From Octopus vulgaris (Eukaryota), in the NCBI GenBank assembly GCA_951406725.2, contig OX597814.1:128030001-128094000 (forward strand): DNA of 64,000 nt, given 5' to 3'. The position numbers and the translations under genes are program-made. How positions within the stretch are numbered: position 1 is the first letter of the stretch; every line of letters starts with the position of its first letter. The notes below the pieces were generated by a model. It was not told the origin of the DNA, searched no databases, and was given only the letters and a program-made list of their open reading frames with translations. This document shows positions 1-64,000 of this stretch, in pieces.

Positions 1-323
1 TCTTGTACCTTGCAAAAAACAAGGGGACTTTCACTGGTCTATGTTGTGTCTTTTTGTCCAGGTCAAGTGGGTAGAAGAGAGGATGAATGCATAAGATGAA
101 GTAAGGAAGTGGGGAGAGAGAAAGGAAAGAGTGATAGTGATCAGGGTGAGGATGTGAAGAGAGAGAAAAATACATTATGTCAGAGGTTGGGGTGACATGT
201 ATGAAGCAGTGCTACAGGAGTGATAGAGGGGTGGGGAAAGTAAAAGTAAGATGTAATGAGAAAGAGAGAGAGAAAGAGAGGGATACAACACACTTCTAAG
301 TTACATTTTTGACTTTTTTCTAG

Positions 324-512
324 GAAAAAGCTGTGAGAAACCAGATCCACCCAAAAATGGTGCCCTAACCTGTACAAGCCAAAATAAACTGTATCTACAA
401 GTATGTTTGGTACATTGTAGTGACAATTATGATTTTGTCGAGTTACCTGAGGAACAATATCTATGTCTTCTCAATGGTAATTGGTCTACGGAATTATGGC
501 CAGACTGTTCAT
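324..512 (+). CDS. SVEP1: SVEP1-like exon (first in window): Sushi/CCP domain
   Basis: ttttctag|GA acceptor and T|gtaagt donor; 189 nt, phase 1-1. Translates KSCEKPDPPKNGALTC...VCLVHCSDNYDF...YLCLLNGNWSTELWPDCS. Missed by the ORF track. Confidence 0.85.
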
Positions 513-586
513 GTAAGTTGGTGCTATTTTGTTTTTAAATCTCTCTATTTTCCCACTTTTCGTTTTTATACTTTGTCATTTCTCTT

Positions 587-628
<42 letters not shown>

Positions 629-884
629 CTATTTTTCTCTCACATCCTTTTTTTAGGACTTGCTCTCATTTTCCTGTACAATTTATCTTATGGACATAAG
701 CATTTGCATTTATATGTAAGTCTCACTGGTTGGACACCCTGAGTTGAAGCATTTTCATTGCTTGTAACTGGATACTGAACACAGTGAAATATTCTGAGGC
801 TCAGGTGGAAATTTTAAAATGCTATTTCTTGCATACCAGTAAAAAAAAAAAACAGACCTCTTCTGATGTAGTTGGTGAAATAAT

Positions 885-1117
885 AAGGCGGCGAGCTGGC
901 AGAAACGTTAGCACGCCGGGCAAAATGCGTAGCCGTATTTCGTCTGCCGTTACGTTCTGAGTTCAAATTCCGCCAAGGTAGACTTTGCCTTTCATCCTTT
1001 TGGGGTCGATAAATTAAGTACCAGATACGCACTGGGGTCGATGTAGTCGACTTTATACCTTTGTCTGTCCTTGTTTGTCCCATCTATGTTTAGCCCCTTG
1101 TGGGTAATAAAGAAATA
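885..1117 (+). mobile_element. SINE family B (tRNA-like head, Nin/Deu-like core, TTAGCCCCTTGTGGG..AAAGAAATA tail); representative copy
   Basis: AGGCGGCGAGCTGGCAGAAAC...GAGTTCAAATTCC B-box. Other copies near 5783-6180, 13317-13530, 14855-15050, 18648-18820, 23236-23465, 34460-34660, 42393-42920, 45671-45903, 50050-50640. Confidence 0.8.
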
Positions 1118-1663
1118 AATAATAATTATGTAGCTAATGGTTTATAAATGCAAATTTTAGATAGAATAGAGTTCAGTGTGGAATATAACATCTTAAGATA
1201 AACCAATCAAAGTTATGATTATATATTTGTAAGAAAGTTCATAGTTGCTTCCATTTTTAACAAAATTATTTGGGTAATATGTCATAACAATGTACATAGA
1301 TTTTTCTTGTTTTACAAAACCAGTGGAATGATATGTAATAGAGTCTGATATGTTTAGGCATGTAATTGACCATCAGTAAAGAAAAAATCAGATAATGTAA
1401 ATGCATTTAAACTGGCAGAAATTATTCTTTTGAGGCTAGGCCAAGTCTAGTCAGCTGCTAAGGGAGATTGAACCAATGTTGAAATCTATTAGGTATAGCA
1501 CAAAAACTACTCAGCATTAGTTTCTGATTGACTAAAATTTCTGATTGGCTAAAATAATACAGGGTGACAATGAGGAAACCAAAATGCATATGGGTTCTAT
1601 TTAGTTAGCTAAAAATAACACAATGACTATTTGCCTTTGATTGGCTAAAGTAATATATGTGAG

Positions 1664-2660
1664 ATCATCATCATCATCATCATCATCGTCATTTAACATC
1701 CGCTTTCCATGTTGGCATGGGTTGGACGGTTTGACTGAGGGCTGGCAAGCCAGGAGGCTGCACCAGGCTCGAATCTAATTTGGCAAGGTTTCTACAACTG
1801 GATACTCTTCCTAACACCAACCACTCTAAGAGTGTAGTGAGTACTTTTATCTGCCACCAGCATGGGAGCCAGTCAAATGGTGCTTTTATGTGCCACCAGC
1901 ATGGGAGCCAGTCCAGCGGCACTGGCATTGACCATGCTTGAATGGTGCTTTTTACATGCTACCGACACTGGTGCCAGTTTGGTAGTACTGGCATCGGCCA
2001 CGACAGTGATTTTACTTGACTCAATAGGTTTTCTCAAGCACAGTACAATACCCGATGGCTGAAGGGAACTCTTAAATGGGCCAGTTATGCAACACTGGCA
2101 TAGGCCATAGCTATGGTCTTGCTTAGCTTGCTGGGTTGTCTCAAGCACAGCATATCTCAAAAGGTCTCAGTCACTTGTCATTGCCTCAGTGAGGCCCAAC
2201 GTTCAAAGGTAGTGCTTCACCACCTCATCCCAGGTCTTCCTGGGTCTACCTCTTCCTTAAGTTCCTTCCACAGTTAGAGATCGGCACTTCTTTACACAGC
2301 TGCCCTCATCCATACACAACTCATGACCATATCAGCACAGTCGTCTTTCTTGCCCACCACACCTGATGCTTCTTATGTCCAACTTCCCTCTCAGCATGCT
2401 TACACTCTACCATGTATGGACACTGACATTACACATCCAGTGGAGCATATTGGCTTCATTTCTTTCAAACCTAGGCATATTCTCAGTAGTGTCACAGCCC
2501 ATGTTTCACTGCCATGTAGCATGGGTGTTTGCACACATGCATCATACAGTCTACCTTTCACTCTGAACGAGAGGCCTTTGTTACCAGAAGAGGTAGGATC
2601 TCTTTGAACTTTGTCTAGGCTATTCTTATTCTAGCAACTACACTCTCAGAGCTTTCACCT
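1664..2660 (-). mobile_element. RTE-like LINE 3' fragment with (GAT)n tail; source of the abundant family C tail repeats
   Basis: Minus strand encodes GRPRKTWDEVV (RTE-type C-terminus), followed by the GGCGTTAGGAAGGGCATCCAG-type 3' region and (GAT)n. Related copies near 10657, 12211, 16007, 18102, 24360-24800, 26458, 27550-27960, 37525, 40058, 57858, 61802. Confidence 0.7.
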
Positions 2661-2689
2661 CCACTGCTGACTGTCAGATAATTTCTGAA

Positions 2690-2805
2690 ACCATATCACC
2701 TCTAACATCTGGTCACTTAACTTCCTAGACTGCAACCTCCTTGATTATTGCGTGTGGGGCAAAGTTGAGTGAGAGACCAACAAAACTCCTTGTAACAACA
2801 AAAAT
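2690..2805 (+). mobile_element. Tc1/mariner (maT-like) transposase remnant
   Basis: Reads IWSLNFLDCNLLDYCVWGKVE*ETNKTPCN; homologous to 38660-38770. Confidence 0.6.
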
Positions 2806-4540
2806 CTAATACTATGGAGAGCATCCAGCAAATAGCTAACTCCATCCACCAGAGTATTAAGGTCACAATAGACTACCCTACTAAACACCCTAACCATAGA
2901 CTACCAGTACTAGACACAGAACTCTGGCTAGAAACTGTGAATAATAAAACCCAAATCCTTCATTCATACTATGCCAAACCTATGACCTCCAAATACTTGA
3001 TCCACCAGAACTCAGCCATCGCAAACAATGCCAAATTCAATATTTTGATGGCAGACCCCATCAGAATAATGCGAAATGTGTCCTGCATGTGCGAGCCAAC
3101 AGAATTAAAGAGACACATACAACATTTCGTTTACCGCATGCAGTTCTCAGGTTACAGCCATAAAGAAAGGATCAGAGTATACAAAGGAGCCATGAAGAAA
3201 TTTGATACTATCTTATGTAATGATAGGAATGGGATTTGCCCACTCTACAGGAGCAAGTCATGGAACACTATGAAAAAGACAAAGAAGAAAATAGGGAAGG
3301 CCAACTCTTGGTATAATAGCCACAAATACCAGAGTGTCATGTTCGTTGACACCACCCCTAGAGGTGAACTGGCAGACCCTAGACAAACTTAAGCTAAGGA
3401 TTAAGGTTGTTGAAAAGCCAGGCAACCCTATCAAATCCATAATTGGTAGAACCTACCCTTTTATTAGAACCCCCTGTACGGATAGGTACTGTACTGTGTG
3501 TCGATTTAGCCCACAAACAAACTGTAAAGCCAGAAATGTAGTCTATAGTATAAGATGTATAGAGGGACGATGCAGTAACAAGACAATGACATATGTAGGG
3601 GAAACGGCACGAAGCATAGGAGAACAAATAAATGAACATTGGAGAGAAGTTAAGGAAGGTAAGAGCTCATCAATTCTATACCAACACGCCGAGCAGGAAC
3701 ACGAGGGCTCAATCAACAACATAGAAGTTAAAATCTTGTCCACACATAGAACAGACGCAACAATCAGATAAATTATGGAAGCTACATATATAATAGAAGA
3801 TAAACCTAGACTGAATAGGAAAATGGAATGGAACACTAGCACACACCACAACATATGACAGAAGAGGATCCCCATAAACTGGTTACAATATAAACAAAAC
3901 TGAACACATAATAAAATAAAATACACAGATAAATAAACAAATGGAAGTAAATAGCTATATACATTTAAAAAAAAATTTTTTTTTATTTTATCAAAAAAAT
4001 TTTTTTTTAAGTAAAAATTTTTTTATTATTATTATTATTATTACTAGTATTGTTGTTATACATACATATATACAAGCATACGTAATAATAATAATAATGA
4101 TAATAATAATGATAATAATAATAATAATAGGTGGATGTAAACACATGAACAAAATAAGAATAAACAAAAACAAAAACAAAGACAAATTACACGAACATAT
4201 ATAAACAGAAGATACAAATATTACAGGCATTTCCCCTGCCCACTAACTAAATGTAGACGCACAGAGATATATACGCATGCGCAAATGAAGACACATACAA
4301 TAGAAATACAAAATGGCTGACAGTTAGTAAGGAGAGACACACAAATAAGAAAGAAGAAAGTAAAGGACCACTGATGCGGTCACAGGAGTGTGACGAAAGA
4401 ACTCTGGCCGAAATAAGATTAAGATTAATGTAAAAAATAAATAACACTGAAGCAAAATAACACCAAATATATAGTGCGTGTGTTTTTATTGGCTAAACTG
4501 GCAAAATGACCATTCTGAAATACAACAATATCTGTTTCAA
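2806..4540 (+). mobile_element. 5'-truncated Penelope-like retroelement (RT C-terminus, Cys-rich linker, GIY-YIG endonuclease, 3' pLTR region)
   Basis: ORF 2814-3392 has LPVLD...YYAKP typical of PLE RT thumb. A frameshifted ORF continues CxxxxCxxC...NVVYSIRC...YVGETARSIGEQINEH (GIY-YIG), stop about 3858. An HHR motif follows at 4366-4409. The right boundary is approximate. Confidence 0.88.
4366..4409 (+). ncRNA. Minimal hammerhead ribozyme in PLE 3' region (A9C variant)
   Basis: GACCA-CUGAUGC-G-GUCACA(GGAG)UGUGAC-GAAA-GAAC-UC-UGGCC. Confidence 0.65.
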
Positions 4541-4835
4541 CACACGATTTCACATAAAAAAATCTTGCACAACAAATATATAAACGTATATATATAGATA
4601 TATCTTTTATCTTTCATCTTTTACTTTCTTCAGTTATCAAACTATGGCCATGCCAGAGCACTGCCTTGAAGAATTTTTTTTTAGTCCAATGAATTGAACC
4701 TAATACTTTTTTTTAAAGCTTGGTATTTATTCTATTGATCTCTTTGCCAAACTGCTAAGTTACGGGGACGTAAACACACCAACACCGGTGGTGGGGAGAA
4801 ACACGGACACCTGTACATGTGCGCGCACACACACA

Positions 4836-4869
<34 letters not shown>

Positions 4870-5052
4870 ACTTCTTTCAGTTTCCATCTACCAAATCTGC
4901 TCACAAGGCTTTGGTTGTCCCAAGGCTATAGCAGAAGACACTTGCCCAAGGTGCCATGTAGTGGGACTGAACCCAGAACCATGTTGTTAGGACGCAAGTT
5001 TCTTGCTACATGGTCATACCTGCAACTAGATAGCTAGCTAGATAGATAGATA

Positions 5053-5624
5053 TTGGGTTGTCCGGAATGTTCGTGCCGATTTTGAAAGGAAAGAAAAAAG
5101 TCAATAAATACTTGCCATTACATTTTTAATCAACTAAATATGAACCATTTTCTTGCACAATGCATCTCCATCTTTCCTTTAACTTGAAAATACCCTCTTC
5201 CCAGAATTGAGGTGGTTCCATGGCAAAGAATTCATCAAGGTATCTTTTTATGTCATCCAAGGAATTGAAATTTTTACCATTAAGACTATTCTACAGAGAC
5301 CTGAATAAGCGGAAATCAGAAGGAGCAATATCTGGTGAATATGGAGGGGGGGGGGGGGGTAACACATCCCAGCCGAGCTGCAGCAATTTTTGTCTGGTTC
5401 CCAAAGCATCAAATGCTGAAAATGAACTTTCTTATCTTCCATTTTAAAGGGTTACAGAATTAACACAGGTTATAGGAACATAAACCTTCTTCCACGAAAA
5501 GATAGCTTAAACTGTGCTCTAAATGGAATTGTAATCAAATCCTATTTTATGAACTCAACCATGTTCTAAAATAAGTCGAAAGGTAAGCTACTATAAATCA
5601 GCACAAACTTGCTGGACAACCCAA
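5053..5624 (-). mobile_element. Internally deleted mariner (DD34D) element
   Basis: TIRs TTGGGTTGTCCGGAA.../...GCTGGACAACCCAA, TA TSD. Minus strand reads PPYSPDIAPSDFRLFRSL. Confidence 0.88.
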
Positions 5625-6360
5625 TAGATAGATAGATATAACAGACAGACAGTTTTATTTTTAAATTTACATGTATCATTTTACTTTTACAGATTTAATA
5701 TTTTAGCAAAGAAAGAAAGTAATTGTGCTTTCACTAATTCATAAGCTTTGTAGTGATGTTGTTATTATACTGAATAATCCTTTCTGCTATAGGCACAAGG
5801 CCTGAAATTTGGTGGGTGGGTGGGTGAGGCAGTTGATTAGGTCAACCCCTGTACACAACTGGTACTTAATTCATCAACCCCGAAAGGATGCAAGGCAAGG
5901 TTGACTTTGGTGGAATTTGAACTCAGAAAGTAATGACAGATGAAATACCTATTTCTTTACTACCCACAAGGGGCTAAACACAGAGAGGACAAACAAGGAC
6001 AGACAAACGGATTAAGTCGATTATATCGACCCCAGTGCACAACTGGTACTTATTTCATTGACCCCGAAAGGATGAAAGGCAAAGCTGACCTCGGCGGAAT
6101 TTGAACTCAGAACATAGCGGCAGACGAAATACGGCTACGCATTTTGCCTGGCGTGCTAACATTTCTGCCGGCTCACTGGCTTAGTATCCTGAATAATAAC
6201 ACAGTCGCTGGTATAATCAGAATTTCTTTAGCAATTTCTCATGAATATTGTAATCACGCCTTCTATAATCTTCTCAGATGTAATATTTATTGTTACAGGA
6301 TCAGTTCATAGTTTTCCTGTTGCTAAAAGTTTCCAAGTATTTTCAAGTGTTGTTAGGTGA

Positions 6361-6980
6361 CTACACATGTGTGCGCGCACACACATACACCCACACACAC
6401 ACACACTGACAGACACATGCACACACTGACAAACAGATGCACAAGCTCACAGACATATACACAAACATAGACACACACACATGATCAAGCACATGACGCA
6501 CACACACATATACATACACTAACAAGGCACACGTACACACTGACAGGCACACACTCATACATGTACACTGACAGACACAGAGACAAACATAGACACTCAT
6601 ACACACTTGCACAAGCACACACACACATGTGCACACATATGGATGAACACACACATATGCGCACACACACACTGACAGACACACACACACACACTGACAG
6701 ACACACACACACACTGACAGACACACGCGTACACTGACAAATACACGTACTCACAGATATATACACAGACAAACGTAGACATACACACATGCTCAAACAC
6801 ATAGTGCACACACACATACACATACACTGACAAACACACACATACACACTGACAGGCACATACACACACACACACATGCACACTGACAGACATACAGAGA
6901 CCAACATAGACACTCATACACACTTGCACAAGCACATACACACACACGCACGCACGCACACACACACACACACACACAAG
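6361..6980. repeat. Degenerate (CA)n / ACACTGAC compound microsatellite
   Basis: Direct inspection. Similar tracts at 9140-9450, 19320-19490, 25570-26060, 30630-30880. Confidence 0.9.
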
Positions 6981-7096
6981 AGTTCCTCTACAGTGTTTAT
7001 TTCTCCTTATGTTGGTCAACCGAAGGTTAGGATGGAAGAATGGGCAGTGTAGTGGGTTTGAACCCAGAATCATATTTGTTGTGAAGTAACCTTCTA

Positions 7097-7402
7097 TAGT
7101 AATCCCTCACCATATCGTGGTTCACCTATTGCAGTTCACCTATCATGGTTCACCTAACACGGCTTATTATTTAAGCTTATGTCGATTCATCCATAGTGTT
7201 GTTTTGCATTTATAATAAAATAAATATATACAAATTAGGTGTAGGCGTGGCTGTGCGGTAAGTAGCTTGCTTACCAACCACATGGTTCTGGGTTCAGTCC
7301 CACTGTGTGGCACCTTGGGCAAGTGTCTTCTACTATAGCCTCGGGCTGACCAAAGCCTTGTGAGTGGATTTGGTAGACGGAAACTGAAAGAAGCTAATTG
7401 TA

Positions 7403-7487
<85 letters not shown>

Positions 7488-7778
7488 ATATGTTTGTTTG
7501 TCTGTGTTTGTCCTCCCAGCATCATTTGACAACCGATGGTGGTGTGTTTACGTCCCCATAACTTAGCGGTTCGGCAAAAGAGACCGATAGAATAATTACT
7601 AGGCTTACAAAGAAATAGGTCCTGGGGTTGATTTGCTCAACTAGAGGTGGTGCTCCAGCATGGCCACAGTCAAATGACTGAAGCAAGTAAAAGAGTAAAA
7701 TTTTTAAAATAATTAAAAAATATACAGTACAGTGCTGTTTCTACTTTGTGGATTTTCACCTATCGTGGGGGATTACTG
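7097..7778. mobile_element. pogo/Tigger-type MITE with nested SINE A
   Basis: TA-(T)AGTAATCCCTC ... GGGGATTACTG-TA; SINE A inserted at 7237-7700. Confidence 0.65.
7237..7700 (+). mobile_element. SINE family A (tRNA-derived head, internal (TA)n(TG)n, (GTAAAAGA)n tail); representative copy
   Basis: A-box TGGCTGTGCGG, B-box GGTTCAGTCCC. Copies near 4610-5025, 17010-17430, 39795-40885, 46683, 48400-48787, 49533-49940, 55491-55941, 56059-56431, 58226-58655, 62295-62650. Confidence 0.85.
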
Positions 7779-8309
7779 TATATCAAACAAGGTTGATTCC
7801 ATCTATAACATCTTTTGATATAAGATTATCTTTCAACTTTGTTATATTTTTCATATAACAGCAGTTTTGTTAATTCTGATAATTGTCAGTTTTCATACAG
7901 CTTTCTTTTGTATACTTGCCTTAGTCATTGACTGTGATTATGCTGTAGCACTACCTCTACTAAAGGTTTAGCTGAAGAAATTGGCCCCAAGGCTTACTTT
8001 TTTAAGCCTGGTACTTATTCTATTTGTCGCTTTTGCTGAACTGCTAAGTCACAGGAAATTAAATGAACCAATACCCATTGTCAAGAGGTGGTGGGTGACA
8101 AACACAAGCACAAACACACATGCACATGTACACACACATATATATAACAAGCTTCCACACAGTTTCCATCTACCAAATTTACTCACAAGGCATTGATCAG
8201 TCTGACCAAGATCTTATGAAATTACTGGTTAGTTACCTATACAAAGAATGTTGAACATTACAGTTAATACTCAACTGCAAGGTAACTATATAAACCGTGG
8301 TTTATATAT

Positions 8310-8720
8310 ATTTATTATAAGAAAATAGAGAGATAATTAATAAATTATTAGTTATTAATTAAAAAATTGCTAAGCATCCCTTACAGCTGTTTCAATTCAA
8401 AACCTTCAGAAAATTAATTAATAAAATTAAAATTATTTGAAAGTCAAATCTCGTCAGAGCTAGTTTAAGAAATACAAAATAGGTGTTCAGTTCCTGCATG
8501 TTGAGTAAACGGCTGCAAATCGTTAACTCAACATGCAAGAATTGAACACCTATTTTATATATCTTACAAGATTCAACTTTCAAATAATTTTAATTTTATT
8601 AATCAATTTTCTGAAGGTCTTGAATTGAAACAGCTGTAAGGGATGCTTGTCGATTTTTTAAAATTAATAAATAATAATTTATTAATTACCTCTCTATTTT
8701 CTTATCTCATTATATATATA
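8310..8720. mobile_element. Palindromic non-coding element with HHR (minus strand, 8379-8460)
   Basis: About 190-bp inverted arms centred near 8515, TA-rich flanks. Minus strand reads CUGACGA-long stem II-GAAA-CAGCUG-UA. Confidence 0.75.
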
Positions 8721-9418
8721 TCTCTTATTATAAAAGGCAGATTTTATCTGCCTCCCTTTGGGAGTTATAGAAATCTACAATATAGGATTTCTTCAATTAC
8801 AATTTACCTAGCATTTTTGAGAGTACAATGCATCGCATCATGCCAGGTCCAGTTTTTAAAATTTAAACTCCAATTAAGCAAAATTTACAGAAAACTCACA
8901 TTCTGGTGTGTGTGTCAAATGCTTTTCTTAGTCTGGTTTACACCACACGCAAACGCACACACACAGTGGGCAACGAATAAAATGAAAGTAAATAGCGACA
9001 GAGTGATTTGAGGAAGACTAAAGTGAAAGTATTCTGTCTATGACGCTGATAGATACATGAGTAAAATGTTCTTGGAAGCTAAGAGCTAAGAGTGAGTGAA
9101 AATGTTCTTGGAAGAGAGTAATTAGTAATAAAGTAAACATACACTCATACATACATACATACATACATACATACATACATACATACACACACACATACAC
9201 ACACACATACATACACACACACATACATACATACACACATACATACATACATATACATACATACATACATATACATACATACATACACACACACACATAC
9301 ACACACACACAGTATTGAAGCTTGAGAACAATCAGATACATTTGCAACACATCTGTTGAAAATATTATTGTTCACACACATACATATACATATATACATA
9401 CAGACAGACAGACAGATA

Positions 9419-9454
<36 letters not shown>

Positions 9455-9479
9455 ATCCAGCATGGCCACAACCTCAAGG

Positions 9480-9870
9480 CTGAAACATATAAAAGAATAA
9501 CAGAATATAAATGTGTGCAAAGTACAAGAAATATTAATGCAGTATATGGGGATTGGACAATAAGCGTAAGGCAGTGTCAATGGTGGTTCCAGAAATCCCG
9601 AGCCATAAACTACAGCCTAGAAGACGAGCCTCATCCTGAAAGATCTGTAGAACTCGACAAGGACATCCTGAAAACCCTGGTGGAACAAAATATCATCGTA
9701 ACTGTTGAGGAACTAGCAGAGAAGCTTGGATTTGGTCATTCAACCATTCATTGACACCTGTGTGCTATCGGAAAAGTCAGCAAATTGGGTCAATGGGTTC
9801 CTCACGAACTTTCCGAGTCTAATTGCATGCAGAGAGTGAATGTATGCTTTTCTTTGCTGTCATATCTCAC
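9480..9870 (+). mobile_element. Mariner transposase N-terminal fragment (HTH)
   Basis: CQWWFQK...SLEDEP...TVEELAEKLG...LGQWVPHEL motif, with an in-frame stop. Confidence 0.85.
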
Positions 9871-9889
9871 CACTACTGCGCTATGTATA

Positions 9890-10526
9890 TCTATATATAT
9901 AAAACTGTAGTTGTGTGAGTGTCTGTCCCCTTCGATTTAGATTCCTAACTACTCCCACATTTTGCGGTACAGTTTAACCAAATTCGGGTAGCTTATAGTC
10001 GTGATTCATATCGAGCCCGTCTGAATATTAGCGCGCGTCTACGATGAGTCTACGACTTTAAAAATAATTTAACATCATTTTTTATTCCATTTTAATGCAT
10101 AATTTTTCGTGTGTCGATGGCGGCGGAGTTGGCGTCCACGCTCACACCTGCACCTGTGGGGAAGGGAGTGTAAGGAAATCAACGTCGTAATGCGTTGTCA
10201 AGGAGACCAGTGTTCTTTTAGAACAACGACTTCATGGCTTGAAGACACCAAAACAGAAATGGCTAAGAAAGCGTCTACATGAGTCTACGATTAAAAAAAA
10301 AATTTACCATCGTTTTTTTTCCATTTTAATGCATTTTTTTGCTATTATATAAGGGAAGTAACTCTCTAAAAATGTCTACGATGAGTCAACGATTTTAAAA
10401 AAAATTTACCATCATATTTTTTCCATTTTTAATGCATTTTTTGCTATTTTTTGGCTATAACTCTCTAAAAATGCTTATATAGTTATTTCCCTTACAAACC
10501 CGAGCAACGCCGGGCGATACTGCTAG
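9890..10526 (+). mobile_element. Non-autonomous Helitron
   Basis: A|TCTATATATATAAAA 5' end, subterminal hairpin CCCGAGCAACGCCGGG, CTAG|T 3' end, no TSD; three internal ~65-bp subrepeats. Confidence 0.82.
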
Positions 10527-12042
10527 TATATATATATATACACACACACATACATATATATATACACACACACACATATATATATATACACACACACATA
10601 TATATACATATATATATACACCCATATATATATACACATACATATATATACATATTATCATCATCATCGTTTAATGTCCGTTTTCCGTGCTAGCACAGGT
10701 TGGACGGTTCGACCGGGGTCTGGGAAGCCAGGGGCTGCACCAGGCTCCAGTCTGATCTGGCAGTGTTTCTACAGCTGGATGCCCTTCCTAACGCCAACCA
10801 CTCCGCGGGCGTAGTGGGTGCTTTTTACGTGCCAGGGGAGTCTGGCAGCGGCCACGATCGGTTGGTGCTTTTAACGTGCCACCGGCAGATGTATATATAA
10901 TAAAAATAATCCTTGGATGGAATTTATAATCATTTAATGCATCACTACATGCGTTTCCATATATCATGTGTCTCTTAAGATCACAGTCTGTATTCTTGGG
11001 ATGATTACAGTGTAGTCTGTAGTATCTGTGGGCATTAGGTTGATCATCTTCATGGGTCCATACTGATTCTGTTTAAGAATTGCATTGAAGTTACATACAT
11101 GTCTGTTGAATATTCAACTACTTATGTGTTCAGAGGAAAATAATTCAGTTGATGGAACAAATGAATCCACTTTGTCACATACACACAACTTAGCAAAAGA
11201 AAATGGAAGAATAAGTACCAGGCTTTAAAAAAATATACTGGGTTTGATCCATTCAACTAAAAATTCTTCAAAGCAGTGCCCTAGCATGGCCACAGTCTAA
11301 TGATTGAACAAGTGAAAGTAAAAAGGGAAAAGGAATGTTTATGAGGTTCTTGTCTATTTAGTTTCTCCTTATTCAATCACACTAAGCCAAGTAGGACTTC
11401 CTTGACTGCCACACAGAATGTTGCTGCTAGTAAACAACAAGGGTCCTGGAAAGAGGGAAAAAAGGTGTGGGATCCCTACCAGAATGGGAACTGTGTAAAA
11501 ATAGCAGCAGCTAAGGTTTAAGAAGCTCGTATCAAGGCCATTGGTAAATTGTAAAGAGCATACCATTTCCTGCCAGACTGTATTTAAAATGTCTCTTAAC
11601 AAATATCAAAGCTTGTTCCTTGAAGTATTTGGTTTAAACATTGAGAAACATTCTATATCTCATAGGAACTGTTCACAGTCTCTTCAACAGAAAGGGAGTG
11701 GAAATAACTTGCAGAGATTAGCTTCAGACATATGATTAATTATAAATGATGTTAATAGAGCAACATTATGATAAGGAGTTTTCAGTATTTAGCTTTCATT
11801 TTTTGGAAATATACTACGAGACATTACACAGATGTTTTGACATTACACAGATGTTTCTGTAATCATAAAAGAAACTTGAATTAAAGGAGAGGTTTGTTTT
11901 TAATGGTAGAAAGAGACAAGATATATTTTATATAATCACTAATGGGACTGGTTTCAGTTATTGTAGTGGTGGAGACTCACTTTAGAGGGAAATGAAGTAA
12001 GAAGAAATTACAATTGAGCCTTTTTAATATTCATTTTTGATG

Positions 12043-12211
12043 CCTCCTCTTCACCCTCCTCCTCCTCCTCCTCCTCCTCCACCACCTCCACCTCCACCTC
12101 CTCCTCCTCCTCCGCCTCTTCCCCCTCCCCACCCCACCCCACCTCCCTTCCCCCTCCTCTTCCCCCCATCTCCCCTTCATCCTCCTCCTCCTCCTCCTCC
12201 TCCTCCTCCTC
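12043..12211. repeat. (CCT)n/C-rich polypyrimidine tract
   Basis: Direct inspection. G-rich on the minus strand (G4/triplex-prone). Confidence 0.85.
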
Positions 12212-13770
12212 ATTGTTGTTTAATGTCTGCTTTCCATGCTAGCATGGGTTGAACGATTTGACTGAGGACTGGCGAACCAGATGGCTGCACCAGGCTCCAA
12301 TCTTGATTTGGCAGAGTTTCTACAGCTGGATGCCCTTCCTAATGCCAACCACTCCAAGAGTGTAGTGGGTGCTTTTACGTGCCACTGGCATGAGGGCCAG
12401 TCAGGCGGTACTGGAAACGGCCATGCTCAAATGATGTTTTTTACGTGCCACCTGCACAGAAGCCAGTCCAGCGGCACTGGCAAGGACCTCTCTCAAATGT
12501 TTTTTCACATGCCACTGGCACAAGTACAAGTAGATGTAGCAAAAGCATTTGTCATCATTATCATCATTGTCATTCTTATTGTCATCATCATTGCTGTCAT
12601 CACCATCATCAACATCATTATCATCATCGCTGTCATCATCGTTGTTATTATCATCATCATCATTGTCATCCTTCTAATCATAATCCTCATTAAAGTCTGT
12701 TTTCCATGTTGGCATGGGTCAGACAGTTTTCCAGGATCCTGTGAATTACGGGGCTACGTTGCACTATAATGTCAGCTTTGGCATGAATTTCATGGCTAGA
12801 TGTCCTTCCTAATGCCAACCACTTTACAGTGTGTACTGGGTGCACTTTTCATGCCTTTGGCAATTGTGAGATCACCAGGTAACTTTTCAAGAAAGAAAAG
12901 AGAAAATCAAAAAACCCTCCCAGCAAAGTGGGAGAGAGAGTATTTGAGAGGAGGAGGCTGCTTTATACCCAGAGTCAAGAAGGGAAAGTATACTAGTGGG
13001 GCCAAGTGCAGGTGTCTAGTTATAGATGACATACATGGTTACCTGGGGCAACAGTACTGCAGTATGACAATATCATATGAAAACAATATCATAGAGCAAG
13101 AATATCAGAGAAAGACAGTGTCATAAGATAGTGACATTGTAGGGAAATGATATCATAGATAAATAATATCATAGTACAATAAATATCATGGGTTAGTAGT
13201 ATCACTGAAGTACAATATCACAGGATATTATAGTATTATAGGGTACCATTATCACATTCCAAATATACCATAAGGCAACAACACATACATGTTGATATAT
13301 TGATACAACACATATTCTTTTCTACTCTAGGCACAAGGCCCGAAATTTTTAGGGAGGGGGCCAGTTGATTAGATTGACCTCAGTACGCAAATGGTACTTA
13401 ATTTATTGACCCTGAAAGGATGAAAGGCAAAGTTGACCCCGGCTGCATTTGAACTTATAACGTAAAGACCGACAAAATACCGCTTGGCATTTCACCCAGC
13501 GTGCTAACGATTCTGCCAGCTCACCGCCTTTGATACAACATATATTGATATAGTTATACAGCACATCATCATCATCGTCGTCATCATCATCATTGTTGTT
13601 GTTATTGTCATTGTCTTCACTGGTGTTGGGGTTAGGAGTAATATTGTATATACAAACATTCATAATAATTTATGTTGACATCGATATGTTACAGTGATAT
13701 TCTGCATGCTAATATATAATATATGAAAGTCTATAATGGTTCTTCGGTCATTAACCCATGTCTTTATTAA

Positions 13771-13991
13771 CCCTTTTGTTATTGTATTTATTTTGAGATG
13801 CTCTATGTTTCTTTCAATTACTTTAAATATAACAAAGAATTTAGTAAAATAACTTAGTTATCATTCAGCTAGTGTTAGAAACATAAATTGTGACTAAGGT
13901 TTGGTGGAAGATTTTAATTCAAAACTTACAAAAACAAGACATTTGTACTACAGAGCCAGAGCCGGTTTCAGCTGGGTTGGTAACAAAAGGG
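13771..13991. mobile_element. piggyBac-type MITE (TTAA TSD)
   Basis: TTAA-CCCTTTTGTT ... AACAAAAGGG-TTAA. Other copies at 18553-18952 (nested SINE B), about 28692-29522 (nested LINE) and partial 31210-31295. Confidence 0.82.
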
Positions 13992-15447
13992 TTAAATATT
14001 AATCCAGCTTAGAGTAATGAAATGACAGAGCAGAATGACTGAAGTCTTGAACAAAATGTCTTGTATTTCGTTTATATTTTGAGTTCAAAAACTGCTGAGA
14101 TTGAATTTTGCCTTTCATCATTCTGTGGTGGTGGTGGTGGCGGTGGTGGTGCTGTTGGTGGTAGTGGTGGCTGCAATGGTGATCGTGGAAGTAGTGGTGG
14201 TGGTGGTGGTGGTGGTGGTGTGGTATTGGGACTAATGGAAATGGAGGGTGCAATATAATAAGTACCAGTGATGAATTGAGGTCAAGCTAATCGTTTGTAT
14301 TGTGGAGGCACATGGCTTAGTGGTTTGGGTGTCGGGCTCATGGCTGTAAGATTGTGGTTTCGATTCCTGGACTGGGTAACACATTGTGCTCTTGAGCAAA
14401 ACACTTCATTTCACATTGCTCCAGTCCACTCAGCCGGCAAAAATTAGTAATCCAGTGATGGACCAGCATTCTGTCCAGGTGAGGAATATATATACATCAT
14501 GGAAACCTGGAAACTGGCCCCTATGCATTGGTATGGCATGAGAAGGAAACTTTACCTTCACCTTTAATTATTTGTATTCTTCCTTGCAATTTAGTGTCCT
14601 CTGCTGATGTTTAAATCAATCCTGAGCAGAAAGAAGATGAAATCAATAAATAATTATAATCTTGATAGGGAAACATTTAAAAATGTTTTTTCCTTTTTGA
14701 CTTTTTAAATAATACGCAGAGCTTACTTGTTTCGTTGGTTGCTATTGATGATGTTTCAGGAGGCATACTGACATCTCAAAAGTGTTTTTGAAATTGTTTA
14801 GTGAGTTGAGATCTACATTATGTTCTTCAGATGTTACCATGAAAATTGGTTTCAAATTTAGGCACAAAGCCAGCAAGTTTGGGGGTAGGGTTAAGTTGAT
14901 TACATTGACCCCAGTGCTCAACTGGTACCTGTTTTATTGACCTCAAAAGGATGAAAGGTAAAGTTGTGGAATTTGAACTCAGAATGTGAGGATGGATAAA
15001 ATGCTACTGAGCATTTCTCCCAGCATGTTAATGATTCTACCAGCCCACTACCTTATCCTCTCATTAATTTTGATTTCAAATTGTAGCACAAGGCCAGCAA
15101 TTTTGTGAGATGACTAATTCAATTACATTGACTCTAGTGTTCAATTAGCACTAATGGCCGCAGTCAAATGACTGAAACAAGTAAATGAGTAAGCATTTTG
15201 CTCAGCATGCTAATGAATCTGCCAGTTCGTTGCCTTATGCTGTCATATTTAATTAGGTCAAGGATGAGCAACTTTTTTCAAGAAGCAGGCCACATAAAAC
15301 ATGATTCATTATCAGGTGGATCACATTACTAATAAAATTGAAGGTAAATTTTTGTTGGGCACACCATTCAGAAAGTCCCATGGGTTGCAGGTTTTTATGA
15401 CTGATCTAACTTCTCATTTTAATTTTTCTTTGTAATTTCTTCCACAG

Positions 15448-15975
15448 CTGTTCACATTCCTGGTGCTGCTGCCATGGAGGCAATGCTTGAATATTATTAC
15501 TTCACTGGAGATTGTGTCAAAGCACATGACCAAATTCGTGGTATGTTCCATAGAAAGTTAAGTGACCATATTGATAAATACTGCAGTAAAGCAGAGTGCA
15601 GTGTCGAGGATATTGAAGTAATATGTCATGAAACTGAAGAACGTAGGAGAAGAGATACAAGCCATGCAAGGAGATTTAGATTATATAAACGTGACCAAAC
15701 AGGTGTTGCTCAAGTCTTAAAGATACGGTTTAAAATTGTAGGTGTAATAATGAAAAGCAACATTACAGAAAAGGAACAATTTAAGCTGCGAAGAATTTTA
15801 GGACTAATAAACCTTGAGATAAGGAAACTAGATGATTTAAATATAACATCTAATGTTAGTAATCTCATTGGTGACCTAAGTGTAGCACAATATTCCAGTG
15901 GAAAAATTGAAATTCAGGCAAACTGTGGAGACAAAAATATGGTAACTGTTCAGTCTTCTACAACAAAGATGTGCT
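15448..15975 (+). CDS. SVEP1: SVEP1-like exon: linker region with basic cleavage motifs
   Basis: ttccacag|CT acceptor, T|gtgag donor; 528 nt, phase 1-1. SVHIPGAAAMEAMLEYYYFTGDC...ERRRRD...YKRD...TTKMC, in frame with the flanking exons. Confidence 0.85.
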
Positions 15976-16853
15976 GTGAGTATATCTGGTTTTCTACATT
16001 GATTCTTCATCATCATGATCATGATCATCATCATCATTGTTTAACATCTGTTTTCCATGCTAGCGTGGGTTGGACGATTTGACTGAGGTCTGGCAAACCA
16101 GATGACTGCACCAGACTCCAATCTAATCTGGCAGAGTTTCTACAGCTGGATGCTCTTCCTAACGCCAACCACTCCGAGAGTGTAGTGGGTGCTTTTACAT
16201 GCCACCGGCATGAGGGCCAGTCAGGCGGTACTGGCAATGGCCATGCTCAAATGATGCTTTTTATGTGCCACCTGCACAGGAGCCAGTCCAGCGGCACTGG
16301 CAATGACCTCTGGACTGGCTCCTGTGCTGGTGGCACATAAAAAGCACCATCATTCTTTTTATTTCATTATTCATTGTTTACATAAATGTAATCATACACA
16401 AATTGTTACTTTCAGTGCTGGCTCTAAATTCTATTGAAAATCTGTAAAGATAACTTAAAAAGTGACAGAATTGCACTGCTAACACAAAATGTAGAACGCA
16501 GTATTGACTTATAACCCGTAATATACTTGGTAGTATATTATGATTGCAAAATGAAATACAGTGTCCTTGCTAGCCATTGATATATACATGCCAGTTGCCT
16601 GGAATGTGTTTAGTATGTAAATTAGTCTATCCAATAGTGTTACACTGCTAAATTTAGTGGTTATTTATGCTATAAGTTCGTTGCTGGCTAATGGGTTGGA
16701 TGTGGTACTGAAACAGGAGCAATAACTTCTGAAATGTGTATATACACTCATTACCTATCTTCAATTGCATTGATTACATAGTTACATTCGTATATGAATC
16801 GTAACTTGCAGTGCTGGAACTAAATTCTATAGAATATCTGTAAAGATACTTAA

Positions 16854-16889
<36 letters not shown>

Positions 16890-16893
16890 TATA

Positions 16894-16937
<44 letters not shown>

Positions 16938-17202
16938 CATTTTTGGTAGAATAGAGAAAAGTATATCAGGAATAATAATAAAGGTTAATCAGAAAAAATG
17001 AAGGAATTAGCCCTTACTCTCTTTACTCTTTTACTTGTTTCAGTCATTTGACTGTGGCCACGCTGGAGCACTGCCTTTAGTCGAGCAAATCGACCCCAGG
17101 ACTTATTCTATTGGTCTCTTTTGCCAAACTGCTAAGTTGCGAGGATGTAAACACACCAGCATTGGTTATCAAGCAATGTTGGGGGACAAACACAGACACA
17201 CA

Positions 17203-17264
<62 letters not shown>

Positions 17265-17902
17265 CGATGGGCTTCTTTCAGTTTCCGTCTACCAAATCCA
17301 CTCACAAGGCTTTGGTCGGCCTGAGGCTATAGTAGAAGACACTTGCCCAAGGTGTCACACAGTGGGACTGAACCCGGAACCATGTAATTGGTAAGCAAGC
17401 TACTTACCACACAGCCACTCCTACACCTATTAAAAGCCTGCCCAGGTGAGGCGGGCTTAGATTTATTTATAAATGTAAGTTTTTAAATTTTCCAAGCAAA
17501 TAGAATAAGATAAAAAAGATAAAATGCACACTTCCTGTGCATTAGCCTCTGTACTATTCATGCGCCTTTGGTTATTTTTCCTGATGAGTTGTAGTGCACT
17601 TGAACGAGTTCTATTTCACTGACAGATACCCACTTCATGTGAAGGATCATATGAGAAACACAATAAGTTCTTAATATATAATTTATGTATTGCAGCTGTG
17701 ACTCTTTACTCTTTACTGAAACTGTTTCCCTTTTCAGGATTAACAGATTTTTAAAAAGACTTAAACATTACTACTTCTAGTAATTTTTTCCTCCTAAATG
17801 TAATATCTTGTATAAATATAACAGGTCATGTACTACAACCGGCTCCATGGTGTGACAATGTTCCACCATGGTCTTAGCAGTGACAGATAAAGTAAACTAA
17901 AT

Positions 17903-18393
17903 CAGTGCTTCTCAACCATTTTTTGCCTATGGGTCCCTTTGATTCTTGTTTTATTCTACTGACCTCCAGTGACTATAGATAAAAAAAAATCTTACTGTAT
18001 TTTTGTAATTAAATATTATATATATTAAATATTATATATATTAAATATCATACAATATTAAGAATTGTATAAAAAATTAAAATCTTTTGTGTATTGTAGA
18101 ATCATCATCATCATCATTGTTTAACATCTGCTTTCCATGCTAGCATGGGTTGGACGATTTGACTGAGGGCTGGTGAACCAGATGGCTGTACTAGGCTCCA
18201 GTCTGATCTGGTAAAGCTTCTTCAGCTGGATGCCCTTCCTAATGCCAACCACTCCAAGAGTGTAGTGGGTGCTTTTATGTGCCACCGGCACAGGGCCAGT
18301 CAGACGGTACTGACAATGACGAAGTATAATAAAAATTATTGCTCATAAATTTTAACAATAAAATCTTACGTGAACCCTGGTTGAGAACCACTA
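17903..18393. mobile_element. hAT (Charlie-like) MITE with nested family C repeat
   Basis: CAGTGCTTCTCAACC ... GGTTGAGAACCACTA; 8-bp TSD aactaaat/aactaaag. Confidence 0.78.
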
Positions 18394-19115
18394 AACTAAA
18401 GAACATAAGGAAGAGAACTAATTCAGGCTACTAATGAGCAACTAAATAAATTAAGCATAAGATGGTTAATAGGTATTCCAGAAGTCTAGGAGTACTGCAA
18501 ACCTAAGATACTGCATAAAATATTTCTTTAGTTGTAGATTATTATATTTTAACCCTTTCGTTACCGTATTTATTTTGAAGTGCTCTGTGTTTCTTTCAAT
18601 TAATTTTAAATATAACAAAGAATTTAGTAAAATAACTTAGTTATCTGTTTCTTTATTACCCACAAGGGGCTAAACATAGAGGGGACAAACAAGGACAGTC
18701 AAATGGATTAAGTTGATAACATTGACCCCAGTACGCAACTGGTACTTAATTTATCAACCCCGAAAGGATGAAAGGAAAGTCGACCTTGGTGGAATTTGAA
18801 CTCAGAACGTAACGGCAGCCATCATTAACCTAGTGTTAGCAACATAAACTGTGACTAAGGTTTGGTGGAAGATTTTAATTCAAAACTTATGAAAACAAGA
18901 CTTTTGTACTAGAGATCCAGAGGCGGCTTCATCCAGGTTGGTATCGAAAGGGTTAAGGAATATATTTCAAGAAACATATTTTACCCTAGAATACACTTAA
19001 ATGTCTATGACTATAATCAGCATTGATAACTCTAACTCTTCAAAATATTGTCTTGTGGTTCCATGCAATCTACCTTCATACTATTTGGTGACACTTCAGT
19101 TGCTTATTATTGCAG

Positions 19116-19271
19116 TGGATTGTCCTGTTGGCCACTTCTATAGAAATAATAGCTGTAAGCCATGTCCTGTTGGAGAATATCAAGATAAAGAAGGACAGAA
19201 AAGTTGTATTAAATGCCCTCCAGGAACCAGTACTACAAAAACAAAATCCAAGGATAGAGACGATTGCCGAG
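19116..19271 (+). CDS. SVEP1: SVEP1-like exon: ephrin-receptor-like (GCC2/GCC3) repeat 1
   Basis: ttgcag|TG ... G|gtatgt; DCPVGHFY...CKPCPVGEYQDKEGQKSCIKCPPGTST...DDCR. Confidence 0.92.
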
Positions 19272-19493
19272 GTATGTCTTTGTGTTGTTTTATTTATATA
19301 TGTGTATACATACAGACCCACATACATACATACATCATACATACATACATACATACATACATACATGCATGCATACATACATACATACATACATACATAC
19401 ATACATACATACATACATACATACATACATGAATACATGCATACATACATACATACGTATGTATGTACCTACATGCATACACACACATACATA

Positions 19494-20720
19494 CAGGGGT
19501 TGGACAAAATAATAGAAACACCTTAAAATTTCAAACAAATTTATTTTAATATGGGTCAGGACCACCTTTGGCAGTAATTACAGCTTGCATTCTATGAGGT
19601 ATAGACTCGTACAAAGTTTGAATTGTTTCCAAAGGAATATTTGTCCATTCTTCAGCTAAAACAGTCTCCAGTTCTTGTACTTGTTTTTCTAAAATGCACC
19701 ATAAATGATCAATAATATTGAGATCTGGGGACTGTGATGGCCAGATAAGATGTTCAGCTTCCCTAAAATGAATGTTCCTTGTGCCATTCAGTAACAGCTT
19801 TTGCTGTGTGAATTATCATCCTGAAAGATTACGTTTTCTTCCAGAAACAGTCCCACAACCATAGGATGAATTTGATCAGATAAAATGCTTAAATAGCTTT
19901 GAGTATTAATTCTGCCATGAAGGGAGACCATTGGACTAGCGGATTTCCAAGATATAGCCCCACCAGATCATCACAGATCCTCCTACATGTTTAACAATTG
20001 GAAGAAGGCAGTCTGGGTCTAATGCTTCTTGTGGCTGTCTCCACATGTATACTCGGACAGTAGTCAGAAATAAGGTAAAGGATGACTCGTCTGAGAAAAT
20101 AACATTCTTCCATTGCTCTGGGGACCAATTCTGTAGGTTTTTACTCCAATCTAAATGCTTTGCAACGTTTGTTTTTGAAAGTAGTGGTTTTCTGATTGCA
20201 GCCCTCCCGTGAAATCTGGTTTTGTGCAGCTCCCAGTGAACAGTTTTTGTGGAAACTGGTTTCTCAACGTGGTCATTAAGCTCTGCAGTAATTTTGGGAG
20301 CTGTACTTTTGTGATCCTTTCTATCAATTCGCATAAGAGTCTGACAGTTCCTATCTGAAAGTTTTGGTTTTCTTCAGGAGATTTGTTATGACGAGGAGGT
20401 TTTCCCCTCTTTCTCAACGGTTGCCATTACTTTTGAGACAGTATTTCTTGATTCACCAAACATTTCAGCTGTTTTTGTCGCGCTAGTACCTGCCATATGA
20501 GCACCGACAATTTGACCTCTTTGAAAGTCCAATAGATCTGTCATTTTAATGAACTTTAATTACCTTTATCTTGTGATATCTGAAAAGAAACAGCAATTTT
20601 AGCAAAACATATTAAGCAACACTAACAATAAATCAAAAAACATAAAAATAAACTACCTTTTGACAGTTTTATAGAAATTTCAAAATTATGATGCTATGAT
20701 GCTAGGTGTTTCCATCATGT
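19494..20720 (-). mobile_element. Degenerate Tc1-like transposon
   Basis: TA-CAGGGGTTGGACAAAATAATAGAAACACC TIR, partial opposite TIR at about 20705-20720. Transposase motifs VIFSDES, GGSVMIW, FQDDN, WPSQSPDLNII. Confidence 0.88.
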
Positions 20721-22049
20721 TAAACTGTTAATCCCGCCATATTTTCTCTCTCCATTTTTTCTTTCTCTTTCCATTTTTCTCCCCCTTTCATCCCTTTCTG
20801 TCAAAGAGTGTAAGCTCAAAATGTCAAAGACTTTTCCATTCTTCCTGAGCATCAAACTAATACATCTGTTTGTTGTCCTCTCATTTGTTTTATATATATA
20901 TATATATATGTAGTTGAAATTTATAGGAAAATAAAAGATGAAGAAAGATGTATGAACAACAAGCAAGTGTATGAGTTTGATGCTTGGGAAAAGTGGGTGA
21001 AAAGAAGAAGACAAAGAAAATTCTTTTGCACATCTTTAATTACAAGTTACAATTGTTTCCGTACCATTTCTATTTGCAATGCCAGTTCATGCAAAAATTC
21101 TAAATGAAGATTCACATAATGTTTGTGCATGTTTATACAAGATTATTGTAGACTGTATGAAAGCAGTTTATATAGAATTTTTTCTGTTTGGTAGCTTCTG
21201 TAAGACATTACAATTCTATAGGACTGTTTCTTTTACAGAGTTTCTGTATGAAATTTTACACAGGACGGTTTCTGTCAAACAGTTTTTATAGAAAAGCTTC
21301 TATAGAAGAGGTTCTATGGAACAGTTTAAATTAGACAGTTTCTGTGTAAATATTCAATAGAATCTGTCCTATATGTAGAATATTTTCTATTGTATTCTTT
21401 CTGTAGGAGATTTCTATAGACCATTTCTATAATACAGTTTTGATAGGAAAATTTTCAGAGGTTAGTTTCTGTGGCCCAAATTTGGTAAAATAGGTTTTAT
21501 AAGATAGTCTCTATTTAACAGTTTAAATAAAACAATTCCTATAAAATATTTTTTGTAAGAAAAAAAAACTTAAACAGCTTCTGTTGGACAGATTTTAGAT
21601 GGACTAATTCATGTAGACTTTTACCATTAATCAGTTTTTAAATACAATTTTTATCAAATAGTTTTCTTTAAATAACTTCTATGAGCTGATGGATCTTCTT
21701 TCTCTTTCTAGTCAATATGTATGATTCTCATGATGTCTACAATGGCTAATTAAGCCACTTATCTGCAACTGACATTAATGTTGACAAATGAGACAGACAA
21801 ATATATTCATTACTTGTGAGGGTTAGTCATAAGCTTTGGTGTAGCAACCTGCCCACTCTTTATGGAGTTGATCAATGTAGCAATGTTCAAAGCACCCTAT
21901 TTCTGCATAGTACTTTCATTGCCACCCTCACTAGATAAGAGCTGAACTTTCCCTATAAGCAAAAGGGATTAGACTTGTTTTGAGTTAGGATTTCAAACAT
22001 TTTCTTTCATATTCTATGCTGGGTCTTTCATAAATGCTAGTAATTAATT

Positions 22050-22084
<35 letters not shown>

Positions 22085-22696
22085 CTACTCTCTTACAAGT
22101 GATCATAGCAAACATGCTTTATCAATGAAATTTCAGCTTCCCATCAGCATGAGTACATCTCCAAGCTCAAAGCTAAACTATTAGTCAATTCCTACTTCAA
22201 ATGTCTTAAAATGTATTTCTCCATTTTCTCTGAGTTACATCTTCCTTTCATTGTGAATCTAGAGTTTATTGTATCAATCCTTAATCGACAGAAAACCAAG
22301 TTAACTCACACAAGCTTTGAAATATAAAATCATTGATTCCTATCTTGTTACTGAAAATTCATAGAGGGTGTTTCTCTAGGGCAGTTTGTATAAGACAGTT
22401 TAGGTAGGAAAGTTTCTTTAGAATAATTTCAACAGATTAGATTCCATTTGCCATTTTATATAGAACAGCTTCTACTTTTTATTAGAATTTTCTAAAAGAG
22501 ACTTTCTAAAAGACTTTTGTATTTTCCTTCTTTTAATGAAATTTAAAAAATGTCTAATTCTGAATTTCATCTGATGACACAAAATAACGAAAACCGTCAG
22601 ATTTGGACAAACTTAAAAGATAAATGAGCTTGTTTTTTTATAAAAATAATTGTTATTAAACAAACCATTTTCATATCCATTTCTGCTATCTTTCAG

Positions 22697-22858
22697 ATTT
22701 CTGTCGACCAGGCACTTTCTCCAGTAATGGATTTTCTCCCTGCCAACAATGTGAACTTTCCACATATCAAGAGAACTACAATGCTACTTCATGCCAGAAA
22801 TGTCCTGGTTCCTCAATAACCACTACATTTGGAGCAAACCACTTCTCAAACTGCAGTA
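22697..22858 (+). CDS. SVEP1: SVEP1-like exon: ephrin-receptor-like repeat 2
   Basis: tttcag|AT ... A|gtaagt; DFCRPGTFSSNGFSPCQQCELSTYQENYNATSCQKCPGSSITTTFGANHFSNCS. Confidence 0.92.
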
Positions 22859-25265
22859 GTAAGTTGTTTTCTTTGCTGCTTGGTAGAGTAAAGACTTGAG
22901 GATTTTGCCCAAGAATCCAACCATATCTCAAAATCTAGTTGCTTGTAGCTTTACTTACTTGACACAATACTACAAGCATAAACCACACAATTTAACACCA
23001 GCATTTTTATCAGGTCACTATTCCTTTACTTCACATCCCACCCATTGTTCTATAATGCAGGGTAGCCTTGTATCTCTTCTATAGCAGGGCTTGTCTTTCT
23101 ATCACACTTCAGCCTCTCAACACCTGGCATTGAACCATCACCCCTTCTCCTTTCTGTCAAATATGCCCTTCTGCTATTCAGCTGAGGAGGCTTTTACATT
23201 TTATTCTTTTTCCCTTCTTCCAGTTCTTTTCTTATTTCTTTACTGCCCACAAGGGGCCACACACAGTGGGGACAAACAAGGACAGACAAATGGATTAAGT
23301 TGATTATATTGACCCCAGTGCATAACTGGTACTTATTTAATCAACCCTGAAAGGATGAAAGGTAAAGTTGACCTCGGCAGAATTTGAACTCAGAACATAG
23401 CGGCAGATGAAATACTGCTAAGCATTTCGCCTGGTGTGCTAACATTTCTGCCAGCTCGCTGCCTTCAGTTCTTTTCTTGTCTATCAAGTTACTTGATGAC
23501 CTCACTAGTATCAGTGGCATGAAAAGAAATAAACCAGTATAGGCTGTACAATGGTTGGTGTTTGGAAGGGTATCCAGCCATAGAAACCATGTCAAAGCTG
23601 ACATTGGAACTTGATGTGGTCCAGCAGCTCACTGGATCCTGTCAAACCATCCAACCTATGCTAGTATGGAAAATAGACGTTAAATAGTGATGCTGTTGCT
23701 GCTGCTGCTGTTGTTGTTGTTGTTGTTGTTGTTAAGCAACAAGATGGGTAAGGGTGATTAGGTGATGGTCTAGAGCTTAGGGGTGGGAGACCCCCCAGAC
23801 CTTGGAAAAAAAAAACTTTGATCGTCTTGTTGTAGTTGAGGGCTCTTCGTTGACACCTGACACCACTGGGAGGTGGCCTTTGAAGTCGCTGGAAATGGAG
23901 ATCTTCAGGTCCAAATTCTTGAAAGGCCTATGCTGCTGCTGCTGGTGATGATGACAATGATTACGACAATAAATACAGTGACACTGAAGATGATGACGAC
24001 AATGATTATAAAGTTTAGAGTTAAGAGTAATTTTCCCTCTGAACTGGGCAGGTGCATAACTATGTGGTTGCTGTATTATTGTTACCCTCAGGGTTCATAG
24101 TCAAGCAAGCTGCATGGTCACCTCACTAGTGCCAGTGTCACAAATAAAGCATACAGTTCACTCTGTAATGTAAATGGCTTTAGGAAGAACATCTAGCCGT
24201 AGAGACCATGCTAAAGCAGACACTTGGATCCATTGAATCCTGTCGTACTTTCCAACCTATACCAGAATGGAGCATGGACATTAAATAATGATTAGTCCTC
24301 ACAAATTCTACCCACTAAATTCCACTTCAGCTTCACATAACCAGCCCCATCCCATTCAAAGTACCTTGGATCACAGGACGGCCTGCTGTGTTTACCTTGG
24401 ATCATAGGGTGACCTGCTGTGCTTGAGGAGACCTATTGAGTCAAGTGCATCAACATCAAAATAAAAATCAGATGGAAATTGTAGTTGCGATACCTGTGCC
24501 AGTGACACGTAAAAACCACCATCACAAACGTGGCTGATGTCAGTGCTGCTTTGACTGGCTTCTGTGCTGGTAGCACGTAAAAAGCTCCAACTAATCATGG
24601 CTGTTGCCAGCCTCCTGTGGCACGTAAAACGTACTCATTACACTCATAGAGTGGTTTGTGTTAGGAAGGGCATCCAGCTGTAGAAACATTGCCAGATCAG
24701 ACTGGAGCCTGGAGCAGCCTTCTGGCTTCCCAGACACTGGTCGAACCGTCCAACCCATGCTAGCATGGAAAACAGATGTTAAATGATGATGATGATGATG
24801 ATGTGACCATAGAAGAAGACACATATCCAAGATGTTGTGTGGTGGGATCAAATCCTACAACGTTTGGTTGTGAAATAAACTTCCCAATCACACAGTCATG
24901 TTCATGTTCATTTCTTATCAATCGTCTGTCACTTTAATATTTCTTTGTCAACTGATAAAGTCAAGAGTTTTGCCTAAGGGAACAAAATAGAGAAAACAAG
25001 GAAAATTGCAGAAAATAAGGAACTTCACTGTATTCTTCATCATTTTACCATTGGTGTTAGAAAGGACATCGAGCTGTAGAAACCATGCCAAAACAAATAT
25101 AGAGCCCAGGAAGCTCCTCACTTAACCAGCTCCTGTCAGACTGTCTAACCCATGCCAACATGGAAAACAGACGTTAAATGATGATGATGATGATGATGAT
25201 TGTTATTAGCAACCACTGTTCCTATGTCTATGTATCTATATATAAGTATATTTGTGTGTATGTGT

Positions 25266-25565
25266 GGAGGCACATGGCCTAGTGGTTAGAGCAGCGGACT
25301 CATGGTCGAGGGATCGCTGGTTCGAATCTCAGACCGGGTGATGTGTGTGTTTATGAGCGGAACACCTAAGCTCCATACGGGTCCGGCAGAAGGTAATGGC
25401 GAACTTCTGCTGACTCTTTCGCCACAACTTTTTCCTACTCCTTCCTTCTGCATCTAGCAGCACACCTGCGATGGACCGGCGTCCGGTCCAGGTGGGGGAA
25501 CCTATACGCCAAGGAAACCGAGAAACTGGCCCTTATGAGCCAGGCATGGCTTGAGAAAGAACATA
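25266..25565 (+). mobile_element. SINE family D (tRNA-derived, GGAGGCGCAATGGCCTAGTGGTTAG head); representative copy
   Basis: A-box TGGCCTAGTGG, B-box GGTTCGAATC. Copies at 14303, 29880-30170 (-), 42567-42855 (-), 43413, 53535. Confidence 0.8.
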
Positions 25566-25993
25566 CAAACAATATTTGTGTGTGTTTATGTATGAATTTG
25601 TGACTTAGTTGGCATATCTGTGTGTGAATTGTGAATGTATGTGTGTATATGTATGAATGTATGAGTGCATGTATATATGCTTCTGTATGTATGTATACGT
25701 TAAAGTGAATGGCTGTGTGGATGTATGTGTGTGTGTGCGTGTATGTAGGTATGTGTGTGTGTGCATATGCATGTGTGGATATGTGTGTGCATGTATGTGT
25801 GTATGCATGTTTGTGTGCATGTATGTAGGTATGTGTGTGTGCATGTATGTGTGTGTGCGTGTATGTAGGTATGTGTGTGTGTGTGCATGTGTGTGCATGC
25901 ATGTGTGTGCATGCATGTGTGTGCATGTGCATGTGTGGATGTGTGTGTAGGTGTGTGTGTGTGTGTGTACATGTGTGTGTGCATGTGTGTGTG

Positions 25994-26034
<41 letters not shown>

Positions 26035-26128
26035 ATGTGTGGGTGCATGTGTGTGTATGTTAGTTTGCCTGAACATTTCCAGTAAATAATTGTTAAAAGA
26101 AACACCATATCATTTCTCTCCCAATCAG

Positions 26129-26293
26129 CACCTTGCTCTCCTGGCAGTTATAACAACAAAACAGGTTTGGAACCTTGTACACTGTGTCCGAAATTTACTT
26201 ACCAACCAAACAGTAAATCCAAAAAATGCTTCCTATGTCCCTCGAATAGCAAGAGTCAAGAACGGGGAGCAAAATCCATCCATCAATGTTTAT
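26129..26293 (+). CDS. SVEP1: SVEP1-like exon: ephrin-receptor-like repeat 3
   Basis: aatcag|CA ... T|gtaagt; TPCSPGSYNNKTGLEPCTLCPKFTYQPNSKSKKCFLCPSNSKSQERGAKSIHQCL. Confidence 0.92.
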
Positions 26294-27498
26294 GTAAGTA
26301 ACTTTACTTTCCCTCTTCAACCCTTTTGTTATCACCTTTCTGTAGAAATAGATCGCCTTTACTCTCTCTTTTATTCTTTTACTTGTTTCAGTCATTTGAC
26401 TGTGGTCATGCTGGAGCACCGCCTTTAGTCGAGCAAATCAACGCCAGGACTTATTCTTGCTGGTAGCACGTAAAAGCACCCACTGCACTCTTGGAGTGGT
26501 TGGCGTTAGGAAGGGCATCCAGCTGTAGAAACTCTGCAAGATCAGATTGGAGTCTGGTTCACCAGCCCTCAGTCAAATCGTCCAACCCATGCTAGCATGG
26601 AAAGCGGACGTTAAATGATGATGTATTATAGAAATGTAAATAATGCCTTTCGAAATGTAATTAAAGTAAATTTAACACTTTTATACTGGGGTGAACTGAG
26701 AGAACTAAGGGCCTTTAGGCATAACTGTTTACCAGGCCCCTTTGAACGTGTGCTTTAGTAGAGTAAATATATAGAGTGTGGGTGCCTTAGAGCTCCTGGC
26801 CCTTGGGCAGTGCCTGATTGACCGACAACTCAGTCCGCTCCTGCTTTTATAACTAAAATGGCTTTTCCACAATGTAATTGCTTATATTTTATTTCTATCA
26901 GAGTGAAGACACATGGCTTAGTAGTCATAGTATTTGGCTGACTATCATAAGGTTGTTAGTTCAATACCTGGTGGTGTATTGTTGTGTCCTTGAGCAAGAC
27001 ACTTTATTTCATGTTGCTGCAATCCACTCAGCTGGCAAAAAACGAGTTGCGCCTGTAATTCAAAGGGCCAGCCTTCTCACATTCTGTGTCATGCTGAATC
27101 GCCCTGAGAACTACGTTAAGGGTATTTGGAGTACTCAGCCACTTGCAAGTTAATTTCATGACCAGGTTATTCTGTTGATCTGGTCAACTGGAATCTTTGT
27201 TATTGTAACCAACTGCATACCAGTTATTTCTATCAGAAAATCTTAAAAAAATGGACTTTAGTTATCCTAGTTTTGCTTCATTAAAAATATGTTATTGTGT
27301 ATCTTATGTAATATCTTTATGTATTTGCCATTCCAAAACACAGAAAGAGTGTTAACTTTTCTTAAACATTTATCTTATGGTACCAGTAAAATAAACAACC
27401 TCTGTGTGTTTTTGAGTGATTAACATATGTCTTTCATACTGTAATCATTTTAGTTTCAATACACAGCCACAGATGTAATCATTTGCCTGGTAAGTATA

Positions 27499-28391
27499 CA
27501 GTGATCCCTCACTACTTCGCGGTTCAACTATCGTGGATTCACCACTTCGCGGATGCCAGTGCCACCTTTACTGGCTTCCGTGCCGGTGGCATGTAAAAAG
27601 CACCATCCATTCATGGCTGTTGCCAGCCTACCCTGGCACCTGTGCCAGTGGCATGTAAAAAGCACCATCCGTACATGGCTGTTGCCAGCGCCGCCTTGAC
27701 TGGCTTCCGTGCCAGTGGCACGTAAAAATCACCAACCGATCCTGGTCGTTGCCAGCCTCCCCTGGCACCTGTGCTGGTGGCACGTAAAAAGCACCCACTA
27801 CACTCACGGAGTGGTTGGCGTTAGGAAGGGTATCCAGCTGTAGAAACACTGCCAGATCAGACTGGAGCCTGGTGCAGCCTCCTGGCTTTCCAGACCCCGG
27901 TCAAACCGCCCAACCCATGCTAACATTGAAAACGGACATTAAACGATGATGATGATGGTGATATATATAAACGCCTAAAATTTGTCATCAAATCCATTAA
28001 GTTATTAATAATAAATATTATTTCCTAGTCTAGGAACAACAAAACAAGCGTTAAGTAACAAAAAAAGCATATACAGGGATATTTGAACTTAAGATGGGCT
28101 GTGATTGGTGCAATGGAGAGAGACGACGAATCACAGCTTTGTATTTTGTAATCTGGCTTGTGTAACAGTAACAATCTTTATTTTTTTAAATCTAAAGTGT
28201 TATTGCTTAACAGTTGTCCTCGTTATTAATTGACTACTGTAATGGGTGGGTTGTTAACAGTACAGGGAGGGTTTTAAAAGTCCAAATACACATTAAATAA
28301 ATACTGTAAATATGGTGTCCCTACTTTGCAGAAATTCAGTTATCGCGGCCGGTCTCGGAACCAATCTACAGCGATAAACAAGGGATCACTA
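27499..28391. mobile_element. pogo/Tigger-type MITE with nested family C repeat
   Basis: TA-CAGTGATCCCTC ... AAGGGATCACTA-TA; related fragment at 46900-47243. Confidence 0.75.
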
Positions 28392-28446
28392 TACCTCTGA
28401 AATATCTTTATGCATATCCTTGCTTCAATTTTTTTGTACTCTACAG

Positions 28447-28671
28447 ATAAAGACCACTGTAAAAAACCAGGAACAAACTTATCTGTATGTGAGAACAATG
28501 GTATTTGTCACAATAACTATGGTAATTTCACCTGTGAATGCTTGGATGGATATGAAGGCAAACTTTGTGAAAAAAATATTGATGAATGTTTGAAGGGCAA
28601 ATGTTATAATGGAGGAACCTGCTATGATGGAATCTTCAAATTTTCTTGTAAATGTCGTTCAGGATACACAG
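28447..28671 (+). CDS. SVEP1: SVEP1-like exon: EGF 1-2
   Basis: ctacag|AT ... G|gtatgt; CENNGICHNNYGNFTCECLDGYEGKLCEKNIDECLKGKCYNGGTC...GYTG. Confidence 0.93.
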
Positions 28672-28772
28672 GTATGTAAATTGAGTTTTAACCCTTTTAT
28701 TATAGCATTTATTTGGAGATGCTCTGTGTTTCTTTCAATTAATTTTTAAAATAACAAAGAATTTAGTAAAAT

Positions 28773-29366
28773 GTGTTTCTTTATTAGCCACACAAGGCTA
28801 AATACAGATGGGACAAATTACAAAGTAGAGCTTTTCTTTTTGGGGAGAAAAAAAAAGTGGGGTAGGTTTTTGATCAAAAGGGATTGTAAAAAAAAACATC
28901 AATATGGATCATGTAGCACAGAAATGTTGTGATGTCATGTGTAAAGGGGGAAGCAGATAAGGTTTATCCGTGGAAAGAAAAGCCTACGGAAAAGACCACA
29001 GTAACCTCGGTCATTAATGTCACATGTTAACAGATTTATTTGCAAGTAAGTAACTCTCTGTTTGAAATTTTTCCGGGTTCATAGGATTATGCTCAAGGTG
29101 ACTTTGTCATTCATGTGTGCCATCCTTGCTACATTCACCCATCTTTTTTTTAAACATTCGCTAGACAAAACTTACCTCTCTACTCTCACTTTCCTTTTCA
29201 AGTGATACTTGAAGAAGTTGATGAGAGATTGACCAGAGAGGGAAGTGTTTGTCTCTAATCCTTTCAGACGCATCCACCAGATACATTCTTTTGCTATAGT
29301 CACAAGTATGATGAAAATAGCTCTTCCTTCCCATTTGAAGGAAGGAGGCATGACGATATTGACGAT
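28773..29366 (-). mobile_element. 5'-truncated L1/Tx1-clade LINE inserted in a piggyBac MITE
   Basis: Minus strand reads ILVTIAKECIWWMRLKG...FFKYHL...CLKKRWVN...L*. About 17-bp duplication aaagaa(t/c)ttagtaaaat at 28756 and 29375. Confidence 0.72.
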
Positions 29367-30632
29367 AATTTAGTAAAGAACTTAGTAAAATAACTTAGGT
29401 ATTATCAAGCTAGTGTTAGGAACATAAATTGTGACTAAAGTTTGGTGGAAGATTTTAATTCAAAACTTATGAAAGCAAGACATTTGTACTACAAAGCTAG
29501 AGGTGGTTTCAGCCGGGTTGGTTTCATTTATTTTTAATGCCTGCAGGGAGCATAGAACCAATGAGAGAGAGAGAGCAAAGTCTCTCTCTCAAACTACACA
29601 CTGACACACCATCCAACTCATGGTGATATACATATGTGTGTATGTATGCATATGTTTGTGTAAGTATGTATGTATGTCTTTATGTTTGTATTGTCACTGG
29701 ATGGCAAAAATCACTTCATCAAGTGAAAATGCCTTGTGGTGTTTCAAACTATCGCAGTTGCCTCCCTTCACACTTAGTCAACGTTACATTTTATCTTCCT
29801 TTGACATTGATAAAATAGGTAGTACTATTCAAAGTATTGGGAGAATGGTCAATCAATATCTCTTCCTCTTTTGCCCTTTTCAAGCCTAGCCAGGCTCATG
29901 GGCCCGGTTTCCCAGTCTCTGTGAGGTATGTCGTTCCCCCCCCCCCCGGCTGGACGGGACACCAGTCCATCACAGTGTTACTCAAGAAACAGTGAGAGAA
30001 CGTTATGGTGAAAGTGTACAACAGGGATTGCCACCACCCCCTGTTGGAGCCGCGTGGAACTTTAGGTGTTTTCACTCAATAAACACACACGACGCCTGGT
30101 CTGGGAATCGAAACCGCAATCCTCCAACCATGAGTCTGCTGCCCTAACCACTGGGCCATTGCGCCTCCATGGTCAATCAATATGATCAATTAAAGACAAA
30201 AAAAAAATCCTTTGAAGACAGTGCCTTAGCATAGCCACAATCCAATGAATAGAACCAGTAAAAGAATGGAAGAATAAAGTTAACAGCTTGGCTGATTAAC
30301 TTGATCCATCACTCAGCTTAATAACATCAACTGGGCCGTGGATGACTTTAGAGTTGATTCTGCTGCAAACATCCAGGTCAGGTCTACAATAATCTTCTTC
30401 CTTGCTCCAACCCAATATTCACATCACCGTTTAACATTCACTTTTCCATGCTTGTGTGGATTACATCAAATTTGTTGAGACAGATTTTCGACAGCTAGAT
30501 ACCCTGGATACCCTTCCTGTCACCAACCCTTACCTCTTTCCAAGCAAGGTAATGTTTTCTCATGGCCAGACATGTTTTTCACAGAAGACTGGAAAAAACC
30601 CCTACTCTGTCTGTATGATGGTGATGCTCTGT

Positions 30633-30665
<33 letters not shown>

Positions 30666-30757
30666 TGTATCTATATCTATCTTTCTGTCTATGTATCTAT
30701 CTTATCTATCTACCTATCTATCTACCTACCTACCTACCTATCTATCTATCTACCTAC

Positions 30758-30799
<42 letters not shown>

Positions 30800-30820
30800 A
30801 TCTACATACTCACACACACA

Positions 30821-30876
<56 letters not shown>

Positions 30877-31901
30877 CACAAACAAATGAGAGGTACATTA
30901 TTTACATTATTTACATTTGATGGATATTTGTTCTTATCTTGTTTGTTGTTAACACATCATTTCAGCTGATATGTATTTTTATGTATATATATGGCTTCTT
31001 TTTGTTTCCATTTACCAAATCCACTCACAAAGCTTCACTTGGCTCAGGGCCAAGTAGAAAGAAGAAAACATTTGCCCCAGGTGCCATGCAATAGTGTTGA
31101 ACCCAATACCGCATAGTTGGGAAGCAAGCTTCTTAACCACACAACCATGCTTCTGTTTAAAAAGTGAAGCTTACCACACCTAGGTTTCCCAAGTGGTAAC
31201 TCGTCTAAGTAAAATAACTTAGTAATTATTAAGCTAGTGTTAAGAACATAAATTGTGACTAAGGTTTGGTGGAAGATCTTAATTCAAAACTTATGATTCT
31301 ATGTAATATAACCATAGACATTGCCCTGAAAAGGCTTTTGGTAATATCCTTTCTATTCTAACAACAATAATTGGGATTGATTAAGTAGGAATTTCAACCG
31401 TGTTTTGTGGTCTGCTACCACAACAGCTCCTTTATAGGATCCAGTTAGCTCAAGACATCATCAGGAGGAACCACATCCTGTTTTGGCCCCTACTCCTTTA
31501 CAGTTTTGACGTGGCAGGGTCCCCCTTTCGGAGGTATCTTCAGCTCTGGTGTTGGGTGCATATCTTCTTTCTTCTGTTCCCTGGCCTCTTCGATGTAGTA
31601 CCAACGAGTATCAGTGGGCAACTGACTGACTTGCCAAATTTTTTCCCTTTAAATACCTGCTGCTAGGCTCCAGCAGGCAGCCCCAGCAAGTTGTCATATG
31701 ACACTGTCTCAACTGTAACTGACCAATGAAGGCGCGTAGTCTTAGCTCACGCATTCTCTAAACGACCGTCACCTGTCAATCAGCGAAGCTAATTCAGTGT
31801 CAGCTTGTCTCACCTAGTGATGTTATTTTCCGCAGGCATGTTATGACATTCAAGCCATTTTTTAAATCTAATTTCATTCTTGTTTGTTTCCCTTTTATCA
31901 G

Positions 31902-32129
31902 GTCCTCAGTGTGAAGAGGAGATCAATGAGTGTGAGTCTTCTCCTTGTAAAAATAATGGATCATGTGAAGATCAATTGAATGGTTTCAAGTGTTATTGTC
32001 CACAACAGTTCAGTGGTAAATATTGTGAGAATGAATTTAGTTATTGTCATTCTTCTCCTTGTTCCCATCATGGTGTCTGTGAACATCTGGGGCACACTTT
32101 CCGTTGTCACTGTGATCCTGGATTTGCTG
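31902..32129 (+). CDS. SVEP1: SVEP1-like exon: EGF 3-4
   Basis: ttatcag|GT ... G|gtgag; GPQCEEEINECESSPCKNNGSC...CHSSPCSHHGVC...CDPGFAG. Confidence 0.93.
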
Positions 32130-32242
32130 GTGAGTATATCATTTGCCTTATAATACCTGATTAATAGCACCTTTATGCTATATTAAATGTATATCTAATT
32201 ATATCTATCTAGCTTTCTTTATGCATATACGTGTGTATATAC

Positions 32243-32298
<56 letters not shown>

Positions 32299-33790
32299 TG
32301 TTTTTATATAAAACAATTGTGAATTGTGTGATATTTGAATACTTAAATAAGTTAGTCAAGAGAGTAGAAGTTTCCATTATGTCAACAGTTCTTTCAATTT
32401 GGTAAAATTAACATGCTTGGTACCTAGCCTGTACAAATCAATGAACACAGGAATGCAATAAAGAGAAGGTCTACTCAAAGTGCTTGCAACAAAATATACT
32501 TCCCTAGAGGGTTAAAAACAAGGAGAGAAATAGAGGTAGTATGATTCATCATCATCATTGCTCCTAATAAGTAGTTAAGTATGGATCCGTTCATTCTGAT
32601 GAAAGTATAATTTTCCAGTGTTTCAATAGCTATTTATCGAAGTGCTGACATTTAGTGAAGATCTCTGATCTGTCATTTAGATAGTCTGTGGATTTAGTAA
32701 GGCTATTGAATATGAAATGTATTGCAGTTTCAGTATGAGGTTGTTTAACACTTTAGCATTTGTGGTTGTCCTTACATACAGACTTGTCCCCTGCATCTCT
32801 CTCCAACTAAGCATTCCTAATCTTGCAGGCTCATAGGTGCTGGTGCCATGTAAAAAGCACCCATGCCGGTACTGTGTAAAAGCATGCAGTACACTCTGTA
32901 AAGTAGTTGATTTTAGGAAAGGCATCCACCAATAGAAACCATGTCAAAATGGACATGAAAACTTGGTAGCTTGTCAAACTGTCCAACCCACGCCAGCATG
33001 GAAAATAGACATTAATGATGATGAGGAGGAGGATAATGATGATGATAATCAATTTGTAAAATGTAAGATTTATTTATTCACATTCTTTTGAATTGATCAT
33101 GTATCATATTGTAGCTTTGAGATTTTGATGATGTGATTGTATATTTTTAGACTGACATTGTAGGGTAGGTGTGGGAGGCCAGTTCTGGTCAGTTTGAGCA
33201 TAAAATAGGTAGAATATTTTGGTCAGATTTGGCTGGTTTAAATGCTAAAGTGTTAACAATGTGGAAATAAACGACCTCATTGGTTTTTGTTCGTAGAGTC
33301 ATTAGAGCATCAGACAAAATGCCTTGTGTTATTTATTCTAATTTCTTATATCCTGAATTAAAATCCCACTATAACCTACTTGCTTTGTAGAATTAATTCA
33401 TCACTCAGTTTAACATTACCTGTTGGTCCTTAGGGTACCTTGGTCCTTAGGTACCTTACCTACCCTATTGCAAGCATTCAAGCCAGCACTATAGTTTGAA
33501 ACCCCTAATCCCTCTTTTGGAGGCCTTGTCAAAGTTCATAAGCACTGCCTTCCTTCTTGACATAGTGATAAAAAATATCCCAAAACTAAATAATGGTATA
33601 AAAAGAAAAAAAGTAATAATAATAATAATAATGATAATCCTATCTTCTGTGGACACAAGGTCTGAAATTTGGGGGAAGGGATCAAGTCAATTACATCAAC
33701 CCTGGTGCATAATTGGCACTTATTTAATCACCCCCAAAAGGATGGAAGGCAAAGTTAAGCTTGGCAGAATTATCATTATTATTATTATTA

Positions 33791-33857
<67 letters not shown>

Positions 33858-34661
33858 GCAAGAGAGCAGTAGATGCCATCAAAGTGACACTGGGGTAAAA
33901 TATACGAAGCCCAGTATACCCATCATGACTACCCATCTGATAAGAGTACACCAGACACATGCATCACATCCATATGTGCACGACATGGTGATCTCATATC
34001 AAGATAAAGAGCGCATGACCTTGCAGGTGGGGCCGAGTTAGAATTTTCTTCTGGTTGAGTAGCCCATCCTGCTCAAAAGGTCCCTGAATAAGGATTGTTT
34101 AAGGATGTTGAACAAACCACCCATGTTTCCAAAGGTGAATTAACCAAACCTCCAAAAATTCCTTTCAACACATGGCTAACTCGGCCCCACCTGCAAGGTC
34201 ATACGCTGTTTATCTTGATATGAGATCACCATGTCGCGCACATATGGATGTGATGCATGTGTCTGGTGTACCCTTATCAGATGGGTAGTCATGATGGTTA
34301 TACTGGGCTTCGTATTTTTTACCCCAGTGTCACTTTGATGGCATGTACTGCTCTCTTGCTCAATAATAATAATAATAATATTAATAATAATGATAATGAT
34401 AATGATAATGACAATGATACTAATAATAACAATAATAATAACAATAATAATAATAATAATCTTTTCTACTATAGGCATAAGGCCTGAAATTTGTGGGGAG
34501 GGGATTAGTCAATTACATCAACCCCAGCGTTTCACTGTTACTTAATTTATCGACCCCAAAAGGATGAAAAGCAAAGCTGAACTCAGAATGTAGCAGCAGA
34601 CAAAATACCACTAAGCATTTCGCCAAGTGTGCTAACAATTTGGCCATCTCACCACCTTGCC

Positions 34662-34729
<68 letters not shown>

Positions 34730-34743
34730 TAGTGATGATGATA

Positions 34744-34849
<106 letters not shown>

Positions 34850-34898
34850 AACGGAAATGAAGATTTTGATGGATTGTTCTTTATATATCTATTTTTAG

Positions 34899-35012
34899 GC
34901 AGACATTGTAATCTGACAATTGACCAATGTAGATCTCATCATTGTTTGAATGGTGGTACCTGCAAGAATTCATTAAACTTTCCAGTCTGCAACTGTTTGC
35001 CTGGTTTCACTG
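34899..35012 (+). CDS. SVEP1: SVEP1-like exon: EGF 5
   Basis: ttttag|GC ... G|gtagga; 114-nt EGF exon, GRHCNLTIDQCRSHHCLNGGTC...CNCLPGFTG. Confidence 0.92.
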
Positions 35013-35060
35013 GTAGGATAACATTTTATCATTTAAATGAGAAGATATTAAGCTTCAGAC

Positions 35061-35120
<60 letters not shown>

Positions 35121-35517
35121 CACTCATTCACAATTTCTTGCACTCTCTCTTTTTCTCCTCTCTCTTCTCTTTCACCTGAGTCTTTCTCTTCTTTTTTCCT
35201 TTCCCTTTTTCTCCCATCTCTCTGTCTAACTCTTACAAAATCTATTATACTCTCTCTCTCTCATGCACATATATGAACAAACAACCACACACACACACAC
35301 ATGCATGTGCACTTGCACACATATGTAAATACTCATACACATACACATACACATTTATTTCCAAAGCAAGGTATTGCCTCATACACATAAATCTACATGG
35401 AAGTATACATATATTCTCACATGTACATATACATTATATATATATAAGAATTTTTTGTGTAGTGAGATAAAAAAAAACCAAGGCTGTGTAGATATTAGAA
35501 CATTTATAGATAGAAGG

Positions 35518-35567
35518 TCTTACAGCTGTTTCCAGGATATTTATTAATTATATCCCTTCATCGGAGA
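35518..35567 (-). ncRNA. Minimal HHR-like motif (U4C core variant)
   Basis: UCU-CCGAUGA-AGGGAUAU(loop)AUAUCCUG-GAAA-CAGCUG-UA-AGA. Confidence 0.6.
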
Positions 35568-35801
35568 TGGTGTGAGGGGATGGCTAAGTAATAATTAATT
35601 TAGATAGGATGCAAAATAGAGAGTGAGGTGGAGGAAAGAAAATAGATGTGAGATATCCCTACATATCACACATCTATTTGTGAGATGAAAGGATGAAAAG
35701 CAAAGTTGACCTCAGCAGAATTTGAACTCAGAACATAGTGATGGGCAAAATACTGCTAAGCATTTCACCTGGTGTGCTAACAATTCTGCCAGCTCACTAC
35801 C

Positions 35802-35852
<51 letters not shown>

Positions 35853-35856
<4 letters not shown>

Positions 35857-36121
35857 AAGCAGTTGTGGTCAATGAAAAAGGTAGCAATAGTACCAATAAT
35901 TGTTGGAGCCCTGGGAATAGTGAGCAAAAATCTCAAGAAGTACGTGGAACAAATAGGGGCTGCAATAAGGGTGGAGTACTTGCAGAAAACAGCACTGCTT
36001 GGAACCACTCAAATACTCCGGAAGGTGCTCGAAAAATAAGAAGTGTTACCATAGTTCACTGGTAGTGAACAGCTGACCCTGTAATACATCTCTAGCATTA
36101 GAAGCTGTGCAAAGGCAATTC
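35853..36121 (+). mobile_element. R4/Dong-like non-LTR 3' fragment in a (TAA)n tract
   Basis: QLWSMKKVAIVPIIVGALG...LQKTALLGTTQILRKVL; (TAA)n on both sides. Confidence 0.75.
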
Positions 36122-36371
36122 TAATAATAATAATGTTTGTCCATCATTGTCAATGATACCTAAGGACATCACATTTAAAAAGAAGATGCGTCGCAGTGCA
36201 TCTGGCTGTAGTCAATCAAGCTGATGCATGTTCAGAAGGTTCTGCTGCAGGTTGGGCACTGGCGAGGAATTGGTTATGGACTTGTGCAGCTCAGATTTTC
36301 TTTGTGCTCCTGTGATCGTGTTCTCTTTGTGGGAAGTGGCATATACGAACACACACACACACACGCACACA

Positions 36372-36446
<75 letters not shown>

Positions 36447-36532
36447 ATACACACATATAGAATATGGAAAGAGCGATCGAAAAAGTTTTATGAATAATGT
36501 TTGCAAAATGTAATTTTTGTCTTCTATTTCAG

Positions 36533-36664
36533 GACAAAATTGTGAAAACGAGATTGATGAATGTGAATATAACAGGTGTAAAAATGGTGGACAATGTATT
36601 GACCTCTTCAATGACTATCATTGTTCTTGTATTGATGGATACGCTGGCAAGAACTGTCAACAAG
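36533..36664 (+). CDS. SVEP1: SVEP1-like exon: EGF 6 (Ca-binding type)
   Basis: tttcag|GA ... G|gtgag; GQNCENEIDECEYNRCKNGGQCIDLFNDYHCSCIDGYAGKNCQQ. Confidence 0.93.
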
Positions 36665-36709
36665 GTGAGTTGTTTATGTATATATATAAATAAATAATAT
36701 ATAAATATA

Positions 36710-36757
<48 letters not shown>

Positions 36758-36848
36758 GAAATGAGGTAATCAGAAGATCGGATGGTTTATATTTACAGAT
36801 ATTTATGTATATATTACATTTTTTATATATATATCATATCACTTAGAT

Positions 36849-36887
36849 CATTAGCGCTTTCTCCCATTCTAGTGGGGTTTTCAAATC
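36849..36887 (-). ncRNA. Minimal HHR-like motif with U3-A8 core
   Basis: GAU-UUGAAAA-CCCCA(CUAGAA)UGGGA-GAAA-GCGC-UA-AUG; stem I weak. Confidence 0.5.
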
Positions 36888-36889
36888 AA

Positions 36890-36931
<42 letters not shown>

Positions 36932-37063
36932 TAAAAACAGTAAGATAACAAAAGAAAGAAAGAGACCTCGATATTATGTAAATAGAGGAATTTATCTGTA
37001 AATATAACATGTGACAATTATTCGGTAGCCAAGATAAAACTCTGAGTTTTGGATGCCAAGTTG

Positions 37064-37124
37064 GATAACTGAAGAGATAGTGGTGTGGATTTCCACCTCG
37101 GCATCCGAAACTCAGAATTTTATC
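37064..37124 (+). ncRNA. Minimal HHR in palindromic element 36925-37165
   Basis: GAUAA-CUGAAGA-stem II (GAU..GUGGA/UCCAC..AUC)-GAAA-CUCAGAA (GAG in the mirror arm)-UU-UUAUC. Confidence 0.65.
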
Positions 37125-37869
37125 TTAGCTACTGAATAATTGTCACACATTATATTTACAGATATATGTATATATATGTATATATAAATACACACACACA
37201 CATACACACACATATGCATATGTGTGTGTATGCTTGTGTGTGTATTTTCTGCAATAAATTGAGAAGCAGTGATGAGTGACAGTTCTGTAAATAATGATAA
37301 TATTTATTATAATGATAATATTTATATTGATAATATTTAAAGCTTATAAGCAATTACCATGTATTGACTAAAGAAAAGAGTCTCCGATAGAGATATAGGT
37401 TTGAGTCTCATGTGTACAGAAAACCCACTTTTTTCCATTGAGGGTTTATATACCCCAATACTAAACTATTTTCTTTTGTCAATACATGATCACTTATAAG
37501 CTATAAGCTTAAAAATATCATTGGCGCGTGAAAAACAACATTTGAGTGTGGTCGTTGCCAGTGCCGTTGGACTGGCTCCTGTGCAGGTGGCATGTAAAAA
37601 CCACCTTTTGAGTGTGGTCGTTGCCAGTACTGCCTGACTGGCCTCCATGCCAGTGGCATGTAAAAGCACCCACTACACTCTCGGAATGGTTGGCATTAGG
37701 AAGGGCATCCAGCTGTAGAAACTTTGCCAGATCAAATTGGAGCCTCGTGCAGCCTTCTGGCTCACCAGTCCTCAGTCAAACCATCCAACCCATGCCAGCA
37801 TGGAAAGCAGACGTTAAACGATGGCGACAATGATTATGATGATGATGATGATGATGATGATAACGATGA

Positions 37870-37905
<36 letters not shown>

Positions 37906-38312
37906 AAATTTCCAAGAAAGTTAGAGGTTGTGAACCCAACCAAGGGATAATATCTATCCAATATACTGCTGGTAAAATACCCAGTTATTAATACACAAGT
38001 ATTTTTATTGCATTGCAATTACATTACCTATTACATTACATTACCTAAATGGGTGAAGGTAAAGAGATATTTTACCACTAATTTATAGAGCAATAAGAAA
38101 ATGGAGGAGTTCCCAATTTATATTCATGTATGTTATATTGTAATAATTACTGGTATATTTATATATTAATATACTTTATATTTAAAGCATAATATGTTAT
38201 ACATGTATGTATATTCTTGTAATTGTCAGTTTAGTAAATAAATAAATAACCTGACGTAATATAATGTCTAAAAGTTGATGAACCACCTATTGATCCCCTC
38301 CATTTTCTTATT

Positions 38313-38421
<109 letters not shown>

Positions 38422-38430
38422 ACACATACA

Positions 38431-39246
38431 CAAGGTGCTGTGAATAAACTGTTGTCTAAATTACGCAAAAATGAAAATAATACTGACACCCCATTTTAAC
38501 ATATATATCAACCAAAATTACATGAAAATATCTTGAAATACTAAAGAGTAAGTTTACTCAATAAAATCCCAGATGATTTGGGAATCTTCTGCAAGTTTTC
38601 TGGGTGGTCTCCTTGTTTAAATTGGTGAATACTGTCATAATCCTTGCCTTCAGTTCATCTTTGGTGTTACAATGTGTTTTGTTGGTCTCTTGTTCAACTG
38701 CACCCCACACATAATAATCATAAGGGTTGCAGTCTGGGGAATTAGGTGACCAGATATTAGGGCTGATGTAGTTGCAGAAATGGTGCAGAGTCCTGTTGCC
38801 AGACACAGTGTTCTGCAGCAGCCACCCTCTTGACCCAGTGCAGCTCTACCTACTCCATGCACTTGATGTAGGCCTCCCTCCATGTTGAGTGGGAGGCTGT
38901 GTAGGAAGATGAATGGAGGCATAATGTCACCAGCACAAGTGATCACCCTAAACACCATGATGGATGTTTGATTTTTATCAGTCTTGGTACATGTTTTGGG
39001 GACATAGCAAGCCAATGGTTGTTCAATGCGTTTACCATCTGTTTGTATTGGAGCCTTTGGTATAAATGGCAAGCAGTACAGCATGTCGTTTCCAAATTTT
39101 TGGCTGAGTGAACTGCATCATGGTGCTGTTTTTCTCACAGACGGTGCCCATCTCACCCTACCTTGTGTAGTTGACAAAATGAAAAAAAAAACAATGTGCA
39201 TGCATGAAATTAAAAATATAAAATGATGACAATTTACCCATCGCAT

Positions 39247-39249
<3 letters not shown>
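38431..39249 (-). mobile_element. Degenerate maT/DD37D-like Tc1/mariner element
   Basis: Imperfect ~26-bp TIRs in TA tracts; VWQQDSAP and IWSPNSPDCNPYDYYVWG motifs. Confidence 0.75.
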
Positions 39250-39326
<77 letters not shown>

Positions 39327-39339
39327 TAGAAATAGAAAT

Positions 39340-39796
39340 ATTATAATAATAATAGTAGGGAATATAATTCCAAACTTATAGGGAAAAATTCAATTTAGCA
39401 ATTTTAAATCAAATTTCACAATTATGATATATGTATATAATTTAGAGAAAAATCTCTATTAAACAATTCAATAATTAAAGATGTTATTCACACCATATAG
39501 AAAACATATACTATAAAAACCTTATTCTAAAAATCAATAAAGTACAAAAACAATAAATAGTAAATAGTAGTAAAAAGACTACACATGTTTCGTGGCTATA
39601 TTTTCAAATAGATAATAATAATAAAATCTATATTTTTAAATAGAATTAATTTTAGATCGATTTAATTTTAAATCGAATAGATTTTATTATCATTATCTAT
39701 TTGGAAATATAGCCACGAAATGTGCGTAGTTTTTTTACTACTATTTACTATTTATTGTTTTTGTACTTTATTGATTTTTAGAATAAGGTTTTTATA
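39340..39796. mobile_element. Palindromic TA-inserted element (tail plus hairpin) carrying HHR 3' halves
   Basis: Arms about 39514-39630 and 39677-39796. Tail 39345-39410 resembles the reverse complement of 60472-60540. Confidence 0.7.
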
Positions 39797-40664
39797 CTCT
39801 TTTACTCTTTTACTTTTTTACTTGTTCCAGTTATGTGACTGTGGCCATGCTGGAGCACCGCCTTTAGTCGAGCAAATCGACCCCAGGACTTATTCTTGTA
39901 CGCCTAGTGCTTATTCTATCGGTCTCTTTTGCCGAACCGCTAAGTTACGGGGACGTAAACACACCAGCATCGGTTGTCAAACGATTTTGCGGGGACAAAG
40001 ACAGATACACAAACATATACACAAACATATACACACACAAACATACATATATATATATATCATCATCATCGTTTAACGTCCGCTTTCCATGCTAGCATGG
40101 GTTGGACGATTTTGACTGAGGGCTGGCAAACCAGATGGCTGCACCAGGCTCCAATCTTGATCTGGCAGAGTTTCTACAGCTGGATGCCCTTCCTAACGCC
40201 AACCACCCCGAGAGTGTAGTGGGTGTATTTTACGTGCCACCGGCACGGGAGCCAGTCAGGTGGTACTGGCAATGACCTCGCTCGAATCCTTTTACACATA
40301 CCACCAGCACAGGTGCCAGTGAAGCGACGCTGGTAACGATCACGCTCGAACGGTGCCCTTTTACGTGGATATTGATAAATAGTCAGCTCATTTGAAAACT
40401 AATCCCTCCACATATCTACCTACCTACATATCACCATTTAATGTCTATTTTCCCTGCTGGCATGGGTGGCATGGTTTGGCAGGAGCATGCAAGTCAACAG
40501 ACTGCACCATGCTCCATTATCTGCTTTGGCATGGTTTCTATGGCTGGACAATCCTCCTAATGGCAACCACTTTACAGAATATACAGGTTGCCTTTTGCAT
40601 GGCAAGATTGCAAAAGGAGAATGAGTGTTTGTTACGAGGATATGTTGTGGGGAAGGGATTCAAC

Positions 40665-40715
<51 letters not shown>

Positions 40716-41058
40716 TATATGATGGGCTTCTTTCAGTTTACGTCTACCAAATCCACTCACAAGGCTTTGGTTGGCCCGAGGCTATAGTAGAAGACACTGA
40801 CCCAAGGTGCCATGCAGTGGGACTGAACCCAGAACCACGTGGCTCGTAAGCAAGCTACTTACCACACAGCCACTCCTACACCTATATGGTGTGAATAACA
40901 TCTTTAATTATTGAATTGTTTTATAGAGGTTTTTCTCTAAACAGAGAAAATTCATATGTGTACACATATGTACATCTAATGGTATGGAACATAAGTGATA
41001 AAATAAGCAGTGGGGACAAAGCCCTGATCATCATCATCATCATCATCACCATCACCAT

Positions 41059-41089
<31 letters not shown>

Positions 41090-41309
41090 TTCATCATCAT
41101 CACCACAGAAATTGCAGCTGTTATATTCTAATTTTGAGCATGGCGCTCATTTCTATTTGACTTATAAAATATCACACTTCGTTAAATCATCATTCTATAA
41201 TGGTAGACTAATTGTAAAGAAAATAAATATCAGTGAACTCATTTCACATTCATGTGTCAGTATGATTTTCTCATTAGAAAGAATTCATTAATTATATTAT
41301 TTCTTTCAG

Positions 41310-41524
41310 AGGTCAGCCCCAATTTTGATCTGGTGTTTCAACATGAAGCCATAACAAATTATGTTCAGGTTTGGTTTTTCCCTAACCCTGTAGAGATCAC
41401 CATCACTTTTTGGATGAGAACTTCTGATGTTTCTAGTTTGGGAACAATGGTTTCCTATAAGAAGGAAAGCAACGATATCTTCAACCCTGATAACTTTGCA
41501 CTTTATGACTATGGAAGTTTGCAG
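41310..41524 (+). CDS. SVEP1: SVEP1-like exon: pentraxin domain, N-terminal part
   Basis: tttcag|AG ... CAG|gtaaag (phase 1-0); EVSPNFDLVF...EITITFWMRTSD..GTMVSY...FALYDYGSLQ. Confidence 0.9.
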
Positions 41525-44500
41525 GTAAAGTCAGTTTATTTTATGGTTTTGGACGTTTCCTTTTAAAATGTTATTCTTTTTATTATTATTAAATCTCTTC
41601 ACAGGAAGACATGACGACTTTGTTTTAGCAAGAAAAACTCCTCTTTGAAATAAGCTTAGTAAAGATCAAAGAAGAAGAAGAAGAGAGAGAGAAAGAGGGA
41701 GAGTATTTGCAATAGAAAGTGGGGTAAAAGAACACTGGAAAGGAAAAAAAAAACCCAAAGAAGATAGTTTTTTGGGGTAGTGGGGGGAAAGGTGTTTGAG
41801 TGGATTTGGTAGACAGAAACCAGGCCCATGCATGGCTGCATGGCGTGGAGTTTACCTTCCAGCCATATGGCTCTGTGTTCAATCCCATTGTGTGACACTT
41901 TGGGTAAGTGTCTTCTATGGCTCTTGGCTGACCAAAATCTTGTAAGTGGGTTTCATAGATGGAAACTGAAAGAAGCCCATCATGTATGTGTGTGTATGTG
42001 TGTGTGCGTATGCACATCTGTGTGTATGTAAGTGTTACTGTCTCCTTGCCTTGACATCATGTGATTGTTGTAAACAAAGGTTCCTGTTATACAAGCAGTA
42101 TCCCTCATTCCTAACCTTCCAATAGAAACATTTCTGGTAATGTGAAAATATTACCCTCTGTGGAAAGCAGGTGAGGGTTGGTGACAGAAAAGGCATCAAG
42201 CCATAAAAAATCTACCACAACAGAATTCCATCTGAGCCATGCAAGCATGGAAAAGTGGATGTAAAAATGATGGGAATGATGATGATGATGATAATGCTTG
42301 CAGAAGGAGGAAAGGTACTACTTAGAGAATTTCCAAGTAAATATGGTGAGAGAACCTTTTATACAGAGAAAGATGCATAGTATAGTTTGTTCTTATTTCT
42401 TTATTGCCCACAAGGGGCTAAACATAGAGGGGACAAACAAGGACAGACAAAGGAACATCAACCCTAGTGCGTAACTAGTACTTAATTTATCGACCCCGAA
42501 AGGACGAAAGGTGAAGTCAACCTCAGCGGAATTTGAACTCAGAACGTAATGGTAGATTGTTCCTTCTTGAGCCACGCCTGGCTCTTAGGTGCCAGTTTCC
42601 CGGTTTCCTTTGCGTATAGGTTCCCCACCTGGATGGGATGCCGGTCTGACACAGATGAGCTGCAAGATGCAGGAGGGAAGAGTGAGAGAAAGTTGTGGTG
42701 AAAGAGTCAGCAGAAGTTCGCCATTACCTTCTGCTGGAGTCGTGTGGAGCTTAGGTGTTTCGTTCATAAACACACACATCGCCTGGTCTTAGATTCAAAC
42801 CCGCGATCCCTCAACTGCAAGTCCGCTGCTCTAACCACTAGGCCATGCGCCTCCATAGTAGATGAAATACCTCTAAGCATTTCGCCCAGCGTGCTAACGT
42901 TTCTGCCAGCTCGCTGCCTTGTTTGTTCTAATAGAGTACCCACATTTGAGTGGGGATAGATAATATCTCATGGTATCAATACTGCTTCTGTCTCTAATGT
43001 ATATTCTTTAACAAGCTAACTGGCTAATCATGACACCAGTACCTGTTCTGGCACTGTCAATCTATATATTTGTGGCAGGGAGATGAATCACTGTTACCTC
43101 TAATGTTCAAATGTCCATCATTACACTAGGGGTGGTTTACCTCGAGTAGCACTTTTCATCCTGTTGTAGGCAACTACTGTAGGTAATATGTGTTTTTTGT
43201 GGGGACCAGGGGTAGCAAACAGAAGGGCCACCCCAGGCAGCACATACTCTAGTGCATCATTGACAAAACCAAACAAGGTTGAAATCATATCATCTGGTGG
43301 TCTCGGTACTGGAAATAGTGGGGATTGGTCCCCCTGCTAGCGATATGAACAAGAATGTATTTTGCATCAAAAAGCTAATATGAATGTTTCTCTCATGTTA
43401 ACTACAGCAGTGTGGAGGTGCAATGGCCCAGTGGTTAGGGCAGTGGACCTGCGGTTGGAAGAACGCAGTTTCGATTCCCAGATCGGGCATTGTGAGTGTT
43501 TATTGAGCAAAAATACCTAAGCTCCACAAGGCTCCGGCAGGAGGGTGAACCCCGTTGTACTCTTTTACCACAACTTTCATTCTTTCTTCCTACTTCTGCT
43601 ACAAAGCAGAGGAACCATGGTGTAACCCACTATGGTATGGTAAACTTTCAGACCCTAGTCTAGATTGTGAATTCTCTGAACCCCAGGATGGTTCAGCTCT
43701 CCACTCATTAAAAGCCACCATTTACGGAATGAGGATAACAACGTAGCTTTCGCGCCCGTGTAACCACCAGTCTATAGTGTGTGGTGGGTGGATCTTCAAG
43801 TTGCCACACGCATTCTTAGTAGCTTAGAATAGGCTTGAATTAGAGATTATTCTTTGTGGCTAATGGCGTGAGTCCTGATTGGAAGAGAAGAAAAAGAAGA
43901 CTACAGCAGTATAGTTTGTTCAAATAGGACATTCATATTGAAGTGAGGATAAATATTGCCTCTTTTATAATTAATACTGAGGAAGAAAAGAAATGATACT
44001 GTGTAGAGGAAGGGGTTGGAATGGAGGAAATGATGAACTACAGAGGAAAGAATTCAGTCAAAGTGTGTAACCATGAAGAATAATGTGAAAGTATTTGGGG
44101 AAACAATATGTTCCTATAGCCTGGTGTAACAATATACTGTTTCACTGAACAAAAACATACATTGAAGTAGATTTCTTCCTCTTTCCTTTTCTTCTTTCTT
44201 CTTCCATTTTTTTTAGAAATAAAATATATATTTCTATATTTGTATGGATTTGGACTTTGTAGGTGGATGTCTTTGTGTAAAAGTATGCTTGTGTGAGATT
44301 TTATGTCTTCTTAGATGTGTGCATGAATTAGTGTGTGTATTTTTGCATGTATATATTTGAATGTGTGTGTGTGTGTGTGTGTGTATGTGTGTGTGTATGT
44401 GTGTGTGTGATTTTGTGTACAAGCATAAAAGTATGCTTGCTTGAGTTTGTATATGTATTTGTATATGTGTTTGTTGATGTATGTGTTAGTGTGTCTACAT

Positions 44501-45334
44501 GTGCATATGTGTAGTTGAGTGATGAGGGGTGAATATGCATTTGTGTGTATGGGAGAGAGTGAAAGAGACTGATAGACAGCCGAAGAGTGACAGGGAGAGA
44601 AGGAACAAATAAAAGTCTTAACACAATGACAAAAATGTAAAAAAGAGTAGGTATGAAGATGGAGGTTGTATGGAGGGGAGGTTTGGAGGTTCGTAGGAAA
44701 GGGGTTATCAAATAGATGGCAAGATGGCAGAGAAAAGAGAGAGGGTTGGGCAAAAAGCAGGCAGAGGGGTGAAGGGTCCTGAAACAAAGAGACTTAAACA
44801 GGATAACAAAGTCAACTGCAGTGAGGTGGTGAGGGGGAAGTGCCACTAGGATCGGTCAGAACAATGAATTATTTAGTAAAAGTTCATAGGAGAAAGTTAA
44901 AAGGTTTGGTAAGGAATTGTGGAATGTTAGGATTGGTAGAGACTGTGTAGTATGATGGAGAGTTGGGAGGTGGGAACACAGCCACTTCCACCATTATTCA
45001 CCAATATCTACAAAGTATAGGTGCTATATTTACAAGAACTGAGTGTAGGTCTATATGCATGCATGGGAATACAACATCTACGCACTGTACATCTAATTAC
45101 GTATTTACAAACACACACATAGATATATTTACATACTTGAATGCATACATTCATACATAAACATACACATACAGACAGAAGCATATGTGTAATGACTAAC
45201 ACATCATCATCATCATCATCCTCATCACCACCATCATCATTCTCATCATCATTGTCATCATCATCATCATCATCATACCCATCATCATCATCATTGTCAT
45301 CATTGTCATCATCATCATTGTTGAAATCACCACC

Positions 45335-45368
<34 letters not shown>

Positions 45369-46034
45369 CTATTATTTTGTTACATCCACTTTCCATGCTG
45401 GCCTAGGTTGAACTGGTCGGCATGGTCTGAGCCAGTTCTTATTTGGAGTTACTGCCCTCCTCGATGGGTCAGAGAACCATATCCATCATACTGCCACTAA
45501 CTTGAATGGTTGGTCCTCCTGCTGGGCTTACATGAGTAGACCCCACTTCTCCTTTGCATTCACTTCATTCAACAACCTCTCATGAGAGAGCTACTATCAC
45601 TCTGCACACATACTTCTTCCCAAAGACATCTTAATTTTCTCTCTCACACAGCTTTGCAACCTGTAATGCCTATTTCTTTACTGCCCACAAGGAGCTAAAT
45701 GCAGAGAGGACAAACAAGGACAGACAAACGGATTAAGTCGATTACATCGACCCCAGTGCGTAATTGGTACTTTATTTATTGACCCCCGAAAAGATGAAAA
45801 GCAAAGTTGACCTCGGCGGAATTTGAACTCAGAATATAATTGCAGATGAAATACGGCTACGCACTTCACCCGGCGTGCTAACGTTTCTGACAGCTCGCCG
45901 CCTTACAGCTTTGCAACCTGTAATACCTCTGATGCTTGCATCTTAAAACACATTAGCAAACTTCTTACATCTGATTTTTTCCCCTTGTAATCAATTGCAC
46001 AAGCATGCTTTGGCTTGCTGACATGCCAAAGCAA

Positions 46035-46505
46035 ACACTGAAACTTGGAGCAGCCTTCTTGTTCATTGAAACTCTGACGTCTGGCAGCTGATTTGGCAGA
46101 CATCCATAAAATTATTAACCATCTTACTAACAATAACTCTGAGCACCTTTTCAAACTCCACCTGTCTAACACCTGTGAACATGTTTACAAAGTCAGAAAA
46201 CAGCACAGCTCCCATGACTTTCGGAAGCATTTTTTCACGCTAAGAGTTGCTGAAGTATGGAACAAACTGCCGGCATCAGTCATTAGTTGTCGGAGCACTG
46301 CATTCTTCAAAACTTTCATGCTTCCTGAGATTCACCAACACTACACCTGATTTTCTCCCCTCCATACACACGCAAGCATGTATCTGACTCATACACTGTT
46401 CACTTCCCAGACATTTGTAAATTACTGCATATGCTCTATATGCACTTTTGACAAGTTGTCGTGCACCTGAGCACTGTATACAATAATTTCATTATTATTA
46501 TTATT
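46035..46505 (+). mobile_element. CR1/L2-clade LINE 3' fragment
   Basis: DLADIHKII...RKHFFTLRVAEVWNKLPASV...FK; (ATT)n tail. Confidence 0.85.
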
Positions 46506-47547
46506 TATCAGCACCTGTTGTGCCAATACTACCATACTAGCATGAAAAACAAGCACTGACCCTTTAGCATTTAAACCAGCCATAACCGGCCAAAATATTC
46601 CACCTGTTTTATATTTGAACTCGCAAGACCTGGCTTCTCACACCAACCCTACAATATCACTCTGAACAATGATTAACAAAAAGGCGCGGGAGTGGCTGTG
46701 TGGTAAGAAGCTTGCTATAGGTGCAGGAGTGGCGGTGTGGTGAGAAGATTGCTTCACTACCACATGGTTCTGGGTTCAGTCCCACTGCATGGCACCTAGG
46801 GTAAGTGTCTTCTACTATAGCCTTGGGCCGATCAAAGCCTTGTGAGTGGATTTGCTAGACGGAAACTGAAAGAAGTCCGTTGTATATATGTGTATATATA
46901 TTTACAGTATTTACGTAATGTGTATTTAGACTTTTAAAACCCTCCCTGTACTGTTAACAACCCACCCCTTACAGTAGTCTATTAATAACAAGGACAACTG
47001 TTAAGCAAAAACACTTTAGATTTAAAAAAATAAAGATTGTTACTGTACTCAACACGAAAGAAGTTGAAGTAAAATTTGAATGATGATGGCGGTGCCCTTT
47101 CCTGGGACACCTCTTCCACTTCTTCCGAAGGTGCAACCGTAGTAGTAGCAGCAGTAGAAGACACTTGCCCAAGACATGTGGAAATTCAGTTATCGCGGCT
47201 GGTCTCGGAACCAATCTACCACGATAAACAAGGGATCATTGTAACTTTGAATAAAAACTGATATGGGGACAGAATGAACTCTTTTGTTTGGTTGCAGACA
47301 AATATTCTAATGCCAATGGTATTATGATAGAATCTCAGCCTGTTGTAAGGTGGATAGTAATGGAGAAAAGTAGTCAGTTGTTCAAACCATGAAAGAAAAA
47401 AAAAATCAAATCAACAACAACAATATTGGCAGCTTCCTTTATTGATACATGTGTCAGGTGAGGGAGGATTGTGACAATTGGTGAGACACAGTGATATCTG
47501 ATCCACCTTTACTGAAACTGTGTGTGTGTGAGATGTGATGATGATTG

Positions 47548-47606
<59 letters not shown>

Positions 47607-48137
47607 GTGATGTGGTGGTGGTGGTGGTGGTGGTGGTGGTGGTGTAGTGGTGGTAGTGGTAGAGGTAATGGTAATAGTACTGGTGGTGGTGATGAGATGA
47701 TGATGTAACAAATAAAATAATTTAGCCTGCACTTTAAAACAACCTGGGTAATTTACAACAGTTTATAATTGTATGTTTTTTCATATAAATTTGTACAATA
47801 AAGTAGATATAGATCTTAAGATAAAACCTGTTGCAAGCATTGGATATAAATACATAGACAACGACACACAATACATCTGTACTTACTATATACACACACA
47901 TATACATACACACATTCTTACTTGTATATACATAGACATATACATGTGCATCTATGTATATAAGTATGTATGAGTATTTAGATACATATATACATATAGA
48001 TATGAATGTATACATATATTTATATATACACACACACCTATATATACAAATACATATATCTATATGTATACATATATAGATATGTGTGTGTGTATGTGTG
48101 TACCTACCTACATACATATATATATATGTACACACAT

Positions 48138-48171
<34 letters not shown>

Positions 48172-48310
48172 TTATAGATATATATATATATATATATATA
48201 TATAATTGTATGTTTTTTAATATAAATTTGTACAATAAAGTAGATATAGATCTTAAGATAAAACCTGTTGCAAGCATTGGATATAAATACATAGACAACG
48301 ACACACAATA

Positions 48311-48375
<65 letters not shown>

Positions 48376-48785
48376 TACATATGTATATATATATATTTAT
48401 CTTTACTCTTTACTCTTTTACTTGTTTCAGTCATTTGACTGCGGCCATGCTAGGGCACCGCCTTTAGTCGAGCAAACCAACCCCAGGACTTTGTAAGCCT
48501 AGTACTTATTCTATTGGTCTCTTTTGCTGAACCGCTAAGTTACGGAGACAGGAACACACCAGCATCGGTTGTCAAGCAATGTTGGGAGGACAAACACAGA
48601 CAGACATATATATATACATATACACGACAGGCTTCTTTCAGTTTCCATCTACCGAATCCACTCACAAGGCTTTGGTCGGCCTGAGGCTATAGTAGAAGAC
48701 ACTTGCCCAAAGTGCCATGCAGCGGGACTGAACCCGAAACCATGTGGTTGGTAAGCAAGCTCCTTACCACACTGCCACTCCTGTG

Positions 48786-48839
<54 letters not shown>

Positions 48840-48870
48840 TATTTATATAAATATATATAGATATATATAA

Positions 48871-49038
<168 letters not shown>

Positions 49039-51191
49039 TGGACTGGAGCCTGGTGCAGCCATCTGGTTCGCCAGCCAACAGTCAAACCGTCCAACCCATG
49101 GAAAGTGGATGTTAAACGATGATGATGATGATGATATATATATATGTATATATATATAGGTGTACATATATGCTATATATATTCAAGTGCCTCTAATATT
49201 TTTTGCATATTCCAGGGAAACTTAAAAGCTCCAGATAGTTGCAAATTAATTTTGACATTTTGTAAACAGACAAAGTAAGCATAATTAAGTCAGAAAAGTT
49301 TCGAGTAAAACAGAGACTCACTCTGCTTGACCTTGGTTAATTATCTCAGATGTGGAATGTTGAACCCAAAGGTCACATCAGTTACTGATACCTACAATAT
49401 AACTCCAAAGAAATGTAAATTACTATTTGCCAATGTAACCTCTTGGTTCTGTGTTTAGACTGGATATCATTGTTATAACATTGCTTTCTTTAACTACTTA
49501 TCAGAATTACCTATACATATATAGGTCTCATATAGGCACAGGAATGGCTGTGTAGTAAGTAGCTTGCTTACGAACCACATGGTTCCGGGTTCAATCCCAC
49601 TGCATGGCACCTTGAGCAAGTGTCTTCTACTATAGCCTCGGGCCAACCAAAGCCTTGTGAGTGGATTTGGTAGATGGAAACTGAAAGATGCCTGTCATAT
49701 ATATGTATATGCATATATATGTATGTGTGTTTGTGTATCTATGTTTGTCCCCCTAACATTGCTTGACAACCGATGCTGGTGTGTTTATGTCCCCGTAACT
49801 TAGCAGTTCAGCAAAAGGGACCAATAGAATAAGTACTAGGCTTACAAAGAATAAGTCCTGGGGTCAATTTGCTCGACTAAAGGCGGTGCTCCAGCATGGC
49901 TGCAGTCAAATGACAGAAACAAACAAAAGAGTAAAAGAGTATATACATGTATGTGTGTGTGTGTGAGTGTGTGTGTGTGTATGTGTGCATGTGCATGTGC
50001 ATGTGTGTGTATGTATGTATATTCAGTGCCATATCCAGACTAAAATATTTATTTCTTTATTGCCCACATGGGGCTAAACACAGAGGGGACAAACAAAGGG
50101 ATTAAGTCGATTGCATTGACCCCAGTGCGTAACTGGTATGTATTTTTTATCGACCCTGAAAGGATAAAAGGTAAAGTCGACCATGGTGAAATTTGAACTC
50201 AGAACGTAACAACAGACGGAATACCTATTTCTTTACTACCCACATGGGGCTAAACACAGAGAGGACAAACAAGGACAGACAAATGGGTTGAGTCGATTAT
50301 ATCGTCCCCAGTGCATAACTGGTACTTATTTAATTGACCCCGAAAGGATGAAAGGCAAAGTCGACCTTGGCGGAATTTGAACTCAGAATGTAGCGGCAGA
50401 CGAAATACCTATTTCTTTACTACCCACAAGGGGCTAAACACAGAGAGGACAAACAAGGACAGACAAATGGATTAAGTCAATTATATCGACCCCAGTGCAT
50501 AACTGGTACTTATTTAATTGACCCCGAAAGGATGAAAGGGAAAGTCGACCTCGGTGGAATTTGAACTCAGAACGTAGCGGCAGATGAAATACTGCTTAGC
50601 ATTTCACCAAGCATGCTAGCGTTTCTGCCAGCTCGCCACCCTAGAGGAGGCGAAGACCAACAAAAACCAAACCAAGTTAACAGTTACAAACAGTTCTATG
50701 CATTGTCCCAATGATGAAAAGGGGAAGGGGAGGGTATGTCAGAAAGGTATATATCTATACTTGCAGATCTGATTTACTATATTATACAGCAAAGGTTCTC
50801 AACCCATTTTGGCCAAATGCTCCCTTTTGACCCTCTGCTCAAAATATTTTTATTTTGTTATCAGCAGATGATGATTGAAAAATAAAGGACGTAGTTTTAC
50901 ATATGTGCTTGTATGCAATCAAGCAGTACAAATGTACAAATTGAAATGCAAAGAATCGAAATAGTAAATGGTCTTATGAATGAAAGTTTGGTAATTGCAT
51001 TTATTTCCACCACACGACACTTATGAGATCAACGTGTTGTCTATCAAAAGACTGCTATTTGGTACAAGAAAATGCTGATGAAATCATTTCAAACCTTCCC
51101 AATTTCCGTTATCAAAACAGCTAGAACTTTGTGCAACAATCTGACATATAAACTATTGTCACCAAGGAAGATTTTTGGCTTTGTTTTCATT

Positions 51192-51795
51192 TTTTTTTGG
51201 TTCTCATGTTGGAGTAACCAGTAAACATTAAAGAATCAACACCAAGAAAGAAGAAATATTATTTACATATATTTATTCATTTGCCTGACATGTAGTTAGA
51301 GATACAGCAATAATTGTAGTGGCAGTGACAACAAGTAATTGATAGTGTCGAAGTTACTGTCTGCCAGTAGAAAGAGAAAGAGCAAGGAATGCACAGTGCT
51401 GATTAGAAAGGAAGAAAGGATAAAGGATAAAGGTGACATCATCTTTCTTGCGGCTGAAAGTTTTTCTTTTGTGTCAACTATGACCAAGGAGCAACACTTT
51501 TCCTTCACCCTTCACCCTTCATTCGAGAAGAAAGATGATTCCATCTTTATCCTTTCATCCTTTCTAGACAGCTCCGTGCATTCCTTACTCTTTCCCTCTC
51601 TACTGGCAGACAGTAACTTCTACACTATCAACTACCAACCAGCAAGCAAACTTGTTGTCACTGCCACTACAGTTACTGCTGTATCTCTAACTACATGTCG
51701 GGCAAACGAATAAATATATGTAAATAATATTTCTTCCTTCTTGGTGTTGATTCTTCAATGTTTACTGGTTGCTCTGATGTGAGAACCAAAAATAA
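51192..51795. mobile_element. Foldback/MITE-like element with ~250-bp inverted arms
   Basis: TTTTTGGTTCTCA...(51192-51450) is mirrored by (51528-51795)...TGAGAACCAAAAA. Confidence 0.78.
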
Positions 51796-53160
51796 AAGGA
51801 AACGTGTAATATGCAGCACAAGCAGTAAACAAAAATGAAATAGAACAGAGTGGTGACATTTAATAGAGATGACCCAGAAGTTGTTGCTCTTTGAATACTA
51901 TCACAAACAGCGGTAGCTTTCTTCAGCTGAATACATGTCATTGATTGATTAATTTTACCCAAATATGACAACTTTAACATGAAATAACTTCTAAAATACG
52001 AAATTCTGTCAAAAATGTTGAAAGTAAACCATGTTCAGCATGAGAAATTAAACCAGTATACAAAATTTCAAACTGTTCAGTTAAAAAAACAATAATTTTA
52101 AAATCTGTGAGAAAAACTGAAGAGATCCCATCTTTGTAATTTGCCTAATACAGTAAACCTCTCACTGTTATTTGGCATTTATCTTGATGATTCTGACTGG
52201 GAAATATCATGGAAAACATATAGGAAATGAAAACTCCTTATGTGTTTTCTATTAAATAGATTTTCTATTAAATAAAAAAGTCATCCAATTAATAAAATAT
52301 CAATTAACTTTCTAAGGGACTACCCAAGGAACACCCCAGTAAATTTTTCTAACATTAAAGTTTCAGAGAAGTAATTTGTTCAAAGAATGGTTAACAATTG
52401 CTGAATCAGCACAAGTTAAACAAACTTGATAGAGGACCAAGCCGGGTATTAGCATAAAAATCTGGTCCCATTTGGGCCAATATTTTGAGAGTAGTCATTT
52501 GTAGAAAAAGTTGATGAACAAACAGACAATGGATGGGTCAGTAATAGACAAGCTCAGCTGACAAAAGGCCACAGAGGAGGAACAGTTCAGGTTTTACAGG
52601 GAACAATTTGTTTTACCCCTTTTCAGTATATTAAGGATACTTACATGTTTGATGGTACTTGTTTGAAATAATCGCTCAATTTTGCACATTTACAAGGAGG
52701 ATCCTTCCAAGTGTACATCCTGTTAAGTGTGATGTTGAGCAAATGGTTGCACTAAATACACCAGTTACCAATCCAAAGCCTCTCTTCCTCACCCTACTAT
52801 GAGGAGTGTGATCTCACAGGCATTCAAAAATAGCTCCACCAAGAAATGGCAGGAATTCCCAGGCAGGCAGATAGTCAAGTCTAAAAACAGCCCACAGCCA
52901 GATGGCCAAAATAGTTGGGGCAGAGAGTGTGAGAGAACATTCAATAAGTAGTCACTTTACATGCTTTAACTACCACTGTGAGAGGTCATTCATTATATTA
53001 GCCTAAAACTTTATTGTGAACTCCTTTTCATAAAATCAAAATAATACAAAAACAAAATATTTTAATATCTCATGATTTTCAAAACTAGGTTCACTTTTAT
53101 CATCAGTTAAGGAAAATCAGAGGAGGCAACTGCCTCCTCTGCCTCAGCCTGGCTACGGCC

Positions 53161-53243
<83 letters not shown>

Positions 53244-53335
53244 GTATGTCTGTGTGTGTGTGTATATCATCATCATCATCATTTAGCATCTGCTTTCCAT
53301 GCTAGCATGGGTTATATATATATTTGTGTGTGTGT

Positions 53336-53389
<54 letters not shown>

Positions 53390-53749
53390 ATGTATGTATG
53401 TGTGTATATATGTCTGTATTTATATATATATAAAATATGAATTAGAGATAAAACCACTATGATGCAACTCAAACAGTGTAGACATAAACCAATACATAAA
53501 AACAAATAATATATATAATTAATATAATATATATGGAGGCGCAATGGCCTAGTGGTTAGGGCAGCGGACTTGCGGTCGGAGGATCGCGGTTTCGATTCCC
53601 AGACCGGGCGTTGTGTGTGTTTATTGAGCGAAAAAACACCTAAAAGCTCCACGAGGCTCCGGCAGGAGGTGGTGATCCCTGCTGTACTCTTTCACCACTC
53701 TAAAGGCGGTGCTCCAGCATGGCCGCAGTCAAATGACTGAAACAAGTAC

Positions 53750-53799
<50 letters not shown>

Positions 53800-53950
53800 A
53801 AATAAGAAAATGGAGGAATAGATTTCCTCCATTTTCTTATTTTGTATTTTAGCATTTATGTATTAACCTTTCTGGGTACTTTACTGGCAGTATATTGGAT
53901 AAATGATATCCCATAGTGGGGTACACTCATAACCCCTATCTCACTTTGTA

Positions 53951-54013
<63 letters not shown>

Positions 54014-54235
54014 TTCAACATCATCATCATCATAATCATTTAATGTCCATTTCCATCCTGGCATGGGTCAAATGGTTTGACTGAAAACTGATAAGCTGGG
54101 AAGCTGCACCAGGTTTCAATCTGATTTGGCATGGTATCTACGGCTTGAGAATAGACTTGACTGAACAACTATAAATAGTAGCAGTCTAAGTGAAAGAGAC
54201 AGAGAGAGAGAGAGAGAGACACACACACACAGAGA

Positions 54236-54266
<31 letters not shown>

Positions 54267-54269
54267 TAG

Positions 54270-55668
54270 GTGTTAATCGCAGGAAGTCGTAAGGTGGTGT
54301 TTTGGTAGCTTGTCGGAATATCGTTCATTGGTTCATATATACTTTGTGGAGAGTTTGTTGGATTGTTACGTTGTTACTACCCTGCTTCGTTATATGTTTT
54401 ATTGTTACTACACAGTTATAGTGCTAAATAGTATCGCTATAACAAAGAGGATTCGAAGCTCACACAGGTCAGTTAACAAATTTTTTGTGATACAAAATTG
54501 TTGATGATGGAAGACCTGTTAGCTTCTCTAATACAATTGCAAAAACAGCAGAAAGAACAGCAACAGGAGGTGCAGAAACAACTACTGCAGCAACAAGAAA
54601 AACAACAACAGTTAATGGAGCTATGTCTTAAGAGGTTTGGAAATACTATAAGTTTGTTTTCACCAGACAGCACATCAAAATCTATAACAGAATTCAGTTA
54701 TGACCCAGAGGAGGGTATAATGGTTGCAGTGTACTTTAAAAGGTATGAAGAAATCTTTAAGGAAGATTGCAAGTCGTGGACGGACAAGGAAAAAGTAAGA
54801 TTGTTATTATGCAAATTAGCACTGGCTGAACATGAAAAGTATTGTTATTTCATACTACTCAAAAAACTAGTGAAATTTGTTTCCAGGAAACAGTCAATCT
54901 ACTATCAAAAATATTCAGTGATAAGAGTTCTTTATTTAACACTCGGTGGGAGTGTTGGAATCTAGTTAAAAAAGAGGATGAAGACTTTGTTACATATGCC
55001 AGGACCGTAAACCGAATGTGTGAAAGTTTAAACTGAAGAAACTAACTCCTGATATGTTTAAGTGCCTCGTTTTTGTACAAGGGCTCATGGCAAAAAATGT
55101 TGCGGAGATATGTGCAAGAATTCTCACAAAACTTGAACAAGCAGACCAAAGTTTAACCCCACAGACAGTTGCAGAGGATTATCAAAGAATGGTAAACTTA
55201 TGTCAGGACATAAAGAAAATTGAAAAGAAGTTCTCACAAGTACAAGTGCATTGGCCAGGAAGGTATAAACAAAAAAAATAAATAAAATAAGATGAAACTG
55301 ATGCTACAGATGTGGAGCCCCACATTTCAGGAAGGATCGTCTTTTCAAAACACAAAAATGTTGCAGTTGCCAAATTGTAGGATACAAGAGCTCACATTGT
55401 AAAGCAAAGTTAAGAAGGTCAACATGTTTTCTCAACAGAAAGTAGAAGTGACACCAAAAAGAGGAAATTTGTTCATGTAAAAGTAAACGAAGGTGCAGGA
55501 GTGGCTGTGTGGTAAGTAGCTTGCTTACCAACCACATGGTTCCGGTTTCAGTCCCACTGCAAGGAACCTTGGGCAAGTGTCTTCTACTATAGCCTCGGGC
55601 TGACCAAAGCCTTGTGAGTGGATTTGGTTGACGGAAACTGAAAGAAGCCCATCGTATATATGTATATG

Positions 55669-55747
<79 letters not shown>

Positions 55748-57350
55748 TTGTCTTCCTAACATCGCTTGACAACCGATGTTGGTGTGTTTACTTCCCCGTA
55801 ACTTAGCATTTCGACAAGAGAGACCGATAGAATAAGTACAGGCTTACAAAAGAATAAGTGCTGGGGTCGATTTGCTCGACTAAAGGCGGTGCTCCAGCAT
55901 GGCCGCAGTCAAATGACTGAAACAAGTAAAAGAGTAAAAAAGAGAGAAGTGGATATTAAATTACAACTAGATACTGGTAGCAACATCTCAATTATTAATA
56001 CCAACACATGGAAAAGAATTATGAAACCTATGTTAAGAAAAACATCAAAATTCCACGAGGCACAGGAGTGGCTGTGTGGTAAGTAGCTTGCTTACCAACC
56101 ACATGGTTCTGGCACCTTGAGCAAGTGTCTTCTACTATAGCCTTGGGCTGACCAAAGCCTTGTGAATGGATTTAGTAGACGGAAACTGAAAGAAGCCTTT
56201 CGTATATATGTATATATATGTGTGTGTGTATATGTTTGTCTGTGTTTGTCCCCCCAACATCCCTTGACAACCGATGTTTACGTCCACGTAACTTAGCGGT
56301 TTGGCAAAAAAGACCGATAGAATAAGTACTAGGCTTACAAAGAATAAGTCCTGGGATCGATTTGCTCAACTAAAGGCGGTGCTCCAGCGTGGCCACAGTC
56401 AAATGACTGAAACAAGTAAAAGAGTAAAAGAGGGTAAAGGGAGGAATGACAAGTGAAAAACTACATTTTGTAGGCGAAATGTGGAGTGATATCGGGGAAA
56501 AACCTATAGAGCAAAAGTTTTTATGGGAAGCAATGCAACCAATCTGTTCTGTAGAGACTGGTTGGAGTTGTTTTGTTCATGGGACTTCCCCATAAGTCTG
56601 TTCTGTAAAAAAAAATAAATAGCTGTCTTACCAATGAAAATAGCTCAGCAGCTGATTTGAAGAAGAAATTAAAAAACTTGTTTCCTGAAGTGCTGTAGGA
56701 TAAATTAGGTCTCTGTTCTAAGACTGAGGCCTGTTTTCAAATAAAGGAAAATATCGTACCTGTATTCAAACCTAATAGAAAGGTAGCAGTTGTTGTGATA
56801 AAGCAGGTAGAGGAAGAATTAGACAGAGTGGAGATGGGAATTATTCAAAAAGTATATTATTCTAAGTGGACAGGACCAACTGTGTATTAAAAAGAAAATA
56901 ACAAAATCATGGTGTGTGCTGATTTTTCTACTGCCATATCCAATGCCTACTCTGGAGGATATTTTTTGCAAAATTAAATAGTGGCAAAATATTTTCAAAA
57001 CTGGATCTGTCTGATGCATGTCTACAAATTAAAGTAGACGAGGAATGCTTGAAGCTTCTAACAGTGAATACGCAAAGAAGACTATACAAATATAATAGAT
57101 TGCCATTTGGTCTGAAGGCTGCACCTGCAATATTTCAAGTTATGGATATGATGTTGTTGAACTGTCAGTTTGCAATTCTGTACTGTGGTGATGTATTAAT
57201 TAAAAGTGAAACTTGTGATCAGCATATTGAACATGTGTGCTTTTTAAAAAATAAAAGATTACAGTTTCACACTCAGTGAGGAGAAATGTGAATTCTTTGT
57301 GCCTAAAATTAAATATTTAGGAGAAATTATAGATAAAAATGGAAGATGAT
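54270..57350 (+). mobile_element. Decayed Ty3/Gypsy LTR retrotransposon (gag-protease-RT), interrupted by two SINE A copies
   Basis: Gag TEFSYDPE..YFKRYEEIF, zinc-knuckle remnant CYRCG..H, protease LQLDTGSNISII, RT IFSKLDLSDA, RLPFGLKAAPAIFQ, degenerate YxDD. Putative LTR end ..TTAACA at 54478. Confidence 0.88.
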
Positions 57351-59010
57351 CAAGAAAGTGAATCTCATTGACCTTTTTGTGTGCACAGTTTGTAACAAAG
57401 TATGCCTTTCTTTTGCTGGGCTCAAATCTCATTTGTGGACTCATGAAAAATGAATCTACTAACTATATGGGTGAAAAATGACATCTTATATAGTTAAGAA
57501 ATTCTTGGCTTTGTTCATTGCAACAATAAAGCTTTTTTGTAGAGGATTAAAGCAGATTCTATCCTTTTCTTGATTCTTGTCTTCTGTGCAGTGGATGGCA
57601 TCTTATTGTTACACCCCAATAACTTCAGCTCTTATACCAATTGCTATAGTTTTCTCTGAAACCAGACAGAGGAAGACTGTAACAGAAATGTCAATTGGAT
57701 AAACAGGCAAGTTAAACTAATGACTGCTTGGATTGAATCTTGACATTCTTGGCACTTGATAGAAGTACACTTCACTCTGAAAGGAAATCTACAGTTTTGT
57801 TTACTGATGTTCCCGTCCAGCAAACTCTCTCCGAACTAGCAGTTCCATTTAGTTCACTGATGTACAAAAAGCACCATCCGATCGTGGCCGTTGCCAGCCT
57901 CGCCTGGCCTCCATGCCAGTGGCATGTAAAAAGCACCATCCGATTGTGGCGGTTTGCCAGCCTCGTCTGGCACCTGTGCTGGTTGCACGTAAAAAGCACC
58001 CACTACACTCATGGAGTGGTTGGAGTTAAGAAGGGCATCCAGCCGTAGAAACATTGCCAGATCAAACTGAGCCTGGTGCAGCCTTCTGGCTTCCCAGACC
58101 CCAGTTGTACCATCCAACCCATGCTAGCATGAAAAGCGGACGCTAAACGAAGATGATGATGAACAATGATATATTGACTCACAATGCTCACTCCAGTCAG
58201 AGTTCACTAGCAAAGCTGTTCATACAGGTGCAGGAGTGGCTGTGTGGTAAGTAGCTTGCTTACCAACCACATGGTTCTGGGTTCAGTCCCACTGCGTGGC
58301 ACCTTGGACAAGTGTCTTCTACTATAGCCTCGGGCTGACCAAAGCCTTGTGAGTGGATTCGGTAGACAGAAACTGAAAAGAAGCCTGTTGTATATATGTA
58401 TATATATGTATGTGTGTGTATATGTTTGTGTGTCTGTGTTTGTCCCCCACCCACCATCATCACTTGACAACTGATGCTGGTGTGTTTATGTCCCTGTAAC
58501 TTAGCAGTTCGGCATAAGAGACTGATAGAATAAGTACTAGGCTTACAAAGAATAAGTCCTGGGGTCGATTTGCTCAACTAAAAGGCGGTGCTCCAGCATG
58601 GCCACAGTCAAATGACTGAAACAAGAATAAAAGAGTAAAAGAGTATAAAAGAGTATCAGCCTGAAGACTGTGTACCCACAGGGAAAATTCAGAATGCTAC
58701 AAGATCGCCTTCATTAAAATAAATATATTATTAATCTCTACAATGCTGCTGAGAACACTTTCTTCTGATAGTTAATATAACACACACACATTTATGTATC
58801 GTTCAGTAGATCATAAATCCGAAAAGAAGCTCACTCCAAAACTTTAATATCATTTAATTGTTTCAGTTATAAGACTGCAGACATGATAATCAATCCCAAT
58901 CCTTATTTATATATATATAAAGGGAAAGTTTACGAAAATAAACAAAAGACGAAGGCAGGTGGAGTACAAACAAACAAATGTATTAGTATAGCGCCCAGGA
59001 ATAGAAAAAG

Positions 59011-59048
59011 TCTTTTACGTTTCGAGCCTACGCTCTTCGACAGAAAGA
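59011..59048 (-). ncRNA. Ultra-minimal HHR-like motif (A6U variant); duplicate at 60079-60116
   Basis: UCUUU-CUGUCGA-A-GAGC(GUAG)GCUC-GAAA-CG-UA-AAAGA. Confidence 0.6.
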
Positions 59049-59705
59049 TACACAGAAAAAACAAGGAGAGAAAAAAATGTGTGTAGGAGCTAACGATCTA
59101 TCATGGCGTACACACATACAGACATATATACATATATACGATTGGCTTTTTTCACCTTTCATATATCAAATCCACTCACAAGGCTTGGATCTATAGTAGA
59201 AAACACTTTCCCAAGATGCCATGCAGTGGGAATGAACCCAGAATTATGTGGTTGGGAAGCAAGCTTCTTACCACACAGTCAACATATGTACACACACACA
59301 CACACACATGTGCCTTTGGTGCAGGTGTGGCTGTGTGATTAAAAAGCCTGCTTTCCAAGGATATGGTCTTAGGTTTAGTTCCACAGTGTGACACCTTGGG
59401 CAAGTGTCCTCTACTACAGTCCCAGACCAACCAAAGCTTTGGCCGTAGCAAATACTTGCAACACCGGTGTTAGTTCACTTACTGTTTTCCAATTCCTTGC
59501 TGTCTGAGCATGCTAGGTGTGAGAACATGGTAATGAAAATGTTCGCTAAGGCAGAGATGTGTCTTACTTTAAAGATAGTAAAATGTTGAGTTAAGAGAAA
59601 TTTAACTAGTATTTCTAACAGATGAAACGATCATGAAAAGACATATCTTGTATTGCTGATTGCTCGAATGTTTTTTCATTGGTTATATATGTGAGTGATG
59701 TATGG

Positions 59706-59770
<65 letters not shown>

Positions 59771-59862
59771 ATATTAATTCGAGACAAAACCACTATTTTG
59801 CAAAACAAACAAGGAAAGACTTAATCAATACATAAAAATTTTTAATATAAAGAAATAAACCG

Positions 59863-59905
59863 CCACTACAATCGTTTCATGTCTTCAATGACATTCGTCA
59901 GGTGG
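59863..59905 (-). ncRNA. Minimal type I hammerhead ribozyme (left arm)
   Basis: Exact reverse complement of 60313-60355. Confidence 0.8.
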
Positions 59906-60312
59906 ATTTTCGATCTCCCAATCTGTTTTAATTTATATTAAATTAAAACAATATATATATCAATCCCAATCCTTATTTATATATATAAAGGGAAAGTTTA
60001 CGAAAATAAACAAAAGACGAAGGCAGGTGGAGTACAAACAAACAAATGTATTAGTATAGCGCCCAGGAATAGAAAAAGTCTTTTACGTTTCGAGCCTACG
60101 CTCTTCGACAGAAAGATACACAGAAAAAACAAGGAGAGAAAAAAATGTGTGTAGGAGCTAACGATCTATCATGGCATACACACATACAGACATATATACA
60201 TATATACGATTGGCTTTTTTCACCTTTCATATATCAAATCCACTCACAAGGCTTGGATCTATAGTAGATATAGTATATAATATAAATTAAAACAGATTAG
60301 GAGATCGAAAAT

Positions 60313-60355
60313 CCACCTGACGAATGTCATTGAAGACATGAAACGATTGTAGTGG
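60313..60355 (+). ncRNA. Minimal type I hammerhead ribozyme (right arm), canonical core
   Basis: CCAC-CUGACGA-AUGUC(AUUGAA)GACAU-GAAA-CGAUUG-UA-GUGG; predicted cleavage after 60351. Confidence 0.8.
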
Positions 60356-60534
60356 CAGTTTATTTCTTTATATTAAAAATTTTTATGTATTGATTAAGTC
60401 TTTCCTTGTTTGTTTTGCAAAATAGTGGTTTTGTCTCAAATTAATATTATATAATATTTTACTATAAAATTGGATTTAATCCTAAATCTGATTTTTTCCC
60501 TGTAAATTTGGATTTATTCCCTAATATTTATTAT

Positions 60535-60607
<73 letters not shown>

Positions 60608-60869
60608 TGAAATTTAAAATGAGGGTGAGAAATTAGATATTAATTTAATTAACATTGATTTCACACTAGTGGTCTAGCATATAAAAAAAAACTGAAGATT
60701 CAGTAAAATTGTATTATATACATATTAGAGGGAAACCACTATGTGGACACCCTTATGCAAGAAATAGATCGTCCACAAAGTGGTTTCCCTCTAATATGTA
60801 TGACCGCATGTGTACCGTTGGCGATTGTTTTCCTTCATCTTCCCTTCTTTGGATCTTTCCTTTTCCTAT

Positions 60870-60904
60870 GTTTCTGATGAAGAGCTCCGCTCGATACGTT
60901 AAAC
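60870..60904 (+). ncRNA. Ultra-minimal HHR motif, GAAA mutated to GAUA
   Basis: GUUU-CUGAUGA-A-GAGC(UCC)GCUC-GAUA-CG-UU-AAAC. Confidence 0.62.
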
Positions 60905-61102
60905 CCTCCTTCTTTCCTTCTTTCCTGAGAGTCCAATAACACTATACTTGTTCCACGTCCTTGCGTTGTTGTGTTTTCTCTTTGTGTTTTCATGTTTGGA
61001 TTAACTATATATATATATATATATATGTATATAATAATCATTTATACAATAATTTCCATATTATTATTTTATTATTATGTATTTCATTCTTACTTCCTTT
61101 AG

Positions 61103-61289
61103 CTGTGTGTTAATGGAAAGAAGGCTATCATCGGCATCTCACTCAACAATGGCATGTGGCAGCATGTTTCTGTAACTTGGGCCAGTAAGGAAGGAAAATG
61201 GCAGCTTTATCGGAATGGCACAAGAATTGCACATGGAGAAGGACTTGCTACAGGGACCATGTTGCCTGTAGGCGGAAAGTTGTTTATTG
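61103..61289 (+). CDS. SVEP1: SVEP1-like exon: pentraxin domain, middle part
   Basis: cctttag|CTG ... G|gtaaat (phase 0-1, after a 19.6-kb intron); LCVNGK...LNNGMWQHVSVTWASKEGKWQLYRNG...GGKLFIG. Confidence 0.92.
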
Positions 61290-62743
61290 GTAAATTTTAT
61301 TTGGAACTTTTAATTCATATTTTTTCATAAAACAATACTGAAAATCCCAGAAAAAATAAAATTGAAGAAATCTAATATTCAAATTTGACCTGGACGAGAG
61401 AGGGCATGTCATTGATGAAGTTGTGAATGGTGATGAGAGGACTTTGACAAACATCTGATTGGTTAATTAACCAACTGATTAAGCAAGTAAACAGTTAGTT
61501 AGTTGGTTAGATAACTAACCAAATGACTAATAAAAAAGAAGTGAAATTGAACCTGTACATGTGTTTATTGTTAACATAATGACCCTCCCAAAATACAACC
61601 AAAACTAGCATTTCTTTGTCTTTGATGTAATTAAAAATATGATCACCTGATGTTAGACAAGTATCATGGAGAAAGTCTGTACTCTTTTAGTTGGACTGAA
61701 CTAGCATGATCAATAGTGTTGGACAAAATGTGTAGCTAGCAGTGGTTAGTTATGATACATGACATTCTGAGTTTAATCTCACTAAGGTCAACCTTGTCTT
61801 GCATCATCATCATCATCGTTTAACGGCTGCTTTCCATGCTAGCATGGGCTGGACGGTTTGACTGTGGGCTGGTAAACCAGATGGTTGCACCAGGCTCCAG
61901 TCTTGATCTGGCAGAGTTACTACAGCTGGATGCCCTTCCTAACGCCAACCACTCCAAGAGTGTAGTGGGTGATTTTTACGTGCCACCGGCACGGGGTCCA
62001 GTCAGGCGGTACTGGCAATGACCTCGCTCGAATTTTTTTACACATGCCACCATCACAGGTGCCAGTAAGGCAACGTTGGTAACAATCACGCTCGAATGGT
62101 GCCTTTTACATGCCAATGGCACGGAAGCCAGTTAGCCGCTCCGGCAATGATCACGCTTGGATGGTGCTCTTAGCACCCTACTAGCACGGGGCCAAGTTGA
62201 TATAATGAAGGGCCAATCAAATGTATGGCTAATTTAATTGCTTATCCTCCTCCCCAAATTGTGACCTTGTGCTTATAGTAGATACAAAGATTTTTTTCAG
62301 TCATTAGACTGTGACCATGCTGCGGCACCACCTTGAAGAATTTTTGTCAAATGAATCAACCCCAGCACATATATAAAGCATGGCACTTATTCCATCAGTA
62401 TCTTTTGCTGAACTGCTAGGTTGCAGGGATGTAAACACACCAACACTGATTATCAATTGGTGGTGGAAAAGTACAAAAACACAGACACAGGTCACACACA
62501 CACATAAATACAAAGGTACATACATGACAGGTTTCTTTCAGTTTTTGTCTACTAAATCCACTCAAAAGGTTTTGGTTGGCTTGAAGTAGGACTGAACTCA
62601 GAGCCCTGTGATTGAGAAACAAATTTCTTAGCAAATAGTCATGCTTGCACCTTCATTCGTATAAACGAAGAATTTAAATATATTTCAATATAAATTATAT
62701 TTCTTTATTTAACCTTTTTTTATTGTAAATTGTTATTAAATTT

Positions 62744-63061
62744 TGTTGTGTCTGGGGAGAGTCATTTTCTTTTTGTGCCTTATAATTTAACACACATACT
62801 GGTAAAATTTCCACTTATTCCTTGTTTTCCTAAACTTTTCGTTGCGTCTTGCAACCTTTTCAATAGTCAAAAGTATTGAAAAGGTTGCAAGATGTAACGA
62901 AAATTTTAGGAAAATAAAAACAAGAAATAAGTGGAAATTTTATTGTGAGTGTGTTACATTATAAGGCACAAAAAGAAAATGACTCTCCCCAGACACAACA
63001 GAATATACTTCAACACATGAACTCATATAAAGAATCTTGCAAACCAAATCCCAAAACGAAA
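62744..63061. mobile_element. Palindromic element (hairpin plus tail) with 13-bp TSD and U3-A8 HHR-like motifs in both arms
   Basis: Arms 62745-62865 and 62874-63000; tgttattaaattt at 62731-62743 and 63062-63074. Confidence 0.78.
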
Positions 63062-63265
63062 TGTTATTAAATTTGTTATTCATAATTAAATTTGTTACTG
63101 AATATCAGTAATCTGATATAATGCAAATATGACGTCCTGGAACTAAATAATGGTGGACTGCTATAAATATATATTGTAAATGAATAAATCGTAATCTGCG
63201 ATGAATATGGCATGTACTAGGACTGACTAACAGTAACCTATTGTAAATATGTGTTTTATTTGTAG

Positions 63266-63490
63266 GACAAGATGCCAATGTACAGTATGGGGCAGCGAAT
63301 GCCTTTGAAGCTTATATAGGGGAGATAACTCAGATGAACATCTATGACCAGGTTCTGAACGATTCCGAAGTGAAAGATATTGCCAATCAAGTGACTTGTA
63401 ACCAAAAATTTGGTAATGTGTTGACTTGGAGCGAATTTGCACTAAATGTAAAAGGAAATGTTACGATTAGACAGAATTCTTGGTGTCTTG
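63266..63490 (+). CDS. SVEP1: SVEP1-like exon: pentraxin domain, C-terminal part
   Basis: ttgtag|GA ... G|gtaaga; GQDANVQYGAANAFEAYIGEITQMNIYDQVL...GNVLTWSEF...WCL. Confidence 0.92.
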
Positions 63491-64000
63491 GTAAGAAAGA
63501 ATTTATTTAATTTCTTGTTTAGTATTGCCAAGTTTTAATTAGTATTGCTAATCTACATTATTTTAAGTGAAAACACAATGATACATTGCTCGACTTATGG
63601 ATGTATGTTGAAAACCAGGCACGGACGACCTGTTTTCGAGATGTGGGCCGCATAAAACATGGCTAATTATCTAGTGGTCTGCACTACCAAAACAATTCAG
63701 GGTAAATTTTCGTGAAGTGTACTGTTCAGAAAGTCTAACAGGCCGTAGTAGTTTTGATGAATTTTGAGAAACACAAATTTTTTTCAGGCAGCAAATAACC
63801 AAAGCATGCAGTTAATTTTATACTTCAATGGTTCTGCATGTGAAAGAATGTCCCTGAAATCAGGGAGCATCAAAAAGTTAACCGAGAAAAATCATGTGGT
63901 GAGGAAAAGACATTATTACTCATTGACGTTCTTTTCTTTCAGTAACAATGAGAGGCAACTCTTGACATGTTTTGGTCTTATTAGCCCTCTTCAACGAAGC

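What the first reader, a model, noticed from the sequence alone, without database searches (positions are those of the whole stretch)
59765..60540. Best-preserved element: two identical canonical hammerheads in divergent ~180-bp arms
Arms at about 59765-59940 and 60277-60452 differ at only a few positions. Each has a full CUGACGA/GAAA/GUA core with 4-bp stem I and 5-bp stem II. A tail (60453-60540) and (TA)n on both flanks complete the PLE-type structure. It is likely young, and one ribozyme is sense to the host pre-mRNA about 750 nt before an exon.
Basis: partly seen in the sequence, partly recalled or inferred. Interest (0 to 1): 0.75.

Follow-up and report, generated by a model that had tools for sequence, protein, structure and literature searches.

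The report
Spliced Penelope RNA pasted twice, back-to-back
This is a dead insertion of a Penelope-type jumping gene: two back-to-back copies of its short front end with the intron precisely missing, likely copied from its spliced messenger RNA and joined through 312 bases duplicated from nearby DNA; hundreds of such intron-free copies likely explain why these elements were thought to keep their introns when they move.

Summary
The arms, two identical hammerheads, tail and (TA)n flanks are real. The hammerheads are not canonical, and arm-arm pairing is predicted to abolish their fold in host pre-mRNA.

1. Both arms join a 27-nt exon exactly to a splice acceptor that, in longer copies of an ORF-coding Penelope-like element, lies across a 1.1-kb GT-AG intron. 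Exact exon-junction matches number 130, 353 and 11 in three subfamilies, with alternative donors. They pile up at an Inr-like start, whereas exon-1 copies reaching further upstream mostly keep the intron.
2. In 72 of 74 simple head-to-head pairs one arm ends at a short site and one at a long site, as two-site priming predicts.
3. The 312-bp spacer is a 99% copy of DNA 1.07 kb upstream; 4 of 5 long spacers in the family sample are local copies.

Inverted pLTRs with hammerheads are known, and this scan already noted two-site priming on other DNA. I found no paper on abundant intronless PLE copies. No RNA evidence was obtained.

The parts
58889..59200 (+). Local donor of the spacer: end of a pLTR of another, high-copy PLE-like family, (CA/TA) repeat and start of a SINE
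   Evidence: 99.0% over 312 nt to 59959-60268. Only full-length near-identical match among 40 scored of 1709 candidates; next best 88% over 17-296, or up to 97% over part.
59708..59764 (.). Left (TA)n target flank; no target-site duplication can be discerned
59768..59936 (-). Left arm: exon-1 remnant (59936-59915) joined to exon 2 (59914-59768), ending at the short site, no tail; inferred cDNA primed at the short site
59863..59905 (-). Type I PLE hammerhead, antisense to the host gene; predicted cut between 59867 and 59866
59937..59958 (+). Junction filler: 12-nt snap-back copy of the arm start (TAAATTAAAACA) plus (AT)n
   Evidence: read from the sequence; similar snap-backs at other junctions
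59959..60268 (+). Templated copy of flanking DNA 58889-59200, same orientation; carries a degenerate third hammerhead of another family at 60080-60115 (-)
   Evidence: its right junction is bridged with 0 differences by contigs of runs X1 and X2
60269..60281 (+). Junction filler beginning with a repeat of the donor end (TATAGTA): iterated templated synthesis, inferred
   Evidence: alignment
60282..60303 (+). Exon-1 remnant (+6 to +27 from the inferred start site); in unspliced copies it is followed by GTATGT and a 1095-nt intron
60304..60450 (+). Exon 2 / pLTR body, beginning at the splice acceptor (TTTTAG|ATCG in unspliced copies) and running to the short end site
60313..60355 (+). Type I PLE hammerhead with 2-bp helix III, sense to host; predicted cut after 60351
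60451..60538 (+). Tail (~85 nt) between the short and the long end site; holds a predicted 13-bp hairpin (60466-60495); in intact elements it ends ~55 nt before the ATG
   Evidence: z = -2.0
60539..60600 (.). Right (TA)n target flank
61103..61289 (+). Next host exon (pentraxin/LamG half-domain of an SVEP1-like gene; the gene name is recalled from the domain order)
   Evidence: AG and GT borders read

Best explanation
This is a promoterless, non-coding insertion of a Penelope-like element whose two head-to-head arms lack the element's intron exactly and are likely cDNAs of its spliced, uncleaved mRNA 5' end, likely primed from both strands of a (TA)n target at two fixed sites and likely joined after one cDNA end copied 312 bases of flanking DNA. 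Steps: (1) An intact element is transcribed from an Inr-like site (TTC-ACTT) and the 1.1-kb intron 27 nt downstream is spliced out. Shown: exact GT-AG junctions in DNA. Inferred: the RNA and its start. (2) The element's RT-endonuclease cuts both strands of (TA)n and starts cDNA at two internal sites ~175 and ~260 nt from the RNA start, one per strand, probably on one RNA. Shown: the end pattern. Inferred: the priming. (3) Both cDNAs run through the uncut hammerhead towards the RNA start. (4) Their 3' ends join by microhomology, here after template jumps: a 12-nt snap-back, a 7-nt iteration and a 312-nt copy of flank 0.6-0.9 kb away. Shown: the copy. Not known: RT or host repair polymerase. Consequence (inferred): start-site mRNA yields short intronless dead copies; only longer read-through RNA, in which this intron is mostly not spliced, carries the promoter, so propagating copies keep the intron. 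The hammerheads here are most likely silent passengers.
For: Splicing. L064 holds exon 1|GTATGT...1095 nt...TTTTAG|exon 2, then tail and an RT ORF. Exact counts in subfamily A: joined 130, intron|exon 2 57, exon 1|intron 11. Subfamily B: joined 353 against 288 unspliced acceptors; all 100 listed junctions sit at GT donors of the matching variants (75 ACTT|, 16 ACTTGAAA|, 8 ACTTGTAA|, 1 ACTTGTAT|). Subfamily C: joined 11. Start site. Of 127 sampled spliced arms, 0 carry promoter-side sequence; starts pile up at +1 to +9. Exon-1 arms with at least 6 nt upstream: A 12 unspliced vs 5 spliced; B 95 vs 5 among the first 100 of 209. Two sites. 72 of 74 simple pairs are long+short, 2 long+damaged, none long+long or short+short. 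The long arm is the more truncated one in 13 of 72 pairs, so its partner holds sequence that it lacks. This matches in vitro extension of both strands from two RT start sites bounding the tail (PMC11167929, parts 1-2 read). One RNA or source. 21 of 21 listed B pairs share the junction type (my count; p ~2e-5 if independent); the 5 unspliced pairs fetched are unspliced in both arms. Uncleaved template. 166 of 195 arms span the cut site, with no pile-up there. Local capture. 4 of 5 spacers of 40 nt or more in spliced pairs are 93-99% copies of flank within ~1.1 kb; 2 more among loci picked for long gaps (L186, L189).
Against: No RNA data were obtained, so the start site, cap and splicing are inferred from DNA. 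A minority of spliced arms do extend upstream of the start: A 5 arms at 3 loci; B 3 of 24 loci, one by ~300 nt in both arms. Concordant arms and near-perfect palindromic junctions (L182, L183) fit fold-back of one cDNA equally well. Within-pair divergence (1.7%) is only slightly below between-locus divergence (2.1%). The G at -1 (14 of 24 arms reaching +1, against genomic C) suggests a copied cap, but most cases can also be read as microhomology with the other arm. No intact ORF of this window's own subfamily A was seen among the 20 loci fetched; intact ~838-aa ORFs are subfamily B, whose pLTR is 87-88% alike. 30 of the 108 loci were chosen as best matches to the long arm, which biases the truncation counts. 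One long spacer (L185) has no local source within 2 kb and one (L091) is simple repeat.
Confidence: 0.75

Rival explanations
1. Same spliced template but one priming only: a single cDNA from the long site folds back at the RNA 5' end, copies itself to the short site and anneals to the other (TA)n end; uneven arms come from later deletion at the palindrome centre.
For: Arms are concordant in splice form and start. Overlapping or palindromic junctions are common: about 47 of 74 gaps are negative. Self-priming was proposed for PLE palindromes (PMC3846280, Discussion read). Snap-back fillers exist at this locus.
Against: It needs extra deletions for the 13 of 72 pairs whose tail arm is the shorter one and for the 13 of 108 loci with only a short arm. 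It does not explain why no second arm reaches the long site (0 of 74). In vitro the PAc enzyme extends both strands from two sites (PMC11167929).
Confidence: 0.15
2. The short form is a non-autonomous intronless subfamily (SINE- or MITE-like) that lost the intron once and multiplies from its own master copy.
For: Copies are short, young and uniform. A few spliced copies carry 70-300 nt of upstream sequence and could act as masters (L157, L182, L183).
Against: Exact intron loss recurs in three diverged subfamilies and at four junction variants that follow each variant's GT donors. Most copies lack any upstream promoter sequence.
Confidence: 0.04
3. The spacer is an assembly error, or a later local duplication unrelated to the insertion.
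For: Palindromes flanked by (TA)n are hard to assemble. No listed contig spans the whole element.
Against: Contigs of runs X1 and X2 (two samples, two studies; one may be the assembly's own source) bridge 60208-60309 with 0 differences, at depths 29 vs ~16 and 81 vs ~55 for unique flank, as a partly two-copy sequence predicts. Copy and donor differ at two places. The copy fills the inter-arm gap almost exactly here and at five other loci.
Confidence: 0.04
4. The sense hammerhead is an active intronic ribozyme that cuts or regulates the host pre-mRNA.
For: The core is intact, sense to the host and 752 nt before an exon. Pair 10.1-11.1 covaries across subfamilies (A-U in A, U-A in B), so the motif is maintained in the element.
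Against: Helix III is 2 bp and has probability ~0.003 even in the arm alone. In the whole element all ribozyme bases are predicted to pair with the antisense arm. Related PLE ribozymes are inactive alone or need the element's protein (PMC4209133; PMC11167929).
Confidence: 0.02

Closest known systems
EN+ Penelope-like elements with inverted pLTR and tail (Penelope of D. virilis, Adineta Pen2; PMC3846280 sections 6 and 11 read; PMC8557442 passages read)
   Same: Head-to-head inverted pLTR, tail on one end only, (TA)n target, hammerhead in the pLTR, Inr-like TCACT start, 5'-UTR intron just after the start and ending just before the hammerhead, single ORF with RT and C-terminal GIY-YIG-like motifs.
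   Different: These papers state that PLEs retain introns and suggest an antisense or unspliced template. Here exon-junction copies outnumber intron-bearing acceptors (130 vs 57 in A; 353 vs 288 in B). The intron is 1.1 kb (75 bp in Penelope), the tail ~85 nt (30-40 typical), and the insertion has no ORF.
Poseidon_Ac (PAc) in vitro TPRT (Frangieh et al. 2024, PMC11167929; main text and part of methods read)
   Same: Two internal RT start sites bound the tail, both strands are extended, targets are AT-rich, and uncleaved RNA is the template.
   Different: Here the sites lie upstream of the ATG rather than ~110 nt inside the ORF, and each insertion uses one site of each kind. In the parts read the paper does not address splicing or inverted products.
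Opposite-strand pairs of minimal hammerheads (Cervera and de la Pena 2014, PMC4209133; parts 1-2 read)
   Same: Dual hammerheads 100-700 bp apart on opposite strands, ascribed to truncated PLEs; variants with a small palindromic helix III; intron end next to helix I in D. virilis.
   Different: A10.1-U11.1 instead of G-C and no bulged base. Their origin as intronless copies and the nature of the spacers were not described in the parts read.
L1 twin priming and templated local insertions (PMC11702581, passages read)
   Same: [quoted passage not shown]
   Different: L1 twin priming gives non-overlapping segments from variable sites and ends in poly(A) (recalled). Here both arms cover the same ~175 nt from fixed sites and the inverted product is the rule.
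Non-LTR retrozymes (Li et al. 2026 bioRxiv 10.64898/2026.07.22.740005; part 1 and passages read)
   Same: Non-coding, type I hammerhead, PLE-derived.
   Different: Not a tandem array here; no unit bounded by cut sites; it is the 5' end of a coding element.

Membership tests
EN+ Penelope-like element | Single ORF with PLE-type RT and GIY-YIG endonuclease | tested here: inconclusive
   Intact 837-840-aa ORFs follow the same pLTR and tail. RT motifs (DIDNYYSSI, PMGAP, YRDD), a cysteine linker and VVYKC...VYIGST were read by eye (motif assignment recalled). Pfam and PDB gave no meaningful hit. Atlas look-alikes at 0.95-0.98 carry HTH_animal, GIY-YIG and RVT_1. The window copy itself has no ORF.
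EN+ Penelope-like element | pLTRs in tandem or inverted arrangement with a one-sided tail | tested here: met
   tandem pLTR-ORF-pLTR in L064
EN+ Penelope-like element | Hammerhead in the pLTR | tested here: met
EN+ Penelope-like element | Spliceosomal intron in the 5' UTR/pLTR | tested here: met
   GT-AG intron in long copies of three subfamilies; precisely absent from this copy
Neptune/Nematis/Hydra clade of PLEs | RT phylogeny; cysteine linker before the EN; (TA)n targeting | tested here: inconclusive
   A cysteine linker and (TA)n targeting are present. No reference sequences were available and no tree was built, so 'Neptune-like' is a lead only.
Canonical type I hammerhead | Conserved core CUGANGA, GAAA, UH | tested here: met
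Canonical type I hammerhead | 6-bp helix I, G10.1-C11.1, Rfam-level match | tested here: not met
   4-bp helix I, A-U at 10.1-11.1, no Rfam hit
Canonical type I hammerhead | Self-cleavage | not testable with these tools
   needs an in vitro assay
Non-LTR retrozyme | Tandem units each with a hammerhead | tested here: not met
   single unit per strand here; short tandem arrays only at L065 and L188
Processed (spliced) retrocopy | Exact exon-exon junction at GT-AG borders of a source with the intron | tested here: met
Processed (spliced) retrocopy | Matching spliced RNA and capped start | not tested
   no RNA reads could be laid; the -1 G excess is only suggestive
MITE / DNA transposon with terminal inverted repeats | Fixed symmetric termini and a conserved interior | tested here: not met
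   outer ends are asymmetric (short and long), inner ends vary, spacers are locus-specific

The most novel reading that the evidence does not exclude
Penelope-like elements do not retain introns by a special replication route. Their start-site mRNA is spliced and copied by default, from two fixed sites on one sense RNA, into hundreds of tiny back-to-back dead copies. The intron survives only because it escapes splicing in read-through RNA, the only template that carries the promoter. The same two-ended reaction routinely copies neighbouring DNA into the junction. This would settle the sense-versus-antisense template question and explain intron retention, the tail and the inverted pLTR together.
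Probability: 0.55. Interest if true: 0.82.

Novelty: new variant of a known kind. Interest (0 to 1): 0.66.

Why it matters
Intron retention and the head-to-head inverted repeat are the two unexplained hallmarks of Penelope-like elements. PMC8557442 calls the significance of intron retention unknown. PMC3846280 leaves antisense self-priming versus unspliced sense template open. This family keeps hundreds of young insertions that record the template (sense, intron removed, uncut by its ribozyme, starting at one site) and the priming pattern (one short and one long end per event). That makes both questions testable by RNA start mapping and by an exon-junction search in other PLE-bearing genomes. 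It also suggests that many 'solo pLTR', MITE-like or hammerhead-SINE annotations may be processed PLE 5' ends, and that these insertions make local duplications and ~175-bp intronic hairpins that are likely editing substrates.

Tried and rejected
Rfam scan of the window: no hit. Pfam on the element ORFs and PDB by sequence: nothing meaningful. RNA evidence: no RNA holder on record was listed and no RNA run was laid, so expression and splicing in RNA are open. Presence/absence: runs X4 and X5 have ~3-4% diverged flanks and show no listed contig across the spacer-arm junction, but the table was cut and contigs cannot show absence; not used as evidence. Pile-up of 5' ends at the ribozyme cut: not found; 8 of 39 truncated arms start within ~10 nt, none clearly at it. 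One versus two RNA molecules from shared variants in subfamily A: inconclusive. Orientation and side of captured flank: all geometries fit, no test. The 3'-side control for local copies gave 10 of 89 hits, which I read as ordinary neighbouring repeats that do not fill a junction; the capture claim therefore rests on gap-filling and. Cap-derived G: suggestive only. Arkhipova 2003 (PubMed 12524543) is not held; its content is known to me only through citing papers. Literature searches for intronless PLE copies or PLE twin priming (listings only, except the papers named) found none. Subscription papers, Repbase/Dfam notes and supplements were not seen and may describe them.

Full report
OBSERVATION. 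The window is G000:C1:128030001-128094000 of a 2.8-Gb genome. Earlier notes of this scan call the organism an octopus; I did not test that. Inverted arms of 176 nt at 59768-59943 and 60275-60450 are 97.7% alike. Helix III has only 2 bp, pair 10.1-11.1 is A-U, and Rfam finds nothing. The motif is kept by the element: subfamily B has U-A at that pair and a palindromic AAUU loop. The host gene runs on + (Ephrin_rec_like, EGF, EGF, EGF, Pentaxin, Pentaxin among 90 frames scanned), and the predicted cut lies 752 nt before the exon at 61103.

FAMILY. The arm has 1143 first-look candidates (40 scored), and its 34-nt core has 279 exact matches. I analysed 108 distinct loci with 195 arms: the 30 best matches to the long arm, loci from the first 100 core matches, and a few more. 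Of these, 74 are simple head-to-head pairs, 28 single arms and 6 complex. In 72 of the 74 pairs one arm ends at a short site ~175 nt from the start and the other at a long site ~260 nt from it. Two pairs have a damaged second end. None is long+long or short+short. The 'tail' is the stretch between the two sites. It holds a predicted 13-bp hairpin and ends ~55 nt before the ATG of intact elements.

THE ARMS LACK AN INTRON. Some copies diverge from the window's arm 22-27 nt after its start. L064 shows why: there the leader ends in AG|GTATGT, a 1095-nt intron follows, and TTTTAG| precedes the hammerhead exon, the tail and an RT ORF. Both window arms join these exons exactly (60303/60304 and 59915/59914). 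Exact genome-wide counts for this subfamily are 130 joined, 57 intron|exon 2 and 11 exon 1|intron. A sister subfamily with intact 837-840-aa ORFs has its own exon 1. It gives 353 joined copies against 288 unspliced acceptors, and all 100 listed junctions fall at GT donors of the matching sequence variants, including an alternative donor 4 nt away. A third subfamily gives 11 joined copies. Recurrent, exact, donor-specific loss points to spliceosomal splicing of a sense RNA, not to one deletion.

WHERE THE TEMPLATE STARTS. Spliced arms begin mostly at +1 to +9 of an Inr-like TTC-ACTT; PMC3846280 notes TCACT in Adineta pLTRs. None of 127 sampled arms carried promoter-side sequence. Among arms with exon 1 plus at least 6 upstream bases, subfamily A has 12 unspliced and 5 spliced (4 of these 5 are among the 130, and all 11 donors are among the 12). 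Subfamily B has 95 unspliced and 5 spliced among the first 100 of 209. So RNA that begins at the start site is spliced and RNA that reads in from upstream mostly is not (Fisher p ~1e-13 on 125/5 vs 0/12). Exceptions exist: L157, L182, L183 and L190 are spliced yet extend 55-300 nt upstream in both arms. A likely reason for the contrast, from general knowledge and untested, is that a 27-nt first exon is defined by the cap and has no acceptor when it lies inside a longer RNA. A G at -1 in 14 of 24 arms reaching +1, where the source has C, may be a copied cap but overlaps with microhomology. Of 195 arms, 166 span the ribozyme cut site, so the template was uncut, as in vitro for PAc (PMC11167929).

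TWO PRIMINGS OR FOLD-BACK. In 13 of 72 pairs the tail arm is the more truncated one, in 20 the short arm, and 39 are about equal. Five tail arms stop at 164-203, near the short site, as classical twin priming would give. Thirteen loci have only a short arm. This favours two primings. The arms of a pair agree in junction type in 21 of 21 listed B pairs (my count), and 5 of 5 unspliced pairs fetched are unspliced in both arms. One RNA, or at least one source, therefore served both arms. That agreement also fits fold-back, which remains the main rival.

THE SPACER. 59959-60268 is a 99% copy of 58889-59200. It spans the junction of two different repeats, and the local copy is its only full-length near-identical match among 40 scored candidates. 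Fillers on both sides look templated: a 12-nt snap-back of the arm start on the left and a repeated TATAGTA on the right. Four of the five spliced pairs with gaps of 40 nt or more are filled by 102-387-nt copies of flank (L001, L062, L063, L066); the fifth is simple repeat. Among 15 further loci, most picked for long gaps, L186 and L189 are two more, while L185 has no local source. Contigs of two runs bridge the right junction with no difference, at depths that fit a partly two-copy sequence, so misassembly is unlikely. Templated local inserts are known as rare L1 outcomes (PMC11702581, passages), and host-DNA spacers of another kind in Adineta Pen1 (PMC3846280).

FUNCTION AT THIS LOCUS. There is no promoter and no ORF. 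In a + transcript every ribozyme base is predicted to pair with the antisense arm (MFE -329 kcal/mol; stem probabilities 0.0). In the arm alone helix III has probability ~0.003. Cleavage of the host pre-mRNA is unlikely; a long double-stranded stem is the more plausible effect. Divergence of about 1% per copy supports a young age.

WHAT IS KNOWN. Inverted pLTRs, tails, (TA)n targeting, 5'-UTR introns and opposite-strand hammerhead pairs are described (PMC8557442 passages; PMC3846280 sections 6 and 11 plus passages; PMC4209133 parts 1-2; PMC2377424 passages and part 3 of section 3; PMC3681739 passages). These papers hold that PLEs retain introns and leave the template open; PMC2377424 suggests selection against intronless copies. 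My searches found no report of abundant intronless genomic PLE copies or of twin priming as the source of the inverted pLTR. Arkhipova 2003 and subscription papers were not available. Earlier notes of this scan, read after my reading was fixed, describe two-site priming for retrozymes in this genome and PLE acceptors spliced to host mRNAs. In the listings I saw, none describes the element's own intronless copies or local capture.

VERDICT. The locus is one ordinary dead insertion of a known class, and its ribozymes are probably silent. Its anatomy, repeated across the family, gives DNA evidence on how these elements copy themselves and why the surviving ones keep their intron. New variant of a known kind; interest 0.66.

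Noticed in passing
window 60080-60115 (-) and 59012-59047 (-): Degenerate minimal hammerhead of another, high-copy PLE-like family (core CUGUCGA, G-C stem II), duplicated along with the spacer.
   Followed up: partly
window 60871-60903 (+): Another worn hammerhead-like motif (CUGAUGA...GAUA) in a repeat between the element and the exon.
   Followed up: partly
window 53424-53522: Older, 77% alike fragment of a related pLTR, next to a tRNA-like SINE and (TA)n.
   Followed up: no
window 54270-57400 (+): Decayed LTR-retrotransposon-like stretch with an RVT_1 hit at 56923-57276, interrupted by SINEs.
   Followed up: no
window 19549-20373 (-): Tc1/mariner-type transposase remnant (HTH_Tnp_Tc3_2, DDE_3).
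   Followed up: no
window 26086-63507 (+): Host exons with Ephrin_rec_like, EGF and pentraxin domains, an SVEP1-like order (name recalled).
   Followed up: partly
L065:4596-5219 and L188:1900-2250: Insertions with tandem 69-nt (unspliced acceptor plus hammerhead) or ~107-nt (spliced exon 1 plus hammerhead) units: possible embryos of retrozyme-like arrays.
   Followed up: partly
L123, L136, L138, L139: Subfamily B pLTRs hold several tandem promoter/exon-1 units with different donors, and some elements have multi-kb inverted arms.
   Followed up: no
L114:3838-4750: Two head-to-head insertions of different subfamilies side by side in one (TA)n tract; older PLE ends also abut the window's right (TA)n at 60607.
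   Followed up: no
L121, L127, L128 ORFs: Asparagine-rich linker between RT thumb and endonuclease, as reported for Adineta PLEs (PMC3846280).
   Followed up: no
L185:1921-2097: A ~110-nt spacer between spliced arms with no source within 2 kb: possibly captured from afar or from another RNA.
   Followed up: partly
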